DNA from: an uncultured Chloroflexia bacterium
GTDB taxonomy: Bacteria; Chloroflexota; Anaerolineae; Anaerolineales; UBA11858
Direction: 5' to 3'
NCBI GenBank assembly: GCA_963824175.1
Contig: CAWGOD010000016.1
Span: 43,103 to 107,102, forward strand
Length of the DNA stretch: 64,000 nt
Below are positions 1 to 64,000 of this stretch, piece after piece. How positions within the stretch are numbered: position 1 is the stretch's first letter; each line of letters starts with the position of its first letter. The notes under the pieces were generated by a model. The model saw nothing but the letters and a program-made list of their open reading frames with translations, did not search any database and was not told the origin of the DNA. Position numbers and translations under genes: made by a program.

Positions 1-168
1 CGTTCCCTGTTTTATTCCACTGTGCTCAAACACTGGCGTGTTAAAAAATGGTCTGGTAAAGATGCCAGGAGTTTTATTTACGAGGGCAGCAGTTTTGAAG
101 AAGCTTTTGAGGTCTTTATGGCGCATCACAAAGTAAACCCCTCTGACGTTTATGAAGGGAAGGACTAG
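1..168 (+). CDS. C-terminal fragment of a hypothetical protein (gene starts upstream of the window)
   Basis: Frame 1 is open from base 1 to TAG at 166-168 (...FIYEGSSFEEAFEVFMAHHKVNPSDVYEGKD*). No family recognised. Confidence 0.3.
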   Translation, partial: RSLFYSTVLKHWRVKKWSGKDARSFIYEGSSFEEAFEVFMAHHKVNPSDVYEGKD

Positions 169-186
169 GCTAGACTCGTTAGAAAG

Positions 187-218
187 GCGACCGAAGACGG
201 AAGACGGAGAACGGGAAA
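187..218. repeat. Tandem heptamer block (GAAGACG GAAGACG GAGAACG at 193-213) inside GCGACCGA...ACGGGAAA; left arm of an imperfect inverted repeat with 1046-1073
   Basis: Direct reading. The reverse complement of 1046-1073 is GCGACCGACGGGGACGGAAGACGGGAAA, sharing both ends and the GACGGAAGACGG core. Confidence 0.6.
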
Positions 219-273
219 AAGAAACTCGCTTAACGGTAAGAATTTATCCATCAAACCAGAAAAGGATCTTAGC

Positions 274-699
274 ATGACAGACGAATACAAGATTGTTTAT
301 GAAGAAAAACCTGAAGACAGCGCCTGGGGCGTCGTTGGACATGGAGTATCCAGCTACAATAAAAAACAAGCCGGGGATAACAAATTCCAGCGTTTATGTT
401 TTGTGCTCAAGGATTCTAGCGAGGAAGTTTTGGCCGGAGTGATCGCCGAAGTCTACTGGGATTGGCTGTATATTGACCTGCTGTGGGTCAAGGAAGAACT
501 GCGCAACCAGGGGTACGGAAAAAGCCTGATGTCCCGAACCGAAGAAGAAGCACGGCAGCTGGGCGCAAAAAACGCCTACCTGGACACTTTCAGTTTCCAG
601 GCCCCTGGGTTCTACGAAAACCTGGGATATAAATCCTTTGGCGAACTGCCGGACTTCCCTGAAGGCCAACAAAGATACTTTATGAAAAAACAACTCTAA
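274..699 (+). CDS. GNAT family N-acetyltransferase
   Basis: Intact 141-aa ORF. The acetyl-CoA binding segment LWVKEELRNQGYGKSLM (Q/R-x-x-G-x-G/A) and the overall size are typical of the GNAT fold. Confidence 0.85.
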   Translation: MTDEYKIVYEEKPEDSAWGVVGHGVSSYNKKQAGDNKFQRLCFVLKDSSEEVLAGVIAEVYWDWLYIDLLWVKEELRNQGYGKSLMSRTEEEARQLGAKNAYLDTFSFQAPGFYENLGYKSFGELPDFPEGQQRYFMKKQL

Positions 700-887
700 T
701 ACATTTATGGCTTGATACGCAAACAAGAAACTTTTCGATAAGATCCAAACCTACTGGCCAGGGGTTAATAAACAGGAAATGATCGAAAAGTTCTGGCCTG
801 GGCTGAATACTTAGAAGAGCTAAAATTTGGATTTATCGAGCGGACACCGAGGACCAAGAACAGATATTATTTCCGGGCGCTCCGGAT

Positions 888-1038
888 TGTCATTCTGACA
901 TTGAGCACGGCAAAATGGAAGAATCCATATTGAGAGTAGCTATAAGGATAGACTGTGTTGGAAAGGATGTTGGTCTGGGGGATATTGGTTATGAATATGG
1001 ATCCTTCCTCGTCTCTTCGTTCAGAGTCAGGATGACAG
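888..1038. repeat. Miniature nested inverted-repeat element (outer TGTCATTCTGAC / GTCAGGATGACA, inner GGAAGAATCCATATT / AATATGGATCCTTCC)
   Basis: The outer arms at 888-900 and 1026-1038 match 11/12 as reverse complements. The inner arms are at 917-931 and 993-1008. Architecture is the same as the element at 3408-3502. Track ORF 915-1169 is a translation artefact of this repeat. Confidence 0.6.
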
Positions 1039-1045
1039 ATCACAG

Positions 1046-1073
1046 TTTCCCGTCTTCCGTCCCCGTCGGTCGC
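1046..1073. repeat. Inverted copy of the GACGGAAGACGG heptamer block (right arm of the IR pairing with 187-218)
   Basis: TTTCCCGTCTTCCGTCCCCGTCGGTCGC is the reverse complement of a sequence closely matching 187-218. Confidence 0.55.
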
Positions 1074-1176
1074 GCATCGACCCTCCTGAGCGGAGCGAGA
1101 TTATTTTCTCACGCAGTCGAAGGGGCTCGTCCCCGTTCCCCATCCCCGGTCATCTGTCCTCATTTATAATTAACAT

Positions 1177-1996
1177 ATGCCTTTCCAATTAATAACCCCT
1201 GAGCACTTAGATGAAATCAAAGCTCTTGTGGATAACATACCAACCACAAAGATCTCTGATATCTCGTCGGATCTTGCCGCGCTTGTCAATCAGATTCGCG
1301 CCGACATCCCCGAAAAACGGCGCATCTCCACCGGTCGCTACAGCATCGTAAAAGCCCTGGGGGAAGCGCTTCTCCCCTGCTGAATGAGCCATTTGGATTT
1401 GGCCTTTCTCTCTTCGAAAATCCCGGGGATCCCTTTGTGCGCAGCCTGGGACTGCAGCTGCTTTCCTTGTGGTCTGTTGATAATGGCAGCTTGGACCCCG
1501 TGAAGGAATTTTTCGAAGCAGGGGCAGCTGAGAAGGACGACTGGATCGTCCGCGAGTGTGCGTCTGGTCTGGTCCGCAAGCTGACCAAAGCCTTCCCAGA
1601 AGAAGTCCGTAGCTGGTACCTGGAGTTGGTTGAGTCCCCAGATCCCAACCAGAGACGCTTTGTGAGTGAAAGCCTCCGGCCGGTGGTCGAGAACCGCTGG
1701 TTCCACAAACAACCCGAATATGCCCTGGGAGTGATTCGGTATTTATTTAAAAATCTGCCCTCTATCCCCGGACATCGGTGGGCAACAGTCTGAGCGATTG
1801 GATGCGAGTAAATGAGGAAATCGCCTGGCCAATCGTGAGTGAATTGGCAAAAAATGGGGATAAGAATTCTTACTGGATCGCCTATCGGGCCTGCCGCAAT
1901 CTGGTTAAAAAAGAACCTGTTCAGGTGATGGAAACCCTCGCTGTCGCTGAGTATAAATATAAAACTCGGTTTTATCAGCTTGCGGACTATCAATAA
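1177..1996 (+). pseudogene. DNA alkylation repair protein (AlkD-like HEAT-repeat, DNA_alkylation family), disrupted by two -1 shifts
   Basis: Three fragments (1177-1383, 1437-1793, 1778-1996) lie in three different frames and concatenate into one protein, including ...YPRTSVGNSLSDW.... The junctions fall at the C-run 1374-1377 and the A-run 1749-1753, which look like homopolymer contractions. Confidence 0.7.
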
Positions 1997-2106
1997 AGGA
2001 AAAGCAGGCTCAGGGATCCGATCAATTCTCCCGGCTTATAAACCATTAATTATTGGAATTACATTTATAGTAAAATCACGATAAATCAATCACTGGTGGT
2101 GTATTC

Positions 2107-2690
2107 ATGAATTTATTAGGAAGAATAACTCGAAAACTTAATGCTCTTTCCTCTCGGCCAGGCGCTGAATTCCCCACCAGCCGCAATATCACCATCGGCC
2201 GGGGGACCTACTATAACCGCGACTGCACCTTTGTCGCCCGGGATGGGGGACGGATCGAAATTGGCAACTACTGCTCGATCGCCCAGGGTGTATTCATAAT
2301 CAATGTCAACCACGATTTTGAAAGAGTATCTACCTACCCCTTTTTCACCCGTCAGGGAACGGTGGGCAAGCCCAATCAGCGAGACCTACAAGTCGGGAAT
2401 GTTCTAATAGGCAATGACGTCTGGATCGGTGCTAACGCTATAATCCTGAAAGATGTCAGCATTAGCGATGGCGCAGTCATTGGCGCAGGGGCAGTTGTCA
2501 CCAAACCGGTCCCTCCCTATGCCATCGTGGGTGGGAATCCTGCCGCTATCATTAAATACCGCTTTCCAGAGAAACAGATTTTAATTCACTCCAGAATATC
2601 CGCTGGTGGGATTGGTCTGAGGAACAGATCCGTGAACGCGTGGAAGATTTTTATCTCCCGATCAATGAATTTATAAACAAGTACCAATAA
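2107..2690 (+). CDS. Hexapeptide-repeat acetyltransferase of the Vat/xenobiotic acetyltransferase type, frame-disrupted near 2578
   Basis: Left-handed beta-helix repeats ([31 protein letters not shown]) and [12 protein letters not shown] are present. The family-typical tail [25 protein letters not shown]...KYQ* is only readable in the -1 frame after the T-run at about 2577-2581, which puts the real stop at 2688-2690. Confidence 0.75.
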
Positions 2691-2722
2691 TTCAGATCTA
2701 TCACCGACGGAATAGGCAAAAG

Positions 2723-3399
2723 ATGAGTAAAGATCGCTGGACCAACATTGATGAAAAATATTTAGATCTGATCGTAAAGCCAGATCCCAGATTTGAGAAG
2801 GTCCAGCAAGCTTGCGCCAAAGCAGGTTTGCCAACTATCAGTATATCTAACACTCACGGACGGCTATTTGAACTCCTGGTCAAAGTGATGGGCGCAAAAC
2901 GGGTCCTGGAGATCGGCACACTGGGAGGATTCAGCACCGCCTGGTTTGCCAATGGTCTCCCTTTTGGCGGCAAGCTGATCAGCCTGGAACTTGATCCAGA
3001 AAGGGCAACATTAGCCCGCCAGAATTTGAATATGTTTGAATTTAAAGCCAAAGTGGAGATCTGGGTTGGGGACGCTTTACATAATATGACTGAAATGACC
3101 AAAATAGACCAACCACCCTTTGATCTGATCTTCATCGATGGAGAAAAATCCCAGTATCCGGATTATCTGGACCTGGCTATCCAGCTTTCCCACCCCGGGA
3201 CCCTGATCATCGCCGACAATGTGGTCAAACACGGCTGGTGTGATAAATGAAGAAATAACAACAGACAGCCAGAAAGGGATCACAAAATTCCACAGAAATG
3301 GTTGCTGACGATCCCCGCCTGCAGGCCACAGTCCTGCAAACCGTGGGAGAAAAAGGCCATGACGGATTTTCGTTTATTTTGGTTAAACAGGAAGATTAA
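2723..3399 (+). pseudogene. Class I SAM-dependent O-methyltransferase (caffeoyl-CoA O-methyltransferase-like), two +1 shifts near the 3' end
   Basis: Contains VLEIGTLGGFS (SAM motif I) and DLIFIDGEKSQY. After about 3245 and about 3298 the conserved C-terminus (NEEITTDSQKGITKFH / MVADDPRLQATVLQTVGEKGHDGFSFILVKQED*) continues in the other two frames. Confidence 0.75.
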
Positions 3400-3407
3400 A
3401 AAGCAAA

Positions 3408-3502
3408 CTGTCATTGCGAGGAAGGTGTTTACACCTGACGAAGCAATCCCCCCATATATCAGGAGATTGCTTCGTCGGACTTTGTCCTCCTCGCAATGAC
3501 AG
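3408..3502. repeat. Miniature nested inverted-repeat element (outer CTGTCATTGCGAGGA / TCCTCGCAATGACAG, inner GACGAAGCAATC / GATTGCTTCGTC)
   Basis: The outer arms are 3408-3422 and 3488-3502. The inner arms at 3437-3448 and 3465-3476 form a perfect 12-bp repeat. Track ORF 3302-3499 is an artefact spanning it. Confidence 0.75.
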
Positions 3503-3533
3503 ACCTCAGGGATTTGGATATCTGGGAATTAAA

Positions 3534-3574
3534 CCGACTTACTATTTACCCTTACTAGATACTGATCACTGATC
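3534..3574. repeat. Short intergenic motif CCGACTTACTATTT plus CTTACTA and tandem ACTGATC ACTGATC heptamers
   Basis: Direct reading. The motif YCRACTTACTAYTT recurs at 13219, 42104 and 42311. Confidence 0.5.
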
Positions 3575-5450
3575 ACTTCAGCCTTCTTACATCCCCTTCC
3601 CGAACCGTAACACCTTCAGCATCCAACCCTTCCAAAAAGGCCAGCATGTATTTCCGGCTGCTGCCAAACATATCCCTGGTCTGGGCTACTGTGATTGGGC
3701 CATCTTTAGCAATCTTCTTCTTCAGCTTCTCCACCATCGATTGATAAGCGTCCGGGGTGAATACCACCTCAGTGGAAAGTTGTTTGAGTTCATTCAAGGC
3801 GATCAGGGCGTTATATAGGTCCTCGCCAATGGCATCTTTGGATTCTGCCACAGACGGTGGTTGGGTTGGATCGGCAGCGAATTGATCCAGCAGGCCTTTA
3901 GTCAGTTTTTTCTGCTCAGCCGAAAGTCTAATTTCAAAATCCAATTTCCTGATGTTAGGACCAGTCTGTATTACATTCCCGGCTGTTATTAACCCCTCAA
4001 CAGCCACTTTAAAGACATTTTCCGCCAGTTTGGATTGGCTTTTGAGTTCTTCCAGAGCCATTCCAACTTTCATGGGATATTTCTGATGATAATCTTCGAT
4101 CCGGGAATCCAGTCCTGACAGGGTGCTTTCCCAGGTACTTTTAAGAGTAAGGAACTTTTTGCTTTTCTTTCCTAATTCCAGAGCAATGTCATCCTCGATC
4201 AGCTGATCCAGGATTTCTCTCGCTGATCCCTCATCCAATCCGGATATTTCCAGGATCTGCTTCCAGGGAGAGAATCTATCTCTCGCAAGGGCCTGTATCA
4301 GTACATCCGCCGGATCACCATCTGAGATGGATTCCAGCCTGTCGAGTGTTTCCTTATCAAACCGTTTATGCCGGTAGGGAGGATAGGGGTCGATCACAAC
4401 TCCCCCTCCCAGGGTTTCGGATGGCGAAGGCCTTCTCAGGATATACCTGTCACCCCTGACTGCGACCACTGGATCATCGACTTCAAGCTGCAGCAGCGCA
4501 TTTTCACCAGGTTTTAACTGCTCTACACCTAATAGCCTCACCCTGGCCCGGGTCTCATCCGCTCCCAGAAAAAGTTTGGTTTCCAGATCGTGCCGGAGAG
4601 GTTTATCGATGCCCGGCAGGAACTTAAAGCTGACATCCAAACGGCGGGTTGGTTGATATTCCCCTGGATGAGTGAGGGTATCCCCTCTTTTGATCTCGTT
4701 ATTTTCAATTCCTGAGATATTCACTGCAACCCGGTTTCCGGGACCGATCATCTTTACTTCCTGGCTGTGATTTTGCAGCCCCCTGATTCGGCCAGATTTC
4801 TTCTCCGGCAGCAATTCTACTTCTTCACCAACCTGGAGTGATCCATCCAGAAGGGTTCCGGTTACAACCGATCCGAACCCTGACATTAAAAAGACCCGAT
4901 CGACAGATAAGCGGGGCCTGCCCAAATCCGGGCGTTCCGGTTGATCTTCCAATATAGTACTCAGGGTATTTAACAGATCATCAATTCCAGATTTGGTTTT
5001 GGCTGATACCCGAACAATAGGAGCATCTTTCAGCACTGTGGTGGAAATCAATTCACTGATCTCCACTTCAACCAGATCAAGCCAATCCGGATCATCTACC
5101 AGGTCGGTTTTTGTGAGGGCAACCAATCCCTTCTTAACTTCCAGCAGATCCAGGATATCCAGATGTTCCCTGGTCTGGGGCATCACACCCTCATCAGCTG
5201 CGATCACCAGCAGGCAAGCATCAATGCTGCCAATCCCGGATAACATATTTTCAATGAAATCCCGATGGCCTGGCACATCCACAACGCTGATGCCCTTGCC
5301 ATCCGGCAGTTGGAAACTATCAAAACCCAGGACAATGCTCATCTCCCGCTCACGCTCTTCCGCCAGACGGTCAGGATGGGTCCCGGTGATAGCTTCTATC
5401 AGGGTGGATTTTCCGTGGTCTACATGACCTGCTGTGCCAATGATGTACAT
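3573..5450 (-). CDS. selB: Selenocysteine-specific translation elongation factor SelB
   Basis: 625 aa. GTPase motifs AGHVDHGKST, DVPGH and TKTD are present, and a long C-terminal winged-helix extension is typical of bacterial SelB. Confidence 0.9.
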   Translation of the reverse strand: MYIIGTAGHVDHGKSTLIEAITGTHPDRLAEEREREMSIVLGFDSFQLPDGKGISVVDVPGHRDFIENMLSGIGSIDACLLVIAADEGVMPQTREHLDILDLLEVKKGLVALTKTDLVDDPDWLDLVEVEISELISTTVLKDAPIVRVSAKTKSGIDDLLNTLSTILEDQPERPDLGRPRLSVDRVFLMSGFGSVVTGTLLDGSLQVGEEVELLPEKKSGRIRGLQNHSQEVKMIGPGNRVAVNISGIENNEIKRGDTLTHPGEYQPTRRLDVSFKFLPGIDKPLRHDLETKLFLGADETRARVRLLGVEQLKPGENALLQLEVDDPVVAVRGDRYILRRPSPSETLGGGVVIDPYPPYRHKRFDKETLDRLESISDGDPADVLIQALARDRFSPWKQILEISGLDEGSAREILDQLIEDDIALELGKKSKKFLTLKSTWESTLSGLDSRIEDYHQKYPMKVGMALEELKSQSKLAENVFKVAVEGLITAGNVIQTGPNIRKLDFEIRLSAEQKKLTKGLLDQFAADPTQPPSVAESKDAIGEDLYNALIALNELKQLSTEVVFTPDAYQSMVEKLKKKIAKDGPITVAQTRDMFGSSRKYMLAFLEGLDAEGVTVREGDVRRLK

Positions 5451-5515
5451 AATAATTTAATAAGGGATTGAATCCTTCCAATGAAAGGGACGAGTCTTCA
5501 AATCCCTGGAAATTT

Positions 5516-6693
5516 CTATCGAAAACCATCCATGATCTGCTCGAAATCGCCTGCCCAATCGCGCATCAGACTCAACAGACTCTGCAGCTGGTTCTCGGTA
5601 TATTTATTGATCTGCGCCATCTGATCTTCAATTTCTTGCATTCCATCTTCCAATACAGAAATGCGGTCTTCGTCTTCTTGATACTGGCGTCCAAGAAGCT
5701 TGGATTGTTCTTTTTGGGACATTGTGTAGTTTGTCCAGCGTTTCTGGTCATCAGCTTGAAAGTGGTCCATTCCGCCCTAAATTTCTCATCCGCCAATCGC
5801 TGCATTTCAGTGATCTCATTCACTCTTCGATCCAACAGGGAGGATAGATCCTTCAACTCATCCTGCATTCGTTTGATCCCCCGGTGAGTAGTATCCAATT
5901 TTGTCATCTGCTCATCCAGATCCTGAGCTTGCTTTTCAACGCTATCGAATTGGGCCATCCAGTTTTTCCAGGTCGTTTCACGTTCGGTCGATTTCAGGTT
6001 AGCCTGTTCAAGGAATGTCTCCTGATCTTTCTTAAGATCCCGGCGGGTTGATTCCACCTCCTGGATCCTGCTCTTGATCTTCTGATTATCACTGCTTACT
6101 AGATCTAGCAATCCCCTAACCTCATCTACTCGTTTACGCAGGGCTGACTGTTCTGCCTGCATATCCGCAACTCGCTTGATTTCCTTCTCACGCTCCAGTT
6201 TGGCTGCCTTTATATCACGCTGATATTCCTTATTGTCCTTCTTGATATCATCATAAGAATTTTCCATTTCGCGCAAGGAAGCATTAAACCGGTTCTCTTC
6301 TTCTACCCGGGTGTTCATGTCATTTTCCAGGATTTTAATTTTTTTATTCTCTTCCAGCAGTTTCTTTTGTTGAGTTTCAAGCCCTCGCAATTGAGTCCGG
6401 AGATCTTTCTTTGCATCAGCAATCCAGGATTTCGTCATTTTTTCATGGTCTTTTAATTCTTTCTTCCTGTCCAACCTGAAAACACCAAGATCTGTCTCAA
6501 AGTCATCCACACGGGTAACCGAGGTCCTCAACCGGGTTAGATCACTGTCGTATTCCCGGGTTTTCGTGTTAACAGCGTTCAGTTTTTCTTCTAGTTTCAG
6601 CAGCCGATTTTCCAGTTCAGAGATGATCGTTTTATCTTTTCTTCTTTCATCATCCAGCCATTTGATGCGCTTTTCCAATTGTTCATTATCCAT
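5516..6693 (-). CDS. About 392-aa coiled-coil protein of unknown function, frame-disrupted near 5760
   Basis: The sequence is almost entirely heptad-like and K/E/R/D/L/Q-rich. The last roughly 75 aa (…DDQKRWTNYTMSQKEQSKLL…DWAGDFEQIMDGFR*) are in the frame of track ORF 5516-5770. Confidence 0.6.
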
Positions 6694-6732
6694 GAATGAT
6701 TCTCCTCAAGACGGAATATTTAAGGCATTGAG

Positions 6733-6741
6733 ATTATAGCA
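6733..6741 (-). promoter_or_regulatory. Candidate extended -10 promoter (TGCTATAAT) for the coiled-coil gene / selB
   Basis: The reverse complement of 6733-6741 reads TGCTATAAT, about 40 nt upstream of the GAGGAG RBS and the ATG at 6693. No good -35 element. Confidence 0.35.
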
Positions 6742-6793
6742 TGCTAGACCTTTGAATTTTTATTGGAAATCCGGAGGTGGAGGGCTTTTTTCC

Positions 6794-8185
6794 TCAGGAT
6801 CCCAGCAGCAGATCAGAGATAGAACGCGTCACACTGAATAACCACTGGGGAAGGAATCCGATCAATATCAAAAGGAAATTTAAACCCAGGATCAAGTACC
6901 GATAAAAAGGCTCTCCCAGGATCAAGATCGATTCCTCGCCCGTATTTTTTGTTAATGCTCCCAGCAAACGCAGCCCGCCGAATACCAATCCCAGCGTGCT
7001 GAGTACAAATATTATATTGATCCAAAGAGGATAAAAGCTGAGGCCCGAACCCAAAGCCCAATAGATAGGGAATCCGCCCAGTAATGGTACTCCAGCCAGC
7101 GCAAAATACCCCAGCAGCAGTCCTGATGAAATCACTGGCCATAATCTGGCAGCTCCGGAGACTGATTGAAAATCAAGGTCATAAATACCTTGCTGTAATT
7201 GGGTCAGGGAAATTGACCAGACTCCCAGGGAAATACTCTGGAGGATCACCATCCCAAAATAGATTGGAAAGCCAGCCTGGAAGAGGCTGATAGCCAGTAA
7301 GGACCGGCCAATTTCCGCAATGATCACCGCTCCCATTAATCTTCCCAGGTGTTTAGAGAAGATGGCCATAAAACCACCAAATCCCAGCATGATCACACCA
7401 GCAAGCTGGAGAGGAACCTGGATGTTTACCCCTTGCCCGATCCAACCACCCTCCAGGATAAACCGTGTACCAAATAGGAACACTCCAAGGAAGTATGAAT
7501 TAAAGATGAAACCTGACAAAAATGGGTGGTTCCTCTCCCCGACCATCGATATCCAACTTATGAATGGAAAAATGGATAACAAAAAGGAAAAACCCAGAGC
7601 CAGGATCAACAGTGAGCGGGCTAACATCACTTGATTTCCTCTGTTTAGGTCTATCCAGCTGGCGAGCCAGGCCGCGAAAAGAATGAATAACATCCCCAGG
7701 ATCTGGAATATTAAAAATCGCAAAACTCCAGGCGTGGGTTCTTTCCCAGGAGGAGACAACAAGACCACATAGATCAAAGCCAGGAAAGCGAAAAACAGGG
7801 CTCCATAAAAGATTGGCTCAACTGAGTAAGCAGTGAGTATGAAACATATTCCGGCCAGGCTGAGGGGTATGAACTGCGGCGGGACCAGCTTGGGATCCAT
7901 GATCAATATCCAGAATAGCCACAGGGAAAATAGCAGAATGACTATCGGACGATCTCCCCCTGAGAGGATGAAACGCCTGCCGAAAATTAACAGCTGATCG
8001 GAAAATTCCACCTCCCAGAACAGGAATTTAAATGCTTCATTAATTGGCAAGGCAATCGCTGAGGTAACCAATACAAGGCCGAAACCCAAACCACTCCATC
8101 TCAGGAGATTTTTATACCGAAAGAAAAACATCGCTGATCCTGCTGCCAGAAGAGGCATAAGGATCCATAAAATCGGCGTGCTCAC
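6794..8185 (-). CDS. Polytopic membrane protein, weakly NuoN/MnhD (antiporter-like) in pattern
   Basis: 463 aa, roughly 12-14 hydrophobic helices, and only a faint Proton_antipo_M-like segment (FPFISWISMVGERNHPFLSGF). The GTG start overlaps the upstream stop (GTGA at 8182-8185). Confidence 0.6.
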   Translation of the reverse strand: MSTPILWILMPLLAAGSAMFFFRYKNLLRWSGLGFGLVLVTSAIALPINEAFKFLFWEVEFSDQLLIFGRRFILSGGDRPIVILLFSLWLFWILIMDPKLVPPQFIPLSLAGICFILTAYSVEPIFYGALFFAFLALIYVVLLSPPGKEPTPGVLRFLIFQILGMLFILFAAWLASWIDLNRGNQVMLARSLLILALGFSFLLSIFPFISWISMVGERNHPFLSGFIFNSYFLGVFLFGTRFILEGGWIGQGVNIQVPLQLAGVIMLGFGGFMAIFSKHLGRLMGAVIIAEIGRSLLAISLFQAGFPIYFGMVILQSISLGVWSISLTQLQQGIYDLDFQSVSGAARLWPVISSGLLLGYFALAGVPLLGGFPIYWALGSGLSFYPLWINIIFVLSTLGLVFGGLRLLGALTKNTGEESILILGEPFYRYLILGLNFLLILIGFLPQWLFSVTRSISDLLLGS

Positions 8186-8778
8186 GGGCTTTCCTCCAAA
8201 TTGGATGCCATTAATAAATAGGACCCCAAGAATGCAAAACCGATATTCAGGATAGCCAGCAGTCCTGTCATTAACACAGACGCTTCCAGGGTTGCGTACA
8301 GGATCTCAAATCCTGAGATCACAGTCAATAAACCGATAATGACACGAAGGCTATCCCGGGTCAATACCAGCTGCAGCAGTCCTAAACCAAGGAGCCATAA
8401 TCCTCCCAATACTTGCTGATGAGTCGCACCCAGAAACCAGCGTAGAGCGGTCGGAACCAGGGAATATACAGAGATACCGATCAATAAGGCCGTAAATCCC
8501 CTAAAAGAAGTCACAGGAAGATTTGAATCTATTCGGCCTTCGCTAGTCGGTCCAGGCAAATTCTGGTAAGTTAGGAACAGAACAGCTGAAGCCATCCAGC
8601 CGGCAACCAGTTTCACTACAGCGATCTCCAATGGCCAGCTAACACTGACTAACAGGAAGACTCCGATATACTGCAGAGCCAGCAATCCTGTCATTAACCG
8701 TCTGCTGGGTACGATCAGAATCCCAGCCCCGCAGATGAATAAGAGTGCAACCAGAAGAGACTGTAAAATTTCAGACAT
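8182..8778 (-). CDS. Membrane protein resembling a tandem duplication of a NuoK/MnhC-like 3-helix unit
   Basis: 198 aa in two halves, each carrying an R-R/D-x-L...(I/L)GL/ALQ...-type motif (SRRLMTGLLALQYIGVFLL; TRDSLRVIIGLLTVISGFEIL). This is reminiscent of the NuoK motif RRNLLxMLIGLEIM. Confidence 0.55.
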   Translation of the reverse strand: MSEILQSLLVALLFICGAGILIVPSRRLMTGLLALQYIGVFLLVSVSWPLEIAVVKLVAGWMASAVLFLTYQNLPGPTSEGRIDSNLPVTSFRGFTALLIGISVYSLVPTALRWFLGATHQQVLGGLWLLGLGLLQLVLTRDSLRVIIGLLTVISGFEILYATLEASVLMTGLLAILNIGFAFLGSYLLMASNLEESP

Positions 8779-8783
8779 CTATA

Positions 8784-10313
8784 TTATCCGCCTCTCACAC
8801 TGATCAAGGCTATGATCAGGAAACCCAATAATAGAGTCCAGATCAATCCTCCATCACCTTCAAATAAACGCGTGAACAGATATACTACTTCATCAGCCCA
8901 TCGGGGAAATGAACTTGCACCAGCATCAATTAGTGATCTGATTTTTCCTTTGAACCTATCCAGTCGGGATGTATTTATCACAGGGATCCTGTCCCAGAAC
9001 AGAACTGCAACGCCGAATAATAAAGCAGCGATCCAGGCACCAACTGGAACAGAAGAAAAGGCCAGGCTTGTTTTTATCAAACCCGCCTGAAAAGATATGG
9101 AATACTGAGAGATCAAGATCACTGCATATCCAGTAATGGTGAGGGGAGAGATCTGTTCGGTTGGTGTTTCAATCTCCCGCCAGACCTGGATCCTGTGATT
9201 GAAAATTCTACCCAGGAATATGCCAACTATTGCGGAGAAAAACAGGCCCGGTATCCCGATCAAAGAAACCAATCCCACCCAGGAAGGGAAAAATGGCAGA
9301 GGAAGGATCCCAATTCCTCCCACGATCAATGCCAGGCTAGCGCCTCTTTTTGATCCAAAACTCTTAAACAACACAAGGCTGGGCATTAGAAAAACGCCTC
9401 CCCAGACCAGAACGGCTTCTGGTGCAGCGAAAACGAATCCTGAGATTAAAAGGGCCAGACCTCCAACTATCCAAACCCTGCCAGGCTGATTGAAAAGTAC
9501 ATTTATCAAAAACAAAAGGAAAGTCAGAATCGCCGCAGCCAAAAACAATCCAGGCGAAACCTCAGCCGGGGTGAAGATCTGGGCAGCCCGTGTGATCAGT
9601 ACCAAACCCAGGATTGCGGGAGTCCAAGATAGATATTTACCAGGCCGAATATCGGAACTCTCTTCCTGAGAAATTTTAGGGGTAAGGAACCATCCTCCAA
9701 AACCAATTCCTCCCGCAGTCATTAGAATTGGCGCTGCGGATGGGGGTAATTCTGTCAGAAATGGTGCTATCCCGTTTAATGAGTTAACCAGGGAAATATA
9801 AATGACCAGCAAAGGTCCAGTCAGACGGACCAAAATGCTGAAGATATAACGATGACTGATTGTCATTTCCCCTTGATTCTTGAGAAAACTATAGAGAGCC
9901 AAAGCCTCTATCACAGTCCAGACCAATGCCAATGTGTAAGCTGAATCCACCAACGTACCGATCACACATATTCCGCCTAAAGCCGTGATCCAGGCATTGG
10001 TTTGGGGTGAATGTCCTTCAATCAGGGTTCCAAAGAAAATCAGTGTTGTTACAACCAAAAAATAGGAACTGGAGACCCAATCCAGAGAAAAAGCTAGGCT
10101 GGGGAGCAGTGTTTCACCCGCATTCCAAATCGGGTTCAGGTGATGATCCGGAGTGAAAAAGAAAAAGGCCAGGGAAATCAGCCAGGCCATACCCGTAGTA
10201 AGCATCACCCAGAACTGCAGTTTTTGCAGGTTTTGATCAAACCTCTTGAATAACCCCAACAGGACTGGATTTATGATTAAAAATAAAGCACTGAAAAAAG
10301 GAAAGAGACTCAA
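8784..10313 (-). CDS. Polytopic membrane protein, weakly NuoL/MnhA (antiporter-like) in pattern
   Basis: 509 aa and highly hydrophobic, with an LPLPFFPSW segment. The TTG start lies 4 nt after the folK stop. No soluble domain. Confidence 0.55.
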   Translation of the reverse strand: MSLFPFFSALFLIINPVLLGLFKRFDQNLQKLQFWVMLTTGMAWLISLAFFFFTPDHHLNPIWNAGETLLPSLAFSLDWVSSSYFLVVTTLIFFGTLIEGHSPQTNAWITALGGICVIGTLVDSAYTLALVWTVIEALALYSFLKNQGEMTISHRYIFSILVRLTGPLLVIYISLVNSLNGIAPFLTELPPSAAPILMTAGGIGFGGWFLTPKISQEESSDIRPGKYLSWTPAILGLVLITRAAQIFTPAEVSPGLFLAAAILTFLLFLINVLFNQPGRVWIVGGLALLISGFVFAAPEAVLVWGGVFLMPSLVLFKSFGSKRGASLALIVGGIGILPLPFFPSWVGLVSLIGIPGLFFSAIVGIFLGRIFNHRIQVWREIETPTEQISPLTITGYAVILISQYSISFQAGLIKTSLAFSSVPVGAWIAALLFGVAVLFWDRIPVINTSRLDRFKGKIRSLIDAGASSFPRWADEVVYLFTRLFEGDGGLIWTLLLGFLIIALISVRGG

Positions 10314-10317
10314 GGGG

Positions 10318-10812
10318 TTATTCCTGGTATAAATCTACGCCTGTTTGATCGACAAACACCAGCAGGTCAGAAATGGAAGAATCTGTTCCCGGATAGTTCA
10401 GATCAGGATCGATATCTGCCAGAGGGATCAGCACAAATGCCCGATCCTTTATACGGGGATGAGGGATTATCAAGTCCTCTTCATGGATGATCCGATCCCC
10501 ATAAAAAAGAATATCAATATCCACAATCCGTGGTCCAAAACGAAAGCTGGGTTTCCTGCCAATTTTCTTCTCAACACCCTTAATATATTCAAGCAGATCA
10601 CGCGGTGAAAGAATTGTTTCAACCGCAAGAACCTGGTTAAGGAAATCTGGCTGATCAAGATAGCCCCAGGGTTCAGTCTGGTAAACGGGAGAACTATCCA
10701 GGATTTTCACTTGCGGGGGAAGGTCAGCTTTAACCGCTTCCAGGTTCAATTCCCGGTTTCCCAGATTTGTTCCTAATGATAGGTAAATTCGTTCTGATTG
10801 AATTTCATTCAT
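10318..10812 (-). CDS. folK: 2-amino-4-hydroxy-6-hydroxymethyldihydropteridine diphosphokinase (HPPK)
   Basis: Contains IYLSLGTNLG...PVYQTEPWGY...GPRIVDIDILFY...IPHPRIKDRAFVLIPL. I prefer the ATG at 10812 (MNEIQSER...); the track ORF extends to a GTG at 10854. Confidence 0.85.
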   Translation of the reverse strand: MNEIQSERIYLSLGTNLGNRELNLEAVKADLPPQVKILDSSPVYQTEPWGYLDQPDFLNQVLAVETILSPRDLLEYIKGVEKKIGRKPSFRFGPRIVDIDILFYGDRIIHEEDLIIPHPRIKDRAFVLIPLADIDPDLNYPGTDSSISDLLVFVDQTGVDLYQE

Positions 10813-10910
10813 AGCAAAAAGGGGGTAAATCCTGTCTTTGCTTAAGGATAACACACCTGATTCATTCAGTGGTTTCAGATAGATTTATCTGATAAGCTCT
10901 TCCTACCCTG

Positions 10911-10939
10911 TTGCCAGTTAACTCTCGTTTTGGTATAAT
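10911..10939 (+). promoter_or_regulatory. Sigma-70-type promoter for tRNA-Ser (TTGCCA-17-TATAAT)
   Basis: -35 TTGCCA at 10911-10916, a 17-nt spacer ending in TGG, and -10 TATAAT at 10934-10939. The promoter sits 21 nt before the tRNA. Confidence 0.7.
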
Positions 10940-10959
10940 CGCACAGCATAATAAAACTT

Positions 10960-11046
10960 GGAGGGGTCGCATAGTCCGGCCTAGTGCGCGCGCTTGGAGA
11001 GCGCGTATTCCTCACGGAATCGTGGGTTCGAATCCCACCCCCTCCG
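10960..11046 (+). tRNA. tRNA-Ser (anticodon GGA), type II with long variable arm, no encoded CCA
   Basis: Manual cloverleaf: acceptor GGAGGGG/CCCCTCC; anticodon stem CGCGC/GCGCG with loop TTGGAGA; variable arm ATTCC-TCAC-GGAAT; T arm GTGGG-TTCGAAT-CCCAC; discriminator G. Confidence 0.9.
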
Positions 11047-11055
11047 CCTTCAAAT

Positions 11056-11081
11056 CGCCCAGAGAAAACTGGGCGTTTTTT
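11056..11081 (+). terminator. Rho-independent terminator after tRNA-Ser
   Basis: CGCCCAG-AGAAAA-CTGGCG followed by TTTTTT. Confidence 0.8.
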
Positions 11082-11166
11082 CTTGACAGCTTACTTCATT
11101 TACAGGAAACACTGGTAGACTGAAGATTTTGGTATAATACCCCTGATATTCAACGAGAAACCTTGA

Positions 11167-11451
11167 ATGAAACCCATACCTAAAAAGACCCGCCAACTTT
11201 TGTACATCGGAATCCTGGTCACATTTCTTCTTCTGACAGGACTAAGCCTCCCCGGGCAGGTCGGCGCATTGCAATCAACCCCGGATCCCACACCCACGGT
11301 CACTCCCGCGTTTCTGCCAGGCGATGAACCCGTAAAATCAGGTGAAACCGGGGGTTTGATGTTGGGAGCAGCAATCATTCTTCTCATTATCGTCTCTGGT
11401 GTTTTGATCCAGCGGGTTATTCAAAAGAATACCCTGGAAACTCCTGAATAA
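11167..11451 (+). CDS. Small secreted/membrane-anchored protein (signal peptide, P/T-rich linker, C-terminal TM helix)
   Basis: 94 aa with an N-terminal hydrophobic signal (LLYIGILVTFLLLTGLSLPG), the linker TPDPTPTVTP, and the C-terminal helix GLMLGAAIILLIIVSGVLI. No family recognised. Confidence 0.5.
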   Translation: MKPIPKKTRQLLYIGILVTFLLLTGLSLPGQVGALQSTPDPTPTVTPAFLPGDEPVKSGETGGLMLGAAIILLIIVSGVLIQRVIQKNTLETPE

Positions 11452-11521
11452 TCACTTTCTCCTGCAAATTATCGGGCATTTAATGGACTCCTTTGCTCCT
11501 CAGAGGTTACCTGGTCAATTG

Positions 11522-11550
11522 ATTGACACCCATACTCAGCTTTGGTATCA
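11522..11550 (+). promoter_or_regulatory. Sigma-70-type promoter for SRP RNA (TTGACA-17-TATCAT)
   Basis: -35 TTGACA at 11522-11527, a 17-nt spacer, and -10 TATCAT at 11545-11550. Confidence 0.7.
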
Positions 11551-11555
11551 TGCCC

Positions 11556-11669
11556 ACGAGCTTCGGGTGGGTCCGGCGCGGCAGAGCCCTTTGAACCGTG
11601 TCAGATCCGAAAGGAAGCAGCACTAAGGAGGATCCTCTGGGTGCCGCCGGTATGCCTACCCGAGGCTTT
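11556..11669 (+). ncRNA. ffs: Signal recognition particle RNA (small bacterial 4.5S type)
   Basis: The domain IV core GUGUCAGAUCCGAAAGGAAGCAGCACUAAGG matches the conserved GGUCAGGUCCGGAAGGAAGCAGCCAAGG of E. coli 4.5S RNA, including a GNRA loop. The 5' end AGCUUCGGGUGGG pairs with the 3' end CCUACCCGAGGCU. The exact ends are uncertain by a few nt. Confidence 0.85.
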
Positions 11670-11686
11670 TCCTTTACTTACAAACC

Positions 11687-13090
11687 ATGAATATCCCTGA
11701 TCTAATTAAAAAACCTCTCTTCCAATGGATCGCAGCTGGACTGGCTGCTTTCGTAGGGATTGTGTTAATCATTCTTAGTCTTCATAAGATGGTTTTTTTG
11801 GTTGTGAACGGGGAAATAAATGAAATTAGCACATATGCCCTGACTGTAAAAAGCCTATTGAAGAGCCAGGATCTTCATATTACAGAGGATGAACGCATCA
11901 CGCCTGATCCTGATTCTATACTCTGGGGTGGTGAAGTGATCATCCTAAATATTGCCAACTCCGTTGAGATCACGGCCGACGGTGATGTGAACACCTTGCA
12001 AACAGCAGAGCGCCGACCTGAGAATATCCTCCTGGATCTGGGAGTAAGGCTATTTCCAAAAGACAGGATCACAGTGAACGGGGTCGTTTCCGGAAATGAT
12101 TTACTCCTTTCCCTGGGAAAATCTTATCAAATCCAGCTGCTACGAGGAACTTCCGTAACGATTGAGTTTGAAAACGGCAGCCAGCAATTTATCAGTGATG
12201 CAGATACTCTCTCAGAGGCCCTTGAAGATAATGGGATTGAAATTTTTGAAGCTGACCAACTCTCAAAACCACTCGACACATCTCTCGATGGGTCATCAAT
12301 TTCTGTCAGCCTGATCCGAGCTGAACCACTGTTGGTTCATCTGGTAGATGAAGCAATAACAATCAGAACCACAGCAAAAACAGTAGGTGCAGCCCTGGTC
12401 CAAGGCGGTATCGCTCTTCAGGGATTGGATTACAGCATCCCCGCTGAAAATGAACCTCTACCAGAGAATGACGAAGTTCAAATCATTCGTGTTCGGGAAG
12501 AGATCCTTCTCAATCAGGAACTGATTCAGTTTAGCAATGAATACCAGCCAGCGGATGATTTACCCCTTGATCAAGTGCAGATCATGACCGGTGGGGAATA
12601 CGGGATACAGGCCCAGCGCCTTCGGATTATGTACGAAAATGACAGGGAAGTCAGCCGAGACTTGGAGAAAGAATGGGTCATCAAGGAACCTAGTCCCCGC
12701 ATCATCGGTTATGGTACGCAGATCAATCTTGAGACAGCTGATACAGGGGATGGGCAGATCACCTATTGGCGAAAAATCACCGCCTATGCAACTTCGTACG
12801 ACGAGACCTGTCTAGGCTGCAATAACTACACATCCAGCGGTCATTATCTGGATAGAGGGGTCATAGCAGTAACACTGGATTGGTATCGTTACATGAAAGG
12901 CATGCGGGTCTACATCCCTAGATATGGTTTTGCGACCATTGAAGATGTCGGACAAGGAGTTTCTTGGAGCACAAACTGGGTTGATCTTGGTTATCGACAC
13001 GAAGATCTTGTGATCTGGAGTGAATACGTTGACGTCTATTTCCTGGCTCCCGCTCCCCCACCAGAGGATATTATGTATGTTTTGTATTAG
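11687..13090 (+). CDS. Membrane-anchored cell-wall protein with DUF348-like repeats, a G5 domain and a C-terminal 3D (RlpA-like) domain (YabE/RpfB-like architecture)
   Basis: 467 aa with an N-terminal TM helix, a G5-like segment (EVQIIRVREEILLNQELIQF...RIIGYGT), and a 3D-domain tail (ITAYATSYDETCLGCNNYTSSGH...GVIAV...ATIEDVG). Confidence 0.8.
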   Translation: MNIPDLIKKPLFQWIAAGLAAFVGIVLIILSLHKMVFLVVNGEINEISTYALTVKSLLKSQDLHITEDERITPDPDSILWGGEVIILNIANSVEITADGDVNTLQTAERRPENILLDLGVRLFPKDRITVNGVVSGNDLLLSLGKSYQIQLLRGTSVTIEFENGSQQFISDADTLSEALEDNGIEIFEADQLSKPLDTSLDGSSISVSLIRAEPLLVHLVDEAITIRTTAKTVGAALVQGGIALQGLDYSIPAENEPLPENDEVQIIRVREEILLNQELIQFSNEYQPADDLPLDQVQIMTGGEYGIQAQRLRIMYENDREVSRDLEKEWVIKEPSPRIIGYGTQINLETADTGDGQITYWRKITAYATSYDETCLGCNNYTSSGHYLDRGVIAVTLDWYRYMKGMRVYIPRYGFATIEDVGQGVSWSTNWVDLGYRHEDLVIWSEYVDVYFLAPAPPPEDIMYVLY

Positions 13091-13218
13091 GAAGATAATC
13101 AGATCATCAAGCGGAACGAAGGCTGCAGGATTGAGAGCAGTCGAGATCCTATTCATCCGCGATATTCTTACTCATCGAATTTTGAGTCCAGATAGATACT
13201 TAAACTACTAGGGATTAA

Positions 13219-13232
13219 TCAACTTACTATTT
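13219..13232. repeat. Copy of the intergenic motif YCRACTTACTAYTT
   Basis: TCAACTTACTATTT lies between the convergent gene ends at 13090 and 13252. Confidence 0.4.
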
Positions 13233-13251
13233 CCTTTTTTCTCCTTACCCC

Positions 13252-14463
13252 TTAGTCATTTTTCGCCCCTGGAGAATAATGGACAACCCCCCATTTTCCA
13301 TCTACCATCCATTTTGAATCCTGATTGAATACATATTGGATCTGATCCAGATCCAGTCCTACTGCCAACTCAGACTTTAAGGTTCGCAACGCAACCAGCG
13401 GAAGGGGAAGGTAATCCACTATTCTATGAAAACCCTCTGTAAAATCCCATTCCCGGTCCCCCAATATGCGCCGGTAATTAGCATCCCCCTTGCTGATCAA
13501 CAGAGAAGATCCTTTCAAATCTTCCCGAATGTCCAGTGGCAGATCCCACATCGGCAAAGGTGAGGTCCAGAAATGATGGGCTTTAACCTGGATCCGGTTC
13601 TCCTTTATCAAGGTTTCCAATCGTTTACCAAAGTGGATTGTTTCATCGTCTTCAGATCCGGTCAAAAACTGGATCGTTTTTTCCAGGTCAGCATCAATCA
13701 CATCTGAAACAAAAGTGGGATGGATTTTTACATGGAGAATGACCTGATCAACCAGGCCATGGTTGAGCAGGATATCTGCCAGAGCCAGATCAGAGACCAA
13801 TTCAAATCCTGCGTTATCCAGCATGATATCCACCTGCATTACAGGTAGATCAGCCTTGTTGAATACTCTTAAAACCTGTTTGATATCATTGGCCAGCAGG
13901 TGTTCTTTGAGAATTTTCTGGGAATCACTCCTGGGGTCTGCATCGCTTCCAGCTGGCCAGAGGGACAAGTCTGCCTGGTTACCCCACAAAGAAAAATACA
14001 ATCCATCCCTCAAGATATTTTCAACCTTTCCAGGATTTTTAAGGTGTTCAGCCAGAAATTTTGCCAGAGATGCAGTATCTCCTATTGTCTTTTCCAATCC
14101 TTGCCGCTTCTGATATTCAAACGGATCCTGTAGGAAGTTGAAATAATCCACTGCTTCTATGATCCTGCGATAAAAATATGTCTCAACAAAGAACCAGGGA
14201 ACTGTAAGCCAATTCTTACCAATATAGGGTTGGATATACTTCTGCCATGATTGATGATCAGGCGCGTCCTTATCCTTCAACTGGCGGATCGATTTATTAG
14301 GGATCTCTTCCTTCAGCTGCTGAAGATTATGGTTGATTTGAGAGGAGAACTGGTTTTCCTCTATCACTCGCTGAGCGATTACTGGCAGGCGGTCCTTGAC
14401 AGAAAAATGAGACCAGGAGCCTGGTTGAGTCCCTGTAATGGATGGTGGATAGTTTTTTGACAT
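13252..14463 (-). CDS. Damage-control phosphatase ARMT1-like (DUF89 family)
   Basis: Contains WFFVETYFYRR, LDNAGFELVSDLALADILL and KGDANYRRILGDREW. I prefer the start at ATG 14463 (MSKNYPPS...); the track ORF extends to 14565 across the intergenic hairpin. Confidence 0.8.
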   Translation of the reverse strand: MSKNYPPSITGTQPGSWSHFSVKDRLPVIAQRVIEENQFSSQINHNLQQLKEEIPNKSIRQLKDKDAPDHQSWQKYIQPYIGKNWLTVPWFFVETYFYRRIIEAVDYFNFLQDPFEYQKRQGLEKTIGDTASLAKFLAEHLKNPGKVENILRDGLYFSLWGNQADLSLWPAGSDADPRSDSQKILKEHLLANDIKQVLRVFNKADLPVMQVDIMLDNAGFELVSDLALADILLNHGLVDQVILHVKIHPTFVSDVIDADLEKTIQFLTGSEDDETIHFGKRLETLIKENRIQVKAHHFWTSPLPMWDLPLDIREDLKGSSLLISKGDANYRRILGDREWDFTEGFHRIVDYLPLPLVALRTLKSELAVGLDLDQIQYVFNQDSKWMVDGKWGVVHYSPGAKND

Positions 14464-14495
14464 AGTTATCGAGGATGCATAATCCAATTTTCTGG

Positions 14496-14528
14496 AGGAT
14501 GCGGGTTCCTCACAGGAACCCGCATCCT
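14496..14528. repeat. Perfect 13-14 bp palindromic hairpin GGATGCGGGTTCC-TCACA-GGAACCCGCATCC in the divergent DUF89/rsmA intergenic region
   Basis: The arms at 14497-14509 and 14515-14527 are exact reverse complements. The same arm sequence recurs at 50455-50538. Confidence 0.7.
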
Positions 14529-14552
14529 TGAATTGCGTTATAATCCCAGCAC

Positions 14553-15398
14553 ATGAGCCAACCACTGCAACAACCGATCTCTACGATACTGAAAAAACAC
14601 GGCCTGCTCCCCGATAAAAGCCTGGGACAGAATTTCCTGACCGACCCCAACATCCTTGAAAAGATCACCCGTATTGCCGGTGTAACAGATAAGGACACTG
14701 TGCTCGAGATTGGTGCTGGACTTGGACATCTTACTGCCCAATTGGCAAAATCTGCTGAGCAGGTAGTGGCTGTAGAGCTCGATGAACGTTTTATTCCTGT
14801 CCTGGAGGAAAACCTCTCTGAATATCAAAATGTCAGGATCATCCAAGGGGATATATTAAGCCTTAACTCGCAAGATTTGGTCCAGGAAAACAACTACCTG
14901 GTGGTTGCCAACATTCCTTACTATATCACAAACCGCATCATCCGCAATTTGCTTGAATCAGAGCTAAAACCCAATAGGATCATCCTTACCATCCAGTACG
15001 AAGTAGCCCAGCGGGTATGTGCCAAATCGGGTAAGATGAGCCTGTTATCTCTTAGCGTTCTGATGTATGGGGAACCCAGCCTGGAGATGCGGGTGCCGGC
15101 TGGCGCTTTTTTCCCACCACCCAAAGTAGATTCTGCGGTGGTATTGGTAAACCTCTATCCTGAACCACTTTTGGAAGAAAAAATCAGGGGGAAATTCTTT
15201 GAGATTATCAAAGCCGGTTTTCTCCATAACCGCAAAACTCTGCGGAATTCCCTCTCAAAAGGATTAGCCTGGGCCCCATCTGAGGTTGAAAAACTCCTAC
15301 TTGAATCCGGAATCAACCCGCAGCGCAGGGCAGAGACACTCTCAATGGACGAGTGGCTTGAACTCACTCGCAATTATGATAAGATACATCCTAGTTAA
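14553..15398 (+). CDS. rsmA: 16S rRNA (adenine1518/1519-N6)-dimethyltransferase
   Basis: Contains LGQNFLTDPNILEKI, VLEIGAGLGHLT and VVANIPYYIT; 281 aa. Confidence 0.92.
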   Translation: MSQPLQQPISTILKKHGLLPDKSLGQNFLTDPNILEKITRIAGVTDKDTVLEIGAGLGHLTAQLAKSAEQVVAVELDERFIPVLEENLSEYQNVRIIQGDILSLNSQDLVQENNYLVVANIPYYITNRIIRNLLESELKPNRIILTIQYEVAQRVCAKSGKMSLLSLSVLMYGEPSLEMRVPAGAFFPPPKVDSAVVLVNLYPEPLLEEKIRGKFFEIIKAGFLHNRKTLRNSLSKGLAWAPSEVEKLLLESGINPQRRAETLSMDEWLELTRNYDKIHPS

Positions 15399-15427
15399 TT
15401 CACACAAAACACCATAAGGAATAGATA

Positions 15428-16531
15428 ATGACCGATCCGCGTCTCAGAAAACTTGCCGATTTGCTTGTCAACTACTCTGTGAAAGTCCAACCGGAGGAAT
15501 GGGTATTGATCAATGGCCACATGGTCGCTGAACCATTAATTGCCGAGGTTCTCAGGGCAGTCTTGCAGGCCGGCGGCCGGCCTCAGGTGCTCATGAGTTC
15601 AGACAATATCAACGAATACAGCCTGAAATATGCCAGCGATGATCAAATCAAGTGGATCGCACCGACTTTAAAGATGCTCTATGAGGAAGTGGATGTATTA
15701 ATCGCCTTGCGGGCTTTTGAAAACACCCGACATATGTCAGGTGTGGATCCCAAAAAACAGCAGCTATCCGGCCAGGCCAAACAGGGATTGATGCAAACCT
15801 ATATGGAACGGTCGGCTTCCGGTGATCTGAAATGGACCCTCACCAATTACCCCTGCCCGGCTTACGCCCAGGATGCAGACATGAGCCTGAATGACTACGA
15901 GGATTTTGTCTACAGTGCCTGCTACTGTGACAAGGATGATCCAGTCGCCGAATGGGAGCGAATCCATGATGAACAGCAGGTAGTTGTAGATTGGTTGAAC
16001 GGCAAGAAGACTGTCACCGTCAAAAGCCCCAATGCCGACCTCACACTCTCAATCGAAGACCGGACATTCATCAACTCCGATGGCGGCCACAATATGCCTA
16101 GCGGTGAGGTCTTTACCGGGCCGGTTGAAGATTCTGTGAACGGATGGGTAACCTACACCTATCCAGCTATTCATCTGGGCAAAGAAGTGGAGGGCATCCG
16201 TCTTGAATTCAAAGACGGCAAGGTTGTTAATTCCACTGCGGACAAGAATGAGGAATTCCTGCTGGCCATGCTGGACAGCGATGATGGCTCCCGTTATCTA
16301 GGTGAGTTTGCCATTGGCACAAACTACGGCATCCAAAAATTCACCAAAAGCATACTTTATGATGAAAAGATCGGCGGCTCTTTCCATATGGCACTTGGCG
16401 CGGGTTATCCGGAAACGGGCAGCAAAAATGTCTCTGCGATTCACTGGGATATGATCTGTGATATCCGCGAAGACAGCGAGATCCGCGTGGACGGAGATCT
16501 GCTGTATAAAGACGGAAAATTCATGATCTAA
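15428..16531 (+). CDS. Aminopeptidase, M29 family (AmpS/PepS-like)
   Basis: 367 aa. Contains LADLLVNYSVKVQPEE, PSGEVFTGP and EFAIGTN...HWDMI. Confidence 0.85.
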   Translation: MTDPRLRKLADLLVNYSVKVQPEEWVLINGHMVAEPLIAEVLRAVLQAGGRPQVLMSSDNINEYSLKYASDDQIKWIAPTLKMLYEEVDVLIALRAFENTRHMSGVDPKKQQLSGQAKQGLMQTYMERSASGDLKWTLTNYPCPAYAQDADMSLNDYEDFVYSACYCDKDDPVAEWERIHDEQQVVVDWLNGKKTVTVKSPNADLTLSIEDRTFINSDGGHNMPSGEVFTGPVEDSVNGWVTYTYPAIHLGKEVEGIRLEFKDGKVVNSTADKNEEFLLAMLDSDDGSRYLGEFAIGTNYGIQKFTKSILYDEKIGGSFHMALGAGYPETGSKNVSAIHWDMICDIREDSEIRVDGDLLYKDGKFMI

Positions 16532-16570
16532 GTGATAAATGGATCAAATCCCTAAGTTACTTGACAGAAT

Positions 16571-16612
16571 AAAGGACGAAGTCCCTTGGAGGGACTTCGT
16601 CCTTTATTTTTT
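16571..16612. terminator. Bidirectional rho-independent terminator between convergent genes
   Basis: AAAGGACGAAGTCCC-TTGGA-GGGACTTCGTCCTTT followed by a T-run. The arms share the GGGAC...GTCC core of the REP-like family. Confidence 0.8.
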
Positions 16613-16634
16613 AATCAGATAAGGGATTTGATCC

Positions 16635-18464
16635 TTATTCAGATCCCGACTCAGCGAATTTACCACTCTCTTCCACATAGGTGAGGCTTTGGTGTCTAAA
16701 ATAGGTATTGTAGAGGACTGAATAGTATCCTCCAGCCTCCAGTAGGGACTCATGCGTACCTTCTTCAATGATCTTACCTTTATCGATCACAATGATCCGG
16801 TCTGCAGACTTTACAGTAGACAAGCGATGGGCGATCAAGATGCTGGTACTATCTTTGAGGATCAAGTCCAAAGCTTGCTGGATCTGCCTCTCTGTAAATG
16901 GATCGATGCTGGCTGTGGCCTCATCCAAAATAAAGATTGCTGGGTTCTGGATCAGCACCCTGAGTAACGCCACCAGTTGACGTTGTCCCATCGATAATTG
17001 CCCGCCCCGCTCTCCAACTTCCGTGTCAAAACCATCTGGAAGTGTTTCCAGCCATTCCCCATCGCCAATTTCTCGGGCAAGCTGGGTCATTTCTTCCAAG
17101 CTGGAATCGGTGCAGGCATACTGAATATTTTCTGCGACTGTGCCTGAGAATAAAAAGGGGACCTGGGAGATCATGCCCAGCTGTTTACGGTAGCTGGTGA
17201 GGTCCAGGTCACGGATATCATGATCATCGATCTTGATCAATCCAGATTGGTATTCATAAAAGCGGGCGATCAATTTGGCAATGGAAGATTTTCCAGAACC
17301 GGTGTGCCCAACCAGGGCGATACTTTCACCTGGATTTACTGTGAGATCAAAATCCCTGAATATCCACTCATTCTCTGTATATTTGAAGTTCAAATTCTCA
17401 ATGGTGATCCTGCCAGATAAACGACCGGGGACCAGATTTCCATTCTGAACAACTGCCGGTTCCGCATCGATCAAGGCAAATACTCGTTCTGAAGCAGCCA
17501 AACCAACCTGAACCTGGGCAGAGAAAGAAGCCAGGTTCAATACCGGGAAGAAGAACCTATCCAGACCCACAACAAACAGATACAAGGATCCGATGGTCAC
17601 GATTCCTTGAGCAGCGCTCAAACCGCCGGTGTAGACCAGGATGGCCGTACCGATACCACTTATAGTATTCAAAGCCGGGAAGACGATCGAAAGCACAAAA
17701 CCCCGCCGGACATTGATCTTATAAGATTCAACATTTGCCTGGTCAAAATCTGAAAAAATCTCTGGCTCCTGGCGGAAGTTCTTGGCCACTGCAATTCCGC
17801 TGACTGTTTCCTTGATCGTGGCATTCACTGTAGCCAGGGCCCGCATGCCTTCCCGGGTCACCCTGCGGGCAATACTTCTAAATCCCCGAGCCAGCAGGAA
17901 AATAAAGGGCAGGAAAATCAAAATATAAAGGAACAGGCGGAATTCCAGACGGATCAGCACAACACCCAGGATCAGAGCCTGGACCATTTGCGCTCCCAGG
18001 TCCGTGATCAGAAGAATTAATTTCCCGAACTCCCTTGTATCCGAGGTGATCCTTGATACCACCCTGCCGGAGGAAAATTTATCATAAAATGACAGATCAT
18101 GATTGGCTGCAGAAGCGAATGCATCTGTTCGTAATGTCATCACGATACCAGAGACAACCCGGACGGTCATCCGGCGCCGGATCCAATTTCCGCCCCAGTT
18201 TATAATGGCTGCCAATAATACCAAACCGATCAAAAGATTAATTTGGGAATCAGCCTGGTCTATTGTCAGGCGGTCAATACTGCTGGAAACTACCAGCGGC
18301 AAAGACGCGCTGGCAGCACCTATCAGGATCAAGAACAGAGAAATCCAAACCAATCTAACGGTGTGCGGTTTTAAATCGGAACCAATACGCTTCAGTAAAT
18401 CTCTGTCGCTGTATTCCCTATCATATGCTTCGGTGTCCAGGTTGGAAAAGAATCCCATGCCCAA
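16635..18464 (-). CDS. ABC exporter, fused permease/ATPase (half-transporter B of a heterodimer)
   Basis: 609 aa with an N-terminal 6-TM exporter domain, Walker A GHTGSGKSS, signature LSMGQRQ and Walker B FILDEAT. Confidence 0.9.
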   Translation of the reverse strand: MGMGFFSNLDTEAYDREYSDRDLLKRIGSDLKPHTVRLVWISLFLILIGAASASLPLVVSSSIDRLTIDQADSQINLLIGLVLLAAIINWGGNWIRRRMTVRVVSGIVMTLRTDAFASAANHDLSFYDKFSSGRVVSRITSDTREFGKLILLITDLGAQMVQALILGVVLIRLEFRLFLYILIFLPFIFLLARGFRSIARRVTREGMRALATVNATIKETVSGIAVAKNFRQEPEIFSDFDQANVESYKINVRRGFVLSIVFPALNTISGIGTAILVYTGGLSAAQGIVTIGSLYLFVVGLDRFFFPVLNLASFSAQVQVGLAASERVFALIDAEPAVVQNGNLVPGRLSGRITIENLNFKYTENEWIFRDFDLTVNPGESIALVGHTGSGKSSIAKLIARFYEYQSGLIKIDDHDIRDLDLTSYRKQLGMISQVPFLFSGTVAENIQYACTDSSLEEMTQLAREIGDGEWLETLPDGFDTEVGERGGQLSMGQRQLVALLRVLIQNPAIFILDEATASIDPFTERQIQQALDLILKDSTSILIAHRLSTVKSADRIIVIDKGKIIEEGTHESLLEAGGYYSVLYNTYFRHQSLTYVEESGKFAESGSE

Positions 18465-18483
18465 TGCCTCGTGAAATAAATAA

Positions 18484-20268
18484 TCAATCTATAAAAAGCT
18501 GGCTGTATGCTCCGGAGCTGACCATCAACTCGTCATGCGATCCTTGGGCAGTCACCTCACCATTGCGAATGACCAGTATGGTATCTGCCCAGCGTATTTG
18601 CGATAAACGGTGAGTGATGATAATTGTCGTTCTTCCCTTGGCTGCTTCGAAAATCGCCTTCTGGATCTCATCCTCAGTCGCGCTGTCAATCGAACTTGTT
18701 GAATCATCGAGGATCAGTATGCGTGGATCAGTGAGGAATGCCCGGGCAAGGGCCAAGCGTTGGCGTTGACCACCTGACAGAGTCACTCCCCTCTCTCCCA
18801 ACAGGGTTTCATATCCATCCGTAAATGTAAGGATAAATTCGTGAGCCTGAGCGGATCTGGCTGCTTCTTCTATCTCTTCCCGGGTGGCATCTGGTTTCCC
18901 AAAAGCAATATTCTCGGCCACTGTGTTGGAGAACAGGAAAATATCTTGTTCAATGATTGAGATTTGTGTGCGAAGTGCTTCCAGATTCCAATCTTTGACA
19001 TCCACATCATCAATTCGAATGGCTCCCGATGTAGCGTCATAAGTGCGATTTATCAATTTCGCCAGGGTTGTTTTCCCTGATCCCGTCTGACCTACAACAG
19101 CGACGGTCTGGCCGGGTTGGACCGAGAAATCAATCCGATTGAGGGTTAGATCAACATCTGAATAGGCATAGGAAACATCATCAAAATGGATCTTTCCCTC
19201 AATCTTTCCATCATAGCCTTCCTGGTTCTGATCCAGTTCTGTTTCTCGGTTGATCAATTCCAGGATACGCCGGGCGCTGGCTATGCCGAGGGAAACCTGG
19301 GAATAAGCAAACAAAGATACAAAAGTTGGAAATCCGAGCAAACCTAGCAATCCAAAATATGCGGCAATATCACCTACTTCCAGCAATCCGCGTTGGAACA
19401 GGATGATCGCCTGGAAGAGACCCCCAACCTGGGTCAAACCCATCAACAGTATTGGCAAAAAGCGGGCTTCCACATCCCCCTGATGAACTTCATTTTTCAT
19501 GAACCGTTTGGCGTTGCTGGCAAATAAACTAACTTCACTGTCTTCTTCGGCCATACCCTTAACTGTTTCGATCCCATCAACCGCTTCTGCCAAACGGGAG
19601 GTCAATGTCCCGAAGGCGCTCCTGACAGAATCCGTGATCGGCTGCAGTTCATGAAGATACTGCCATAAAGCGAAAATATACAGGATCAGGAAGATCAAAG
19701 GTGGAATGATCAATGAGGGGTGATACTGATAAGCGAATATGATCGGCATAATGATAAAATTGGCCGATCCCACCACCAGGTTAAAGCCGGGACTGAACAT
19801 AAAGTTAATTTCTCGGACGTCATTGGTCGCCCTGGCCATCACGTCGCCAACTGGCAGCAAGCTGTGATAAGTCATGCTTTTCCCAAGCAGAGAAGTATAT
19901 AACTCATGCCTGATATCCCGTTCCATCAGCTGGCCCAATAATTCTGCGCTGAAGTTCCTGCCAAGTTGAAGTGCTCCACGGAATACCTGGGTCACAACTA
20001 TGATCAAAGCGAATTGCAGCAGGAGTTCAGTTCTAGGCGGAGTTTCTTGCAGTGCGTTTAGAGCCCTACCCACCATAACAGGGACTACAGCTGCCAGCGA
20101 GGCATTGCCGATCGCCCCCATCAAAGTAGTCAAACCCAAATACCAGTATTGGATAAAATGGGCAGTTATCCAGCCAACAGGACTATTTCTGCGGGCTGCA
20201 ACCCGAGCAGGAACCTGGTACTCCTCCGGGAGGGAATATTCAGTGGTTTGCTGGTTCGTGTTTTCCAT
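18484..20268 (-). CDS. ABC exporter, fused permease/ATPase (half-transporter A of a heterodimer)
   Basis: 594 aa with Walker A GQTGSGKTT, signature LSGGQRQ and Walker B LILDDST. It lies 19 nt upstream of its partner. Confidence 0.9.
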   Translation of the reverse strand: MENTNQQTTEYSLPEEYQVPARVAARRNSPVGWITAHFIQYWYLGLTTLMGAIGNASLAAVVPVMVGRALNALQETPPRTELLLQFALIIVVTQVFRGALQLGRNFSAELLGQLMERDIRHELYTSLLGKSMTYHSLLPVGDVMARATNDVREINFMFSPGFNLVVGSANFIIMPIIFAYQYHPSLIIPPLIFLILYIFALWQYLHELQPITDSVRSAFGTLTSRLAEAVDGIETVKGMAEEDSEVSLFASNAKRFMKNEVHQGDVEARFLPILLMGLTQVGGLFQAIILFQRGLLEVGDIAAYFGLLGLLGFPTFVSLFAYSQVSLGIASARRILELINRETELDQNQEGYDGKIEGKIHFDDVSYAYSDVDLTLNRIDFSVQPGQTVAVVGQTGSGKTTLAKLINRTYDATSGAIRIDDVDVKDWNLEALRTQISIIEQDIFLFSNTVAENIAFGKPDATREEIEEAARSAQAHEFILTFTDGYETLLGERGVTLSGGQRQRLALARAFLTDPRILILDDSTSSIDSATEDEIQKAIFEAAKGRTTIIITHRLSQIRWADTILVIRNGEVTAQGSHDELMVSSGAYSQLFID

Positions 20269-20270
20269 AC

Positions 20271-20979
20271 TTAATTCGGATTCTCATCCGGGAAAATCAG
20301 GTCATTGGTTATGCTGAATGGACCGAAGGATTCCAGATCTTCATAACCCACCTGATGTGAGATCTCAGAGTCCGGATCCAAAAGAAATACGTTTCCTTCA
20401 AAATCAAGAAGATTTATTTTATCACCAGAAAGGGTGTTTTCTTCCCTGATATAAGATGAATACTGGGAATAACTCTCTTTAGATTCCGGGTATTGCTTAA
20501 AAAGGAGCTCAAACGCCTGCTGAAAATCAGCCTTATAGTCTGTGGTGACGACAGACAGATTGCTGATTATCCAACACTGTTCCCGGTATTCTTGAAAATA
20601 AACCAGACCAATAAAATTTCCCCGACTGTCAAGGTAGGGGAAAAAGGGAAAAGCTCTGCAGGTCAGCGTCCGAAACGGAGCGCTGGCAATGCTGGTAACC
20701 CAGGCATTTTAGCAGTACCTGATCATCCTGGACATCATTCTCCAGACCAGCATCAATGGGATTGGAACTGCTCCAGGGCTGCCATAGATTGGTCTTTTCC
20801 TCCAAAAACTCCCATTCATCCTTATAAGCCGAAGGTATGATCAAATTGATATCACAACATACCGGGACACCATAATCATTAAATGGTCCGCATTTTTTCC
20901 CGCAATCTATATTTGAAAGTGGACCGGAAAATTTCTGGTAGATATTTTCGAAAAACCTTTTTTCTGGGGTATCGCTCAT
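20271..20979 (-). CDS. Cysteine-cluster protein, probably YkgJ/UPF0153-like, frame-disrupted around 20650-20700
   Basis: Track ORF 20629-20979 (CGKKCGPFNDYGVPVCCD...) continues in another frame as ...LTCRAFPFFPYLDSRGNFIGLVYFQEYREQCW... to the stop at 20271-20273, 2 nt before the ABC gene start. The total length is 3n+1. Confidence 0.55.
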
Positions 20980-22365
20980 TCAGTTATCTCGATTGTACCT
21001 TCCACCAAATCTGTCAGTAACTGGATCGCTTCTTCCCGGGAAGATATACCACTATCAACCTGGGCTTCACGGAGAGCTTCCAGCAGCAAACCGATCCGGG
21101 GTCCCGGGGAGATGCTGAATTCAGATTGGATATCATCACCATCAAGCAGAATCGGAGGAGAGACCCATTGATCCTTTTTCTCCCACCATCCTTCCAGGAA
21201 TGATCTACAAATATCCAGGACATTGGTCCAATCATCTTGATGAGAATTGATTTTGTATCCAGAGGATACGACAGCCAAAGCTAGAAAAACACCCAATATT
21301 CCCGCCGATTTGTACTGGCGAAAATAACGATAAATATCCAATGGTCGGGGAGGATCTCCTGTTCTAGATTGCTGCAGCACAACTTCGGCAGCCTGTCTGC
21401 TCTTATTCAGGATTTCCCATTCCTGGTTACTGAGAGGAAGGATCTCTGTCCAATTTCTGTTTTTACCCTCTTCTTTTCCATTTTCCAGCAGAGGAGCGAT
21501 AAAGGATAGTTGGTAAATGGTCCTTCCAGGTACAGGTTCATGTCTCAGGTAAGATTGGAGGTCTGTCCGGTAGCGGCCCAGCCGATGGACTAATAATCCC
21601 AGAGACCAGTTGGCTGCGCTATATTGATCATGATTTTTCAGAAACAAGCCCCATAGATCTTGAAGAAAGGCAACATGTTTGATCTGCTGATCGTTAACTT
21701 CTTCAAAAAAGACAAAGGGTGATAGACCCAAGAATTTCCATAGTTCGAAAAGCCGCAGTCTGTTTTGGCCCATCCAGGATTCTAAAAAGCTCATCCCGGG
21801 TCCTTTCAGGAGAGATTCCGGCTATTCCTTTGCTGTATTTGCGGATCTGATCCTTGGTTTCAGGCGGGATCCTCAATCCAAATTGAGCGGCAAGACGCAC
21901 CGCCCGCAGACAGCGCAGCGGATCATCAGCCAGGGACCGATCTGAAGTTGTCCTCAGCAATCGATCCTTCAAATCTTGGGCACCACCAAAAAGATCAATC
22001 ACCTTTTCATCCGGACCTAATCCCAATGCCATCGAAGTGATCGTAAAATCCCGCGCGGCTAAGTCATCATTTATATCCTTGCCCTGGAAGCGAGTAAAAT
22101 CCACCATAATACGCTGAGCGTCTTCATCTTTTATAATCACTCGCGCTGTTTCCCTTTCTGGATCAAGAACATAAAACGCACCGCCGAGCTGGTCAGCAAC
22201 CAATTTGGCAGCAGGGATAGTATCTCCCGGCAGGGCAAAATCCAGGTCATGGATTGGCTTATCCAGATGCAAATCCCGTACAGCTCCCCCCACCAGGTAA
22301 GCGTGATAAGGTTCAAGAATTCTGATTATCTGCTCATACAGAGCTGGAAACGGCTTCATATTCAT
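20976..22365 (-). CDS. cca: tRNA nucleotidyltransferase (CCA-adding enzyme / poly(A) polymerase family), frame-disrupted near 21728
   Basis: Head domain LVGGAVRDLHLDKPIHDLDF plus RDFTITSMA. Fragments 21703-22365 and 20976-21794 join as ...RTMEILG|LSPFVFFEEV... if one G of the GGG at 21727-21729 (complement strand) is removed. Confidence 0.8.
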
Positions 22366-22492
22366 TATGTTCTTATCCAGGAGTGGTTAAATGATGAGAA
22401 CCAAATCTCGGAGACCCACAGGCAGCATTTTCGTATCCGATCAGAATTTCCGCCAGGCGTAGTCCTCCCTTTGGTTGAAGGATTCAGGAAAT

Positions 22493-23053
22493 CTAATGAT
22501 CCGGGGGAGTATACTTATCTTCGTTCACAACTCCGATAAAGGGCAGTTCGCGATAAAACTCGTCCAGGTCCAATCCATAACCAAAGACATATTTATTGGG
22601 AATCACGAATCCCACATAATCGAGCGGTACGTCGGTTTCCCGTCTTTCCGCTTTATCCAGCAGCGTGCATACTTTTAATGAGGCAGGTTTACGAGTAGCC
22701 AGCAGCCCCAAAACAGATGCCAGGGTATGACCGCTGTCCACTATATCCTCAATCAACAACACATTCCTCCCCTGAATATCATCACGGAGATCCATTGTCA
22801 ATCGGATATGACCAGAAGCTTCCCTGGCGCCAACGCCGTAGGAAGAAATGGCCATAAAGTCAATTGAGTGTGGAACTGTGATGGCCCGCATCAGATCCGT
22901 CAGAAATAACACTCCGCCGCGCAAAATGCACACCAGGTGCAGATCCTGTCCAGCGTGGTCCCGGCTGATCTGTTCTCCTAGTTCTTGGATCTTGTCCTGA
23001 AGCTCCTTTTCTGGAATCAGAACTTCACTTAAAAAATCCTTATACGATTGCAT
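22493..23053 (-). CDS. hpt: Hypoxanthine phosphoribosyltransferase
   Basis: Contains LVCILRGGVLFLTDL and the PRPP motif VLLIEDIVDSGHTL; 186 aa. Confidence 0.92.
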   Translation of the reverse strand: MQSYKDFLSEVLIPEKELQDKIQELGEQISRDHAGQDLHLVCILRGGVLFLTDLMRAITVPHSIDFMAISSYGVGAREASGHIRLTMDLRDDIQGRNVLLIEDIVDSGHTLASVLGLLATRKPASLKVCTLLDKAERRETDVPLDYVGFVIPNKYVFGYGLDLDEFYRELPFIGVVNEDKYTPPDH

Positions 23054-23055
23054 AA

Positions 23056-23646
23056 TTATTCCTCTTTTCTTGGTACCTGATGATGGATCCTGCAGCGGGC
23101 TTCATACATCTCCGATGCACCTACAATGATGATCGGATCGTCATAATAGGCTGGATTGCCATCCACCAGGCGCTGGGTTCGAGTTGCTTCCTCTCCACAT
23201 TCCATACAAATGGCATGCAATTTATCTACAATCTCTGCCTGGGCAAGCAAAACCGGCATCTGACCAAAAGGTTCTCCACGGAAATCCATGTCCAATCCAG
23301 CCACGATGACCCGGATCCCTTTGTCAACCAATGCCTGGATAACGTCAATGACCTTCTCTCCAAAAAACTGCGCTTCATCGATGGCGACCAGAGTGACATC
23401 ATCAAGCAGTAAAGTTGGCACATCTGAGATATTCTCAACCGGGTAGGCATTATACTCATTCCCTGCATGAGAGGTCACTTTTTCACTGCTGTAGCGAATA
23501 TCAAATCCAGGTTTAAAAACCTGGATCTTTTGCTTGGCAATAATCGCCCTTCGAAGCCTGCGCAGCAGCTCATCTGTTTTCCCACAGAACATTGGACCTG
23601 TGATAACTTCCAACCTTCCCTGATGATGTTTCATTCTTTTCCTCAC
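23056..23646 (-). CDS. tdk: Thymidine kinase
   Basis: P-loop [19 protein letters not shown], and C-terminal Zn cysteines (CMECGEEA...ARCRIHH); 196 aa. Confidence 0.92.
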
Positions 23647-23665
23647 TTATCTGGACTTGGATTAA

Positions 23666-23697
23666 CAAAAAACAGGCAGAGTGTTACTCTGCCTGTA
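23666..23697 (-). terminator. Rho-independent terminator downstream of rpmE
   Basis: On the minus strand: ACAGGCAGAG-TAACA-CTCTGCCTGT followed by TTTTTT. Confidence 0.8.
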
Positions 23698-23724
23698 TTT
23701 TATCAAAAGAACTGTATCCTGACC

Positions 23725-24198
23725 TTAAATTGAGATATCCTCAGCTGCTTCAGGGATTTCAAATCCTTGAGAGCGTAAGGCTTTCTTCAGATCGATCAGG
23801 GATTTTCGTCCAAAACCTTTGATATCCAGCAGAGGCTGATCACCACCGTCCAGTAGAGTCAGCAGATCCTGAATGGTCACAATTTTGGCATCCACAAGGG
23901 CGTTCGTAACACGAGCACCCAATTCCAGCATCTCCACTGAAACATCAGCGACTGCTGTTTTTGTATCCCTTTCCGATTTCGCTTTTTCGAATTCCTCATG
24001 GGATTTCAATTTCTTATAGAATCGGTCAACCTGTCCCTCGGTATCAACAATGCGCTGTTCGCCGGTGAAAAATGGATGACAGGCAGAGCACACATCGGTA
24101 CGAATTGATTCTTGAGTTGATCCCGTTTTCCAGGTGTTGCCGCAAGCGCAAAGAACCGTCGCTTCGGGGTAATATGTTGGGTGAATTTCTGCTTTCAT
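23725..24198 (-). CDS. rpmE: Ribosomal protein L31 (Zn-ribbon type) fused to a C-terminal RNA polymerase alpha-CTD-like helix-hairpin-helix domain
   Basis: Residues 1-65 are canonical L31 ([10 protein letters not shown]...CACGN...[10 protein letters not shown]...VDRFYKK). Residues about 88-150, [23 protein letters not shown]...[21 protein letters not shown], follow the alpha-CTD pattern [12 protein letters not shown]...IGDL...NFGKKSLxEIKxxL. Confidence 0.85.
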
Positions 24199-24211
24199 TT
24201 AATATATCCTT

Positions 24212-24469
24212 TTATTCTGCGGGATACACATGTACGCGTTTTTTGCCACCACGGAAGTCCTGGAAGGTGACAACACCGTCTGCTGTTGCAAATAAGGTGT
24301 CATCTCCACCGCGACCTACGTTTTCTCCAGGATGGATCCTGGTGCCGCGCTGACGCACTAGGATATTTCCGGAGCGTACTTGTTCGCCGCCAAATTTCTT
24401 AACGCCCAATCTCTTGGAATTACTGTCTCGTCCGTTGCGGGTAGAACCGCCACCTGTTTTATGCGCCAT
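24212..24469 (-). CDS. rpmA: Ribosomal protein L27
   Basis: [24 protein letters not shown]...; 85 aa. Confidence 0.95.
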
Positions 24470-24800
24470 CTTTTTCTCCTGATTTGGTCACGATCTTGTC
24501 TACCTGAAGCAGTGTATATTGTTGACGATGACCTTGTCTCTTCCGGTAGTGCACTCTGGGTTTGTATTTAAAGACCAGTAACTTGGGTCCTTTAATTTGG
24601 TCGATGACAGTCGTTTCTACCTTGGCTCCCTTGATCTGCGGAGTACCAATGGTAACTTTCTTTTTGCCATCAGAGATGAATAACACCTCTTTCATAACAA
24701 ATTTCTTTCCGGTTTCAATGGGAAGTTTATCAACCTGGAGGACCTCTCCGGGCACAGCTTTATACTGTTTCCCACCACTTACGACAATTGCATACTTCAT
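24459..24800 (-). CDS. rplU: Ribosomal protein L21
   Basis: [26 protein letters not shown].... The ATG at 24800 is preceded by GGAGGAG; the track ORF starts 5 codons earlier at a TTG inside the RBS. Confidence 0.9.
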
Positions 24801-24933
24801 AAACTTCTCCTCCAATCTTCACTTCACCGTTCTCTCTGTGTTCAATGCCAGTGCCACAGCGGAGCGGGGAAGTTGGGGGTCTTAATCCATGCCAAAAGGC
24901 TGCAGAAGGACCTATTCCTTCAGTGCCGTGCCA

Positions 24934-24961
24934 TTATACCAGACGGTGAGAAAGTGTCAAT
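24934..24961 (-). promoter_or_regulatory. Sigma-70-type promoter for rplU-rpmA-rpmE (TTGACA-16-TATAAT)
   Basis: The reverse complement of 24956-24961 is TTGACA and of 24934-24939 is TATAAT. This implies a 5' UTR of about 125 nt. Confidence 0.65.
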
Positions 24962-25172
24962 AAGGATGGAAGCCTCCAGTGCCCAATAGGTTTTTTAGAT
25001 GCTATCGACCTGATAATCATTATGTTATCTACTGAATTGTGTCACTATGCTGAATATTGGTATTTTCTTATAATACCTCTGAATGGATTCAGTCAGGGTT
25101 AGACTGTGATATAACTTGTTCTGGACTAGAATTTATTCCCGTCAATTAGCGCTCCAGAAAGGAGATTTTTGA

Positions 25173-25412
25173 ATGGCCGTAACCGGATGGATAGTAGTGG
25201 ATGATAACTACTGCAAAGGCTGTGGTCTTTGTATCGAAGCCTGTCCCCAGAATGTCCTGGAATTTGATAAGGATCGGCTCACACCCAAAGGATATCATCC
25301 AGCAAAAATGATCGAAGAAACCTGTACTGGATGCGGGATCTGCGCAGTTGTCTGTCCAGATGCCGCGATCACTGTTTATAGGGAAAAACCAGTAAAGGCA
25401 CCCAGGAGGTAA
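25173..25412 (+). CDS. 2-oxoacid:ferredoxin oxidoreductase delta subunit (2x[4Fe-4S] ferredoxin)
   Basis: 79 aa with CKGCGLCIEACP and CTGCGICAVVCP. Confidence 0.88.
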   Translation: MAVTGWIVVDDNYCKGCGLCIEACPQNVLEFDKDRLTPKGYHPAKMIEETCTGCGICAVVCPDAAITVYREKPVKAPRR

Positions 25413-25416
25413 AAAA

Positions 25417-26541
25417 GTGGCAAAAGAATTATTAAAAGGAAATCATGCTTTTGCGGAAGCTGCCATTCGAGCAGGAGTGGAAGCCTTTTACGGGTACCCG
25501 ATCACACCATCGACTGAGTTCCTGGAATATATGTCCAGGCGCTTACCCGAACTCGGCAGAGCCTTTGTGCAAGCAGAAAGTGAAGTTTCTGCGATAAATA
25601 TGGTTTATGGGGCAGCTTGCACTGGAAAACGAGTGATGACCGCCTCATCTAGTCCGGGTGTCAGTCTAATGATGGAAGGAATTTCATATATCGCTGGTAC
25701 TGAAGTCCCGGCTGTAGTCGTTAACGTAATGCGCGGCGGACCGGGATTGGGCAATATTGCACCCTCCCAGGGAGATTATTACCAAATGGTCAAGGGTGGT
25801 GGCCATGGTGATTATTTCCCGATCGTCCTCGCACCCGCCAGCGTCCAGGAAGCAGTGGATTATATCAGCCTGGCTTTTGATCTGGCAGAAAAATACCGCG
25901 GCATTGTACATGTGATTGTTGATGGCAATATGGGCCAGATGATGGAACCAGCAGAACTTCCCCCGATGAAAGATATCCCAGAAAAAGTACCAGACTGGGC
26001 AGTCAGCGGCGCAAAAGGACGCGAACCCAATATCCTCACATCCATCTATATTGATCCGGAAGAGGAAGAGGTAACCAACCTGCGTTTATTAAAACGCTGG
26101 AAAGAGATCGAAAAGAATGAAGTTATCTATGATGAATACGAAATTGAGGATGCAGAATTTCTGGTCATAGGTTTTGGAACAGCTGGCCGGGTGGCATCTT
26201 CAGCCATTCGCCAGGCTCGGGAAGAAGGCATCAAAGCAGGTTTATTAAGACCAATAACCCTGGCGCCATTCCCCCAGGAACGTTTGATCGAACTATCAAA
26301 ACAGGTAAAACGAATTTTAGTGGTTGAAATGAATTCAGGGATGATGCTAGACGACATCATGAAAATCGTCCAGGGCAAAGTGCCGATCGAGTTTTATGGC
26401 AGAATGGGCGGAGTGACACCTCTGCCTGATGAGATCCTGGGTGAGATCCGGCGCGTGGCTGCCAATAAAGCCCCCAACGCCGATGATCCTCGTGATGAAT
26501 GGATCATTCGCATGGATAAAATGCTCACAGGAGAAAAATAA
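25417..26541 (+). CDS. 2-oxoacid:ferredoxin oxidoreductase alpha subunit
   Basis: 374 aa with GNHAFAEAAIRAGVEAFYGYPITPSTE and AESEVSAINMVYGA. Confidence 0.9.
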   Translation: MAKELLKGNHAFAEAAIRAGVEAFYGYPITPSTEFLEYMSRRLPELGRAFVQAESEVSAINMVYGAACTGKRVMTASSSPGVSLMMEGISYIAGTEVPAVVVNVMRGGPGLGNIAPSQGDYYQMVKGGGHGDYFPIVLAPASVQEAVDYISLAFDLAEKYRGIVHVIVDGNMGQMMEPAELPPMKDIPEKVPDWAVSGAKGREPNILTSIYIDPEEEEVTNLRLLKRWKEIEKNEVIYDEYEIEDAEFLVIGFGTAGRVASSAIRQAREEGIKAGLLRPITLAPFPQERLIELSKQVKRILVVEMNSGMMLDDIMKIVQGKVPIEFYGRMGGVTPLPDEILGEIRRVAANKAPNADDPRDEWIIRMDKMLTGEK

Positions 26542-27312
26542 TGGTTGCAACTACAGAGGTTATCTATCAGCGTCCCGAATCATTTACTGATGTTCACACC
26601 CATTACTGCCCAGGCTGTACCCATGGTACTGCCCACCGGTTGATCGCTGAAGTTACTGGATGAGATGGGGCTTCGGGAAAAAACCATTGGGGTAGCTCCC
26701 GTGGGGTGTTCGGTATTTGCCTACCGGTATTTCAAAATGGACTTCGTGGAAGCCGCTCACGGCCGCGCTCCAGCCATGGCAACTGGTATCAAGAGAGTGC
26801 TTCCGAATAATACCGTTTTCACCTATCAGGGAGACGGAGACCTGGCATCCATTGGTATGGCGGAGATCATGCACGCCGCCGCCCGGGGGGAGAATATCAC
26901 AGTGATCTTCATTAACAATGCGATCTACGGCATGACGGGCGGCCAAATGGCCCCCACTACTCTGGAAGGAATGAAAACCACTTCCTCTCCCCTAGGCCGT
27001 GATGTTGAATTGGCAGGTTATCCCATCCGTATGGCAGAGATACTCTCCAACCTGGATGGAGCCAGTTACATTGTGCGCCGCAGTTTGCACAACGCAGCCA
27101 ATATCAGGAAATCAAAAAAGGCCATTCGCCTGGCGTTTGAAGCCCAGGAAAGAGGATTGGGCTTTTCCATGGTTGAGCTGCTCTCATCCTGCCCCACCAA
27201 TTGGAAGATCAGCCCTCAGGATGCGCTTGAATTTGTAGCAGAAGAAATGGTCCCGGTATTCCCACTGGGAGATTATAAAGTCTCCTCTGCCCTGGAATCA
27301 CTGAAGGTATAA
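26541..27312 (+). CDS. 2-oxoacid:ferredoxin oxidoreductase beta subunit (TPP-binding), frame-disrupted near 26658
   Basis: The ATG overlaps the alpha stop (TAATG). The N-terminus [38 protein letters not shown] joins ...[19 protein letters not shown]... of track ORF 26665-27312 if one base at GTT[A]CTG is removed. TPP motif [11 protein letters not shown]. Length is 3n+1. Confidence 0.85.
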
Positions 27313-27325
27313 GGAGTTATAAGGT

Positions 27326-27868
27326 ATGGAAGAAACCAGTATTATCATTTCTGGCTTTGGTGGCCAGGGCACATTATTCGCCGGACAGGTATTGGCCTAT
27401 GCATCAATGGATAACGGCTTGGAAGTTACCTGGATTCCATCTTATGGTCCAGAGATGCGAGGCGGAACCGCCCACTGCACAGTGATCATCAGTGAGGAAG
27501 CCATTGGATCCCCCCTGGTGAGAAACCCTGATGTGGTCCTGGCTCTGAATTTACCATCCGTGGACAAATATGAGTATTTGGTCCCGGATAATGGCGTTTT
27601 AGTGGCCAATTCATCCCTTTTCAACCGCGAGATAGAGCGCAAAGGCATCCAGGCGCTATTAATTCCCGCCAATGAGATCGCAGAGGAACTTGGCATGGTC
27701 CGACTAGCAAACATGATCATGATGGGAGCCATGTTAGCTATGAAACCAATCCTGCCCCTGGATGCAGTCAAAACAGCCCTCGAGCAGCATATCCCAGAGA
27801 GGCACAAGAAAACCCTTCCCATCAACTTTGAAGCCATGGACCGCGGGTTTGAGTTTGCGAAACAATAA
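27326..27868 (+). CDS. 2-oxoacid:ferredoxin oxidoreductase gamma subunit
   Basis: 180 aa with IISGFGGQGTLFAGQVLA...PSYGPEMRGGTAHCTV. Confidence 0.9.
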   Translation: MEETSIIISGFGGQGTLFAGQVLAYASMDNGLEVTWIPSYGPEMRGGTAHCTVIISEEAIGSPLVRNPDVVLALNLPSVDKYEYLVPDNGVLVANSSLFNREIERKGIQALLIPANEIAEELGMVRLANMIMMGAMLAMKPILPLDAVKTALEQHIPERHKKTLPINFEAMDRGFEFAKQ

Positions 27869-27903
27869 ATTAAGAGAGTGATGAATAAATTCACAGAGAA
27901 TTT

Positions 27904-27936
27904 AGGGACTGAGCCCTTCCAAAGGACTCAGTCCCT
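27904..27936. repeat. REP-like hairpin, copy 1 (AGGGACTGAGCCCTT-CCA-AAGGACTCAGTCCCT); probable terminator of the oxidoreductase operon
   Basis: 15-bp arms with one mismatch, followed by TTTGTGTT. The same sequence family occurs at 28797, 37331 and 46600. Confidence 0.7.
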
Positions 27937-28021
27937 TTGTGTTAAACAAAAAGGATACAGCCTCCTCAAAGGAAGCCGTATCCTCATTTTGCATAACTCG
28001 CTACTAAGGGATAATTTTCCC

Positions 28022-28700
28022 TTAAGTTGCATCCGGAATCGGCTCAGCAGGAAGTTCTCCTCCCGGAGCAGCAACTTTATACGCCTGTCCCATCAAGTGG
28101 GAATTAAATAGGATTGCGTAGGCAGTTGTTACTGCTATACCGATCCCACAGGCGACAGTACCCAAGGGGACAATGATATACGACAGCAGCATTCCCAAAA
28201 ACACCAATCCATAATTTCCAAGGTTATCTTTCACAATTTTGAAGATCTCTCCGAGTTTGAACACTGATCCAAACTCTCCACTGGCCGCGTAATTGCCCAG
28301 CGCTGCAGGAAGGATAAGTGAGACGCCGAGCCCGTAAAGGATATACAGACAGCTCAGGCATGAGGTCAGGATCCAGATCAATGGTGCTGCAAAATCCTCA
28401 CCCATATTTCCGAGCAGAGTACCAGCTCCCGCATTGCAAGCACCAAGGACAGTGATCGGTAGGTTATAGATAAATATCACCAAAAGAATTCAAAAGACCC
28501 TTCACAAAATACTGCCCAAATTCACTCCAATCGGGAAGCGGTTCCGGCTCTTCTTTGATTACCCGTCTGATCACTTCAAGTCCCCAACCGAGGACAGGGA
28601 TAATCCCAATCACAGTTAAACACAAAACGCTGGCCACGGCCAGTTTTTTCACCCAGTCTTCATCTTCAAAGACATACGAAAAAGCTAATCCAAAATCCAT
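28022..28700 (-). CDS. DUF4013-like membrane protein, frame-disrupted near 28470
   Basis: MDFGLAFSYVFEDEDWVKKLAV... starts at ATG 28700 after AGGAGAG and continues in track ORF 28022-28483. Length is 3n+1. Confidence 0.6.
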
Positions 28701-28796
28701 CTTTTCTCTCCTTTCGTGTTTACGAAGAATGATAACGATCAACTCCTTGAATCATAACATGGAATAAAAGTTAGAGGCAATGTCATTAACAAAAAA

Positions 28797-28830
28797 AGGG
28801 ACTGAGTCCTTTTAGAAGGACTCAGTCCCT
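28797..28830. repeat. REP-like hairpin, copy 2 (AGGGACTGAGTCCTT-TTAG-AAGGACTCAGTCCCT); terminator of ppdK
   Basis: Perfect 15-bp arms. The A-run at 28791-28797 gives a T-run after the hairpin on the minus strand, 29 nt after the ppdK stop. Confidence 0.75.
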
Positions 28831-28858
28831 ATAAGCTCAGGGAGCTATATGGATAAAC

Positions 28859-31600
<2,742 letters not shown>

Positions 31601-31633
31601 AATATACCTCCTGCTAAATTACACAATTACAAA

Positions 31634-31670
31634 ATACAACACTTGGAGGGGGTGCCTCCAAGCGTTGTAT
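31634..31670 (-). terminator. Rho-independent terminator downstream of the GH13 gene
   Basis: ATACAACACTTGGAGG-GGGTG-CCTCCAAGCGTTGTAT (one mismatch), with a T-rich tract on the minus strand. Confidence 0.7.
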
Positions 31671-31722
31671 TTTACCATTTATTTTTCTATTTGCTCCGTA
31701 TTTCGAGCGAAATAATTTCGAC

Positions 31723-33117
31723 TCAGGTGATCCAAAAAACACTCCAGGGCTCTATGCTTATATTTACATCAGTGCCAGCGACAATGAATTCCTGGTTGGA
31801 TAACAGATCACTGATGATCCTGCCATCTCCCCACCGCAGATCAGACACCGGTATCTTGAAGTTGCGTCGCGTACCACTGGCATTCATGATAGTGAGCAGG
31901 CTCTCTTCTCCCATTGTCCTGGCAAAGGCATATATTCCCTTTTTTCCGTCCACTTCAACTTCTCGATAAGAACCTCTGCGCAACACCGGTCTCTTCTTGC
32001 GGATGTTGATCAACTGTTGTAGATATTTATGTAGATCGCGGTCCCAATCATTTTCATTCCAGGGAAACGCTTTACGGCAATCCGGGTCTTTCCCCCCATC
32101 CAAACCTACTTCATCTCCATAATATATCGCAGGAGCGCCGGGATAGGCCATCAGGAATGTATAAGCCATTTCCAATTTCTTTTGATCTCCACCCAGTTCG
32201 GTTTTGATCCGGACAGTGTCATGTGAACCAAGGGTGTTGTACATCGCATAAACGTTTTCCCGGTCATACTGGTTCAATTGCCGATTGACCATTTCAGAGA
32301 ATTCATCAGCAGATAATTTATTGGTCAAGAGTCCTATCACACCGTCCCTGACTGGATAATTCATCAAACCATCAAAACTTCTTGGACCGACCCATTTTGG
32401 ATCTCCATCCCAGATCTCCCCTACCAGATAGGCATCAGGGTTTTCTGATTTCACAACCTCTCTGAATTCTTCCCAGAAGGTTTCATCATCAATTTCATTT
32501 GGGACATCAAGACGCCAGCCATCAGCGCCCAGGCGGATCCAATATCTGGCAACATCAAAGATATATTTCCGGACCCGGGGATTGTCCGTATTGAATTTGG
32601 GTAAACTCTTAAACTTCCACCATGCCTCGTAGTCATCTGCATCCCCGGGAGAATACGCATCCGGCGGCACGTTATTGAGGTGGAACCAATCAATATATGG
32701 TGAATGACTTTGATTTTCGAGGACATCATTGAAAGCGAAAAACCCTCTTCCGCAGTGATTAAATACACCATCAATCACGATCTTAATACCATTTTGGTGA
32801 GCGACATCCAGCAGGGCTTGAAAATCTTTTGTTGTTCCGAGCTTGAAATCGATCTTGAGATAATCACTGATATTATAGCGATGGTTGGAAGTAGCCTGGA
32901 AAATGGGATTAAAATAGATCGCTGTTATACCCAGATCCAGCAAATAATCCAACTTCTGGATCACACCTCGAAGATCTCCTCCCTGGAAATCCCAAATAGT
33001 TGGTTTTTCTCCCCAAGCCTGGGTTGTTGTAGGGTCATTTCCGGGATCGCTGTTATAAAACCGATCAGGAAAGATCTGGTAGAAAATTGAATCTTGAACC
33101 CAATAAGGCACCGTCAT
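31723..33117 (-). CDS. Glycoside hydrolase family 13 alpha-amylase-type enzyme (alpha-glucosidase/neopullulanase-like)
   Basis: 464 aa with GH13 conserved regions DGVFNHCG, GWRLDVPNEI, GEIWD and LGSHD. Confidence 0.88.
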   Translation of the reverse strand: MTVPYWVQDSIFYQIFPDRFYNSDPGNDPTTTQAWGEKPTIWDFQGGDLRGVIQKLDYLLDLGITAIYFNPIFQATSNHRYNISDYLKIDFKLGTTKDFQALLDVAHQNGIKIVIDGVFNHCGRGFFAFNDVLENQSHSPYIDWFHLNNVPPDAYSPGDADDYEAWWKFKSLPKFNTDNPRVRKYIFDVARYWIRLGADGWRLDVPNEIDDETFWEEFREVVKSENPDAYLVGEIWDGDPKWVGPRSFDGLMNYPVRDGVIGLLTNKLSADEFSEMVNRQLNQYDRENVYAMYNTLGSHDTVRIKTELGGDQKKLEMAYTFLMAYPGAPAIYYGDEVGLDGGKDPDCRKAFPWNENDWDRDLHKYLQQLINIRKKRPVLRRGSYREVEVDGKKGIYAFARTMGEESLLTIMNASGTRRNFKIPVSDLRWGDGRIISDLLSNQEFIVAGTDVNISIEPWSVFWIT

Positions 33118-33218
33118 AAGATAATTAATTCCTCCCGATTAGATTACATCCAGGGGCAATTGTATCATTCCCACCGGCCATGCAGTTAACAAACTCTCAA
33201 ACTATTCCGCCTGATTAT

Positions 33219-34079
33219 TCAGGTTGAATAATGATCCAGGACAGTCCGGATCTGGGATCGATATCCCCTGCCAAACAAATTAAGATGATTTAGTAAATGG
33301 TAGATATTGTAGAGTGAAAATCGGGAGCGATAGCCTGGCTCAAGGGGGTTTATCTCAGTATAAACCCTAAAAAACTCATCCGGATAATGGCCGAACAGAT
33401 CCGCCATCGCCAGGTCCGCTTCTGCCCAACCATAATATACTGCCGGATCGATCAGGGCGGGTTTTCCATCTTGGTTTGTGATCAAATTTCCGCTCCATAA
33501 ATCCCCATGGATTAATGACGCTGGCTGCTCTGGAATCAATTCAGGCAGCCGCATCAGCAGGATCTCCAACCTGTGGAGATCCTTGGTATCCAGCAGGGAT
33601 CGGTCATTGGCCCATTTGATCTGGTTCCTGAGCCGCATTTCCTGGAAAAATTCCCAACCGTTCTCCATCCAGGTGTTTTGCTGGGGATTGCTGCCAATAT
33701 AATTATCACTTTCAAAACCAAATCTGGGATTCTGCTGCATATGCACCGCAGCCAGCTGCCGTCCATAAATCTGCCAAAAGTCTTTGCAGCGCGGGGCAGG
33801 TTGCAGATCACTCAGCAGCAGGTATCCTTCCCCCACCAGATATACCTCAGGGATCACTGGTCCCCCATCAACTCTCAACGCTTCAAGTCCCTCTGCTTCT
33901 CGCAGGAACACATCGGTATACTTTCCAGGATCTTGTTTCAGGAAAAAACCCTCACCGGATGCTGTTTGGATCCTCAAGGCTTGATGGATACAACCCCCAC
34001 TTACTGGATCAACGGAAGTGATATCCCCAAGCTGGTTCTTATTTATCCAATCCTGGACATCAGAATGTACTTGTTTCAC
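33219..34079 (-). CDS. Fructosamine/ketosamine-3-kinase family protein
   Basis: 286 aa with the kinase-like motifs LIHGDLWSGN and DPAVYYG. Confidence 0.85.
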   Translation of the reverse strand: MKQVHSDVQDWINKNQLGDITSVDPVSGGCIHQALRIQTASGEGFFLKQDPGKYTDVFLREAEGLEALRVDGGPVIPEVYLVGEGYLLLSDLQPAPRCKDFWQIYGRQLAAVHMQQNPRFGFESDNYIGSNPQQNTWMENGWEFFQEMRLRNQIKWANDRSLLDTKDLHRLEILLMRLPELIPEQPASLIHGDLWSGNLITNQDGKPALIDPAVYYGWAEADLAMADLFGHYPDEFFRVYTEINPLEPGYRSRFSLYNIYHLLNHLNLFGRGYRSQIRTVLDHYST

Positions 34080-34536
34080 TTTCCAAGGCCTCCAATAAAC
34101 CCTGACAGGACCTTTTCACTATCTCGAAAGTCTTATCAAACCCGTCCAATCCACCATAATAGGGATCTGGCACATCCATCCTGGCGCTGCCCTGGGGATC
34201 GAATTCCCGCATCATGCGGATCTTCTTTTCTTCTTCTGTAGAAGCCCAGCTACTAAGGATTCGCAGATTAGATCGATCCATAACAATGATCAGATCGTGT
34301 TGATCGAACTCATCTCTCATGTACTGTCTGGCTTTTCCAGTGTACTGGAAACCTTTCTCCTGGGCCACCTGGCGCATTCGATGATCAGGGAGTTCGCCGA
34401 CATGGTAGGCAGATGTTCCGGCAGAGTCCAATTGGTATTTTTCTCCCACTCCCCTCTCCTGGGCTAAGTGGCGGAACATATTTTCGGCCAGTGGACTGCG
34501 AATGATATTTCCCTGGCAAACAAAGATTATCCTCAT
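34060..34536 (-). CDS. Low-molecular-weight protein-tyrosine phosphatase
   Basis: MRIIFVCQGNIIRSP (CX5R-S P-loop) and DVPDPYYG. The start at ATG 34536 follows GGAGGA. The gene overlaps the kinase gene by 20 nt. Confidence 0.88.
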   Translation of the reverse strand: MRIIFVCQGNIIRSPLAENMFRHLAQERGVGEKYQLDSAGTSAYHVGELPDHRMRQVAQEKGFQYTGKARQYMRDEFDQHDLIIVMDRSNLRILSSWASTEEEKKIRMMREFDPQGSARMDVPDPYYGGLDGFDKTFEIVKRSCQGLLEALESETSTF

Positions 34537-34630
34537 AATAGATCCTCCTGCCATTATATGCTACCACTTTTGATTTATCGTAATCCATAAAGGGATTTCA
34601 CCCTTAAAAATCTCCCCCTATCTCATGGGT

Positions 34631-34658
34631 TTGCCTGTTGAGAAGTTTCGTGTATAAT
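34631..34658 (+). promoter_or_regulatory. Candidate promoter TTGCCT-16-TGTATAAT (extended -10) at the head of a non-coding region
   Basis: -35 at 34631-34636, TG at 34651-34652 and -10 TATAAT at 34653-34658. Confidence 0.5.
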
Positions 34659-34664
34659 AAGCAC

Positions 34665-35065
34665 AAGTTCAGGAAGATAGACTCCTGAACGATAAAAATG
34701 AAACTAAGAATGTTTTGATCAAAAAGTCAAAACAAAAAACCGGGTTGGGGATCAGATTTTTCCATAATGAGCTTGACATAAAGGAAAAATCATCAGAAGT
34801 GAACCTCCCCACCCCCTAAATATAAGGGTCGCCATAGGTTAGACCAGCGGCCGCGGTACTAATAAAACGATCTACCATCACAAAGTGGTATTGAACTAAG
34901 TTACACATTGGCATATTGACTATTTACCAAGTGAAGCAGTCTATCGCTAGGTATTCAAGAGTACATTCGACTTCAAAAATGTCCTAGCGTACCACAGTAA
35001 AGTGTTTGGATCAGAACGTTATATCAGCCAGCCGTGGCCAAAGATGGCGTCAACACGGCTGTTTT
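34665..35065 (+). other. About 400-nt AT-rich non-coding stretch; candidate structured RNA or long leader of recX-rny
   Basis: There is no ORF of 60 codons or more on either strand, and stops occur in all frames. Hairpins lie at 34667-34690 (GTTCAGGA/TCCTGAAC), 34712-34733 (GTTTTGA/TCAAAAC) and 35029-35061 (CAGCCGTG/CACGGCTG followed by TTTT). No match to tmRNA, RNase P or 6S signatures that I can recognise. Confidence 0.35.
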
Positions 35066-35694
35066 ATGTTAAACTGTAACAAGGCTGGAACGACAGAAGA
35101 AAAATCCCCAGCGACTTAACGTTTATCTGGATGGTGAGTTTGCCTTCGGGATTTCCCGGGCTGCTGCACCCTGGCTGGCAGAGGGAAACCAACTCAGCCA
35201 ACAGAAGATAAACGATCTGCAGGAAAAGGACCACTTTGAGGGGGCCTACCAACGTGCGATAAATTTCCTCAGTTATAGAATCCGGTCTGAAAAGGAAATC
35301 CGCCAGAACTTGACCAAACACGAAGTCCCTGAAGATATCATTGAGAGGGTTTTAGGTAAGCTGCGGGGGGCTTCTCTTGTAAATGACCAGGATTTCGCTT
35401 CTCGATGGGTGGAAAATCGGGTCCAGTTCAAACCCCGTGGAAAAAGAGCTCTTTCCTCAGAATTATTTCAAAAAGGCATTAATAACGAGATCATCGAAGA
35501 CGTCCTGGCAGAGCTCGATGAAGAAGAACTGGCATTTCAAGTGTGCCCGTTCCAGAATTACGAAATTTACCGGTTTGGAGGAAAAAGCCTTTCAGAAGAA
35601 ACTCTCAGGCTTGCTTACCAGGCGCGGTTTTCCGTATCACATCACCAAAGATGTTGTAGGTACTCTCTGGAAAGAGATGGAAAAGGAATTATAA
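35066..35694 (+). pseudogene. recX: Recombination regulator RecX, disrupted by two +1 shifts (about 35075 and 35545)
   Basis: ATG 35066 (MLN) joins ...VTRLERQKKNPQRLNVYLDGEFAFGIS...IRQNLTKHEVPEDIIERVL...ASRWVENR... and then ...ARSRITKFTGLEEKAFQKKLSGLLTRRGFPYHITKDVV...* across three frames. Length is 3n+2. Confidence 0.75.
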
Positions 35695-35751
35695 ACTTTT
35701 ATCAATATATACCCATGATCGCAGACTGGATCAGAGAAAAGGGGCAAGAAA

Positions 35752-37278
35752 ATGAATGGATATCAAATAATTATCGGTGTTGTCGCGCTCGTTTTGGGAG
35801 CCGTAATTGGATTTTTTATCAAAAACTACCTGGCCACCAAGGAGGCAGAAGATAAACAAAACAAAGCCAACCAGCTTCTCAACGAAGCCGAAAGAAAATC
35901 AACAGAAGTAGTCAAAGAATCCCAGGACCGGGCTATAGAGATCGTCCAGACCGCGGAAAAGGAAGCTCACGAACGTAGAACAGAGATTACCCGCAACGAA
36001 GAACGACTCCAGAGCCGCAGTGACCAACTGGACAAACGAGCTGAAAAGATCGAAGACCGAGAACATACCATCAGTCAGCGGCAGAGCGCTTTGGATAAAA
36101 GAGCCAACCAAGTGGACGAAATGCATGCTAACGTGGCGAACGAATTGGAAAAGGTCAGCCAAATGACACAGGCTGAAGCCAAAGAACTGCTCCTGGATCG
36201 GGTAGAACAAGAAGCCCGCAACGATATGTCCCGCATTGTTCGTGAAATCGAAGCCGAAGCCCAGGAACAGGGAGAACGCAAAGCCCGCAAGTTAATAGCA
36301 GATGCCATCCAACGAGTGGCATCAGACCATGTGGAAGAAGTGACTTCCTCCACCATCCCCCTGCCATCAGATGACATGAAAGGACGAATTATCGGCCGAA
36401 ATGGACGCAACATCCGGGCTTTTGAGAAAGCAGCTGGTGTGGACGTGATCGTAGATGATACACCGGAATCGATCACAATTTCCTGTTTTGACTCTGTACG
36501 TCGTGAAGTTGCTAAAAATGCCATGCAAAAACTGGTCCTCGATGGCCGGATCCATCCCGCACACATCGAAACGATCATTGAAAAAGAACAGGAAAATCTT
36601 GATAAAGTGATCATGGAAGCAGGTGAGCAAGCCGCCTATGAAGCCGGCGTACCTGGCCTGCAGACCGATATTCTCAAAACACTAGGGCGATTAAAATTCC
36701 GCACCTCATACGGCCAGAACCAGTTGGCCCACGCAGTGGAATCCGCTCAGCTAGCCTCTGTTCTGGCTTCTGAAATGGGTGCAAATGTGGAAATCGCCAA
36801 AGCAGGTGGTTTACTGCACGATCTCGGAAAAGCCATGGACCATAACGTGGAAGGCACTCATGCCCAGATCGGAGCTGAATTCGCCGAACGGCATGGTGTT
36901 GGCTCCAAGGTTGTAAATGCCATTGCCTCCCACCATCATGAGGTTGAGCAAGAATCTGTGGAAGCTATAATCGTGGAAGCGGCAGACGCCATTTCTGGCG
37001 CCCGACCTGGTGCTCGCAGGGAAAGCCTGGAGATGTACCTGAAACGCGTTCGGGCCCTGGAAGATGTGGCCAATTCCTATGATGGAGTCAAAAGCAGCTA
37101 TGCCCTGCAGGCTGGCCGTGAAGTTCGTATCTTTGTCCGCCCCAACCAGGTGGATGATCTGGCAGCCTCCCGCCTGGCCCGTGATATTTCCAAGACCATC
37201 GAGGAAACCATGCAGTATCCTGGCAAGATCAAGGTTACCGTGATCCGGGAAACAAGAACTGTAGATTACGCGAAGTAG
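35752..37278 (+). CDS. rny: Ribonuclease Y
   Basis: 508 aa with an N-terminal TM helix, a coiled coil, a KH domain (GRIIGRNGRNIRAFE) and an HD domain (GGLLHDLGKA...HH). Confidence 0.95.
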   Translation: MNGYQIIIGVVALVLGAVIGFFIKNYLATKEAEDKQNKANQLLNEAERKSTEVVKESQDRAIEIVQTAEKEAHERRTEITRNEERLQSRSDQLDKRAEKIEDREHTISQRQSALDKRANQVDEMHANVANELEKVSQMTQAEAKELLLDRVEQEARNDMSRIVREIEAEAQEQGERKARKLIADAIQRVASDHVEEVTSSTIPLPSDDMKGRIIGRNGRNIRAFEKAAGVDVIVDDTPESITISCFDSVRREVAKNAMQKLVLDGRIHPAHIETIIEKEQENLDKVIMEAGEQAAYEAGVPGLQTDILKTLGRLKFRTSYGQNQLAHAVESAQLASVLASEMGANVEIAKAGGLLHDLGKAMDHNVEGTHAQIGAEFAERHGVGSKVVNAIASHHHEVEQESVEAIIVEAADAISGARPGARRESLEMYLKRVRALEDVANSYDGVKSSYALQAGREVRIFVRPNQVDDLAASRLARDISKTIEETMQYPGKIKVTVIRETRTVDYAK

Positions 37279-37290
37279 AGTGAATAAGAA

Positions 37291-37320
37291 GCCTCCTGGA
37301 GTTATTAAGCTCCAGGAGGC
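37291..37320 (+). terminator. Hairpin after rny (GCCTCCTGGAG-TTATTAAG-CTCCAGGAGGC), no clear U-tract
   Basis: Perfect 11-bp stem 13 nt after the rny stop. Confidence 0.5.
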
Positions 37321-37330
37321 TATGATGAAG

Positions 37331-37364
37331 AGGGATTGAGTCCTGTCAAAAGGAATCAGTCCCT
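37331..37364. repeat. REP-like hairpin, copy 3 (AGGGATTGAGTCCT-GTCAAA-AGGAATCAGTCCCT)
   Basis: 14-nt arms with one mismatch and one G-U pair, between the convergent ends of rny and the MBL hydrolase gene. Confidence 0.65.
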
Positions 37365-37371
37365 TTCCTGC

Positions 37372-38026
37372 TTAAAGCACAGATCCCACAAAAGGATTCC
37401 CGGTTTTTTCCGCTCCCACCGTTGTTTCTGGGCCATGGCCGGATTAGATCCGGGTATCATCCGGAAGCGGGAGCACCCAGGTTTTTATCGAATCCATCAG
37501 GATTTCATAACTGCCGCCCAGCAGATCTGTCCGCCCAATTCCCTGCATGAAGATCACATCCCCGCTGAAGAGCACCTTTTCTTCAGGGCAGTGGAAAATC
37601 ACATGGCCTGTAGAATGACCTGGTGTGTGGTGGACAACAAACTTATAGTTTCCCAGGGAAAGGATTTCTCCCTCCTCGAATTCGTGGTCTGGTTTAGGAG
37701 CTGATTTGATATGTAATTCCAAACATCATCGCCCCCCCCTTGACCTTCCAGAGGGTTTTATCTTTGGGGTGTAAACCTACAAAAAAACCTTCCTGTTTAT
37801 CCGGTCCCAAAGCCTCAAGCAAATCCGCCAAACCACCAAAATGGTCAAAGTGGGCATGGGTTAGCCAAATGCTTTGGATTTGCCAGCCTCCTTTTTTTAT
37901 CTCCTCAGCCAGGAATTTCCCATCCCAGGCCGGATCGATCACCACTGCCTGATTTGTGTCTGGGTCTCCAACCAGGTAAGTGTTCGTTGCAACTGGTCCC
38001 AATACCCATTTCTCGATCTGCAGCAT
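37372..38026 (-). pseudogene. MBL-fold metallo-hydrolase (hydroxyacylglutathione hydrolase-like) with one frameshift (about 37705) and one in-frame TAA (37444-37446)
   Basis: Contains THAHFDH and HHTPGHSTGH. After ...LPDDTRI the same frame reads TAA and then SGHGPETTVGAEKTGNPFVGSVL*. The stop sits where I expect Tyr/Pro from the usual ...(Y/x)PGHGP... pattern of this family (from memory). Confidence 0.75.
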
Positions 38027-38161
38027 AATCTCCTCTCACTTGATACTAGTAGGATTTATACGGATTTATTATAGCCGAGAACTGCCTAAAATCATTTGGG
38101 TTGAGGGTCAAGGCATGTTACACTACTTCTATCAAAAAGCCATAAACTCAGGAGACAATAC

Positions 38162-39538
38162 ATGTCATTCCATCCCCCAGAACCTTTCCGAATCAAGATG
38201 ATTGAACCCATTCATTTGATCGAAAAACCTGATCGGGAAAAAGCACTCAAAAGAGCCGGGTACAATATCTTTGGCCTTAATTCAGACGAGGTTTTCATCG
38301 ACCTTTTAACCGATTCTGGAACCGGGGCTATGAGCCAGGATCAATGGAGCGGGATTATGTTGGGGGATGAGTCATACGCTGGGGCACGGTCCTATCATCG
38401 ATTGACCGATGCCATGAATGAGATCTTTGGATTCAAACATTTTGTGCCTACTCACCAGGGTCGTGCTGCTGAAAATATTCTCTGCGCGGTGATCCTCAAG
38501 GATGGCCAGTACGTTCCATCAAATATGCATTTTGATACAACGGAAGGCAATATCCGGGCCCGAGGCGGCCGCCCTACCAATTTGATTTGTGAAGAAGCTT
38601 TTGATGTCAGTGCCGATTTACCTTTCAAGGGCAATATGGACCTGGAAAAGCTGGAAAACTTCATTAACGAAGTAGGCCCAGATAATATCCCCCTTGGAAT
38701 GATCACCATCACCAATAATGCCGGAGGCGGACAGCCGGTCTCCCTAGAAAACCTGCGCGGTGTATCAAAGATCTATAAGAAATACAAGATCCCATTTTTT
38801 ATCGATGCTTGCCGATTTGCGGAGAACTCCTATTTTATCAAGCTCCGTGAGCCCGGGTATGAAAATAAAAGCCCCCTGGAAATAGCTCAGGAGATCTTCA
38901 GTCTGGCTGACGGTGCCACCATGAGCGCTAAAAAGGACGCCATCGTCAATATCGGTGGTTTTCTGGCCACCAACGACCCAGAGATCTTCGAAAAGGTTAA
39001 GAACGAGTGTATTTTGCGGGAAGGTTTTATCACCTACGGCGGATTGGCAGGGCGGGATCTGGATGCGATTGCCATCGGTTTACGAGAAGGCCTTCAAGAA
39101 GATTACCTGGCTTACCGCCTGGGTCAGACCGGCTACCTGGTCAGCGAGTTGAAGAAGATCGGCATCCCGGTCATAGAACCTGCCGGAGGCCATGCCGTGT
39201 ATATCAACGCCGGGGAGCTGCTGCCCCACATTCCACAGAAAGAATTTCCCGGACAGGCCTTATCCGTAGAAATGTACCGCGAAGGGGCTATTCGTTCAGT
39301 GGAGCTGGGATCGGTGGCTTTTGCCTACCCTGATCCCGACAGCGGAGAAATGATCTATCCGGAGCTAGATCTGGTTCGCCTGGCCCTCCCCCGCCGGACC
39401 TACACCCAAAGCCACCTGGATTACGTGGTAGAGGTCATGGCCAGGATCTATAAGGGAAAGGATAAATTATCCGGCTACAGAATCATCAAACAGCCCAAAC
39501 TGATGAGGCATTTCTCGGCGGTATTTGAGCCTATCTAA
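38162..39538 (+). CDS. Beta-eliminating lyase of the tryptophanase / tyrosine phenol-lyase family (PLP-dependent)
   Basis: 458 aa with PEPFRIKMIEP, IDLLTDSGTGAMS, VPTHQGRAAENIL and the PLP-lysine region SAKKDAIVNIGG. Confidence 0.9.
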   Translation: MSFHPPEPFRIKMIEPIHLIEKPDREKALKRAGYNIFGLNSDEVFIDLLTDSGTGAMSQDQWSGIMLGDESYAGARSYHRLTDAMNEIFGFKHFVPTHQGRAAENILCAVILKDGQYVPSNMHFDTTEGNIRARGGRPTNLICEEAFDVSADLPFKGNMDLEKLENFINEVGPDNIPLGMITITNNAGGGQPVSLENLRGVSKIYKKYKIPFFIDACRFAENSYFIKLREPGYENKSPLEIAQEIFSLADGATMSAKKDAIVNIGGFLATNDPEIFEKVKNECILREGFITYGGLAGRDLDAIAIGLREGLQEDYLAYRLGQTGYLVSELKKIGIPVIEPAGGHAVYINAGELLPHIPQKEFPGQALSVEMYREGAIRSVELGSVAFAYPDPDSGEMIYPELDLVRLALPRRTYTQSHLDYVVEVMARIYKGKDKLSGYRIIKQPKLMRHFSAVFEPI

Positions 39539-39559
39539 AATAGCCAAAGATATTTGAAT

Positions 39560-39770
39560 ATGATCCCACAAAAAACATTCGGCCGGACAAGCCATCAAAG
39601 CACAAGAACCATCTTTGGAGCCGCAGCGCTCAGCACCGTGACCCAGGAAGAAGCTGACAGAACCCTGGAATTGCTCCTGGAATTTGGGATCAATCACATC
39701 GACACGGCCGCCAGATGACATCATGCAAGCTGATCTGAAGGAATTTGGGATCAAACCCCTCTTCACCTGA
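39560..39770 (+). pseudogene. Aldo/keto reductase remnant (N-terminal about 52 codons plus a short possible C-terminal tail)
   Basis: [52 protein letters not shown] matches the AKR N-terminus (…G.N.iDTA). Roughly 250 codons of body are missing. A shifted tail DIMQADLKEFGIKPLFT* ends at 39770. Confidence 0.6.
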
Positions 39771-39836
39771 GAATCAGTTCAAGGAGAGACGGAGGTCACA
39801 GCCGGGGTGATTGGCAAACTCCACACAAGGAATACT

Positions 39837-40599
39837 ATGTTCAAGAGAGCGATTGTCAGGACACCTGGGAAAAGTATAGTTCAGGGTTTATCGACTGCAA
39901 ATTTAGGAGTAGTGGATTATCCAAAAGCGCTGCTCCAGCATGCAGAATATATCAACGCCCTGGAATATTGCGGAGTGGAAGTATTGGTTCTACCCCCGGA
40001 TGAGGAGTTCCCTGACTGCCACCTTCGTGGAGGATGTGGCCTTGTTAACCCTCCATGGTGCCATCATCACCAATCCCGGCGCCCCTTCAAGAAAAGGGGA
40101 AACAGCTGGGATCAAAAAAGTGCTTGGAGATATCTTTTCAAATATTGAAGAGGTCAAGCATCCGGGTACGGTTGAAGCCGGAGATATCATGATGGTGGGT
40201 TCACATTTTTATATCGGGTTATCAGAAAGGACCAATCGAAATGGCGCGAAGCAGGTAATCGAAATCCTGGAAAGATACGGCCTGACCGGATCAACGATCG
40301 AGCTGGAAAAAGTGCTGCATCTAAAAACAGGCCTGGCCTATCTGGAGCGAAATAACCTGGTAGTCTGCGGTGAATTTGTCACTAAAGAAGAATTCCAAAA
40401 ATTTAACCTACTCGTGATACCGGAAGACGAAAGTTACGCTGCAAATTGCATCTGGGTCAATGGGCGGGTCATCTTGCCTCAAGGCTTTCCAAAAACCCGG
40501 GCAATCATTCAAAGCTGTGGTTACGAAATTGTAGAAGTAAATGTATCTGAATTTCAAAAACTGGATGGGGGACTAAGCTGCCTATCGCTTAGATTTTGA
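39837..40599 (+). CDS. Dimethylarginine dimethylaminohydrolase (DDAH)/amidinotransferase-fold enzyme, frame-disrupted near 40015
   Basis: [13 protein letters not shown]...EEFPD joins [10 protein letters not shown]...[10 protein letters not shown] (catalytic Cys) if one base at GAC[T]GCC is removed. Length is 3n+1. Confidence 0.8.
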
Positions 40600-40610
40600 G
40601 GAGGAATAGG

Positions 40611-41313
40611 ATGAGTATTCACATCAGCGCCAAGGCAGGGGAAATTGCCTCTACCGTTCTTATGCCTGGCGATCCTTTACGGGCCAAATTCATCGCCAAT
40701 ACATTCTTGGAAGATGTGATCTGTTTTAACGAGGTTAGGGGGATGTTAGGTTTTACCGGCTATTACGGTGAGAAACAGATCTCAGTCATGGGCAGCGGCA
40801 TGGGTATTCCGACCCTGAGCATCTACGTTCAACGAGCTGGTAAAAGAATATGGCGTTCAATCGATAATCCGGGTTGGAACATGCGGCGCTCTCCAGGCCG
40901 ATCTACAGATCGGCGATCTTGTGCTGGCGATGACAGCTTCAACAGATTCAAATATCAACAAACTTCGTTTTAATGGCATGGATTTCGCTCCGGCAGCTGA
41001 CTTTGGTCTGCTGCTAAAAGCTTATCAGGCCGCCCAGCGCCGTGAGATCGAGGTCCAGGTTGGGAGCACCTTTTCAGGAGACAGCTTTTATAGCGATGAT
41101 CCTGAGTGGTGGAAGATCTGGGCGGAACACAATTCCCTGGTTTGTGATATGGAAACCAATGGCCTATATAGCCTGGCTGCAAAGTTAAATGTAAAAGCTC
41201 TGGCAATACTCACGGTCAGTGACAGCCTGGTTACTCATGAGGAATCCCCTGCGGAACAGCGGGAAAAAGGTTTTTCCTTAATGGCTGAGATCGCACTAGA
41301 GATCGCGCCTTAA
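40611..41313 (+). CDS. deoD: Purine nucleoside phosphorylase, DeoD type, frame-disrupted near 40830
   Basis: [27 protein letters not shown]...[11 protein letters not shown] joins [21 protein letters not shown]...DMET... if one base at GTT[C]AAC is removed. RBS GAGGAGG. Length is 3n+1. Confidence 0.88.
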
Positions 41314-41372
41314 TCCACCTCAAAACTTGATCCAAAACTGATACTATTAAGGAAACATATACCGGAGGAATT

Positions 41373-42038
41373 ATGAATATCTCCAAAAAGACCCTGATAT
41401 TAATTTGTGCCGGAGTTCTAATACTGACGACACTTGCCTGCACTAGTTTGGATTCGATACTCCCGAATACAAAGGTGGATGATAGTGAAGATACATTTAA
41501 GTTTTCGGATGATTTTTCTCAAGAAAACTCTGGATGGGAGATCGGTTCCTTTGATGGTGGTGGGATCGGCTATACCGGAGGGATATACTTTGTATCGTCT
41601 ACTGGAAGCGGCAATACAATGTGGGGTGCTGCTGGAAGGTCATTTGAGGATGTGATTATTGATGTAGATGCCGAACAGGTCAGCGCCCCGCCAAATAATA
41701 ATAACGATTATGGGATCGCCTGCCGGCTGCAGCAAGATGGTGGTGGATATTATGGACTGATCTCTGGAGATGGTTTTTATTCCATCCTGCGGGAAAGCGG
41801 CGGTGATAATTACGATATCCTGGTGGACTGGAAGGAATCCAAGCACATCCGACAAGGCAATAGCCAGAACCATCTGGGTTTATCGTGTGTGGGTTCGAAG
41901 ATCTCCCTTTTTGTAAACGGTCAACTGCTCGCTGAAACCAGTGACTCCTTGTACGATTCGGGGGATATCGGTTTTACCGCCACGTCCTATGAGCTGGAAG
42001 GAACAGAAGTACATTTTGATAATGTAACGGTGAGGTAA
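41373..42038 (+). CDS. Lipoprotein with a probable concanavalin/LamG-like beta-sandwich domain
   Basis: 221 aa with signal and lipobox LILTTLAC. The fold assignment is a guess from the beta-rich G/D/S pattern. Confidence 0.5.
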   Translation: MNISKKTLILICAGVLILTTLACTSLDSILPNTKVDDSEDTFKFSDDFSQENSGWEIGSFDGGGIGYTGGIYFVSSTGSGNTMWGAAGRSFEDVIIDVDAEQVSAPPNNNNDYGIACRLQQDGGGYYGLISGDGFYSILRESGGDNYDILVDWKESKHIRQGNSQNHLGLSCVGSKISLFVNGQLLAETSDSLYDSGDIGFTATSYELEGTEVHFDNVTVR

Positions 42039-42047
42039 GGAAGAATT

Positions 42048-42063
42048 TAGACGGAGGACGGAG
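42048..42063. repeat. Heptamer block TAGACGG AGGACGG AG (GACGGARGACGG family)
   Basis: Matches 14/15 to AGACGGAAGACGGAG at 196-210. It lies 10 nt after the lipoprotein stop. Confidence 0.5.
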
Positions 42064-42103
42064 TTCAAAGTTAGCAATAAACTCAATGGTCGCTGATATT
42101 TAA

Positions 42104-42139
42104 TCGACTTACTACTTAGAAGTTACAACTTACTTACCC
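42104..42139. repeat. TCGACTTACTACTT motif followed by heptamer-like CTTAGAA GTTACAA CTTACTT ACCC
   Basis: Direct reading. Related to 3534-3557, 13219-13232 and 42311-42326. Confidence 0.5.
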
Positions 42140-42164
42140 TTTAACAAATATATTTCTGGATAAC

Positions 42165-42192
42165 AAAAACCCTCTCTTTAGGGAGGGTTTTT
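42165..42192 (+). terminator. Rho-independent terminator (AAAAACCCTC-loop-GAGGGTTTTT)
   Basis: 10-bp stem with its A/T runs, downstream of the lipoprotein gene. Confidence 0.7.
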
Positions 42193-42310
42193 GCGTTAAG
42201 CCAATCACAAATCAGCCCTCTAAAAATGACAGGTGTCATCAATTCTGTCATTCTCCGGATAATTAGATTGTCATCCCTTTTCTTCTTATTGATAATAGAT
42301 TGAGCAATAC

Positions 42311-42326
42311 CAATTACTACTTACTA
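42311..42326. repeat. CAATTACTACTTACTA copy of the CTTACTA heptamer motif
   Basis: Direct reading, 47 nt upstream of the SDR gene start. Confidence 0.4.
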
Positions 42327-42372
42327 AATCTGACCCCTCGTTTCGACTAATATTTCAAATCGGATAACAAAT

Positions 42373-43810
42373 ATGGGTAACAGTAAAAAAAACATCTTCC
42401 TTACCGGCGCTTCCGGAAATATGGGACGGCATGGCATGGAGGAACTACTGAAGCGGGAAGATCGTTTTGAGATCACTGCTCTGGTCCTGCCAACCGAAAA
42501 AGATCGGCAGATCATGGAACCCTATATCAACCGCGGCGTAAATGTTGATCTGGGGAGACCTGACCTGTTATGAAGACGTCCTGGAAGGCGTCAAAGGGGC
42601 AGATTATGTTCTCCATGTGGGCGGCATGGTCTCTCCTCTGGCTGATTCCATGCCAGAACTGACCATGAAAGTGAATGTTGGGGGAGCAAAGAATATCGTC
42701 CGTGCAGTTCAGGCCCAGCCCGATCCGGATCATATCAAACTTGTTTACATCGGTACTGTAGCTCAAACCGGCAATCGTCCTGCGCCAATTCACTGGGGCC
42801 GGGTAGGCGACCCGATCAAGATCAGCACATTTGATACCTATGCTCTCAGTAAAACAATGGCAGAGCAGCTTATTATTGAATCTGGGCTGAAGAACTGGGT
42901 TTCCTTGCGGCAAACTGGCATCGCCCGGATGGCTGCTGCGGAAGCGATTGATCCAATTACTTTCCACACCACCCTTGACGGTGTCCTGGAATGGATCACT
43001 CCCAAAGATTCTGGTCGTTTGTTGGCCAATGTTTGTGAGGACTCGGTCCCGGATGAATTCTGGGGAAATATCTACAATATCGGCGGCGGTTCCCCCAACC
43101 GGCTTACTAATCTGGAATTATTTGAGAAGATGCTGGGCGCCACCGGCATCAAGGATTACCAGGAAGTTCTCGAGCCTAATTGGTTTGCCTTGCGGAACTT
43201 CCACGGCCAATGGTTTTCAGATTCAGATCACCTGGAATCGATCGTGCCCTATCGTGAACAAACCTTTGACCAATATCTGGAAGAACAAATTCCCGATATC
43301 CCCTGGTATGTCCGGCTAGGCAGCGCTTTGCCTACTATTGTCAGGCGCAAATTTGAACAGGTAGCACGGGGACCACGGGGGACTTTGAACTGGATCGCAC
43401 AAGGTGATATCACTCACATCAAAACATATTTCGGTTCTCTGAACCTCTGGCAAACCATCCGCGGCTGGGATAGCATTGACCTCAAAAGACCTACCGATAC
43501 TGCCCTTCGGTTGGATCACGGCTACGACGAAGAGAAACCCCGGGGATCATTTACAATCAAGGATGCTCTGGAAGCCGCCTTGTTCAGAGGTGGCGTATGC
43601 CTGTCCACTCATATGGTCCGCGGAGACTGGCGGTCTCCCTTGCATTGGCGCTGTCATGAAGGTCATGAATTCCCCGCCAGTCTTAACCTGATCCTCAAAG
43701 GGGGGCACTGGTGCCCGTTCTGCATAGCAGATACTGATTCTTACAGCAAATTATCCAGCCACAGCCCCTTCTTCCATCAAGTCTGGGAACCGGATCTGGT
43801 TGCAGGGTAG
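42373..43810 (+). CDS. NAD(P)-dependent epimerase/dehydratase-family (SDR) protein with a C-terminal Cys/His zinc-ribbon-like tail, frame-disrupted near 42540
   Basis: Rossmann motif IFLTGASGNMG. Fragments 42373-42573 and 42542-43810 join as ...NRGV|MLIWGDLTCYEDV... if one A of GTAAATG is removed. The tail is HWRCHEGHEFPASLNLILKGGHWCPFC. Length is 3n+1. Confidence 0.75.
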
Positions 43811-43832
43811 TTAAACAGGGGATGAGGGATAG

Positions 43833-43845
43833 AGGACGGAAGACT
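43833..43845. repeat. GAGGACGGAAGAC copy of the GACGGARGAC repeat
   Basis: Lies 23 nt after the SDR gene stop, in the same orientation as the copy at 42048-42063. Confidence 0.45.
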
Positions 43846-43849
43846 GCTC

Positions 43850-44479
43850 TCAATCCAAAGCTTCGATATTAACCAGAATCTTCCTGCGGGGAGTGAAGAA
43901 AACACGATAGTTCCGGCCGTTTTCTAGAACTCCTATGGCGTTTTGCTTGACACTGAATCGTTGATCTGCGACAACATAATACGTTCTTGTTGTCGTTGAG
44001 CCGTCATCATCTTTTGAGGTCGTGATTTTTTTCCATCCGGGACCTTCTAAACTATCAACCTTTCCACTAACCAAATCTAAAATTGTTAGGACCAATCTAT
44101 ATAAACCGAACAGAGATACCAGCAATAAAACTCCCCCAAAGAGCAGCAAACCTTGAGGTATATTTGATAAAACCTCATTCCAGGGTAATCCTCCTGCTGC
44201 GATCTTTTTGAAGAAACCCTTGCTGGTAAAGTTGATAACCCACAACACCTCCCGGGATCAGGACCAAGCTCAAGGAAACCAGCAAGGGTGAGATCAATGA
44301 ACCCAGCTGTCCCTGAGCAAGCTCTCCCCTAGCGTTATCAGCCAGATAACTCAAATCAAATCGATTAGCTTGAGCTAGGGCGTTGTCAGAGCCCCAGCAG
44401 TCATATCAGACTTCTGATCACTGCGGAAATCATCCGAACCCAAACTATATACATCGATTTTTTTCTTCCTGTTTGCCAC
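43850..44479 (-). CDS. Hypothetical two-TM membrane protein; N-terminal part appears frame-disrupted
   Basis: Intact ORF 43850-44248 (132 aa, one TM helix plus a beta-rich tail). Upstream pieces (VANRKKKIDVYSLGSDDF..., ...SDNALAQANRFDLSYLADNARGELAQGQLGSLISPLLVSLSLVLIPGG...) follow an AGGAGG RBS and the GTG at 44479 in other frames. The reconstruction is tentative. Confidence 0.45.
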
Positions 44480-44660
44480 AATCGCACCTCCTATCCTTTC
44501 AATTAGCTATCTATTAATTATAAGCAGGTTTATTAGCTATTATATTAATATAGATTAATACCCTTATATCTGCCCTTTAAAATCAGCACTCTTAAAAAGG
44601 AAGACTAAAAAACACCACTCATTTGAGAAGCCCGCAACGCCAGATTGCTTTCTATGAGAT

Positions 44661-44688
44661 AAAAAAAACCGCCAATGGCGGTTTTTTT
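44661..44688. terminator. Bidirectional terminator (A8-AACCGCC-AAT-GGCGGTT-T7) directly after tRNA-Leu
   Basis: 7-bp GC-rich stem flanked by an A-run and a T-run. Confidence 0.8.
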
Positions 44689-44689
44689 G

Positions 44690-44772
44690 TGCGCTGGGCG
44701 GGAATCGAACCCGCACGCCCTAGGGGCATATGGCCCTCAACCATACCTGTCTGCCAGTTCCAGCACCAGCGC
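44690..44772 (-). tRNA. tRNA-Leu (anticodon GAG), type II, no encoded CCA
   Basis: Reverse complement GCGCTGG-TG-CTG..CAG-G-TATGG-TTGAGGG-CCATA, with variable arm GCCC-CTA-GGGC, T arm GCGGG-TTCGATT-CCCGC, acceptor CCAGCGC and discriminator A. Confidence 0.9.
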
Positions 44773-44878
44773 ATTCCCTTCCCCTGAAGATTTCCTACAC
44801 TCCTCAGGGAGGCAGTGGTATTATAATCTTCCAGAGAGCCTTGTCAAGACAAATGAAATCCCCCTGAGGAGAACAGCC

Positions 44879-45889
44879 ATGGCAATCGTCCTAGATGCGA
44901 TGGGGAGTGATAATTTCCCACACCCGGAAGTAGAAGCAGCTTATCAGGCTGCTGCAGAACTGGATACCAAGATCTTCCTGGTTGGACAGGAAGAAAGGAT
45001 CAAACCCTTGATCACTGATCAAAGTGATCCCCGGGTTGAACTGGTCCACGCCCCTGAAATTTTAGAAATGGGAGACAAACCAGCCCGCAATGCTCGTCGT
45101 AAGGCAGATAACTCAATGGCGATCGGAATGGATATGGTCAAAGAGGGAAAAGCTGATGCATTTGTCACCGCAGGAAATACCGGGGGTGCAATGGCCAACG
45201 GATTATTTCGTCTGGGCCGCATTCAGGGAATCAAACGGCCAGCTCTTACAACAGTACTTCCCACAAGAACTGGCTTTTCCATCGCAGTAGATATTGGGGC
45301 TAATGCGGATTGTAAACCCCTCTTCTTGCTCCAATTTGGAGTCATGGGATCAATCTATGCTGAAAAAGTACTGGGTATCAAAAACCCAAGGGTAGCCTTG
45401 CTCTCCAATGGCGAGGAAGAAGGCAAAGGTAATTCCTTGGTAAAGGAAGCTTTTCCGTTATTTAAGGAAAGCAACTTGAATTTTGTCGGCAACGCTGAGC
45501 CCAAAGAACTATTCAGCGGAGAAGTCGATGTGATCGTGCATGATGGTTTCACCGGAAATGTAATGATCAAAACCAGCGAAGCGGTTTCCAAATTATTACT
45601 CGAGGTTATGAAAGAGGAATTATCCAGCAGCCTTATAACCAAGATTGGAGCCGGATTGGCTATGCCAGCTTTCCGTAATCTACGCAAAGTGATGGATCCT
45701 CGTCAAATTGGCGCTGCTCCTTTACTTGGGATCGATGGCCTGGTTTTTGTAGGCCACGGACGGTCCGATGCTCTCGCTCTGGTTAATTCCATAAAACGGG
45801 CCAAACAGGCTATTGACGCAGGGCTGCTGCCCAGCATTAAAGGGGCTATTCAAACCCAACTATCAACACCAGCGGTAGGAGAAAAATAA
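44879..45889 (+). CDS. plsX: Phosphate acyltransferase PlsX
   Basis: MAIVLDAMGSDNFPHPEVEAA...VTAGNTGG...VHDGFTGNVMIK...PLLGIDGLVFVGHGRS. ATG 44879 follows GAGGAG. The track ORF's 5' extension (from 44675) runs through tRNA-Leu and is spurious. Confidence 0.92.
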   Translation: MAIVLDAMGSDNFPHPEVEAAYQAAAELDTKIFLVGQEERIKPLITDQSDPRVELVHAPEILEMGDKPARNARRKADNSMAIGMDMVKEGKADAFVTAGNTGGAMANGLFRLGRIQGIKRPALTTVLPTRTGFSIAVDIGANADCKPLFLLQFGVMGSIYAEKVLGIKNPRVALLSNGEEEGKGNSLVKEAFPLFKESNLNFVGNAEPKELFSGEVDVIVHDGFTGNVMIKTSEAVSKLLLEVMKEELSSSLITKIGAGLAMPAFRNLRKVMDPRQIGAAPLLGIDGLVFVGHGRSDALALVNSIKRAKQAIDAGLLPSIKGAIQTQLSTPAVGEK

Positions 45890-45892
45890 TCC

Positions 45893-46596
45893 ATGATCAT
45901 CGTCCGCAATGAAAAATTAGTGACCCGCAACAATCGGATCGGCACTTACAGTGGGATCATATCAATTATCATCCTTGGCGCAGGTATGTATATCAGCTTT
46001 AAGTATCCAGATCTGATATCCTGGTCAGTCATCGCATTAGCAGCTAGGATTCACACTCTCCCAGGTTGGTATCTTTTATTCCAATCGTTTCGGTCGATCA
46101 CCGAGACCAGATGAAACATTGGACAGCGCCTTTAAAAGGCTTGGATGACCAGTTTGCCCTCTACCATTACCAGAGCCCAGTTACCCATTTACTGGTTGGT
46201 CCCGCTGGATTGTGGATTCTTTTCCCTTTTCCTCAGAAAGGTAAAATCATCTATAACGAGAAAAAAGGACGCTGGAAAAAAGTAGGCGGAAATGCTTACC
46301 TGAAGTTTTTTGCCCAGGACAACATTGGCTCACCGGATAAAGAGATCACCAGCAGCACGAACCGGCTGCATAAAGCACTGACAAGGATCCCTGATTTTGA
46401 AATTCCAGAGATCAGATCAGCTCTTGTTTTTTCTAACGAAAATGCCATTGTAGAGGCCGAAAACGCCCCAGTGCCGACCCTGCACGCCAGGCAATTGAAA
46501 AAACTCATCCGCAAGGAAGCTAAGGGAGATCATACCCTTCCCACTTCAACCGTTAAAACAATCCAGGATTATCTCGGATTGAAGTCCATTGAGTAA
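45893..46596 (+). pseudogene. Membrane-anchored NERD-like (nuclease-related domain) protein, two +1 shifts (about 46045 and 46128)
   Basis: The N-terminal TM part is in frame 2. The middle part LGFTLSQVGIFYSNRFGRSPRPDETLDSAFK is only in frame 3. The remainder, ...LDDQFALYHYQSPVTHLLVGPAGLWIL..., is in frame 1. Length is 3n+2. The family call is moderate. Confidence 0.55.
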
Positions 46597-46599
46597 TAC

Positions 46600-46632
46600 A
46601 GGGATTGAGTCCTTTTGAAGGACTCAATCCCT
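46600..46632. repeat. REP-like hairpin, copy 4 (AGGGATTGAGTCCTT-TTG-AAGGACTCAATCCCT)
   Basis: Perfect 15-bp arms starting 4 nt after the stop at 46596. Confidence 0.75.
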
Positions 46633-46677
46633 TAACTAAAAAACAGCCTGGTGTTCACCAGGCTGTTTTTAGTTAAG
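46631..46677. terminator. Long bidirectional terminator hairpin (CTTAACTAAAAAACAGCCTGGTG-TT-CACCAGGCTGTTTTTAGTTAAG)
   Basis: About 22-bp stem with one bulged A, between the convergent gene ends at 46596 and 46688. Confidence 0.8.
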
Positions 46678-46687
46678 GGGGTTTGGT

Positions 46688-47725
46688 TTAGCCGTTCAGG
46701 AAAGCCATTAATGCTTCTTTGCTGATCCGGAAAGCTTTGCCAAGTTTTTTACCTTTCAGGTCACCGGCTTCAAGGGCTGCCAGGACATCCTCTTCAGATA
46801 CTTTTAGGTACTGAGCTGCTTCCCCAGGGCTCATCACATCCGGCATACCAGCCGCTGCGCCGCCTGCTGCTGCGCCGCCACTACCCATTCCCTGAAGGGA
46901 CTGCTGGAGGATATTTCCCACTCCCATTCCAGCTCCAATACCTGCGGTCAATCCAGCTCCACCACTGGGATTCTGGGCTGCTTCCAGCAGCGCATCGGCT
47001 GCCTGCAGGCGAGTGTAAGTATCCATATCCAACACACCCATGTCCCTGAGCTCTTGGACGGATTCCGTAGAAGGCATCAAGTTAGCGATCAGGAAAGTCT
47101 TTAATTCGAGGCCGAGGGCTTTGAATTGATCACTGGCTTTAGCCCGGACTGAGGCACTGAGTTCGTTCAGCATGCCCACCAGGTTTGTAATATCGTTTGT
47201 GCGAGCGGTTTCACCTAAAAGATCCGATAAATTCGTCAGCAGGATATGTCGGAGTCGAGTCTCAATATCCGCGGTGCGGAAAATGCCTCGCGCGCCTACT
47301 AACTGGGTCACAAATTGCTGAGGTTCTGAAATCTGGTAACCGTAAGTACCAAAACCTTTCAGAAGTGCCACGCCCAGTCCCATACCAGGGTTTTTGACGA
47401 TGATCGGTTGGGGAGTGCCCCATTTTTCATCCGGCATTTCCCTGCGAGATACAAAATAAACCTCTGCTGGGAAAGGTGTTTTTTCATCAAAAGCCTTTTT
47501 GACCAGGTCGATTAAAAGTGGAATGTTCGCGGTCGTAATGGTATGGCGGCCGGGGCCAAATACATCCAAAGCTTTTCCATCCCGGAAAAATACTGCTGTC
47601 TGGGATTCCCGGACAATTACCTGGGATCCTATCCTGAAATCACCGGCTTCTCCTTCCGGGAAGCGGTGGATCAGTTCATCCTTCATTTCATTCGGGTATT
47701 CAATTACATCAAAAATTCTGGCCAT
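46688..47725 (-). CDS. SPFH/band-7-like protein (YdjI / COG4260 type) with Gly/Ala-rich linker and C-terminal excisionase-type HTH
   Basis: 345 aa. The N-terminus IEYPNEMKDELIHRFPEG...SQVIVRESQTAVFFRDGKALDVFGPGRH is typical of the YdjI-like family. The tail MSPGEAAQYLKVSEEDVLAALEAGDLKGKKLGKAFRISKEAL looks like an HTH_17/MerR-superfamily helix-turn-helix. Confidence 0.75.
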   Translation of the reverse strand: MARIFDVIEYPNEMKDELIHRFPEGEAGDFRIGSQVIVRESQTAVFFRDGKALDVFGPGRHTITTANIPLLIDLVKKAFDEKTPFPAEVYFVSRREMPDEKWGTPQPIIVKNPGMGLGVALLKGFGTYGYQISEPQQFVTQLVGARGIFRTADIETRLRHILLTNLSDLLGETARTNDITNLVGMLNELSASVRAKASDQFKALGLELKTFLIANLMPSTESVQELRDMGVLDMDTYTRLQAADALLEAAQNPSGGAGLTAGIGAGMGVGNILQQSLQGMGSGGAAAGGAAAGMPDVMSPGEAAQYLKVSEEDVLAALEAGDLKGKKLGKAFRISKEALMAFLNG

Positions 47726-47756
47726 TGAGTACTCTCCTCTTTAATAGCTTTGTTAA

Positions 47757-48308
47757 TTATTCGCTGGGAATTAGATCATCTCCCGGGATTTCCTCCTCAC
47801 GGGTGATTTCATCTTTTCGCTGATCCGCCTTGGTGACCATTTCCTGGGCAGCATTTTTCAGAGATGCAATAAAACCCTTGATCTGGTCTTCTTCAACTGC
47901 CGAGGCTAAGCTTTCCAAGGTTGTTTTAATGCCATCGATGCCGTCCATCATAGACTGGTCATAATCATAGAGTCGTTCCAGTTTTTCCGCGTCAATCTTT
48001 ATCACAGAAAAGAAACTTGAATAACCATAAGTGGCATGTCGAATGCGGTCAATAAAGGTCCGGATCTTGGTCGCGATACCTTCCATGTCATCAACGTAAT
48101 TCAGGTCACCGCGATCCACAAACTCGGTCATAATACCTGTAAGTCTGTCCAGTTCTTCCTGGTAGCGATCTGCAACAACATCACGGACCATCTTATCTGC
48201 AGTGCGCCTATCTTCCAATTCGATATAACCTTTAAAACCGGGAATCTTGAGGAGCAATTCTTTTAACTTGCCCCGCTCTGATTCAATTTGCCCCTGGAAA
48301 TCACTCAT
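47757..48308 (-). CDS. Hypothetical all-helical protein, probable operon partner of the SPFH protein
   Basis: Intact 183-aa ORF 31 nt upstream of the SPFH gene, predicted helical/acidic. No family recognised. Confidence 0.55.
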   Translation of the reverse strand: MSDFQGQIESERGKLKELLLKIPGFKGYIELEDRRTADKMVRDVVADRYQEELDRLTGIMTEFVDRGDLNYVDDMEGIATKIRTFIDRIRHATYGYSSFFSVIKIDAEKLERLYDYDQSMMDGIDGIKTTLESLASAVEEDQIKGFIASLKNAAQEMVTKADQRKDEITREEEIPGDDLIPSE

Positions 48309-48447
48309 TTTTCCTCCTCTGTGGAAAAACTAATTCTGGATTTTATTATACATGATATTCAGTTCCCCCCTCACAGTGGAAGGGCGATTTAATAGAAGTT
48401 TAATACCTCTGCTAAAGGGTGAACTCCATTAAAATAAACCCTTTACC

Positions 48448-48475
48448 TTGCCCTTGAGGGCTGGTGGTTTATAAT
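48448..48475 (+). promoter_or_regulatory. Candidate promoter TTGCCC-16-TATAAT for the aldolase gene
   Basis: -35 at 48448-48453 and -10 at 48470-48475, about 38 nt before ATG 48514 (RBS GAGGAG). Confidence 0.45.
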
Positions 48476-48513
48476 GTATCCGAGTTATGGCCTACTGATA
48501 TTGAGGAGAAATT

Positions 48514-49938
48514 ATGTATCCTGAAAAACAAACCGAACTGATCAAACTATTGGATGGCTCTGTTGAGTTAAATAATGGTGAGATAACTATCATTGACGAC
48601 AGCAAACTGCGTGGAAGCATAGAGAAACTGGTTAAAAAAGCCGTCTTGAGCGAAGATGAAGTAGAAAAATACCTTGCCCGCTACTTGGTCCGCCTTGTCG
48701 CGGCTGAGGCTGGCGTGCATCCAAACTCGATCCATGATCTATATATGGCCCGTGGCCGAGGCGATGTGCCAAATATTTTCACAGTGCCTGCCATTAACCT
48801 GCGCGGATTGACTTTTTATGCCGCTAAGATCATCTTTACTATAGCCAAAGAAATCAAAGCCGGTGCATTCATTTTTGAAATTGCCCGCTCCGAGTCTGGC
48901 TATACTGACCAGCGCCCCTCCGAGTATGCTGCCAATGTACTAGGTGCTGCCATTGCCGCTGGATACAACGGACCTGTTTTCATCCAGGGAGATCACTACC
49001 AGATTTCTGCCGGTCGATATAATGAAAACCCGGAACCTGAAATGAAAGTCCTTAAAGACCTTTGTGACGAAGCTATTAAAGCTGGTTTCTATAATATCGA
49101 TGTGGATGCCTCCACCCTGGTGGATCTGAGTGTGGAAGATGTTGTTGAACAGCAGGTACTGAACTCAAAGCTGACAGCTTTCTTCACTGACCATATCCGC
49201 AAGTTGGAACCTGAAGGAATCACTGTTTCTATCGGCGGCGAGATTGGCGAGGTTGGAGAAGAGAACTCAACTGAAGAAGAACTTCGAGCATACCTGGACA
49301 GCTTAAAGATCGATCTTGAGAAAATCGCACCCGATATTATTGGACTGAGCAAGATCAGCGTGTTAACCGGAACTTCCCACGGAGGCGTGGTTCTGCCAGA
49401 TGGCAGCATTAAAGAAGTCGCCGTAGATTTCGATCTACTTCAGCATCTTGGAAAAATAGCTCGGGAGAGTTTTGGCATCGGCGGCGCGGTCCAGCACGGA
49501 GCCTCTACACTTCCGGAATCTGCTTTCAGCAAATTCCCTGAATACGAAACCCTTGAAGTCCACCTGGCGACTAATTTCCAGAACATACTTTATGATGAAC
49601 TCCCTGAAGATTTGCGCGCTGAAATTTATGCCTGGTTGGATAAGAACAACGCCCACGAACGCAAAGAGGGACAAACAGACGAGCAGTTCTACTACAAAAC
49701 ACGAAAACGAGCTCTGGGTGAATTCAAACAGAAAATCTGGGGAATCACTCCAGAACAGCTGGAAAAAATCACAAATGCCTGGGACAAACAGTTCCGGGAT
49801 CTATTCGAGCGGCTCGGAATAGCAGATACTCGCCAATATGTAGATAAATTCATCAAAGAAGTCAAAGTTGAAGCCAAACTTGAGGATTACCTGTTGGGTA
49901 GCACAAAACAGGAAGATACCTCCGATCTGGCAGACTAA
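48514..49938 (+). CDS. Class II (metal-dependent) fructose/tagatose-bisphosphate aldolase family protein, long form
   Basis: 474 aa with FTVPAINLRG, FIQGDHYQ, NIDVDAS, GGEIGEVGE, LTGTSHGG and GAVQHGAST, corresponding to conserved class II aldolase segments. Confidence 0.8.
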   Translation: MYPEKQTELIKLLDGSVELNNGEITIIDDSKLRGSIEKLVKKAVLSEDEVEKYLARYLVRLVAAEAGVHPNSIHDLYMARGRGDVPNIFTVPAINLRGLTFYAAKIIFTIAKEIKAGAFIFEIARSESGYTDQRPSEYAANVLGAAIAAGYNGPVFIQGDHYQISAGRYNENPEPEMKVLKDLCDEAIKAGFYNIDVDASTLVDLSVEDVVEQQVLNSKLTAFFTDHIRKLEPEGITVSIGGEIGEVGEENSTEEELRAYLDSLKIDLEKIAPDIIGLSKISVLTGTSHGGVVLPDGSIKEVAVDFDLLQHLGKIARESFGIGGAVQHGASTLPESAFSKFPEYETLEVHLATNFQNILYDELPEDLRAEIYAWLDKNNAHERKEGQTDEQFYYKTRKRALGEFKQKIWGITPEQLEKITNAWDKQFRDLFERLGIADTRQYVDKFIKEVKVEAKLEDYLLGSTKQEDTSDLAD

Positions 49939-49939
49939 T

Positions 49940-50443
49940 ATGCCCGTATCTGATCAGGGTTTAAGCAACGATCGATACCAACTGATTCCCCGCACGCTGA
50001 TATTTCTCACGCGTGGGGAATCAGTTTTGCTATTAAAGGGTGCTCCTCACAAACGCATCTGGGCCAACCGCTACAACGGTGTAGGAGGCCATATCGAACG
50101 GGAAGAAGATGTCCATTCCGCTGCCATGCGGGAACTGCTGGAGGAAACCGGTTTGATCCCGGATGATCTCTGGTTGGTTGGCACTGTGATGGTTGATACT
50201 GGGGAAGATACAGGCATTGGCCTATATGTCATGAAAGGGAGCTGCGCAAAAGGTGAAGCTGAACCTTCTGAAGAAGGTGATCTCGAATGGGTTCCATTCA
50301 ATGAGATCCTGGAAAAACCTCTGGTAGAGGATCTTCCCGTGTTATTGCCACGCGTCCTCAATCAAAAGGTGTCAGATCCTCCTTTCGCTGCCCGTTATTA
50401 TTATGATGAGGGGGAAAATCTGGTCGTGGAATTTAGTTCTTAG
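49940..50443 (+). CDS. NUDIX hydrolase
   Basis: Nudix box GGHIEREEDVHSAAMRELLEETGL. The ATG at 49940 lies 1 nt after the aldolase stop (the track ORF starts earlier in the same frame). Confidence 0.85.
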   Translation: MPVSDQGLSNDRYQLIPRTLIFLTRGESVLLLKGAPHKRIWANRYNGVGGHIEREEDVHSAAMRELLEETGLIPDDLWLVGTVMVDTGEDTGIGLYVMKGSCAKGEAEPSEEGDLEWVPFNEILEKPLVEDLPVLLPRVLNQKVSDPPFAARYYYDEGENLVVEFSS

Positions 50444-50454
50444 ATTTAATTTAC

Positions 50455-50538
50455 AGGATGCGGGATCCTAATTTATCAATTACCCAAAATCGGAAACAAG
50501 ATGATAACAATCTAATCTCAAAAGGATTCCCGCATCCT
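50455..50538. repeat. Second locus of the GGATGCGGG palindrome: arms AGGATGCGGGATCC (50455-50468) and GGATTCCCGCATCCT (50524-50538) separated by about 55 nt
   Basis: The arms are reverse complements (11 perfect bp plus 3 with a bulge) and are followed by TTTTTT. They lie between the convergent NUDIX and rsmD ends. Confidence 0.6.
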
Positions 50539-50541
50539 TTT

Positions 50542-51114
50542 TTATACTACCCCCTCTTTCAACATATAAAATAACAGTTCTGTACTGCCGTAGGTCTTGC
50601 GTCTAAAAAGCTCCAAGTTATCCAGGGGCTGGTCCTTGTATTCCACCTTGTCGATCTGGACAATGACCCAACTATCCTCCAGGAGCCAGCTGGGATTCTG
50701 GTCAAGGGCCAAAAGGGCTCTGGACCAGATATCTTTGAACTGCGGTGGCGCGATAAACACAAAATCAAATTGACGGTCGGCCAGTTCACCCAGGACTGAA
50801 AAGGTGTTTTTGCGCCACACTTCTCCCCATTCTGATAAGGCCGTATGTTCCAGGTTGGCATGGATGGTTTTGACAGCCTGGTTCGAGTTTTCAACAAAAC
50901 GGGCTATGGCTGCCCCTCTACTGAGGGCCTCGATGCCTACACTTCCTGTACCGGCAAACAGATCCAGCCAGCTGGAGTCCAGCACATAAGGGGAAACAAT
51001 GTTAAACAAGGCCGCCTTGACCATCGCCATAATCGGCCTCGTCCCACTGCCGGGAACTGATTGCAGCTTGAAACCTTTAACTTTTCCACCAATTACTGAC
51101 AAATTACCCATCAA
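50542..51114 (-). CDS. rsmD: 16S rRNA (guanine966-N2)-methyltransferase RsmD
   Basis: 190 aa with TRPIMAMVKAALFNIV, LDLFAGTGSVGIEALSRGA and FIAPP. Confidence 0.85.
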   Translation of the reverse strand: MMGNLSVIGGKVKGFKLQSVPGSGTRPIMAMVKAALFNIVSPYVLDSSWLDLFAGTGSVGIEALSRGAAIARFVENSNQAVKTIHANLEHTALSEWGEVWRKNTFSVLGELADRQFDFVFIAPPQFKDIWSRALLALDQNPSWLLEDSWVIVQIDKVEYKDQPLDNLELFRRKTYGSTELLFYMLKEGVV

Positions 51115-52320
51115 CTAATCGCCTTTCTTTTTCTCATCTTCGGGAAAACAATCTTGAATAGCCTTCTCCAGTAATTCCAATTCTGAACTCTGGTCAGCAA
51201 TATATTCATCAATGAAAGCGGATTTCCGTAAGCGTAAGGCCATGGGTGCAACCACCTTCAAGTCTTCCATGGTCACTTTATCCCTGGAATCTGCAGCTGC
51301 ATGGGCCCGGGCCGCTTCAAATAAAGTGATCTCCGCCCGAAGGGAATCCAGTTCCAAGTTGCCAATCAATTCCAATCCGGTTTGGGCTATTTCATCCGGC
51401 AGATCAACCTCAGGCATCTTTTCTCGGCTGGCCTGGATCTCTTCTTTGAACAATCGAGTGGAGGGAGCATACTGAGCCGCAAAGGCCCTGCTGTTCTCTT
51501 TATATGCCCGCGTTCGCCTGTAGGCTTCCATGCGATCTTCTTTATCCATCAATCCTTTTACAACAACTCGTAAACCAAAACGGTCCATGATCTGGGACCT
51601 CAGGTTGCCCTCTTCAGGATTCATAGATCCAATTAGCGTGAAGTTAGATCGATAAGTAGCGGACATTCCTCCCCTGCGCACAGTATACTGACCTTGGGCT
51701 GCAGCATCAAGGATAGCATCCACAATCTGGTCATTCAGCAGGTTGACTTCATCCACATAGAGCAAATTGCGGTCCGCCCGGGATAGAATTCCCCTCTTCA
51801 GCAACATGCGGGAGTTTGCCTTAGCTCTGGGATCTAAACCACCTACAACATCTTCCAGGGTGGCATTGAGCGGCAGCTCTACCAGTCGGACTTTCTCCAA
51901 TTTTGAAAGGGGGTCTCCCTGGCCATACTTCTTAGCACAGTCCGGACAGACAGCATCAATCCCTCCGGTTTCCACATCTTCCTCCAGACAGCCATAATAA
52001 CACAGGCTGCGGCGAATTTCCGGTAAAAGATCCACCAGACCGCGCACAGCGGTGGATTTACCTGTCCCGCGAGGTCCGACCAGTAAAACTCCTCCCAAAT
52101 TCGGGTTCAGGAGGGACAAAAGCAATGATAATTTCATCTGGTTTTGTCCTACCAAAGCCAGGAACGGGAATGGCATACTTTCCGCCAGTCCTGCGTCCTC
52201 TTGATCATGATCTACAAATGCCCTGACACCGGAAGCCTTTTCCAGCAACTCCTGCAGCGATCCCACTCGGGTGATCAGTTCAGGTTCACTTTGAATTGGT
52301 TTTAGCTCATTTTCATCCAT
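51115..52320 (-). CDS. ChlI/BchI-like AAA+ ATPase (magnesium-chelatase subunit I family)
   Basis: 401 aa with FPFLALVGQNQMKLSLLL, Walker A GPRGTGKST, Walker B LLYVDEVNLL and RFGL. It abuts the rsmD start with no gap. Confidence 0.85.
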   Translation of the reverse strand: MDENELKPIQSEPELITRVGSLQELLEKASGVRAFVDHDQEDAGLAESMPFPFLALVGQNQMKLSLLLSLLNPNLGGVLLVGPRGTGKSTAVRGLVDLLPEIRRSLCYYGCLEEDVETGGIDAVCPDCAKKYGQGDPLSKLEKVRLVELPLNATLEDVVGGLDPRAKANSRMLLKRGILSRADRNLLYVDEVNLLNDQIVDAILDAAAQGQYTVRRGGMSATYRSNFTLIGSMNPEEGNLRSQIMDRFGLRVVVKGLMDKEDRMEAYRRTRAYKENSRAFAAQYAPSTRLFKEEIQASREKMPEVDLPDEIAQTGLELIGNLELDSLRAEITLFEAARAHAAADSRDKVTMEDLKVVAPMALRLRKSAFIDEYIADQSSELELLEKAIQDCFPEDEKKKGD

Positions 52321-52447
52321 AATGGATCCTCTTTTGGTTCTTATCTGACTCCATTATACTCAAACTAGAGGCCAGACTTGCAAAGAAATCCACAATAACC
52401 TAGCATATGGACAGGATCATCGATCAATTCCAAGATCAGGAGGGATT

Positions 52448-53233
52448 ATGATTGGCGCTGTTGCCGGAGATATCATAGGCTCAATATACGAACGTAACCC
52501 TATCAAAACAGAGGATTTTCCTCTTTTCCACACGACCTCGCGTTTCACAGACGATTCAGTCATGTCCCTGGCAGTGGCCCAGGCAATTTTGGGTAACAAA
52601 AATTACGGAAGGGAAATGAAAATCCTGGGGCAGGCGTTCCCGAATGCGGGTTACGGGGGAAATTTTCAGAAATGGATCTTTGAATCAAAAATAGTGCCTT
52701 ACAACAGTTGGGGAAATGGATCTGCCATGCGGGTCGGTCCGGTGGGTTTTGCATTTGACACTGTAGAAGATGTGCTCCGGGAGGCCAGAGCCAGCGCAGA
52801 GGTATCTCATGATCATCCCGAAGGTATCAAGGGCGCTCAAGCAGTAGCCCTGGCAATCTTGATGGCCCGACAGGGAGCCTCTAAAGATGAGATTCGAACC
52901 AACCTTACAGCTTCCTTTTTCTACGATCTGGACCGCACAATAGAAGAGATCAGACCTGATTATCTATTTGATGTTTCCTGCATGGGTTCAGTTCCAGAAG
53001 CGATCATCGCTTTCCTGGATTCAACCGATTATGAAAGCGCAGTTCGCAAGGCTATCTCCCTGGGAGGTGATACAGATACACAGGCTTGCATAGCTGGCGT
53101 ATTAGCCGAGGCGTACTACAAATCCATCCCCTCCACCATCATCGCGGAAGTGAAAAGAATACTTCCCGGGATCCTATGGGAAATATTGGAGAGTTTTGAA
53201 AAAGTTTATCCTTGCTGTGAATTGGGTGAATAA
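52448..53233 (+). CDS. ADP-ribosylglycohydrolase family protein
   Basis: 261 aa with GAVAGDIIGSIYE, WGNGSAMRVGP and GGDTDTQACIAG. Confidence 0.85.
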   Translation: MIGAVAGDIIGSIYERNPIKTEDFPLFHTTSRFTDDSVMSLAVAQAILGNKNYGREMKILGQAFPNAGYGGNFQKWIFESKIVPYNSWGNGSAMRVGPVGFAFDTVEDVLREARASAEVSHDHPEGIKGAQAVALAILMARQGASKDEIRTNLTASFFYDLDRTIEEIRPDYLFDVSCMGSVPEAIIAFLDSTDYESAVRKAISLGGDTDTQACIAGVLAEAYYKSIPSTIIAEVKRILPGILWEILESFEKVYPCCELGE

Positions 53234-53244
53234 TGCAGGTACGA

Positions 53245-53707
53245 TCAATCCACGTCGTTATAGGTCCAGACCCGGTTGATAAAGAAGTTCCAGAACATCA
53301 CTACCACAACCGCAACGCCCAGCGCGAATGTATAACCCATACGATCTGCGGTGAGTATTCCTATGGGTATGAAGGAAAATCCTTCAAATAGTTTCCGGAA
53401 GGGTTCTTCCAGGGTAGTAAAAATCGGGGTCCGGACAGCCAATCCGACCAAGATTAACCAGGAAAAAAGTCACCAGCTGATGGGAGATGGGTTTGGAGCG
53501 GGAATCCGGGTAGGTCCAGAGTCTATTCCAGATGAAATTACTAATGATAGCCAGGGTGAATGAGACAGCCTGGGCCCATTCAGCTCTCAATCCCAAAAGG
53601 CTCATGAGCAGGTGAAAGGAACCAAAGTCCACAAGCGCACCAAACGATCCCACAACTGCAAATTTTAAAAATCTCTCTCGTTCTTTAGGTTCTGTGATCA
53701 AATTCAT
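53245..53707 (-). CDS. GtrA-family membrane protein, frame-disrupted near 53450
   Basis: MNLITEPKERERFLKFAVVGSFGALVDFG...FIWNRLWTYPD... joins ...GLAVRTPIF...FFINRVWTYNDVD*. Length is 3n+1. The start lies 4 nt after the upstream stop. Confidence 0.75.
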
Positions 53708-53711
53708 AGGC

Positions 53712-54669
53712 TTATAGATTTTCCTGGAAATATGGGAAGGAGCGCGATAGGCCTTCTTCCAAATCGATCGTGGGATTCCAATCCAATACTTCCTGGGCTC
53801 GAGTGATATCTGGACGTCTTCTTTCTGGATCCCCTTCTCCTCTTCTATCAGGATGGTAAACGACATCCAGAGGATTATCCACCAGGCGATTAATGGTCTC
53901 AGCCAAAGTCAGAATGGTCATTTCTGTTGGGTTGCCAATATTTACCGGCATATGTTCATCCGATAATAAGAGGCGGTAGATCCCTTCGATCAAATCATCC
54001 ACATAGCAGAAACTGCGAGTCTGGGAACCGTCCCCAAAAATAGTCAATGGTTGTCCACTGAGTGCTTGCTTTAGGAAATTGGGTATTGCCCTGCCATCGT
54101 CCAACCGCATTCGGGGTCCATAAGTATTAAAAATACGCACAATCTTGGTATCGATCCCATGAAAACGATGATAAGCCATGGTTAACGCTTCCGCAAAACG
54201 TTTGGCTTCATCATAAACAGACCGCTCACCAATTGGATTCACATGGCCCCAGTAAGATTTCTGGCTGGGGATGGACCTGGGGATCACCATAAATTTCGCT
54301 GGTGGAAGCCAATAGAAATCTGGCATCATAAGCCCGGGCAACGCCCAATGAGTTTAATGTTCCTAATCCGCCGGCTTTCATGGTCTGGATAGGTAAATTG
54401 ACATATCCATATGGAGAATTTGGATTGGGAGATGCTGGGGAAGCAAAATGCATAACTGCATCCAGATTGGAATCAGGCACATCAATGAAAATTGAAACAT
54501 CATGCTCAATAAAAGTAAAATTATCATTATCCGCCAGGTGGGCCAAATTTTCGGGGCGTCCAGTGATGAAATTATCCATCCCAATCACCTTGTGGCCTTC
54601 TGAAAGTAATCGATCACAAAGATGTGATCCTAAAAATCCTGCCGCGCCTGTTATTAATACATTCATCAA
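53712..54669 (-). CDS. UDP-glucuronate decarboxylase (UDP-xylose synthase)-type SDR, frame-disrupted near 54260
   Basis: [12 protein letters not shown]...[16 protein letters not shown] joins [20 protein letters not shown]... if one A of GAAATC is removed. Length is 3n+1. Confidence 0.88.
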
Positions 54670-54679
54670 AACTCCTCAA

Positions 54680-56290
54680 TTACCAATCCAGAGCCCCTAC
54701 ACGACCATCACCAGTGACCTGCCAAGCGTCTCCTGTTTCAGGGTCCAGGATCCAGATATTGCCTTCGTAAATGACTGCCAGAGGGTATGTCCCACTAGCT
54801 TGTGCTGTTATAGGTGACCAGGCACCCCATCCTCGGGATGGCTGCAAACCAGGGCTGTCCGACGCAGGGAAAATCAGGCGTTGATTGGATCCATCCCGAT
54901 CCATCATACTAACCCGGTAATTACTAGTTGCACTCTGCTCTGGAAAAATAGCTTGCAGATAAGCAACCTGGTACGAGGCTTCTCCAGTAGCTTTGGCTGT
55001 TATCGGGGAAGGTAGCGGGTATGCGAACATACCAACGTCATATACCAACGTTTGCACACCACCACCTGTTAGCGGGATGGCCACCAGGTCAAATACAGGG
55101 GATTCCTCGTCAGCTTGAGAACCATTTTGGGAAGCATGATCGACCGAAAAGATCACATTACCAAGCGGACCCATTCCAATTCCCGGCATCCAGGCCCAAT
55201 CTCCCTGGGTTTTAAAAGGAATAAGTTCCAGGAAAACCTGCTTTTCAGCTTCCTCATAAGGAATGATGCCAATTTGATCCGGGCTGGCATATGCTACAAA
55301 ATCACCTCCGGGAGAGAACTGGAAATCTGTTCCCCACCAGCCATAGACACCGCCATAATTAGTTTCCTGCAATGTATTCACTCGCTGCGTCCAACCATTT
55401 TCACTAAATACTTTTATTATCAGGTCATTATTTGCCTGCCATCCCGGCGCAGACAAGCGCGGTTCCACTGAAGAGAAAGCAAATTTGGGTTCAATATCTG
55501 GTACCCAGCCAGCATAATGGATCACATTCAGTGTATCCAACCCGATCAACAAATCTTCGGGATCATCAAGAGACACTACCCAGAGGGAATTAATGACCTC
55601 TTCATCTTCTTCCGCCCGGGTGAATAATAACCACTCACCATCCTCAGAAAGTGAAAACACCCTGCCGTCCAGGTCCCCTGTAGCTACAAGCAAGTAGCGG
55701 TTAGCTGTCGACTGATCCATAACCCAGGCATTACCGTTGGATATATAGACCAGCGGACTTGGCAAACTAATTGGCGCGATGGAAGATTGAACGCCGACCA
55801 GGATGATTTCATTGACAGTTTCTTCCAGATCTAGGCTGCTGATTTCACTGAAAGAGATCTCCTCGCCATTTTCAAAAACACGCACAGAGATGATCTCTCG
55901 TAGCCCGTTTTTCCCTGCCTGAAGCAGCTTTTCCTGCCCAGCAGGTAAGTTTTCCGTTGGCTGGCGGATGACCTCAAAAGGTATTACGATCTGTTCAGTT
56001 TCGATATTTTCTTCCACCCTGATGACATGGATATCAGCGTCCTCTGTCAAGGTGATCACCACAGCCGGTTCAGAGCGATCTTTTCCTGTCAGGGAGATCC
56101 CAGCTAAGTCCAACGTATCCCCTACTGTTGTGCCAGCAGGAACCTGAATGGACTCTTGCTGTCCATCGACATTGATCTGGATCTGGATCTCTTCCTGTAC
56201 AGATGGTTGAGAGATTGTGGAACAACCAGAACCTATCAAAACCAGGATACAGGCAATAAGGACGATCTTGTAAAAATGGTATAATCTCAT
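54680..56290 (-). CDS. Lipoprotein with N-terminal G5 domain and C-terminal TolB-like beta-propeller region
   Basis: 536 aa with lipobox LIGSGC and a G5-like segment (IVIPFEVIRQPTENLPAGQEKLLQAGKNGLREIISVRVFENGEE). The remainder is W/G/D-rich repeats. Confidence 0.65.
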   Translation of the reverse strand: MRLYHFYKIVLIACILVLIGSGCSTISQPSVQEEIQIQINVDGQQESIQVPAGTTVGDTLDLAGISLTGKDRSEPAVVITLTEDADIHVIRVEENIETEQIVIPFEVIRQPTENLPAGQEKLLQAGKNGLREIISVRVFENGEEISFSEISSLDLEETVNEIILVGVQSSIAPISLPSPLVYISNGNAWVMDQSTANRYLLVATGDLDGRVFSLSEDGEWLLFTRAEEDEEVINSLWVVSLDDPEDLLIGLDTLNVIHYAGWVPDIEPKFAFSSVEPRLSAPGWQANNDLIIKVFSENGWTQRVNTLQETNYGGVYGWWGTDFQFSPGGDFVAYASPDQIGIIPYEEAEKQVFLELIPFKTQGDWAWMPGIGMGPLGNVIFSVDHASQNGSQADEESPVFDLVAIPLTGGGVQTLVYDVGMFAYPLPSPITAKATGEASYQVAYLQAIFPEQSATSNYRVSMMDRDGSNQRLIFPASDSPGLQPSRGWGAWSPITAQASGTYPLAVIYEGNIWILDPETGDAWQVTGDGRVGALDW

Positions 56291-56368
56291 GACAGTTTTT
56301 TGTATATCAAACCCACTAACAAAAGGGCATTTAACCCTCCTGGATAGTCTCTAATTCCAGATTATAGC

Positions 56369-56947
56369 ATGACAGAAGAAAAATACTCAGAGACGAATAA
56401 TAAGCAAGGCCTAAGCCTGAGCGCGCTCGTGGAAGCGATCCTGTTTGTTTCTCCTGAACCTATTTCGGCAGCCCAAATCTCCACCTTGCTGGAGCTCACT
56501 CCCAGGGAGGTAAAAAATGCCCTGGAAGAACTGGAATCGCATTATCAGGGCAGAGGTATTCGTCTGCAGTATCACAAGAAAAAAATCCAAATTACTTCCG
56601 CTCCAGAAGCAGCTCCTATCTTAGAGAGCATGTTGGAACTTGAAACTACCAGCACTCTCAGCCAGGCAGCGTTGGAAACACTATCGATAGTCGCTTATCA
56701 GCAGCCTATCACCCGCCCAATGATCGACTCCATCCGCGGTGTAAACAGCGATGGAGTGTTAAGGACCTTGCTGAACAAAGGACTGATCGATGATGTTGGC
56801 CGTGCAGAAGGCCCTGGTCGTCCAATCCTTTACAGCACAACTACAGAATTCCTAAAACATTTTGGCCTTTCATCCTATGAAGAGCTGCCCCCACTAGATT
56901 TTGAAGAAATCCAGCAAACCACGGGCCCCCAGGTCTTGAAAGGATAA
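56369..56947 (+). CDS. scpB: Segregation and condensation protein B
   Basis: 192 aa with LVEAILFVSPEPISAAQI and ETLSIVAYQQPITRPMIDSIRGVNSDGVLRTLL. Confidence 0.9.
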   Translation: MTEEKYSETNNKQGLSLSALVEAILFVSPEPISAAQISTLLELTPREVKNALEELESHYQGRGIRLQYHKKKIQITSAPEAAPILESMLELETTSTLSQAALETLSIVAYQQPITRPMIDSIRGVNSDGVLRTLLNKGLIDDVGRAEGPGRPILYSTTTEFLKHFGLSSYEELPPLDFEEIQQTTGPQVLKG

Positions 56948-56992
56948 GCCTGGATCCATCAAGCTTTTCACCTGTATTCCCAACCCATCTGT

Positions 56993-57718
56993 ATGGAAAA
57001 TCGCCTCCAAAAAATTCTTGCCCAAGCAGGATATGGATCCCGACGAAGCTGTGAGGTATTGATCAGCGAGGGACGGGTATCCGTGAACGGGAAAACTGCG
57101 TCCCTGGGTGATAAAGCAGATCAAGAACAGGATCAGATCTCAGTTGATGGAGTTCTGGTTACTTCCCCCGAGAAAATTCAGTACATAATGCTGCACAAAC
57201 CAAAGGGAGTCCTGTCCACTGTAAGTGCTCCAGACCAGCGCCCAACAGTTCGTTCCCTGATCGATCAATCCGGTCATCTCTACCCGGTTGGCCGGCTGGA
57301 TCTCAACAGTGAAGGGTTGATCCTGATGACCAATGATGGGGTTCTAACACATCAGTTGACACATCCAAGTTTTGAACACGAGAAAGAATACCGGGTATTA
57401 GTTAATCCCCGACCCAGTGAAGAAGAATTGAATACCTGGCGTAAGGGGATGACACTGGAGGATAGATCCCGCACACAGCCGGCTCAGGTATGGATTGAAC
57501 ATAAAGATCCAGCAGGCACCTGGATGCGGGTTATACTTAAGGAAGGAAAAAAACGTCAACTTCGCAGGATGGCCGAAAGCAGTGGGCTTAGAGTAAAACG
57601 TTTGATCCGGATCAGGATAGGCAATTTGGAATTAGGAGATTTGCTCCCTGGTGAATGGCGAGAACTGACCGGTGAGGAAATCAAACACCTGCAAAGCCTA
57701 ATCATCAAAAAAGGATAA
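56993..57718 (+). CDS. rluB: Pseudouridine synthase, RsuA/RluB family
   Basis: 241 aa with an S4 domain (RLQKILAQAGYGSRRSCEVLISEGRVSVNG) and the catalytic VGRLDLNSEGLILMTNDG. Confidence 0.9.
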   Translation: MENRLQKILAQAGYGSRRSCEVLISEGRVSVNGKTASLGDKADQEQDQISVDGVLVTSPEKIQYIMLHKPKGVLSTVSAPDQRPTVRSLIDQSGHLYPVGRLDLNSEGLILMTNDGVLTHQLTHPSFEHEKEYRVLVNPRPSEEELNTWRKGMTLEDRSRTQPAQVWIEHKDPAGTWMRVILKEGKKRQLRRMAESSGLRVKRLIRIRIGNLELGDLLPGEWRELTGEEIKHLQSLIIKKG

Positions 57719-57720
57719 TT

Positions 57721-60700
57721 ATGGATACAGGCAGCGATCAAAAGAAAACTTCCTGGTTGGATAAACCGGCTTTCTCCAACATCAATATCTCCTGGGAAAT
57801 GATTGTATTTGGGATCATCCTCCTGCTAGCAGTCCTTTCCCGTTTTTATGACTTGGGAGCCCGCGTTATCAGTCACGACGAAACCTCCCATGTATATTAC
57901 GCCTGGCGCTTGTTCAAAGGGATGGGTTACAGTCATGATCCCATCACACACGGACCTTTCCAATTTCACTTCCTGGCTCTGATCTATTTCCTATTGGGAG
58001 ATAACGACTACTCAGCCAGAGTCCCGGCAGCGATCACCAGCGTAGCAGCCATCATTTTCTTATGGAAATACCGCCGTTACCTCGGCAGCTGGGGCACACT
58101 GGCTGCTTCCCTGATGTTCTTAATCTCACCGTTCCTGCTCTATTACGGACGCTACACCCGCAATGAAGCTTTTTCCGTCCTCTTTGGAGTGATCACCCTA
58201 TGGGCCATTTTACGCTGGCTGGAAACTTCCTCCCCACGTTATTTATATTGGTTAACCGCAGCAACAGTACTGCACTTCACCACCAAGGAAACAGCGTTTA
58301 TTTACACAGCACAGGCGATGATATTCCTGGGTTTGGTGTTCATTGTTGATCTGAATAAAAAAGAGTGGGAAAAACCTGGCCAGAAGAAGGTCTTTAATGC
58401 CGGCCTGATCGGTGCCGCGCTGTTCCTGGGTTTAAGCTTCCTGGCCAAATCAATCGCACCAGAATTTCCTATTGCTGATGACCAACCGGCCGGGCTCGAT
58501 CCCATGACCTCGCTCCCCTTGGCGTTGGCAGGACTTACCCTTCTGGGATCACTGATCTCAGCTATCACAGGGTATAAGTGGAAAAACCTGAAAACCCTGC
58601 CTTCCTTTAGCGCATTATTACTACTCGGTACTCTGGTCCTTCCCCAATTAGCACCGTTTCCCTCCAATATGCTGGGAATGGATTCCCTGGATTATTCGCC
58701 CAACGGGATGTTAGTAACCGGCGGCATTATTGTGATCTTAACTGCGATCGCTGTCGCAATTGGACTAGCCTGGAATCGCAAAGAATGGCTGATCAACGCG
58801 GCCATCTTTTACATCCCGTTCACGGTCTTTTACACAACCTTCTTTACCAACGGTACCGGATTTTTTACTGGGCTGGTCGGCTCTTTAGGGTACTGGTTAA
58901 AACAGCAGGTTGTCGAACGTGGAAGCCAACCCTGGTACTACTATTGGCTGATCCAGATCCCGATCTATGAATACCTTCCCGCCCTGGCTGCTATCGCGAC
59001 AGTTATCGGAGTTGGAATAATAAGCATCACTGGAAAATCAAAATCCATTCCTATCCAGCAGGCAACAGCAGACGAAGGTCAGACCAAAGCACCGGTATTT
59101 GCCTTATTGGCGTTCTGGTCCCTGACGAGCCTGATCGCTTACCCTATTGCAGGCGAAAAAATGCCCTGGCTGACAGCTCATATCACTTTTCCGCTGATCC
59201 TGCTGGCAGCCTGGGGCTTCCAGCAAATGATGTCCAAATTTGATTCCAAAGCCTTTGGAAAGAAAAAGGGCTGGCTGGTGATGGGTATGATCTTGATCTT
59301 CCTGGCCGGTTTCTTTGGAGTATTTGGATCTTTACTCTCATCTAATCCTCCGTTCCAGGGAGCTGAGATCTATCAGCTGAAGGGGACAGGGAATTTCCTG
59401 TCGGCTCTGATAATTGCTGGCGTAAGCGGTTATATCATTTGGAAGCTGGTAAAAGATTGGCAGCCTCTTCAGTTCTGGATCTCAACAGCCAACAGCGTTC
59501 TTCTTGTTTTGGTTCTATTAACCAGCCATGCCACCATCCAGGCATCTTATATAAACTATGATGAACCAACTGAATACCTGGTTTATGCCCATGGTGGACG
59601 GGGAATTAAAGACGCCTTGGAACAAATTGAAGAACTGTCATACCGCACTAGCGATGGCCTGGCCATGGAAGTTGCCTTTGATAACGAATCCACTTATCCC
59701 TATTGGTGGTATCTACGAAACTATGAAAACCAAAAGTATTATGGTGAGAATCCAACCCGCGATCTGCGAAACGCGCCCGCAATTCTAGTTGGTAACAATA
59801 ACTACGCCAAGCTGGAACCCGTGGTCGGGAACGCATATTATGAATTCAGATATCAGCGGATTGTCTGGCCCAATCAGGATTATTACAACCTGACCTGGGA
59901 ACGAATTGGCAATGCCATAAAAGACCCGAATATTCGAGAAGGCATTTTCCGTATCTGGCTGCTCCGTGATTACCAAAAATATGCCGAAGCTACTGGAAAA
60001 ACCATCAGTCTCGCCAATTGGAGCCCGGCTGATGAGATGAAGCTCTATATCCGTAAGGACGTGGCAGCCCAAGTCTGGAATTACGGCACCCTGGATTTCT
60101 CCTCTGCTCAGATAATAGATCCTTATGAAGGAAAAGAACTCATCATGGCCGCGGAACACAGTATTAGTATGACAGACATGGTCTCTCCCCGCAACATGGA
60201 GCAAGCCCCGGATGGCTCACTTTACATCCTGGATACCGGAAATCACCGGGTTCTGCACATGACCACAGATGGACAACAGCTCAATAGCTGGGGTGAATTT
60301 GGTTCCGCAGATGGAGGAGACGCCGCACCAGGGCGATTTAACGAACCCTGGGGTATTGCCATCAGCCCTGAAGGAGAGATTTTCATTGCTGATACATGGA
60401 ATCACCGCATCCAGAAATTCGATGCCGAGGGAAATTTCCTGACAAGCTGGGGTCATTTCGGACAGAGGGAATCATCAGACGCATTCTGGGGTCCTCGCGA
60501 TGTTGTCGTTGATCAGAATGGCCATGTCTATGTTTCCGACACTGGCAATAAACGGATCGCGGTTTTTGATACACAAGGAATCGTTCATCACCGAATTCGG
60601 TGAAGTCGGTTTTGGCGATGGCCAATTTGATGAGCCTTCCGGACTGGCGCTGGATATAGAAGGCAATCTTTATGTGGCGGATACCTGGAATCAACGAATT

Positions 60701-61033
60701 CAGGTCTTTTCGCCTGATGTCGATGGTATAGCTCAGTATTTCATCAATAAATGGGATGTGGAAGGCTGGTATGGGCAGTCGCTGGACAACAAACCCTACC
60801 TAACAGTCGGAACAGATGGCTTCATCTATGCCAGTGATCCAGAGCTTTCCAGGATCATCGTCTACACTCCTCTCGGAGAAGTGATCGCGACCTGGGGTAC
60901 AGAAGGTATTGATCCCACTAACCTGTACTTCCCCACCGGGATCAGCGCCGCTGAGGATGGCGGGGTTTGGGTCAGTGATACCAAGAACAACCGCATCCAG
61001 TACTTCAATAATCCATTCTCAACAGAAGAATAA
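57721..61033 (+). CDS. Large membrane protein: N-terminal GT-C-type (PMT_2/TIGR03663-like) multi-pass domain fused to C-terminal NHL-repeat beta-propeller, frame-disrupted near 60580
   Basis: The start overlaps the rluB end (TAATTATG). The N-terminus SRFYDLGARVISHDETSHVYYAWRL...GPFQFH is typical of the family. NHL repeats (ILDTGNHRV, IADTWNHRIQKF, VSDTGNKRIAVF | VADTWNQRIQVF, VSDTKNNRIQYF) continue in track ORF 60500-61033. Length is 3n+1. Confidence 0.75.
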
Positions 61034-61054
61034 ACCCTTCGTTTTTTCATATAA

Positions 61055-61084
61055 GCTCCCGGAGTTTTAATACACTCCGGGAGC
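61055..61084 (+). terminator. Hairpin after the GT-C/NHL gene (GCTCCCGGAGT-loop-ACTCCGGGAGC), weak U-tract
   Basis: Perfect 11-bp stem 22 nt after the stop. Confidence 0.5.
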
Positions 61085-61205
61085 CAAAATATCTCAAAAG
61101 GAATCCTGCGTTAATAACAGACTCTTTTTGGTAATAATTTCAATCAATAAGTCATCTAAATTGCATCAACAAGATAATTTTATTAGTGGAAATGCTGGAG
61201 AGACC

Positions 61206-62162
61206 ATGTCTGAGAATTTGAGAGATGAAATAACCCCCCAAAAAAGATATGCTACCCGAAAAGAATTCCTAAAAACCATGGGAGTTGTGGGTGTCAGCGC
61301 AGCTGTCTTGGCTGCCTGCCAGGATAAACCCTTTATAGCTGGGGAAGACCTGCCAACACCCGGAATCACTCCTGAACCCAGTGGCGTGGGTTTGATAGAT
61401 GACCTGGGAGATCCCGCAACCCCATATAATGATGTCATCAGTTACAACAACTTTTACGAGTTCACAACTGATAAAGAGGGTGTTGTAAAACTATCCCAGG
61501 ATTTCCAGTCCTCTCCCTGGGCAATAGAGGTCGGTGGCCTAGTTGAAAACCCCGGCCCTATCACTATGGAGGAAATCCGGGAACGTTATACCACCGAAGA
61601 GCGAATTTACCGCATGCGCTGTGTGGAAGGGTGGTCAATGGTCATCCCCTGGCAGGGATTCCCACTCGCTAAGTTGCTAGAAGATATCAAACCTAAACCG
61701 GAAGCTAAATATGTCCGGTTTGAGTCTATTTACGATCCCAAATCACTACCCGGCCAAGGAAATAAGTATTTCCCCTGGCCTTATGTAGAAGGGCTGCGAA
61801 TGGATGAGGCTTATCATGATCTTACCTTGCTGGCAACTGGCTTATATGGAGATGATTTATTACCACAAAACGGTGCCCCCATCAGGTTAGTAGTACCCTG
61901 GAAATACGGTTTTAAGAGCATCAAATCCATCGTTAAGATTGACCTGGTTGAAGAAATGCCAGTTTCACTTTGGATGGAATCCGCACCAAATGAATATGGA
62001 TTTTACGCCAATGTGAACCCCAATGTTGATCACCCTCGTTGGTCCCAGGCTACAGAACGGCGCATTGGCGATCTTTCTCGCCGAGATACCTTGATGTTCA
62101 ACGGTTATGAAAAAGAAGTAGGATCACTTTATGAAAACATGGACCTTGTTAAAAACTTCTAA
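61206..62162 (+). CDS. msrP: Protein-methionine-sulfoxide reductase catalytic subunit MsrP (molybdopterin-dependent)
   Basis: Contains YNNFYEFTTDK, YRMRCVEGWSMVIPWQGFPL, GAPIRLVVPWKYGFKSIKSI and HPRWSQATERRIG. The ATG at 61206 follows GGAGAG (the track ORF starts earlier in frame). Confidence 0.92.
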   Translation: MSENLRDEITPQKRYATRKEFLKTMGVVGVSAAVLAACQDKPFIAGEDLPTPGITPEPSGVGLIDDLGDPATPYNDVISYNNFYEFTTDKEGVVKLSQDFQSSPWAIEVGGLVENPGPITMEEIRERYTTEERIYRMRCVEGWSMVIPWQGFPLAKLLEDIKPKPEAKYVRFESIYDPKSLPGQGNKYFPWPYVEGLRMDEAYHDLTLLATGLYGDDLLPQNGAPIRLVVPWKYGFKSIKSIVKIDLVEEMPVSLWMESAPNEYGFYANVNPNVDHPRWSQATERRIGDLSRRDTLMFNGYEKEVGSLYENMDLVKNF

Positions 62163-62778
62163 AAACTGGAAGGATCTAAAAAAACCACTCGCGTCGATCC
62201 TTCACCTTGCTGTGCATGTCGGATCTGCCATACCACTGTTGGTGGGATTATGGGATTTCTGGCAAAGAAACCTGGGCGCTAATCCTATTCAGGAAATAAC
62301 TCACCGGACTGGCAAAACAGCCATCTTGCTTTTGATCCTGTCTCTGGCGGTTTCCCCCTTAAGGCAACTGCTGAAATGGAACCAGATCAACAAACTCCGC
62401 CGTCCGCTGGGATTGTGGGCAGGTTTTTATGCTTTAGTCCATTTTTCCATCTATGTGGTGCTGGACTATGGATTTCAGTGGAAAGCACTGTTAGCCAACT
62501 CACTGACCAACTTTTTTATCTTGTTCGGATTCACTACCGGGTTGATTCTGTTAGTACTGTCTATCACTTCCTTGACTTATTTCCTGAAAAAAATGGGGAA
62601 GAATTGGAAAAAGCTGCACCGGTTTGTTTACGCGGCTGGTATTTTGGCTGCTTTGCATTTCATCCTGGCTGTTAAACCTGGCGTTCTACGTCCATGGCCC
62701 TATGCCCTGGCCATGGCGCTCCTGCTTTTATACCGACTACCTCCGGTTCAGGCCTGGGTGAAAAAGGCCATTTTATAG
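62131..62778 (+). CDS. msrQ: Protein-methionine-sulfoxide reductase heme-binding membrane subunit MsrQ
   Basis: 215 aa with LHLAVHVGSAIPLL, ANPIQEITHRTGKTAILLL, RRPLGLWAGFYALVHFSIY and LHRFVYAAGILAALHF. It overlaps the msrP 3' end by 32 nt. Confidence 0.88.
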   Translation: MKTWTLLKTSKNWKDLKKPLASILHLAVHVGSAIPLLVGLWDFWQRNLGANPIQEITHRTGKTAILLLILSLAVSPLRQLLKWNQINKLRRPLGLWAGFYALVHFSIYVVLDYGFQWKALLANSLTNFFILFGFTTGLILLVLSITSLTYFLKKMGKNWKKLHRFVYAAGILAALHFILAVKPGVLRPWPYALAMALLLLYRLPPVQAWVKKAIL

Positions 62779-62844
62779 TTAACTGAGAGACTTTCCGTTT
62801 TCTAAATCTATTTTGTCATATCTTTTATAGGATGCTCATCATAT

Positions 62845-62874
62845 TCCCTTTTCCGGTTGGAAAAGGGATTTTTT
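62845..62874 (+). terminator. Rho-independent terminator after msrQ
   Basis: TCCCTTTTCC-GGTT-GGAAAAGGGA followed by TTTTTT. Confidence 0.8.
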
Positions 62875-62931
62875 GTGCATGGTATAATCTCCGCGCAATG
62901 GCTTATTTCAAGTCTGGGAGTTTATCAATAT

Positions 62932-64000
62932 ATGAAACTTCATGAGTATTATTCCAAGAGGATATTCGGCGAATACGGCATCCCCATCCCACCCGGGGAG
63001 CTGGCCAAAACTCCAGCCGAAGCCCTAAAGATCGCCAAAAAAATTGGTTTTCCAGTCGTGATCAAATCACAAGTTCTAGTAGGAGGTCGCGGAAAAGCCG
63101 GTGGAATCCGTGTGGCAAAAACCTCTCCTGAAGTTAAGAAACATGCTGAAGATATCCTGGCTCTAACAATCAAGGGTCTACCAGTGCGTATGGTACTTGT
63201 TGACCAGGCCGCGGATATCAAAACCGAAATCTACCTGGGAATAACCAATGACCGGGCAGCTCGTAAACCGGTAATCATGGCCTCAGCCGCAGGTGGGGTG
63301 GATATCGAAGAAGTAGCCCACAAAACCCCTGAGAAGATTATAAAGTGCCATATCGACCCTCTGATGGGGCTGCAGAGCTACCAATCCCGGGATCTAGCAG
63401 CAGGTATCGACCTGCCCCGGGAACAATGGCGGGCTTTTGGGAAAATTGCCCTAGGTCTGTGGAAGGCGTACATGGGAAGCGACGCCACCCTGGCGGAAAT
63501 CAATCCACTGGTTATTACAGGGGATGGTGAACTATTAGCTGTAGATGGAAAGATGGTGTTGGATGACAACGCCTTATTCCGTCATCCAGATCTGGAAGAA
63601 CTCCGCGACCTGGATGTAGACCAGGAAGCTGAGATCCGAGCTCGGGAGCACGGACTTTCCTTCATCAAATTGGATGGCGATATCGGCTGTATGGTCAATG
63701 GCGCTGGCCTGGCTATGACCACGATGGACATAATCAAGTTATTTGGCGGAGAACCTGCCAACTTCCTGGACATCGGTGGTGGTGCCAGCGCAGATAAAGT
63801 AGCTTCCGCACTGGAAATCATCCTCTCCGATTCCAACGTCAAAGCCGTCTTATTTAATATCTTTGGCGGCATTACCCGCTGCGACCTGGTTGCCAAAGGC
63901 ATCCTGGAAGCACTCAGTGAGGTCAAAACCAATGTTCCCATGGTAGTGCGGCTGGTCGGTACCAACGCTGCCGAAGGGCGCCAGTTATTAAAAGATGCTG
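62932..64000 (+). CDS. sucC: Succinyl-CoA synthetase beta subunit (5' partial; continues beyond the window)
   Basis: My own translation from ATG 62932: [25 protein letters not shown]...[20 protein letters not shown]...[19 protein letters not shown]...IGGGAS...[10 protein letters not shown].... It is absent from the ORF track because there is no stop before the window end. Upstream there is a TGGTATAAT extended -10 at 62878-62886. Confidence 0.92.

Follow-up and report, generated by a model that had tools for sequence, protein, structure and literature searches.

Organization of the locus

The window, i.e. the whole 64,000-nt stretch of contig CAWGOD010000016.1 analyzed here, derives from an uncultured Chloroflexia bacterium and carries on its reverse strand three consecutive membrane protein genes (A, B and C), preceded by folK and followed by a coiled-coil gene (X) and selB (Table 1). 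The original prediction had described three tightly spaced membrane ORFs between folK and selB; their coordinates and gaps were reproduced (4 nt between folK and A, 5 nt between A and B, and a GTGA overlap between B and C), and the four peptide motifs it quoted were all found. The three products are strongly hydrophobic (GRAVY 0.89-1.11), with 12 hydropathy peaks in A, 7 in B and 12 in C. Relative to close relatives, dN/dS amounts to 0.17-0.23 in A, 0.08-0.12 in B and 0.085-0.094 in C, values comparable to that of selB, and A, B and C are real genes under purifying selection. Their initial description as orphans does not stand: the A family comprises 800 representative clusters (E<=1e-3), and matches number 747 for B, none of them annotated, and 119 for C. 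The selB assignment is backed by 322 bits against TIGR00475 (cutoff 242) and by the presence of PF09106, PF09107 and PF25461.

Table 1. Features of the locus in the window.
Feature	Position	Strand	Basis
selB	3573..5450	-	TIGR00475, SelB winged-helix domains
X gene, coiled coil of about 392 aa, frameshifted in the window	5516..6693	-	ORFs, family alignment, synteny
Promoter-like element, extended -10-like TGCTATAAT plus conserved CTCAATGCC	6724..6741	-	Intergenic alignment
C gene, 463 aa	6794..8185	-	ORF, GTG start
B gene, 198 aa	8182..8778	-	ORF
A gene, 509 aa	8784..10313	-	ORF, TTG start
folK (HPPK)	10318..10854	-	TIGR01498 at 4e-41

The coiled-coil gene had been reported as a 392-aa protein followed by selB. 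Both genes are indeed there, but in the window the X reading frame is broken by a 1-nt frameshift: its 1178 nt hold two ORFs in different frames (5572-6693, 373 aa, and 5516-5770, 84 aa), and one base is missing between 5757 and 5756 with respect to four close relatives in which the gene is intact and its product has 392 aa. This length is exact in 42 of the 73 X ORFs detected, and the family alignment is nearly gapless across deep divergence, its most conserved block being RRxNEITEMQRLxEERFRQEWxTFKADDQKRWTNYTL. X is predicted to be cytoplasmic, and searches of family databases returned only generic coiled-coil noise, with no match to any cytoskeletal family. The separate sequence element noted earlier in the 100-nt gap between C and X was located at 6741-6733 of the reverse strand. 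Together with CTCAATGCC, it lies some 45 nt before the start codon of X, and conservation among 14 aligned C-X intergenic regions is confined to this block and the SD. The exact 14-mer of the element occurs once per locus in 18 loci, always in the same place, and is unique in the window.

Relationship of proteins A, B and C to antiporter-like subunits

Judged by its family profile, C is a genuine though divergent homologue of Proton_antipo_M with NuoN/MrpD-like character, as the N-like reading of this protein had anticipated. The single sequence matches nothing in Pfam or NCBIfam, but the profile retrieves from the PDB antiporter-like chains only, among them an MBS subunit (6u8y_X, 2e-26) and Escherichia coli NuoN (3e-21), and PF00361 (Proton_antipo_M) is matched by 14 of 30 family members, distant ones among them. 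The Longilinea orthologue reaches 8e-18 against TIGR01770 (NuoN), its 65 bits falling far under the cutoff of 333, and JGI pipelines annotate C as NuoN/MnhD.

The case for A, which had been read as L-like, is made at the level of fold. Its sequence has no match in Pfam, NCBIfam or the PDB, profile methods included, and alignment of the A and C families with hhalign is colinear, with motifs in register, but attains only E 0.01 and a probability of 4%. The AlphaFold (AF2) model is a confident one (pLDDT 85, pTM 0.87), and Foldseek searches of the PDB with it give a best E of 1.6e-7, a probability of 1.0 and TM-scores of 0.5-0.65. All of ranks 1-28 are NuoL/ND5/NdhF-type chains, MrpA and NuoM chains appear further down, and every chain in the top 50 is a complex I or Mrp antiporter-like subunit. 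The model hence predicts a NuoL/MrpA-N-like fold for A. It contains about 16 helices, with a helix break at 336-343 inside a broken-helix pattern spanning 322-349, and at the C-terminus, where local pLDDT is 59-78, two charged helices (449-467 and 469-484) are followed by a hydrophobic one (487-505). The charged pair is predicted to be amphipathic and the last helix to be the terminal TM, and an invariant E485-G-D-G-G motif precedes it.

Protein B shows the strongest conservation in the trio, with R27, Q36, Y37, K56, R145, E158, Y161, E165 and Y187 invariant or nearly so. It had been regarded as a tandem duplication of a three-helix NuoK/MnhC unit, an idea that the data do not support. The AF2 model (pLDDT 81.5) has seven helices, in agreement with the hydropathy profile, and comparison of the N- and C-terminal halves with hhalign yields a probability below 1% and no internal duplication. 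Nor did B show any significant similarity to NuoK/MrpC. Similarity to PF00420 amounts to E=3.3 and 8 bits (cutoff 26), in 2 of 15 family members; hhalign gives a probability below 1% against NuoK and of 2% against canonical MrpC from the same clade (score 16, versus 11-15 for decoys in two runs), while the MrpC-NuoK positive control reaches 53%; and a Foldseek search of the PDB with the B model returns nothing at E<1.

Charged residues of the antiporter relay

Mapping of the TM5, TM7 and TM12 positions in A and C bears out the claim that the key residues of antiporter-like subunits are degenerate in these proteins. In C of the window, the canonical TM5 Glu, TM7 Lys and TM12 Lys/Glu correspond to A133, L202 and Y375. 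Among 72 genome-derived C sequences, the TM5 position is E in 40 and A in 29, the TM7 segment is devoid of any K or R in all 72, and TM12 is occupied by R (39), Y (27), H (4) or K (1); taken together, TM5/TM12 read E/R in 35 sequences and A/Y in 21, and intermediate combinations also occur. In A, the TM7 position, defined as that located five residues before the conserved Pro, is G204 in the window's clade and Arg in 53 of 72 relatives, none of which belong to that clade. The TM5 helix of A retains an acidic residue (E136 in the window, D in 36/36 sequences of the other clade), one turn off the canonical Trp-Glu spacing, and its broken-helix region (322-352) holds no charged residue. The canonical relay lysines are gone, replaced by Arg in most lineages and by Gly, Leu or Tyr in the window's clade. 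Hence, textbook proton pumping is impossible for this module, and the substitution of Lys by Arg or neutral residues could equally well be read as loss of transport.

A second pattern involves the TM5 glutamate of C. In 61 of 62 genomes, a Glu occupies C-133 or position 51 of B (exactly one of the two in 54, both in 7), counts that are uncorrected for phylogeny. This complementarity perhaps reflects two or three independent switches.

Conservation of the gene neighborhood

The A-B-C order is almost invariant across about 160 loci from Anaerolineae and metagenomes, usually followed by X and then by selB, and the named hosts of the array are all Anaerolineae. B has A before it in 74/75 loci and C after it in 78/78, while C is followed by X in 68/73 and X by selB in 50/58; for loci anchored on X the gene-order counts are 35/36, 49/51 and 52/55, with selB after X in 51/52. 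The A-B-C-X array persists across at least four different flanks, and X and selB are no incidental downstream genes, since their partnership with the array is conserved across deep divergence. In contrast, the linkage to folK put forward in the original prediction holds for the window's clade only, and folK does not belong to the conserved array: it lies upstream of A in 24/72 loci, all within that clade, and its place is taken in other clades by an amidohydrolase, DUF3048 or an aromatic lyase. In the other clade, a co-directional PALP-GT2-PALP-unknown-amidohydrolase series is found upstream in 23-34 loci. In a separate observation, locus L083 carries tRNA-SeC 4 kb downstream of selB.

The association is not without exceptions. 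The trio is kept alone, without X, in L002; X is unlinked from the trio in seven loci (L002, L030, L049, L071, L082, L119 and L152), in two of which (L119 and L152) X and selB occur without A-B-C; and eight loci maintain X beside A-B-C without an adjacent selB. Given L119 and L152, together with the promoter-like element of its own, X may be functionally tied to selB, or to neither A-B-C nor selB.

The notion of a module detached from Nuo and Mrp partners holds in about 78 genome loci. Searches with E. coli queries (phmmer) found no NuoH/I/J/K in the 10 kb on either side of the trio in any genome-derived locus; Pfam labels of neighboring genes in genome-derived loci, covering five flank contexts, agree with this result and revealed no MrpE/F/G beside it. 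L054 and L064 possess a canonical mrpA-B-C operon as a separate locus.

Discussion

The antiporter module has been defined as the combination of MrpA/NuoL, MrpC/NuoK and MrpD/NuoN; within the Mrp complex, MrpD directs its TM5 Glu towards MrpC (PMC7419157). The A-B-C trio resembles Mrp (CPA3) in pairing an L-type A, equipped with a predicted C-terminal amphipathic helix and anchor TM, with a D/N-type C, and in encoding a small multi-helix B between the two, an order akin to mrpA-(B,C)-D. The acidic residue found in Mrp at the interface between small subunit and TM5 (PMC7419157) would have its counterpart in the C-133/B-51 Glu if B does occupy the position we propose for it. Unlike Mrp, in which six or seven subunits (MrpA-G) are encoded together, the array contains only three membrane genes and lacks MrpE/F/G, the MrpA C-domain and a recognizable MrpB or MrpC; C lacks the TM7 Lys, which in A is either missing or replaced by Arg, and the TM12 Lys has given way to Arg or Tyr. 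The trio is associated instead with a coiled-coil protein and selB, and its host can hold a canonical mrp operon elsewhere. With the complex I arm (NuoL/NuoK/NuoN; NDH-1, MBH, MBS) the trio shares the predicted fold of A, including its broken helix, and the homology of C, but no NuoH/A/J, peripheral arm or redox module lies nearby, B is not detectably NuoK and the proton-relay residues are lost. Antiporter-like subunits outside complex I and Mrp also occur in the DAB/MpsAB system (DabB plus the cytoplasmic DabA) and in cyanobacterial Cup modules, and these offer a precedent for cooperation with a soluble cytoplasmic partner. DAB, however, combines one PF00361 subunit, with a good Pfam score, and a carbonic-anhydrase-like partner (PF10070), whereas the present array encodes two antiporter-like subunits in addition to B, and the candidate partner, X, is a pure coiled coil without family match.

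The explanation that we favor, with a probability of roughly one half, is that A, B and C make up one stand-alone membrane complex, derived from a module of MrpA/NuoL, a small connector and MrpD/NuoN, which has been rewired and makes use of an ion site. The assembly of the three proteins is suggested by operon structure and by analogy with known complexes; the complex itself belongs neither to complex I nor to a hydrogenase or a seven-subunit Mrp. A would be the distal L-type subunit, clamping the neighboring subunit by means of the amphipathic helices and the final TM at its C-terminus, C would be the N/D-type subunit, and B would pack against TM5 of C, in the place that MrpC/NuoK takes in known complexes. 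Buried charges appear to have been kept, even relocated between subunits (K56, E158 and E165 of B, the acidic TM5 of A and the Glu at C-TM5 or B-51), from which we infer that a buried charge or ion site is still in use. Rather than an inert relic, the complex would then be a rewired cation-conducting or ion-sensing/conformational device, possibly cooperating with X, which as the product encoded directly downstream would be its most likely soluble partner, while selB would ride in the same array.

The alternative that survives best, although we deem it unlikely, is that transport has been lost altogether and the trio is a pure scaffold, anchoring or organizing X at the membrane as part of, for instance, the cytoskeleton, the septum or the cell-cell junctions of these filamentous bacteria. 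The absence of the canonical Lys relay, for which the window's clade does not even have Arg substitutes, is in keeping with this idea, as are the fixed length and nearly gapless alignment of X, its regular position after C and the restriction of named hosts to the Anaerolineae. A passive anchor, however, would not be expected to preserve invariant buried residues such as K56, E158 and E165 of B, or a Glu compensated between C-TM5 and B-51, and X is separable from the trio and shows no likeness to cytoskeletal families.

A bolder extension of the favored reading, which we put forward as speculation and consider rather unlikely, sees in A-B-C-X a previously unrecognized machine distributed throughout the Anaerolineae. 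Derived from Mrp and neither antiporter nor pump, it would have exchanged the Lys/Glu proton relay for an Arg/Glu or relocated-Glu network and act as a conformational transducer, driven by ions or voltage, that acts on the rigid, fixed-length cytoplasmic X. The tie to selB might then be real instead of a case of hitch-hiking, taking for example the form of membrane-linked control of selenoprotein synthesis.

It is also doubtful, and a little more so, that inherited gene order has simply held two or three unrelated units together, with an A-B-C membrane complex, an X-selB translation pair and no relation between X and the membrane module. The conserved promoter-like block before X and the loci that maintain X-selB without the trio speak for such a separation, as does the close adherence of selB to X in X-anchored loci, and the long upstream synteny of the other clade implies that gene order is generally conserved in this region. 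Nevertheless, the array survives while its neighbors change, X stays with A-B-C where selB is not adjacent, and some lineages (L054 and L003) have only 0-15 nt between C and X.

Membership of the trio in a larger Nuo-, Mbh/Mbx-, Fpo- or Mrp-type complex, as a membrane arm whose remaining subunits are encoded elsewhere, is improbable. Characterized multi-subunit assemblies with L-type and N/D-type proteins do all have further subunits (PMC7419157), and the automated label of C points the same way, but the flanks are free of the partner genes sought, separate canonical mrp operons coexist with the trio, C scores far below the NuoN cutoff and the coupling residues are lost. An unrelated characterized family (O-antigen polymerase, GT-C glycosyltransferase or flippase), considered from the outset as a possible refutation, is scarcely credible, since beyond the initially empty single-sequence Pfam and NCBIfam searches it has no positive support, and both the A Foldseek and C profile results point exclusively to antiporter-like chains.

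The trio is thus best read as an uncharacterized, stripped-down relative of the ion-pumping arm of complex I and Mrp. How charge movement is coupled to conformational change in antiporter-like subunits is an open question for both complex I and Mrp, and the roles of the TM5 Glu, the TM7 and TM12 Lys and the NuoK/MrpC interface are still debated. Here we describe a natural and strongly conserved three-subunit version, devoid of accessory or redox subunits, in which, across lineages, lysines first give way to Arg and later disappear, and in which a Glu seems to move from one subunit to another, between the N-type protein and the small one. Two cultured hosts, Anaerolinea thermolimosa IMO-1 and Longilinea arvoryzae KOME-1, are available, and if the complex can be expressed, it would constitute a minimal system for testing which charges serve what purpose. 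More generally, the analysis provides a context for four protein families (A, B, C and X) that are now annotated as hypothetical in hundreds of Chloroflexota genomes.

Organization of the locus

The minus strand of the window carries, between 3573 and 10854, the genes folK, A, B, C, X and selB in that order, where A, B and C are three adjacent membrane-protein genes (the trio) and X encodes a coiled-coil protein. The tight packing originally predicted was borne out, with 4 nt between folK and A, 5 nt between A and B and a GTGA overlap between B and C, and so were the four quoted peptide motifs and the largely membrane-embedded nature of the A, B and C products (GRAVY 0.9-1.1, very hydrophobic). 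All genes are under purifying selection (dN/dS 0.08-0.23). The synonymous divergence from the closest genome (L005; window 5760-10313) is uneven, with dS values of 0.16 for C, 0.28 for B, 0.33 for A and 0.75 for X, and points to recombination or to an assembly that is mosaic or chimeric. On the folK side, the divergently oriented tRNA-Ser(GGA) and one of two paralogous G5/DUF348-domain proteins found in the 64-kb stretch are conserved neighbors in the window's clade, which comprises the folK-linked loci.

Features of the window at and around the array
Feature	Coordinates	Strand	Remarks
folK	10318-10854	minus	TIGR01498 at 4e-41
A	8784-10313	minus	509 aa, TTG start
B	8182-8778	minus	198 aa
C	6794-8185	minus	463 aa, GTG start
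X (coiled-coil gene)	5516-6693	minus	split by frameshift
selB	3573-5450	minus	TIGR00475, 322 bits (cutoff 242)
tRNA-Ser(GGA)	10960-11048	plus	near-consensus sigma-70-like promoter ahead (10911-10939)
Bacterial small SRP RNA	11565-11664	plus	near-consensus sigma-70-like promoter ahead (11523-11551)
G5/DUF348-domain protein	11687-13090	plus	the conserved neighbor
G5/DUF348-domain protein	54680-56290	minus	paralogue

The intact 392-aa coiled-coil ORF reported in the original prediction is not present in the window, which holds instead ORFs of 373 and 84 aa in different frames. Alignment with four close relatives bearing an intact 392-aa X reveals that one base is absent between 5757 and 5756; the segment ahead of this frameshift has a dN/dS of ~0.1, and the missing base reflects a sequencing error or, alternatively, a very recent lesion that would make X a pseudogene. 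The X product is predicted to be cytoplasmic (GRAVY -1.2, zero transmembrane segments) and can be aligned nearly without gaps over ~392 residues across lineages whose identity is only 25-35%, with 42 of 73 detected ORFs having a length of exactly 392 aa. Its best conserved block spans residues 289-330 (RRxNEITEMQRLxEERFRQEWxTFKADDQKRWTNYTL), and searches against Pfam, NCBIfam and PDB profiles returned only generic coiled-coil noise (SMC, Rad50, designed coiled coils). A 392-aa ORF following C in locus L049 was considered as a divergent X and rejected, since it is a YkuD-like protein.

The element predicted in the 100-nt gap before X, TGCTATAAT, is found at 6741-6733, and the minus-strand sequence at 6724-6741, TGCTATAATCTCAATGCC, contains a 14-mer, TATAATCTCAATGC. 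Each of 18 related loci has exactly one copy of this 14-mer, ~45 nt upstream of X. Within the window's clade, this block and the Shine-Dalgarno sequence are the only conserved parts of the C-X spacer, the remainder being variable. Such a pattern of conservation suggests that the block is probably a dedicated X-selB promoter and that X and selB can probably be transcribed independently of the trio.

Conservation and modularity of the array

Scanning one genome per GTDB species with an alignment of B yielded 79 loci, mostly from Anaerolineales/Anaerolineaceae and all labelled Chloroflexota except for one Nitrosomonadaceae-labelled MAG; the hosts include Longilinea arvoryzae KOME-1, Anaerolinea thermolimosa IMO-1 and an A. 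thermophila MAG. The ORFs of these loci and of four look-up loci (L001-L004) were labelled by HMM. Among all these loci A precedes B (74/75), C follows B (78/78), X follows C (68/73) and selB follows X (50/58), but folK precedes A in only 24/72. In the reverse direction, metagenome contigs scanned with X as the anchor showed the same arrangement, with C (52/55), B (49/51) and A (35/36) upstream and selB downstream (51/52).

At least four different flanks accompany the array A-B-C-X-selB: loci of the window's clade carry folK, L003 an aromatic lyase on the other strand, L085 a DUF3048 gene and the L004 type an amidohydrolase. In L004 (1860-7647) and 23-34 related loci, which belong to the other, Anaerolineaceae-type clade, the genes that precede A, replacing folK, are co-directional and encode a PALP enzyme, a GT2 glycosyltransferase, a second PALP enzyme, a 186-aa unknown protein and the amidohydrolase. 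The array can be broken at either junction. The trio is found without X or selB in five loci (L002, L030, L049, L071 and L082), A-B-C-X lacks selB in the eight loci of one sub-clade, and X-selB occurs without the trio in L119 (2746-5858) and L152 (6974-10087), so that this pair is able to exist as a unit of its own. Upstream of the pair, on the other strand, lie a PALP enzyme gene in L119 and an aldo-keto reductase gene with hrcA-grpE-dnaK-dnaJ in L152. In L082, from an Anaerolinea thermophila MAG, X and selB are not adjacent to the trio, and a 395-aa protein resembling, by eye, a GT4-type glycosyltransferase is encoded between B and C (10453-11640).

The selB gene appears to encode a genuine SelB, because it passes the equivalog cutoff and a tRNA-SeC gene lies ~4 kb downstream of it in L083, a Longilinea MAG (19361-19456, minus strand). 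The scan of 60 loci detected no other tRNA-Sec, and the window itself yielded none.

The predicted absence of complex I partners was confirmed, with zero NuoH/I/J/K homologues near the trio. In L054 (623-3856, minus strand), L063, L064 and L075, a canonical mrpA (784 aa)-mrpB (142 aa)-mrpC (153 aa) operon lies on the strand opposite to the trio, at a distance of 6-8 kb. Hence, the trio is not the ordinary Mrp system of its host.

Identity of the trio proteins

As single sequences, A, B and C produced zero matches against Pfam, NCBIfam and PDB. The homologues of C (n=119) come mostly from Anaerolineales and Chloroflexota MAGs; distant ones (25-36% identity) carry PF00361, and the existing label of C is a loose automatic annotation as NuoN/MnhD. 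A family profile of 30 C sequences matched only antiporter-like chains in the PDB, including the MBS subunit 6u8y_X (2e-26), E. coli NuoN (3e-21), MrpD, ND2, ND4 and ND5, and the Longilinea arvoryzae orthologue matched TIGR01770, the model for NuoN, at 8e-18, its 65 bits falling short of the cutoff of 333. By these profile scores, C is no NuoN but a genuine antiporter-like subunit that has diverged strongly.

A evolves fastest within the trio (~36% identity where C has ~65% and B ~71%). Its family profile retrieves 800 representative clusters among 1.84 billion proteins, all of ~500-550 aa, and neither this profile against the PDB nor Pfam scans of 48 members gave a match; hhalign of the A and C families is colinear and not significant (E 0.08, then 0.01). 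The AlphaFold2 model of A, on the other hand, is confident (pLDDT 85, pTM 0.87), and its 50 best Foldseek matches in the PDB are all antiporter-like chains (NuoL/ND5/NdhF at ranks 1-28, MrpA at 39; best E 1.6e-7, probability 1.0). In the model, a helix that would be the counterpart of TM12 is interrupted at 336-343, and the chain ends in two charged helices (449-484) followed by a hydrophobic one (487-505), a layout that would match the lateral helix and TM16 of NuoL/MrpA. At an estimated ~54 Å, the charged helices would be long enough to span one neighboring subunit. Together, the PDB matches of the C profile and the Foldseek matches of A exclude an unrelated family, such as O-antigen polymerases.

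B is the best conserved member, with 747 homologues, none of them annotated. Its reading as a tandem NuoK/MnhC duplication found no support: hhalign probabilities are below 1% between its N- and C-terminal halves and against NuoK (including a 3-sequence NuoK profile) and 2% against the same-clade canonical MrpC (score 16, decoys 11-15 in two runs), and B has seven predicted helices and as many hydropathy peaks. Like the internal-repeat test, comparisons with E. coli NuoK/NuoJ and same-clade MrpB/MrpC remained at decoy level throughout, the MrpC-NuoK positive control reaching 53%. The B family profile had no match in the PDB, Foldseek a best E of 1.2 and PF00420 an E of 3.3. The B motif (T/Q)R(D/N)x(L/V)R(V/M)(I/V)IGL aligns to the TM1-TM2 loop of MrpC/NuoK, which taken alone is no evidence of homology. 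Residues K56, E158, E165, R145 and Y37 show little or no variation in any lineage.

Rewiring of charged residues

When 72 sequences of C are aligned with NuoL, NuoM and NuoN of E. coli, the position of the TM7 Lys, which precedes the conserved Pro by five residues, holds Leu or Trp, and both Lys and Arg are absent from the whole TM7 segment in 72/72. At the position of the TM5 Glu, 40 of the 72 have Glu and 29 have Ala (A133 in the window); at that of the TM12 Lys/Glu, Arg is present in 39 and Tyr in 27 (Y375 in the window). The Lys of 'DIKR' following TM9 was considered as a channel residue and rejected as a misreading. The TM5 helix of A retains an acidic residue, which is E136 in the window and Asp in 36/36 of the other clade. 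The TM7 position of A holds Arg in 53/72 and, in the window's clade, Gly or Ser. Intermediates connect two main states, A D/R with C E/R versus A E/G with C A/Y, and by these residues the window belongs to the most derived, charge-poor form.

These charges have not simply disappeared. Where C-133 lacks a Glu, position 51 of B carries one: of 62 genomes, 54 have a single Glu at the two positions, seven have both and one lacks both (Fisher 5e-10, counting genomes as independent, with no correction for phylogeny). The switch arose in two or more lineages. The Mrp structure shows a cavity that MrpD shares with MrpC and that is lined by the TM5 Glu of MrpD (PMC7419157). This geometry would account for this complementarity and, if it holds, would place B next to TM5 of C.

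Discussion

The best-supported interpretation is that A-B-C constitutes a stand-alone complex derived from the antiporter module MrpA/NuoL-MrpC/NuoK-MrpD/NuoN. This complex would have shed every other Mrp or complex I subunit and been rewired. Judging from its residues, the trio cannot work as a textbook proton pump, because the TM7 lysines are absent. Strong purifying selection, the invariant buried charges of B and the compensated Glu nonetheless speak for a continuing role of a buried charge or ion site. We thus favor, with a probability of about one half for the whole package, a rewired ion-conducting or ion-sensing conformational device of which X is the likely cytoplasmic partner.

A trio acting purely as a scaffold for X, a protein that follows C in most loci, is a distinctly less probable alternative in view of those same buried charges. 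Somewhat less probable still is that unrelated units are kept together by inherited gene order, an explanation that the separable X-selB pair favors and the recurrence of the array amid different flanks opposes. That the trio serves as membrane arm to a larger complex whose other genes lie elsewhere seems improbable.

Literature searches on antiporter-like systems in Anaerolineae, on stand-alone MrpA/MrpD modules and on the selB context in Anaerolinea returned nothing relevant, and A, B and X match no curated family. The parts belong to a known superfamily; what is new is their composition, the rewiring of their residues and their association with a coiled-coil protein and selB.

Follow-up and report, generated by a model that had tools for sequence, protein, structure and literature searches.

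An alpha-CTD-like domain fused to ribosomal protein bL31 in Anaerolineae: conservation, other carriers and a possible link to transcription

The rpmE gene of the window (the whole stretch of 64,000 nucleotides that was analysed, from an uncultured bacterium of the order Anaerolineales) encodes a bL31 protein whose C-terminal part resembles the C-terminal domain of the RNA polymerase alpha subunit (alpha-CTD). The locus raises the question of whether this is a genuine and conserved ribosomal protein, where else in the lineage such a domain is carried, and what a polymerase-type domain might do on the ribosome.

Gene, operon and domain architecture

The rpmE gene (23725..24198, minus strand, TAA stop included) encodes bL31 fused to an alpha-CTD-like domain, 157 aa in all, and Pfam placed both parts (PF01197 and PF03118) above the cut-off. 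The open reading frame list and the translation gave a frame unbroken from the ATG start to the TAA stop, identical in sequence to the intact 157-aa frame reported in the initial annotation. The rplU-rpmA-rpmE arrangement described there was also recovered, with the L27 and L21 frames lying upstream of rpmE. The rpmA gene (bL27, 85 aa; 24212..24469, minus strand, stop included) matched PF01016 with 122.9 bits. The rplU gene (bL21, 118 aa from TTG as listed; 24459..24815, minus strand, stop included) has the plain form and matched PF00829 with 112 bits at residues 8-108, though translation may begin only at the ATG of residue 6. A PF03118 search of the same assembly gave no alpha-CTD match on this bL21. 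Downstream of rpmE lie a thymidine kinase gene and a phosphoribosyltransferase gene.

The 13 nt that separate the stop of rpmA from the start of rpmE contain, as read from the sequence, a ribosome-binding site AAGGA (24207..24211, minus strand). Some 120 nt upstream of the rplU frame, a promoter-like TTGACA-16-TATAAT with TG upstream (24933..24960, minus strand) agreed with the consensus at 12/12 positions as a pattern match only. An intrinsic-terminator-like hairpin with a T-run (23672..23696, minus strand; 11-pair stem with 6 G-C pairs, tail TTTTTGTTAA) was located 29 nt 3' of the rpmE stop. By these pattern matches only, rplU-rpmA-rpmE looks like a self-contained unit with its own promoter-like site and terminator. 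An Rfam scan of the operon and the stretch ahead of rplU gave no known leader or RNA family. Over the whole window, the same scan gave a bacterial small SRP RNA (66.8 bits, 11565-11664, plus strand) and a tRNA gene (10960-11046, plus strand).

The L31 domain (residues 1-65; 24004..24198, minus strand) matched PF01197 Ribosomal_L31 at residues 1-64 with 97.9 bits (cut-off 27, E 3.8e-28). It also scored above the cut-offs of the NCBIfam L31 equivalogs NF000612 (96.7 vs 70) and TIGR00105 (87.7 vs 38.35), and the type-B L31 model NF002462 gave 50.4 against a cut-off of 86. The four cysteines of a CxC ... CxxC pattern, which are zinc ligands in L31, were found at C17, C19, C37 and C40, and in the alignment of 33 fusions none of them was retained in fewer than 90%. 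The family matches and the four cysteines bear out the earlier description of residues 1-65 as a zinc-type L31. Fusions of one other family (f9; L055, L056 and L057 in G250, G516 and G322) lack all four cysteines and are of the non-zinc type, so the fusion is not bound to the zinc form of L31.

The alpha-CTD-like helix-hairpin-helix domain (residues 88-146, Pfam envelope 76-142; 23761..23937, minus strand) gave 44.2 bits with PF03118 RNA_pol_A_CTD on residues 76-142 (cut-off 23.8, E 1.5e-11, model positions 3-66 of 67). On another contig the same genome has a complete rpoA, whose CTD is 41% identical to the window domain over 64 residues without a gap. The C-terminal 92 residues had 18 sequence matches in the PDB, all 18 to RNA polymerase alpha chains, with no similarity to NusA AR1 or AR2 among them. 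A profile of the 33 fusions aligned solved L31 chains at positions 1-65 and solved alpha-CTD chains at 71-150 (3gfk_B, E 1.1e-10). Among the best 60 of 104 PDB matches, L31 chains reached no further than profile position ~86 and no solved chain spanned both parts. Judged by these sequence comparisons, the assignment as L31 plus an alpha-CTD-like helix-hairpin-helix domain holds. The Pfam scan suggested with the initial annotation (Ribosomal_L31 and RNA_pol_A_CTD, both above cut-off), the PDB matches and the identity to the RpoA CTD all agree with it.

The E. coli alpha-CTD string quoted for comparison in the initial annotation equals E. coli K-12 rpoA as fetched. The match to it had been called almost position for position; the alignment stands, but it needs a 3-residue insertion in the window protein (residues 117-119, between E. 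coli T285 and E286). This insertion is common to all Anaerolineae domain types, RpoA CTDs included, and is absent from the alpha-CTD of B. subtilis as well as from that of E. coli, which points to an origin within the lineage.

For comparison of single residues, 87 Anaerolineae domains (23 RpoA CTDs, 36 L31-borne, 20 NusA-borne and 8 other copies) were aligned with E. coli RpoA. RpoA CTDs are known DNA binders, and their DNA-binding '265 determinant' consists of R265, N268, G296, K298 and S299 in E. coli. Each of the five was kept in 23/23 RpoA CTDs of the class, and the window protein has all five equivalents (R96, N99, G130, K132 and S133). Among the 36 L31-borne copies as a group, the R265 and G296 equivalents were present in 32 and 34, and the N268, K298 and S299 equivalents in 8, 20 and 19, respectively. 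The loosened conservation at N268 and K298 speaks against UP-element recognition of the classical kind. The position of N294 is Asn in all 23 RpoA CTDs and Gly in 35/36 L31-borne, 19/20 NusA-borne and 6/8 other copies. Mean net charge was rejected as a discriminator between hypotheses, being -1.1 for the L31-borne domain and -2.1 for RpoA CTDs.

Between the two domains lies the charged linker that had been noted at the outset (residues 66-87; 23938..24003, minus strand), and the protein ends in a short, variable acidic tail (residues 147-157; 23728..23760, minus strand). Over the 33 fusion proteins, mean pairwise identity reached 65.3% in the L31 domain and 43.6% in the CTD, against 25.3% in the linker and 19.8% in the tail, and the higher value of the CTD than of the weakly conserved linker indicates that the CTD is under constraint. 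Linker length was conserved: from residue 66 to the conserved Leu91, 25 aa were counted in 23/33 fusions and 23-26 aa in 27/33; four others had 31 aa, and a single one, that of G512, had 39 aa.

Copy number and distribution of the fusion

The fusion gene is the sole L31 of its genome and is conserved. The home assembly (73.5% complete) gave one L31 match, with no second, short L31 paralogue of the kind that the initial annotation had proposed looking for, and two alpha-CTD matches above the cut-off, namely RpoA on the other contig and the rpmE fusion. Within the same order, exactly one L31 match was found in 58/61 genomes, in open frames of 155-282 aa, and the three genomes with no L31 match are 85-88% complete.

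In a phylum sample of 401 genomes, six of them unpublished, a full-length match was obtained in 34/34 same-order genomes and in 3/11 other genomes of the class. No fusion was seen in other classes of the phylum among the matches listed, which there cover the L31 part alone; 471 further matches were weaker than E 5.8e-24, and the weakest fusion seen had E 6.9e-31. In a class sample of 151 genomes, 22 of the 147 genomes with an L31 match carried the fusion. Outside the order it was present in 18 of 143 such genomes, from eight families, and presence within a family was nearly all-or-none. In the protein database, 7965 relatives were found among 8000 scored candidates. Carriers among the best 80 loci of named species-representative genomes included the cultured Ornatilinea apprima P3M-1 and metagenome-assembled genomes labelled Pelolinea, Bellilinea and Flexilinea.

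The same data bear on the explanation that the fusion arose in assembly or sequencing, by an error that ran rpmE into another gene, a concern that had been raised with the initial annotation. All of the best 80 loci, from independent species-representative genomes, covered residues 1-146 or more in the same architecture, all 34 order genomes of the phylum sample gave the full-length match, and the best 120 database clusters all had PF01197 plus PF03118. One internal stop each had been flagged by the phylum search in the full-length matches of G354 and G157; the flag examined was spurious, since a broken form in G354 was rejected when an intact 155-aa fusion was read there. Nothing was found in favour of an artefact, and conservation across independent assemblies has already refuted this explanation, which retains a negligible probability. 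An apparent L31 plus separate CTD gene in G092 and G320, where the match ran to residues 113-119 across a stop, was also rejected, as a plain L31 of 80-86 aa followed by unrelated sequence.

Other carriers of the module in Anaerolineae

The class was searched with the domain alone and with PF03118 (76 genomes), and the loci were then read. A bL21 with a C-terminal alpha-CTD-like domain (PF00829 plus PF03118) was found in G404 (L010:820-1422 (+)) and G483 (L011:1661-2257 (-)), in both cases within the rplU-rpmA-rpmE operon and with a plain L31, and PF00829 plus PF03118 occurred in 26 of the best 120 database matches of the G404 protein. A bS16 with such a domain was read in G520 (L013:1021-1617 (+), between ffh and rimM), G483 (L028), G424 (L075) and G290 (L077), and by coordinates it is also present in G404, G443, G403 and G386. 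Both PF00886 and PF03118 were present in all 120 best database relatives of the bS16 fusion, which makes it a common architecture in metagenomes of Anaerolineae. A candidate bS16 fusion in G322 (alignment 1-193, 36% identity) was rejected as a low-complexity tail in which the domain model finds no CTD. The bS16 of the home genome (contig 5, 135615-136028 (-)) lies in a 281-aa frame and aligns to residue 134 of the bS16 fusion query; as judged from its sequence it probably has a long tail, and no PF03118 domain was found in that frame.

Copies were also read at the C-terminus of NusA, where one or two alpha-CTD-like domains precede a long acidic tail and, at the very end, a basic motif. Seventeen such loci were read (L012:2583-4622 (+) in G512; L004:25-1875 (-) in the home genome; L018-L027; L033-L037). 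Pfam confirmed two alpha-CTD copies in the NusA of G512, and 50/53 PDB matches of its C-terminus were RpoA and none NusA. On sequence comparison, the Anaerolineae NusA modules are alpha-CTD paralogues and not AR domains. The NusA of the home genome (616 aa, with an acidic tail of ~110 residues) has a degenerate PF03118 copy of 13.4 bits, below the cut-off, with no BLASTP similarity to the L31 module. A NusA-size PF03118 match was present in 10/17 genomes with a ribosome-borne module vs 16/59 without; these are counts in related genomes, on which no statistical claim is made, with NusA identified mostly by frame size and with at least one L31-borne domain (G452) missed by Pfam. No NusA-size PF03118 match was obtained in the fusion-bearing G006, G421, G458 and G463.

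In the polymerase itself, an alpha-CTD-like insert was found in beta-prime ~100 residues after the NADFDGDQM active-site motif in G513 (L031) and G514 (L032), at residues ~724-795 of frames of 1477 and 1585 aa, respectively. Frames of beta-prime size (1270-1560 aa) with a PF03118 match, known from their size alone, occurred in 12/76 class genomes, nine of them above the cut-off. Frames of 431-449 aa with a CTD in G425 and G533 were rejected as a new carrier and are RpoA with an acidic tail.

When 1.84 billion representatives were searched with the isolated domain, 357 matched at E <=0.001, and many such architectures were among them. The module is also attached to carriers of unrelated kinds, including membrane and cytoskeletal proteins: HTH_3 proteins with a CTD (L099, L100), DUF4013 membrane proteins with a CTD (L105, L106, L101), proteins with two or three CTDs and a sigma-70 region-4-like part (L103, L104, L102), and bactofilins with a CTD (P0151, P0154). 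Tandem-copy proteins range from 6 to 11 copies, and P0123 has 11 CTD repeats in 1031 aa.

A case of apparent movement between carriers was found in G512, where nusA and the rpmE fusion lie 2.4 kb apart. The L31-borne module there is identical to NusA CTD1 at 47/58 aa (81%) and 147/174 nt, with 29/30 aa and 80/90 nt in the final 30 codons, and it is only 47% identical to the window module. Plain L31 is present in two of three sampled genomes of the family. The identity to NusA, the 39-aa linker and the plain L31 of family-mates favour, on sequence grounds, an independent and recent acquisition from nusA, or gene conversion. In a rapid maximum-likelihood tree (87 domains, 68 columns), 31/36 L31-borne copies formed one clade (SH-aLRT 99), the G512 copy was nested within those of NusA, and the main clade left out four copies, of families f104 and f125. 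AU tests rejected neither a single clade of all 36 (p 0.196), nor the main clade with G512 (p 0.29), nor a clade of all but G512 (p 0.418). Multiple origins of the L31 fusion therefore rest on identity, linker length and family distribution, and not on the tree.

Possible role on the ribosome and comparison with known systems

In PMC9966373, the C-terminus of bL31 is placed on the 30S head at S13, S19, S14 and helix 41, and its N-domain at the central protuberance. The module would thus be suspended from the 30S head, where canonical bL31 has its C-terminal end; the initial annotation had set its attachment near the central protuberance, which is instead the site of the L31 N-domain. In E. coli coupled complexes, as described in bioRxiv 10.1101/2020.03.01.972380, RNA polymerase and NusG dock on the 30S head via S3 and S10, and NusA docks on S2 and S5. 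E. coli NusA-AR2 binds the alpha-CTD (PMC4642336).

The sole and constitutive bL31 carries an RNA polymerase alpha-CTD paralogue on a spacer of conserved length, ~25 residues. From this and the published context we infer a position on the ribosome, a partner and an effect on coupling as follows. The spacer would be an arm, flexible or helical, that reaches out from the 30S head. The module on it may serve as a docking adaptor and share its partner with the paralogues carried by NusA and, in some lineages, by beta-prime. The partner might be one such module itself, in the manner of E. coli NusA-AR2 with alpha-CTD, or a nucleic-acid backbone held by the transcription complex, and in both cases a ribosome engaged in translation would stay near the polymerase that is transcribing. 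This adaptor role is put forward tentatively, at somewhat below an even chance. The paralogous modules on NusA, in beta-prime, on bL21 and on bS16 lend support to the tether, and to the relation to transcription-translation coupling, that the initial annotation had suggested. The adaptor role is weakened by the degenerate NusA module of the home genome, which has no BLASTP similarity to the L31 module, by the four genomes named above that carry the fusion with no NusA-size PF03118 match, and by a domain tree that leaves the source of the L31 module unsettled. The ribosomal proteins bL21 and bS16 are located elsewhere on the ribosome than bL31, so no single geometry is implied.

A general nucleic-acid binder would fit as well with the presence of the module on DUF4013 membrane proteins and bactofilin, which are unrelated to gene expression. 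The helix-hairpin-helix would then bind a DNA or RNA backbone with no sequence specificity and independently of RNA polymerase or NusA, holding mRNA near the 30S head or keeping ribosomes on the nucleoid. The best-kept positions of the L31-borne copies, the R265 (32/36) and hairpin glycine G296 (34/36) equivalents, are consistent with such a clamp, and carriers as different as DUF4013 proteins, HTH_3 proteins, bactofilin and proteins of 6-11 tandem copies are easiest explained by a ubiquitous ligand such as nucleic acid. However, L31-borne copies have kept the N268, K298 and S299 equivalents less strictly (8, 20 and 19 of 36), and the mean net charge of the domain (-1.1) speaks against nucleic-acid binding only indecisively, as DNA-binding RpoA CTDs average -2.1. 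We regard this explanation as rather unlikely, though a serious one. A purely structural decoration of the ribosome appears more doubtful still. Under it, the domain would be docked permanently on the 30S head (on rRNA or S13/S14/S19), where it would support bridge B1b or modulate head swivel in a way unrelated to transcription. The 25-aa linker of 23/33 fusions suggests a fixed geometry, the fusion is the sole L31 and universal in the order, and lineage-specific L31 extensions are seen in solved ribosomes (chains of <=97 aa, with longer precursors). Against this, near-identical modules on bL21, bS16, NusA and beta-prime in related genomes seem to move between carriers, which a site-specific rRNA contact would not easily do.

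Returning to the docking adaptor, a stronger form can be stated, in which Anaerolineae would have a hard-wired expressome: alpha-CTD-like modules on polymerase, NusA and ribosome would bind each other or a shared ligand and couple the first ribosome to the polymerase beyond the NusG-S10 bridge. We consider this form improbable. If it were true, the polymerase modules would be those of alpha and, in some lineages, of beta-prime, the ribosome modules would be those of bL31, bL21 or bS16 by lineage, and their repeated independent grafting onto ribosomal proteins would reflect convergent selection for a ribosome-polymerase link.

Full-text literature searches, with subscription journals and supplements outside their reach, returned no paper on an alpha-CTD fusion of L31, L21 or S16, and none of these three proteins is mentioned in the accessible part of PMC7203096. 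Database pipelines already label both domains of the L31 fusion. As far as we can see, the range of alpha-CTD carriers within one class is first assembled here. It puts a polymerase-type domain in ribosomal proteins of a large, abundant and poorly studied class, with copies also on NusA and in beta-prime. If the modules pair or share a ligand, they would connect the two machines in a new way that is simple genetically, and would offer a natural system in which to ask to what extent coupling relies on tethering. Should the module be a nucleic-acid clamp only, a DNA- or RNA-binding arm on the 30S head would still be an unusual ribosome variant. These ideas are testable: the fusion occurs in cultured bacteria (e.g. 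Ornatilinea apprima P3M-1), and the small size of the domain suits it to NMR and pull-downs.

Compared with known systems, the window protein is like canonical zinc-type bL31 (RpmE, type A; ~66-72 aa in solved ribosomes) in its full-length family match, four cysteines, ribosomal-protein operon and single copy, and unlike it in having ~90 extra residues, made up of the 25-aa spacer and the alpha-CTD-like domain. The domain is like the RpoA alpha-CTD in its score above the Pfam cut-off, its gap-free 41% identity to RpoA of the same genome, the 3-residue loop insertion of Anaerolineae and its R265 and G296 equivalents. It differs in being located outside RpoA, with L31 as N-terminal partner, in the Gly at the N294 position and in an N268 equivalent kept in only 8/36 copies. 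For the putative pairing of such modules, the AR2 domain of E. coli NusA with the alpha-CTD (PMC4642336) offers a precedent of a small helical NusA domain that pairs with an alpha-CTD. Like E. coli NusA, the Anaerolineae protein ends in small helix-hairpin-helix domains, one or two, here followed by an acidic tail; unlike AR2, these domains are alpha-CTD paralogues themselves.
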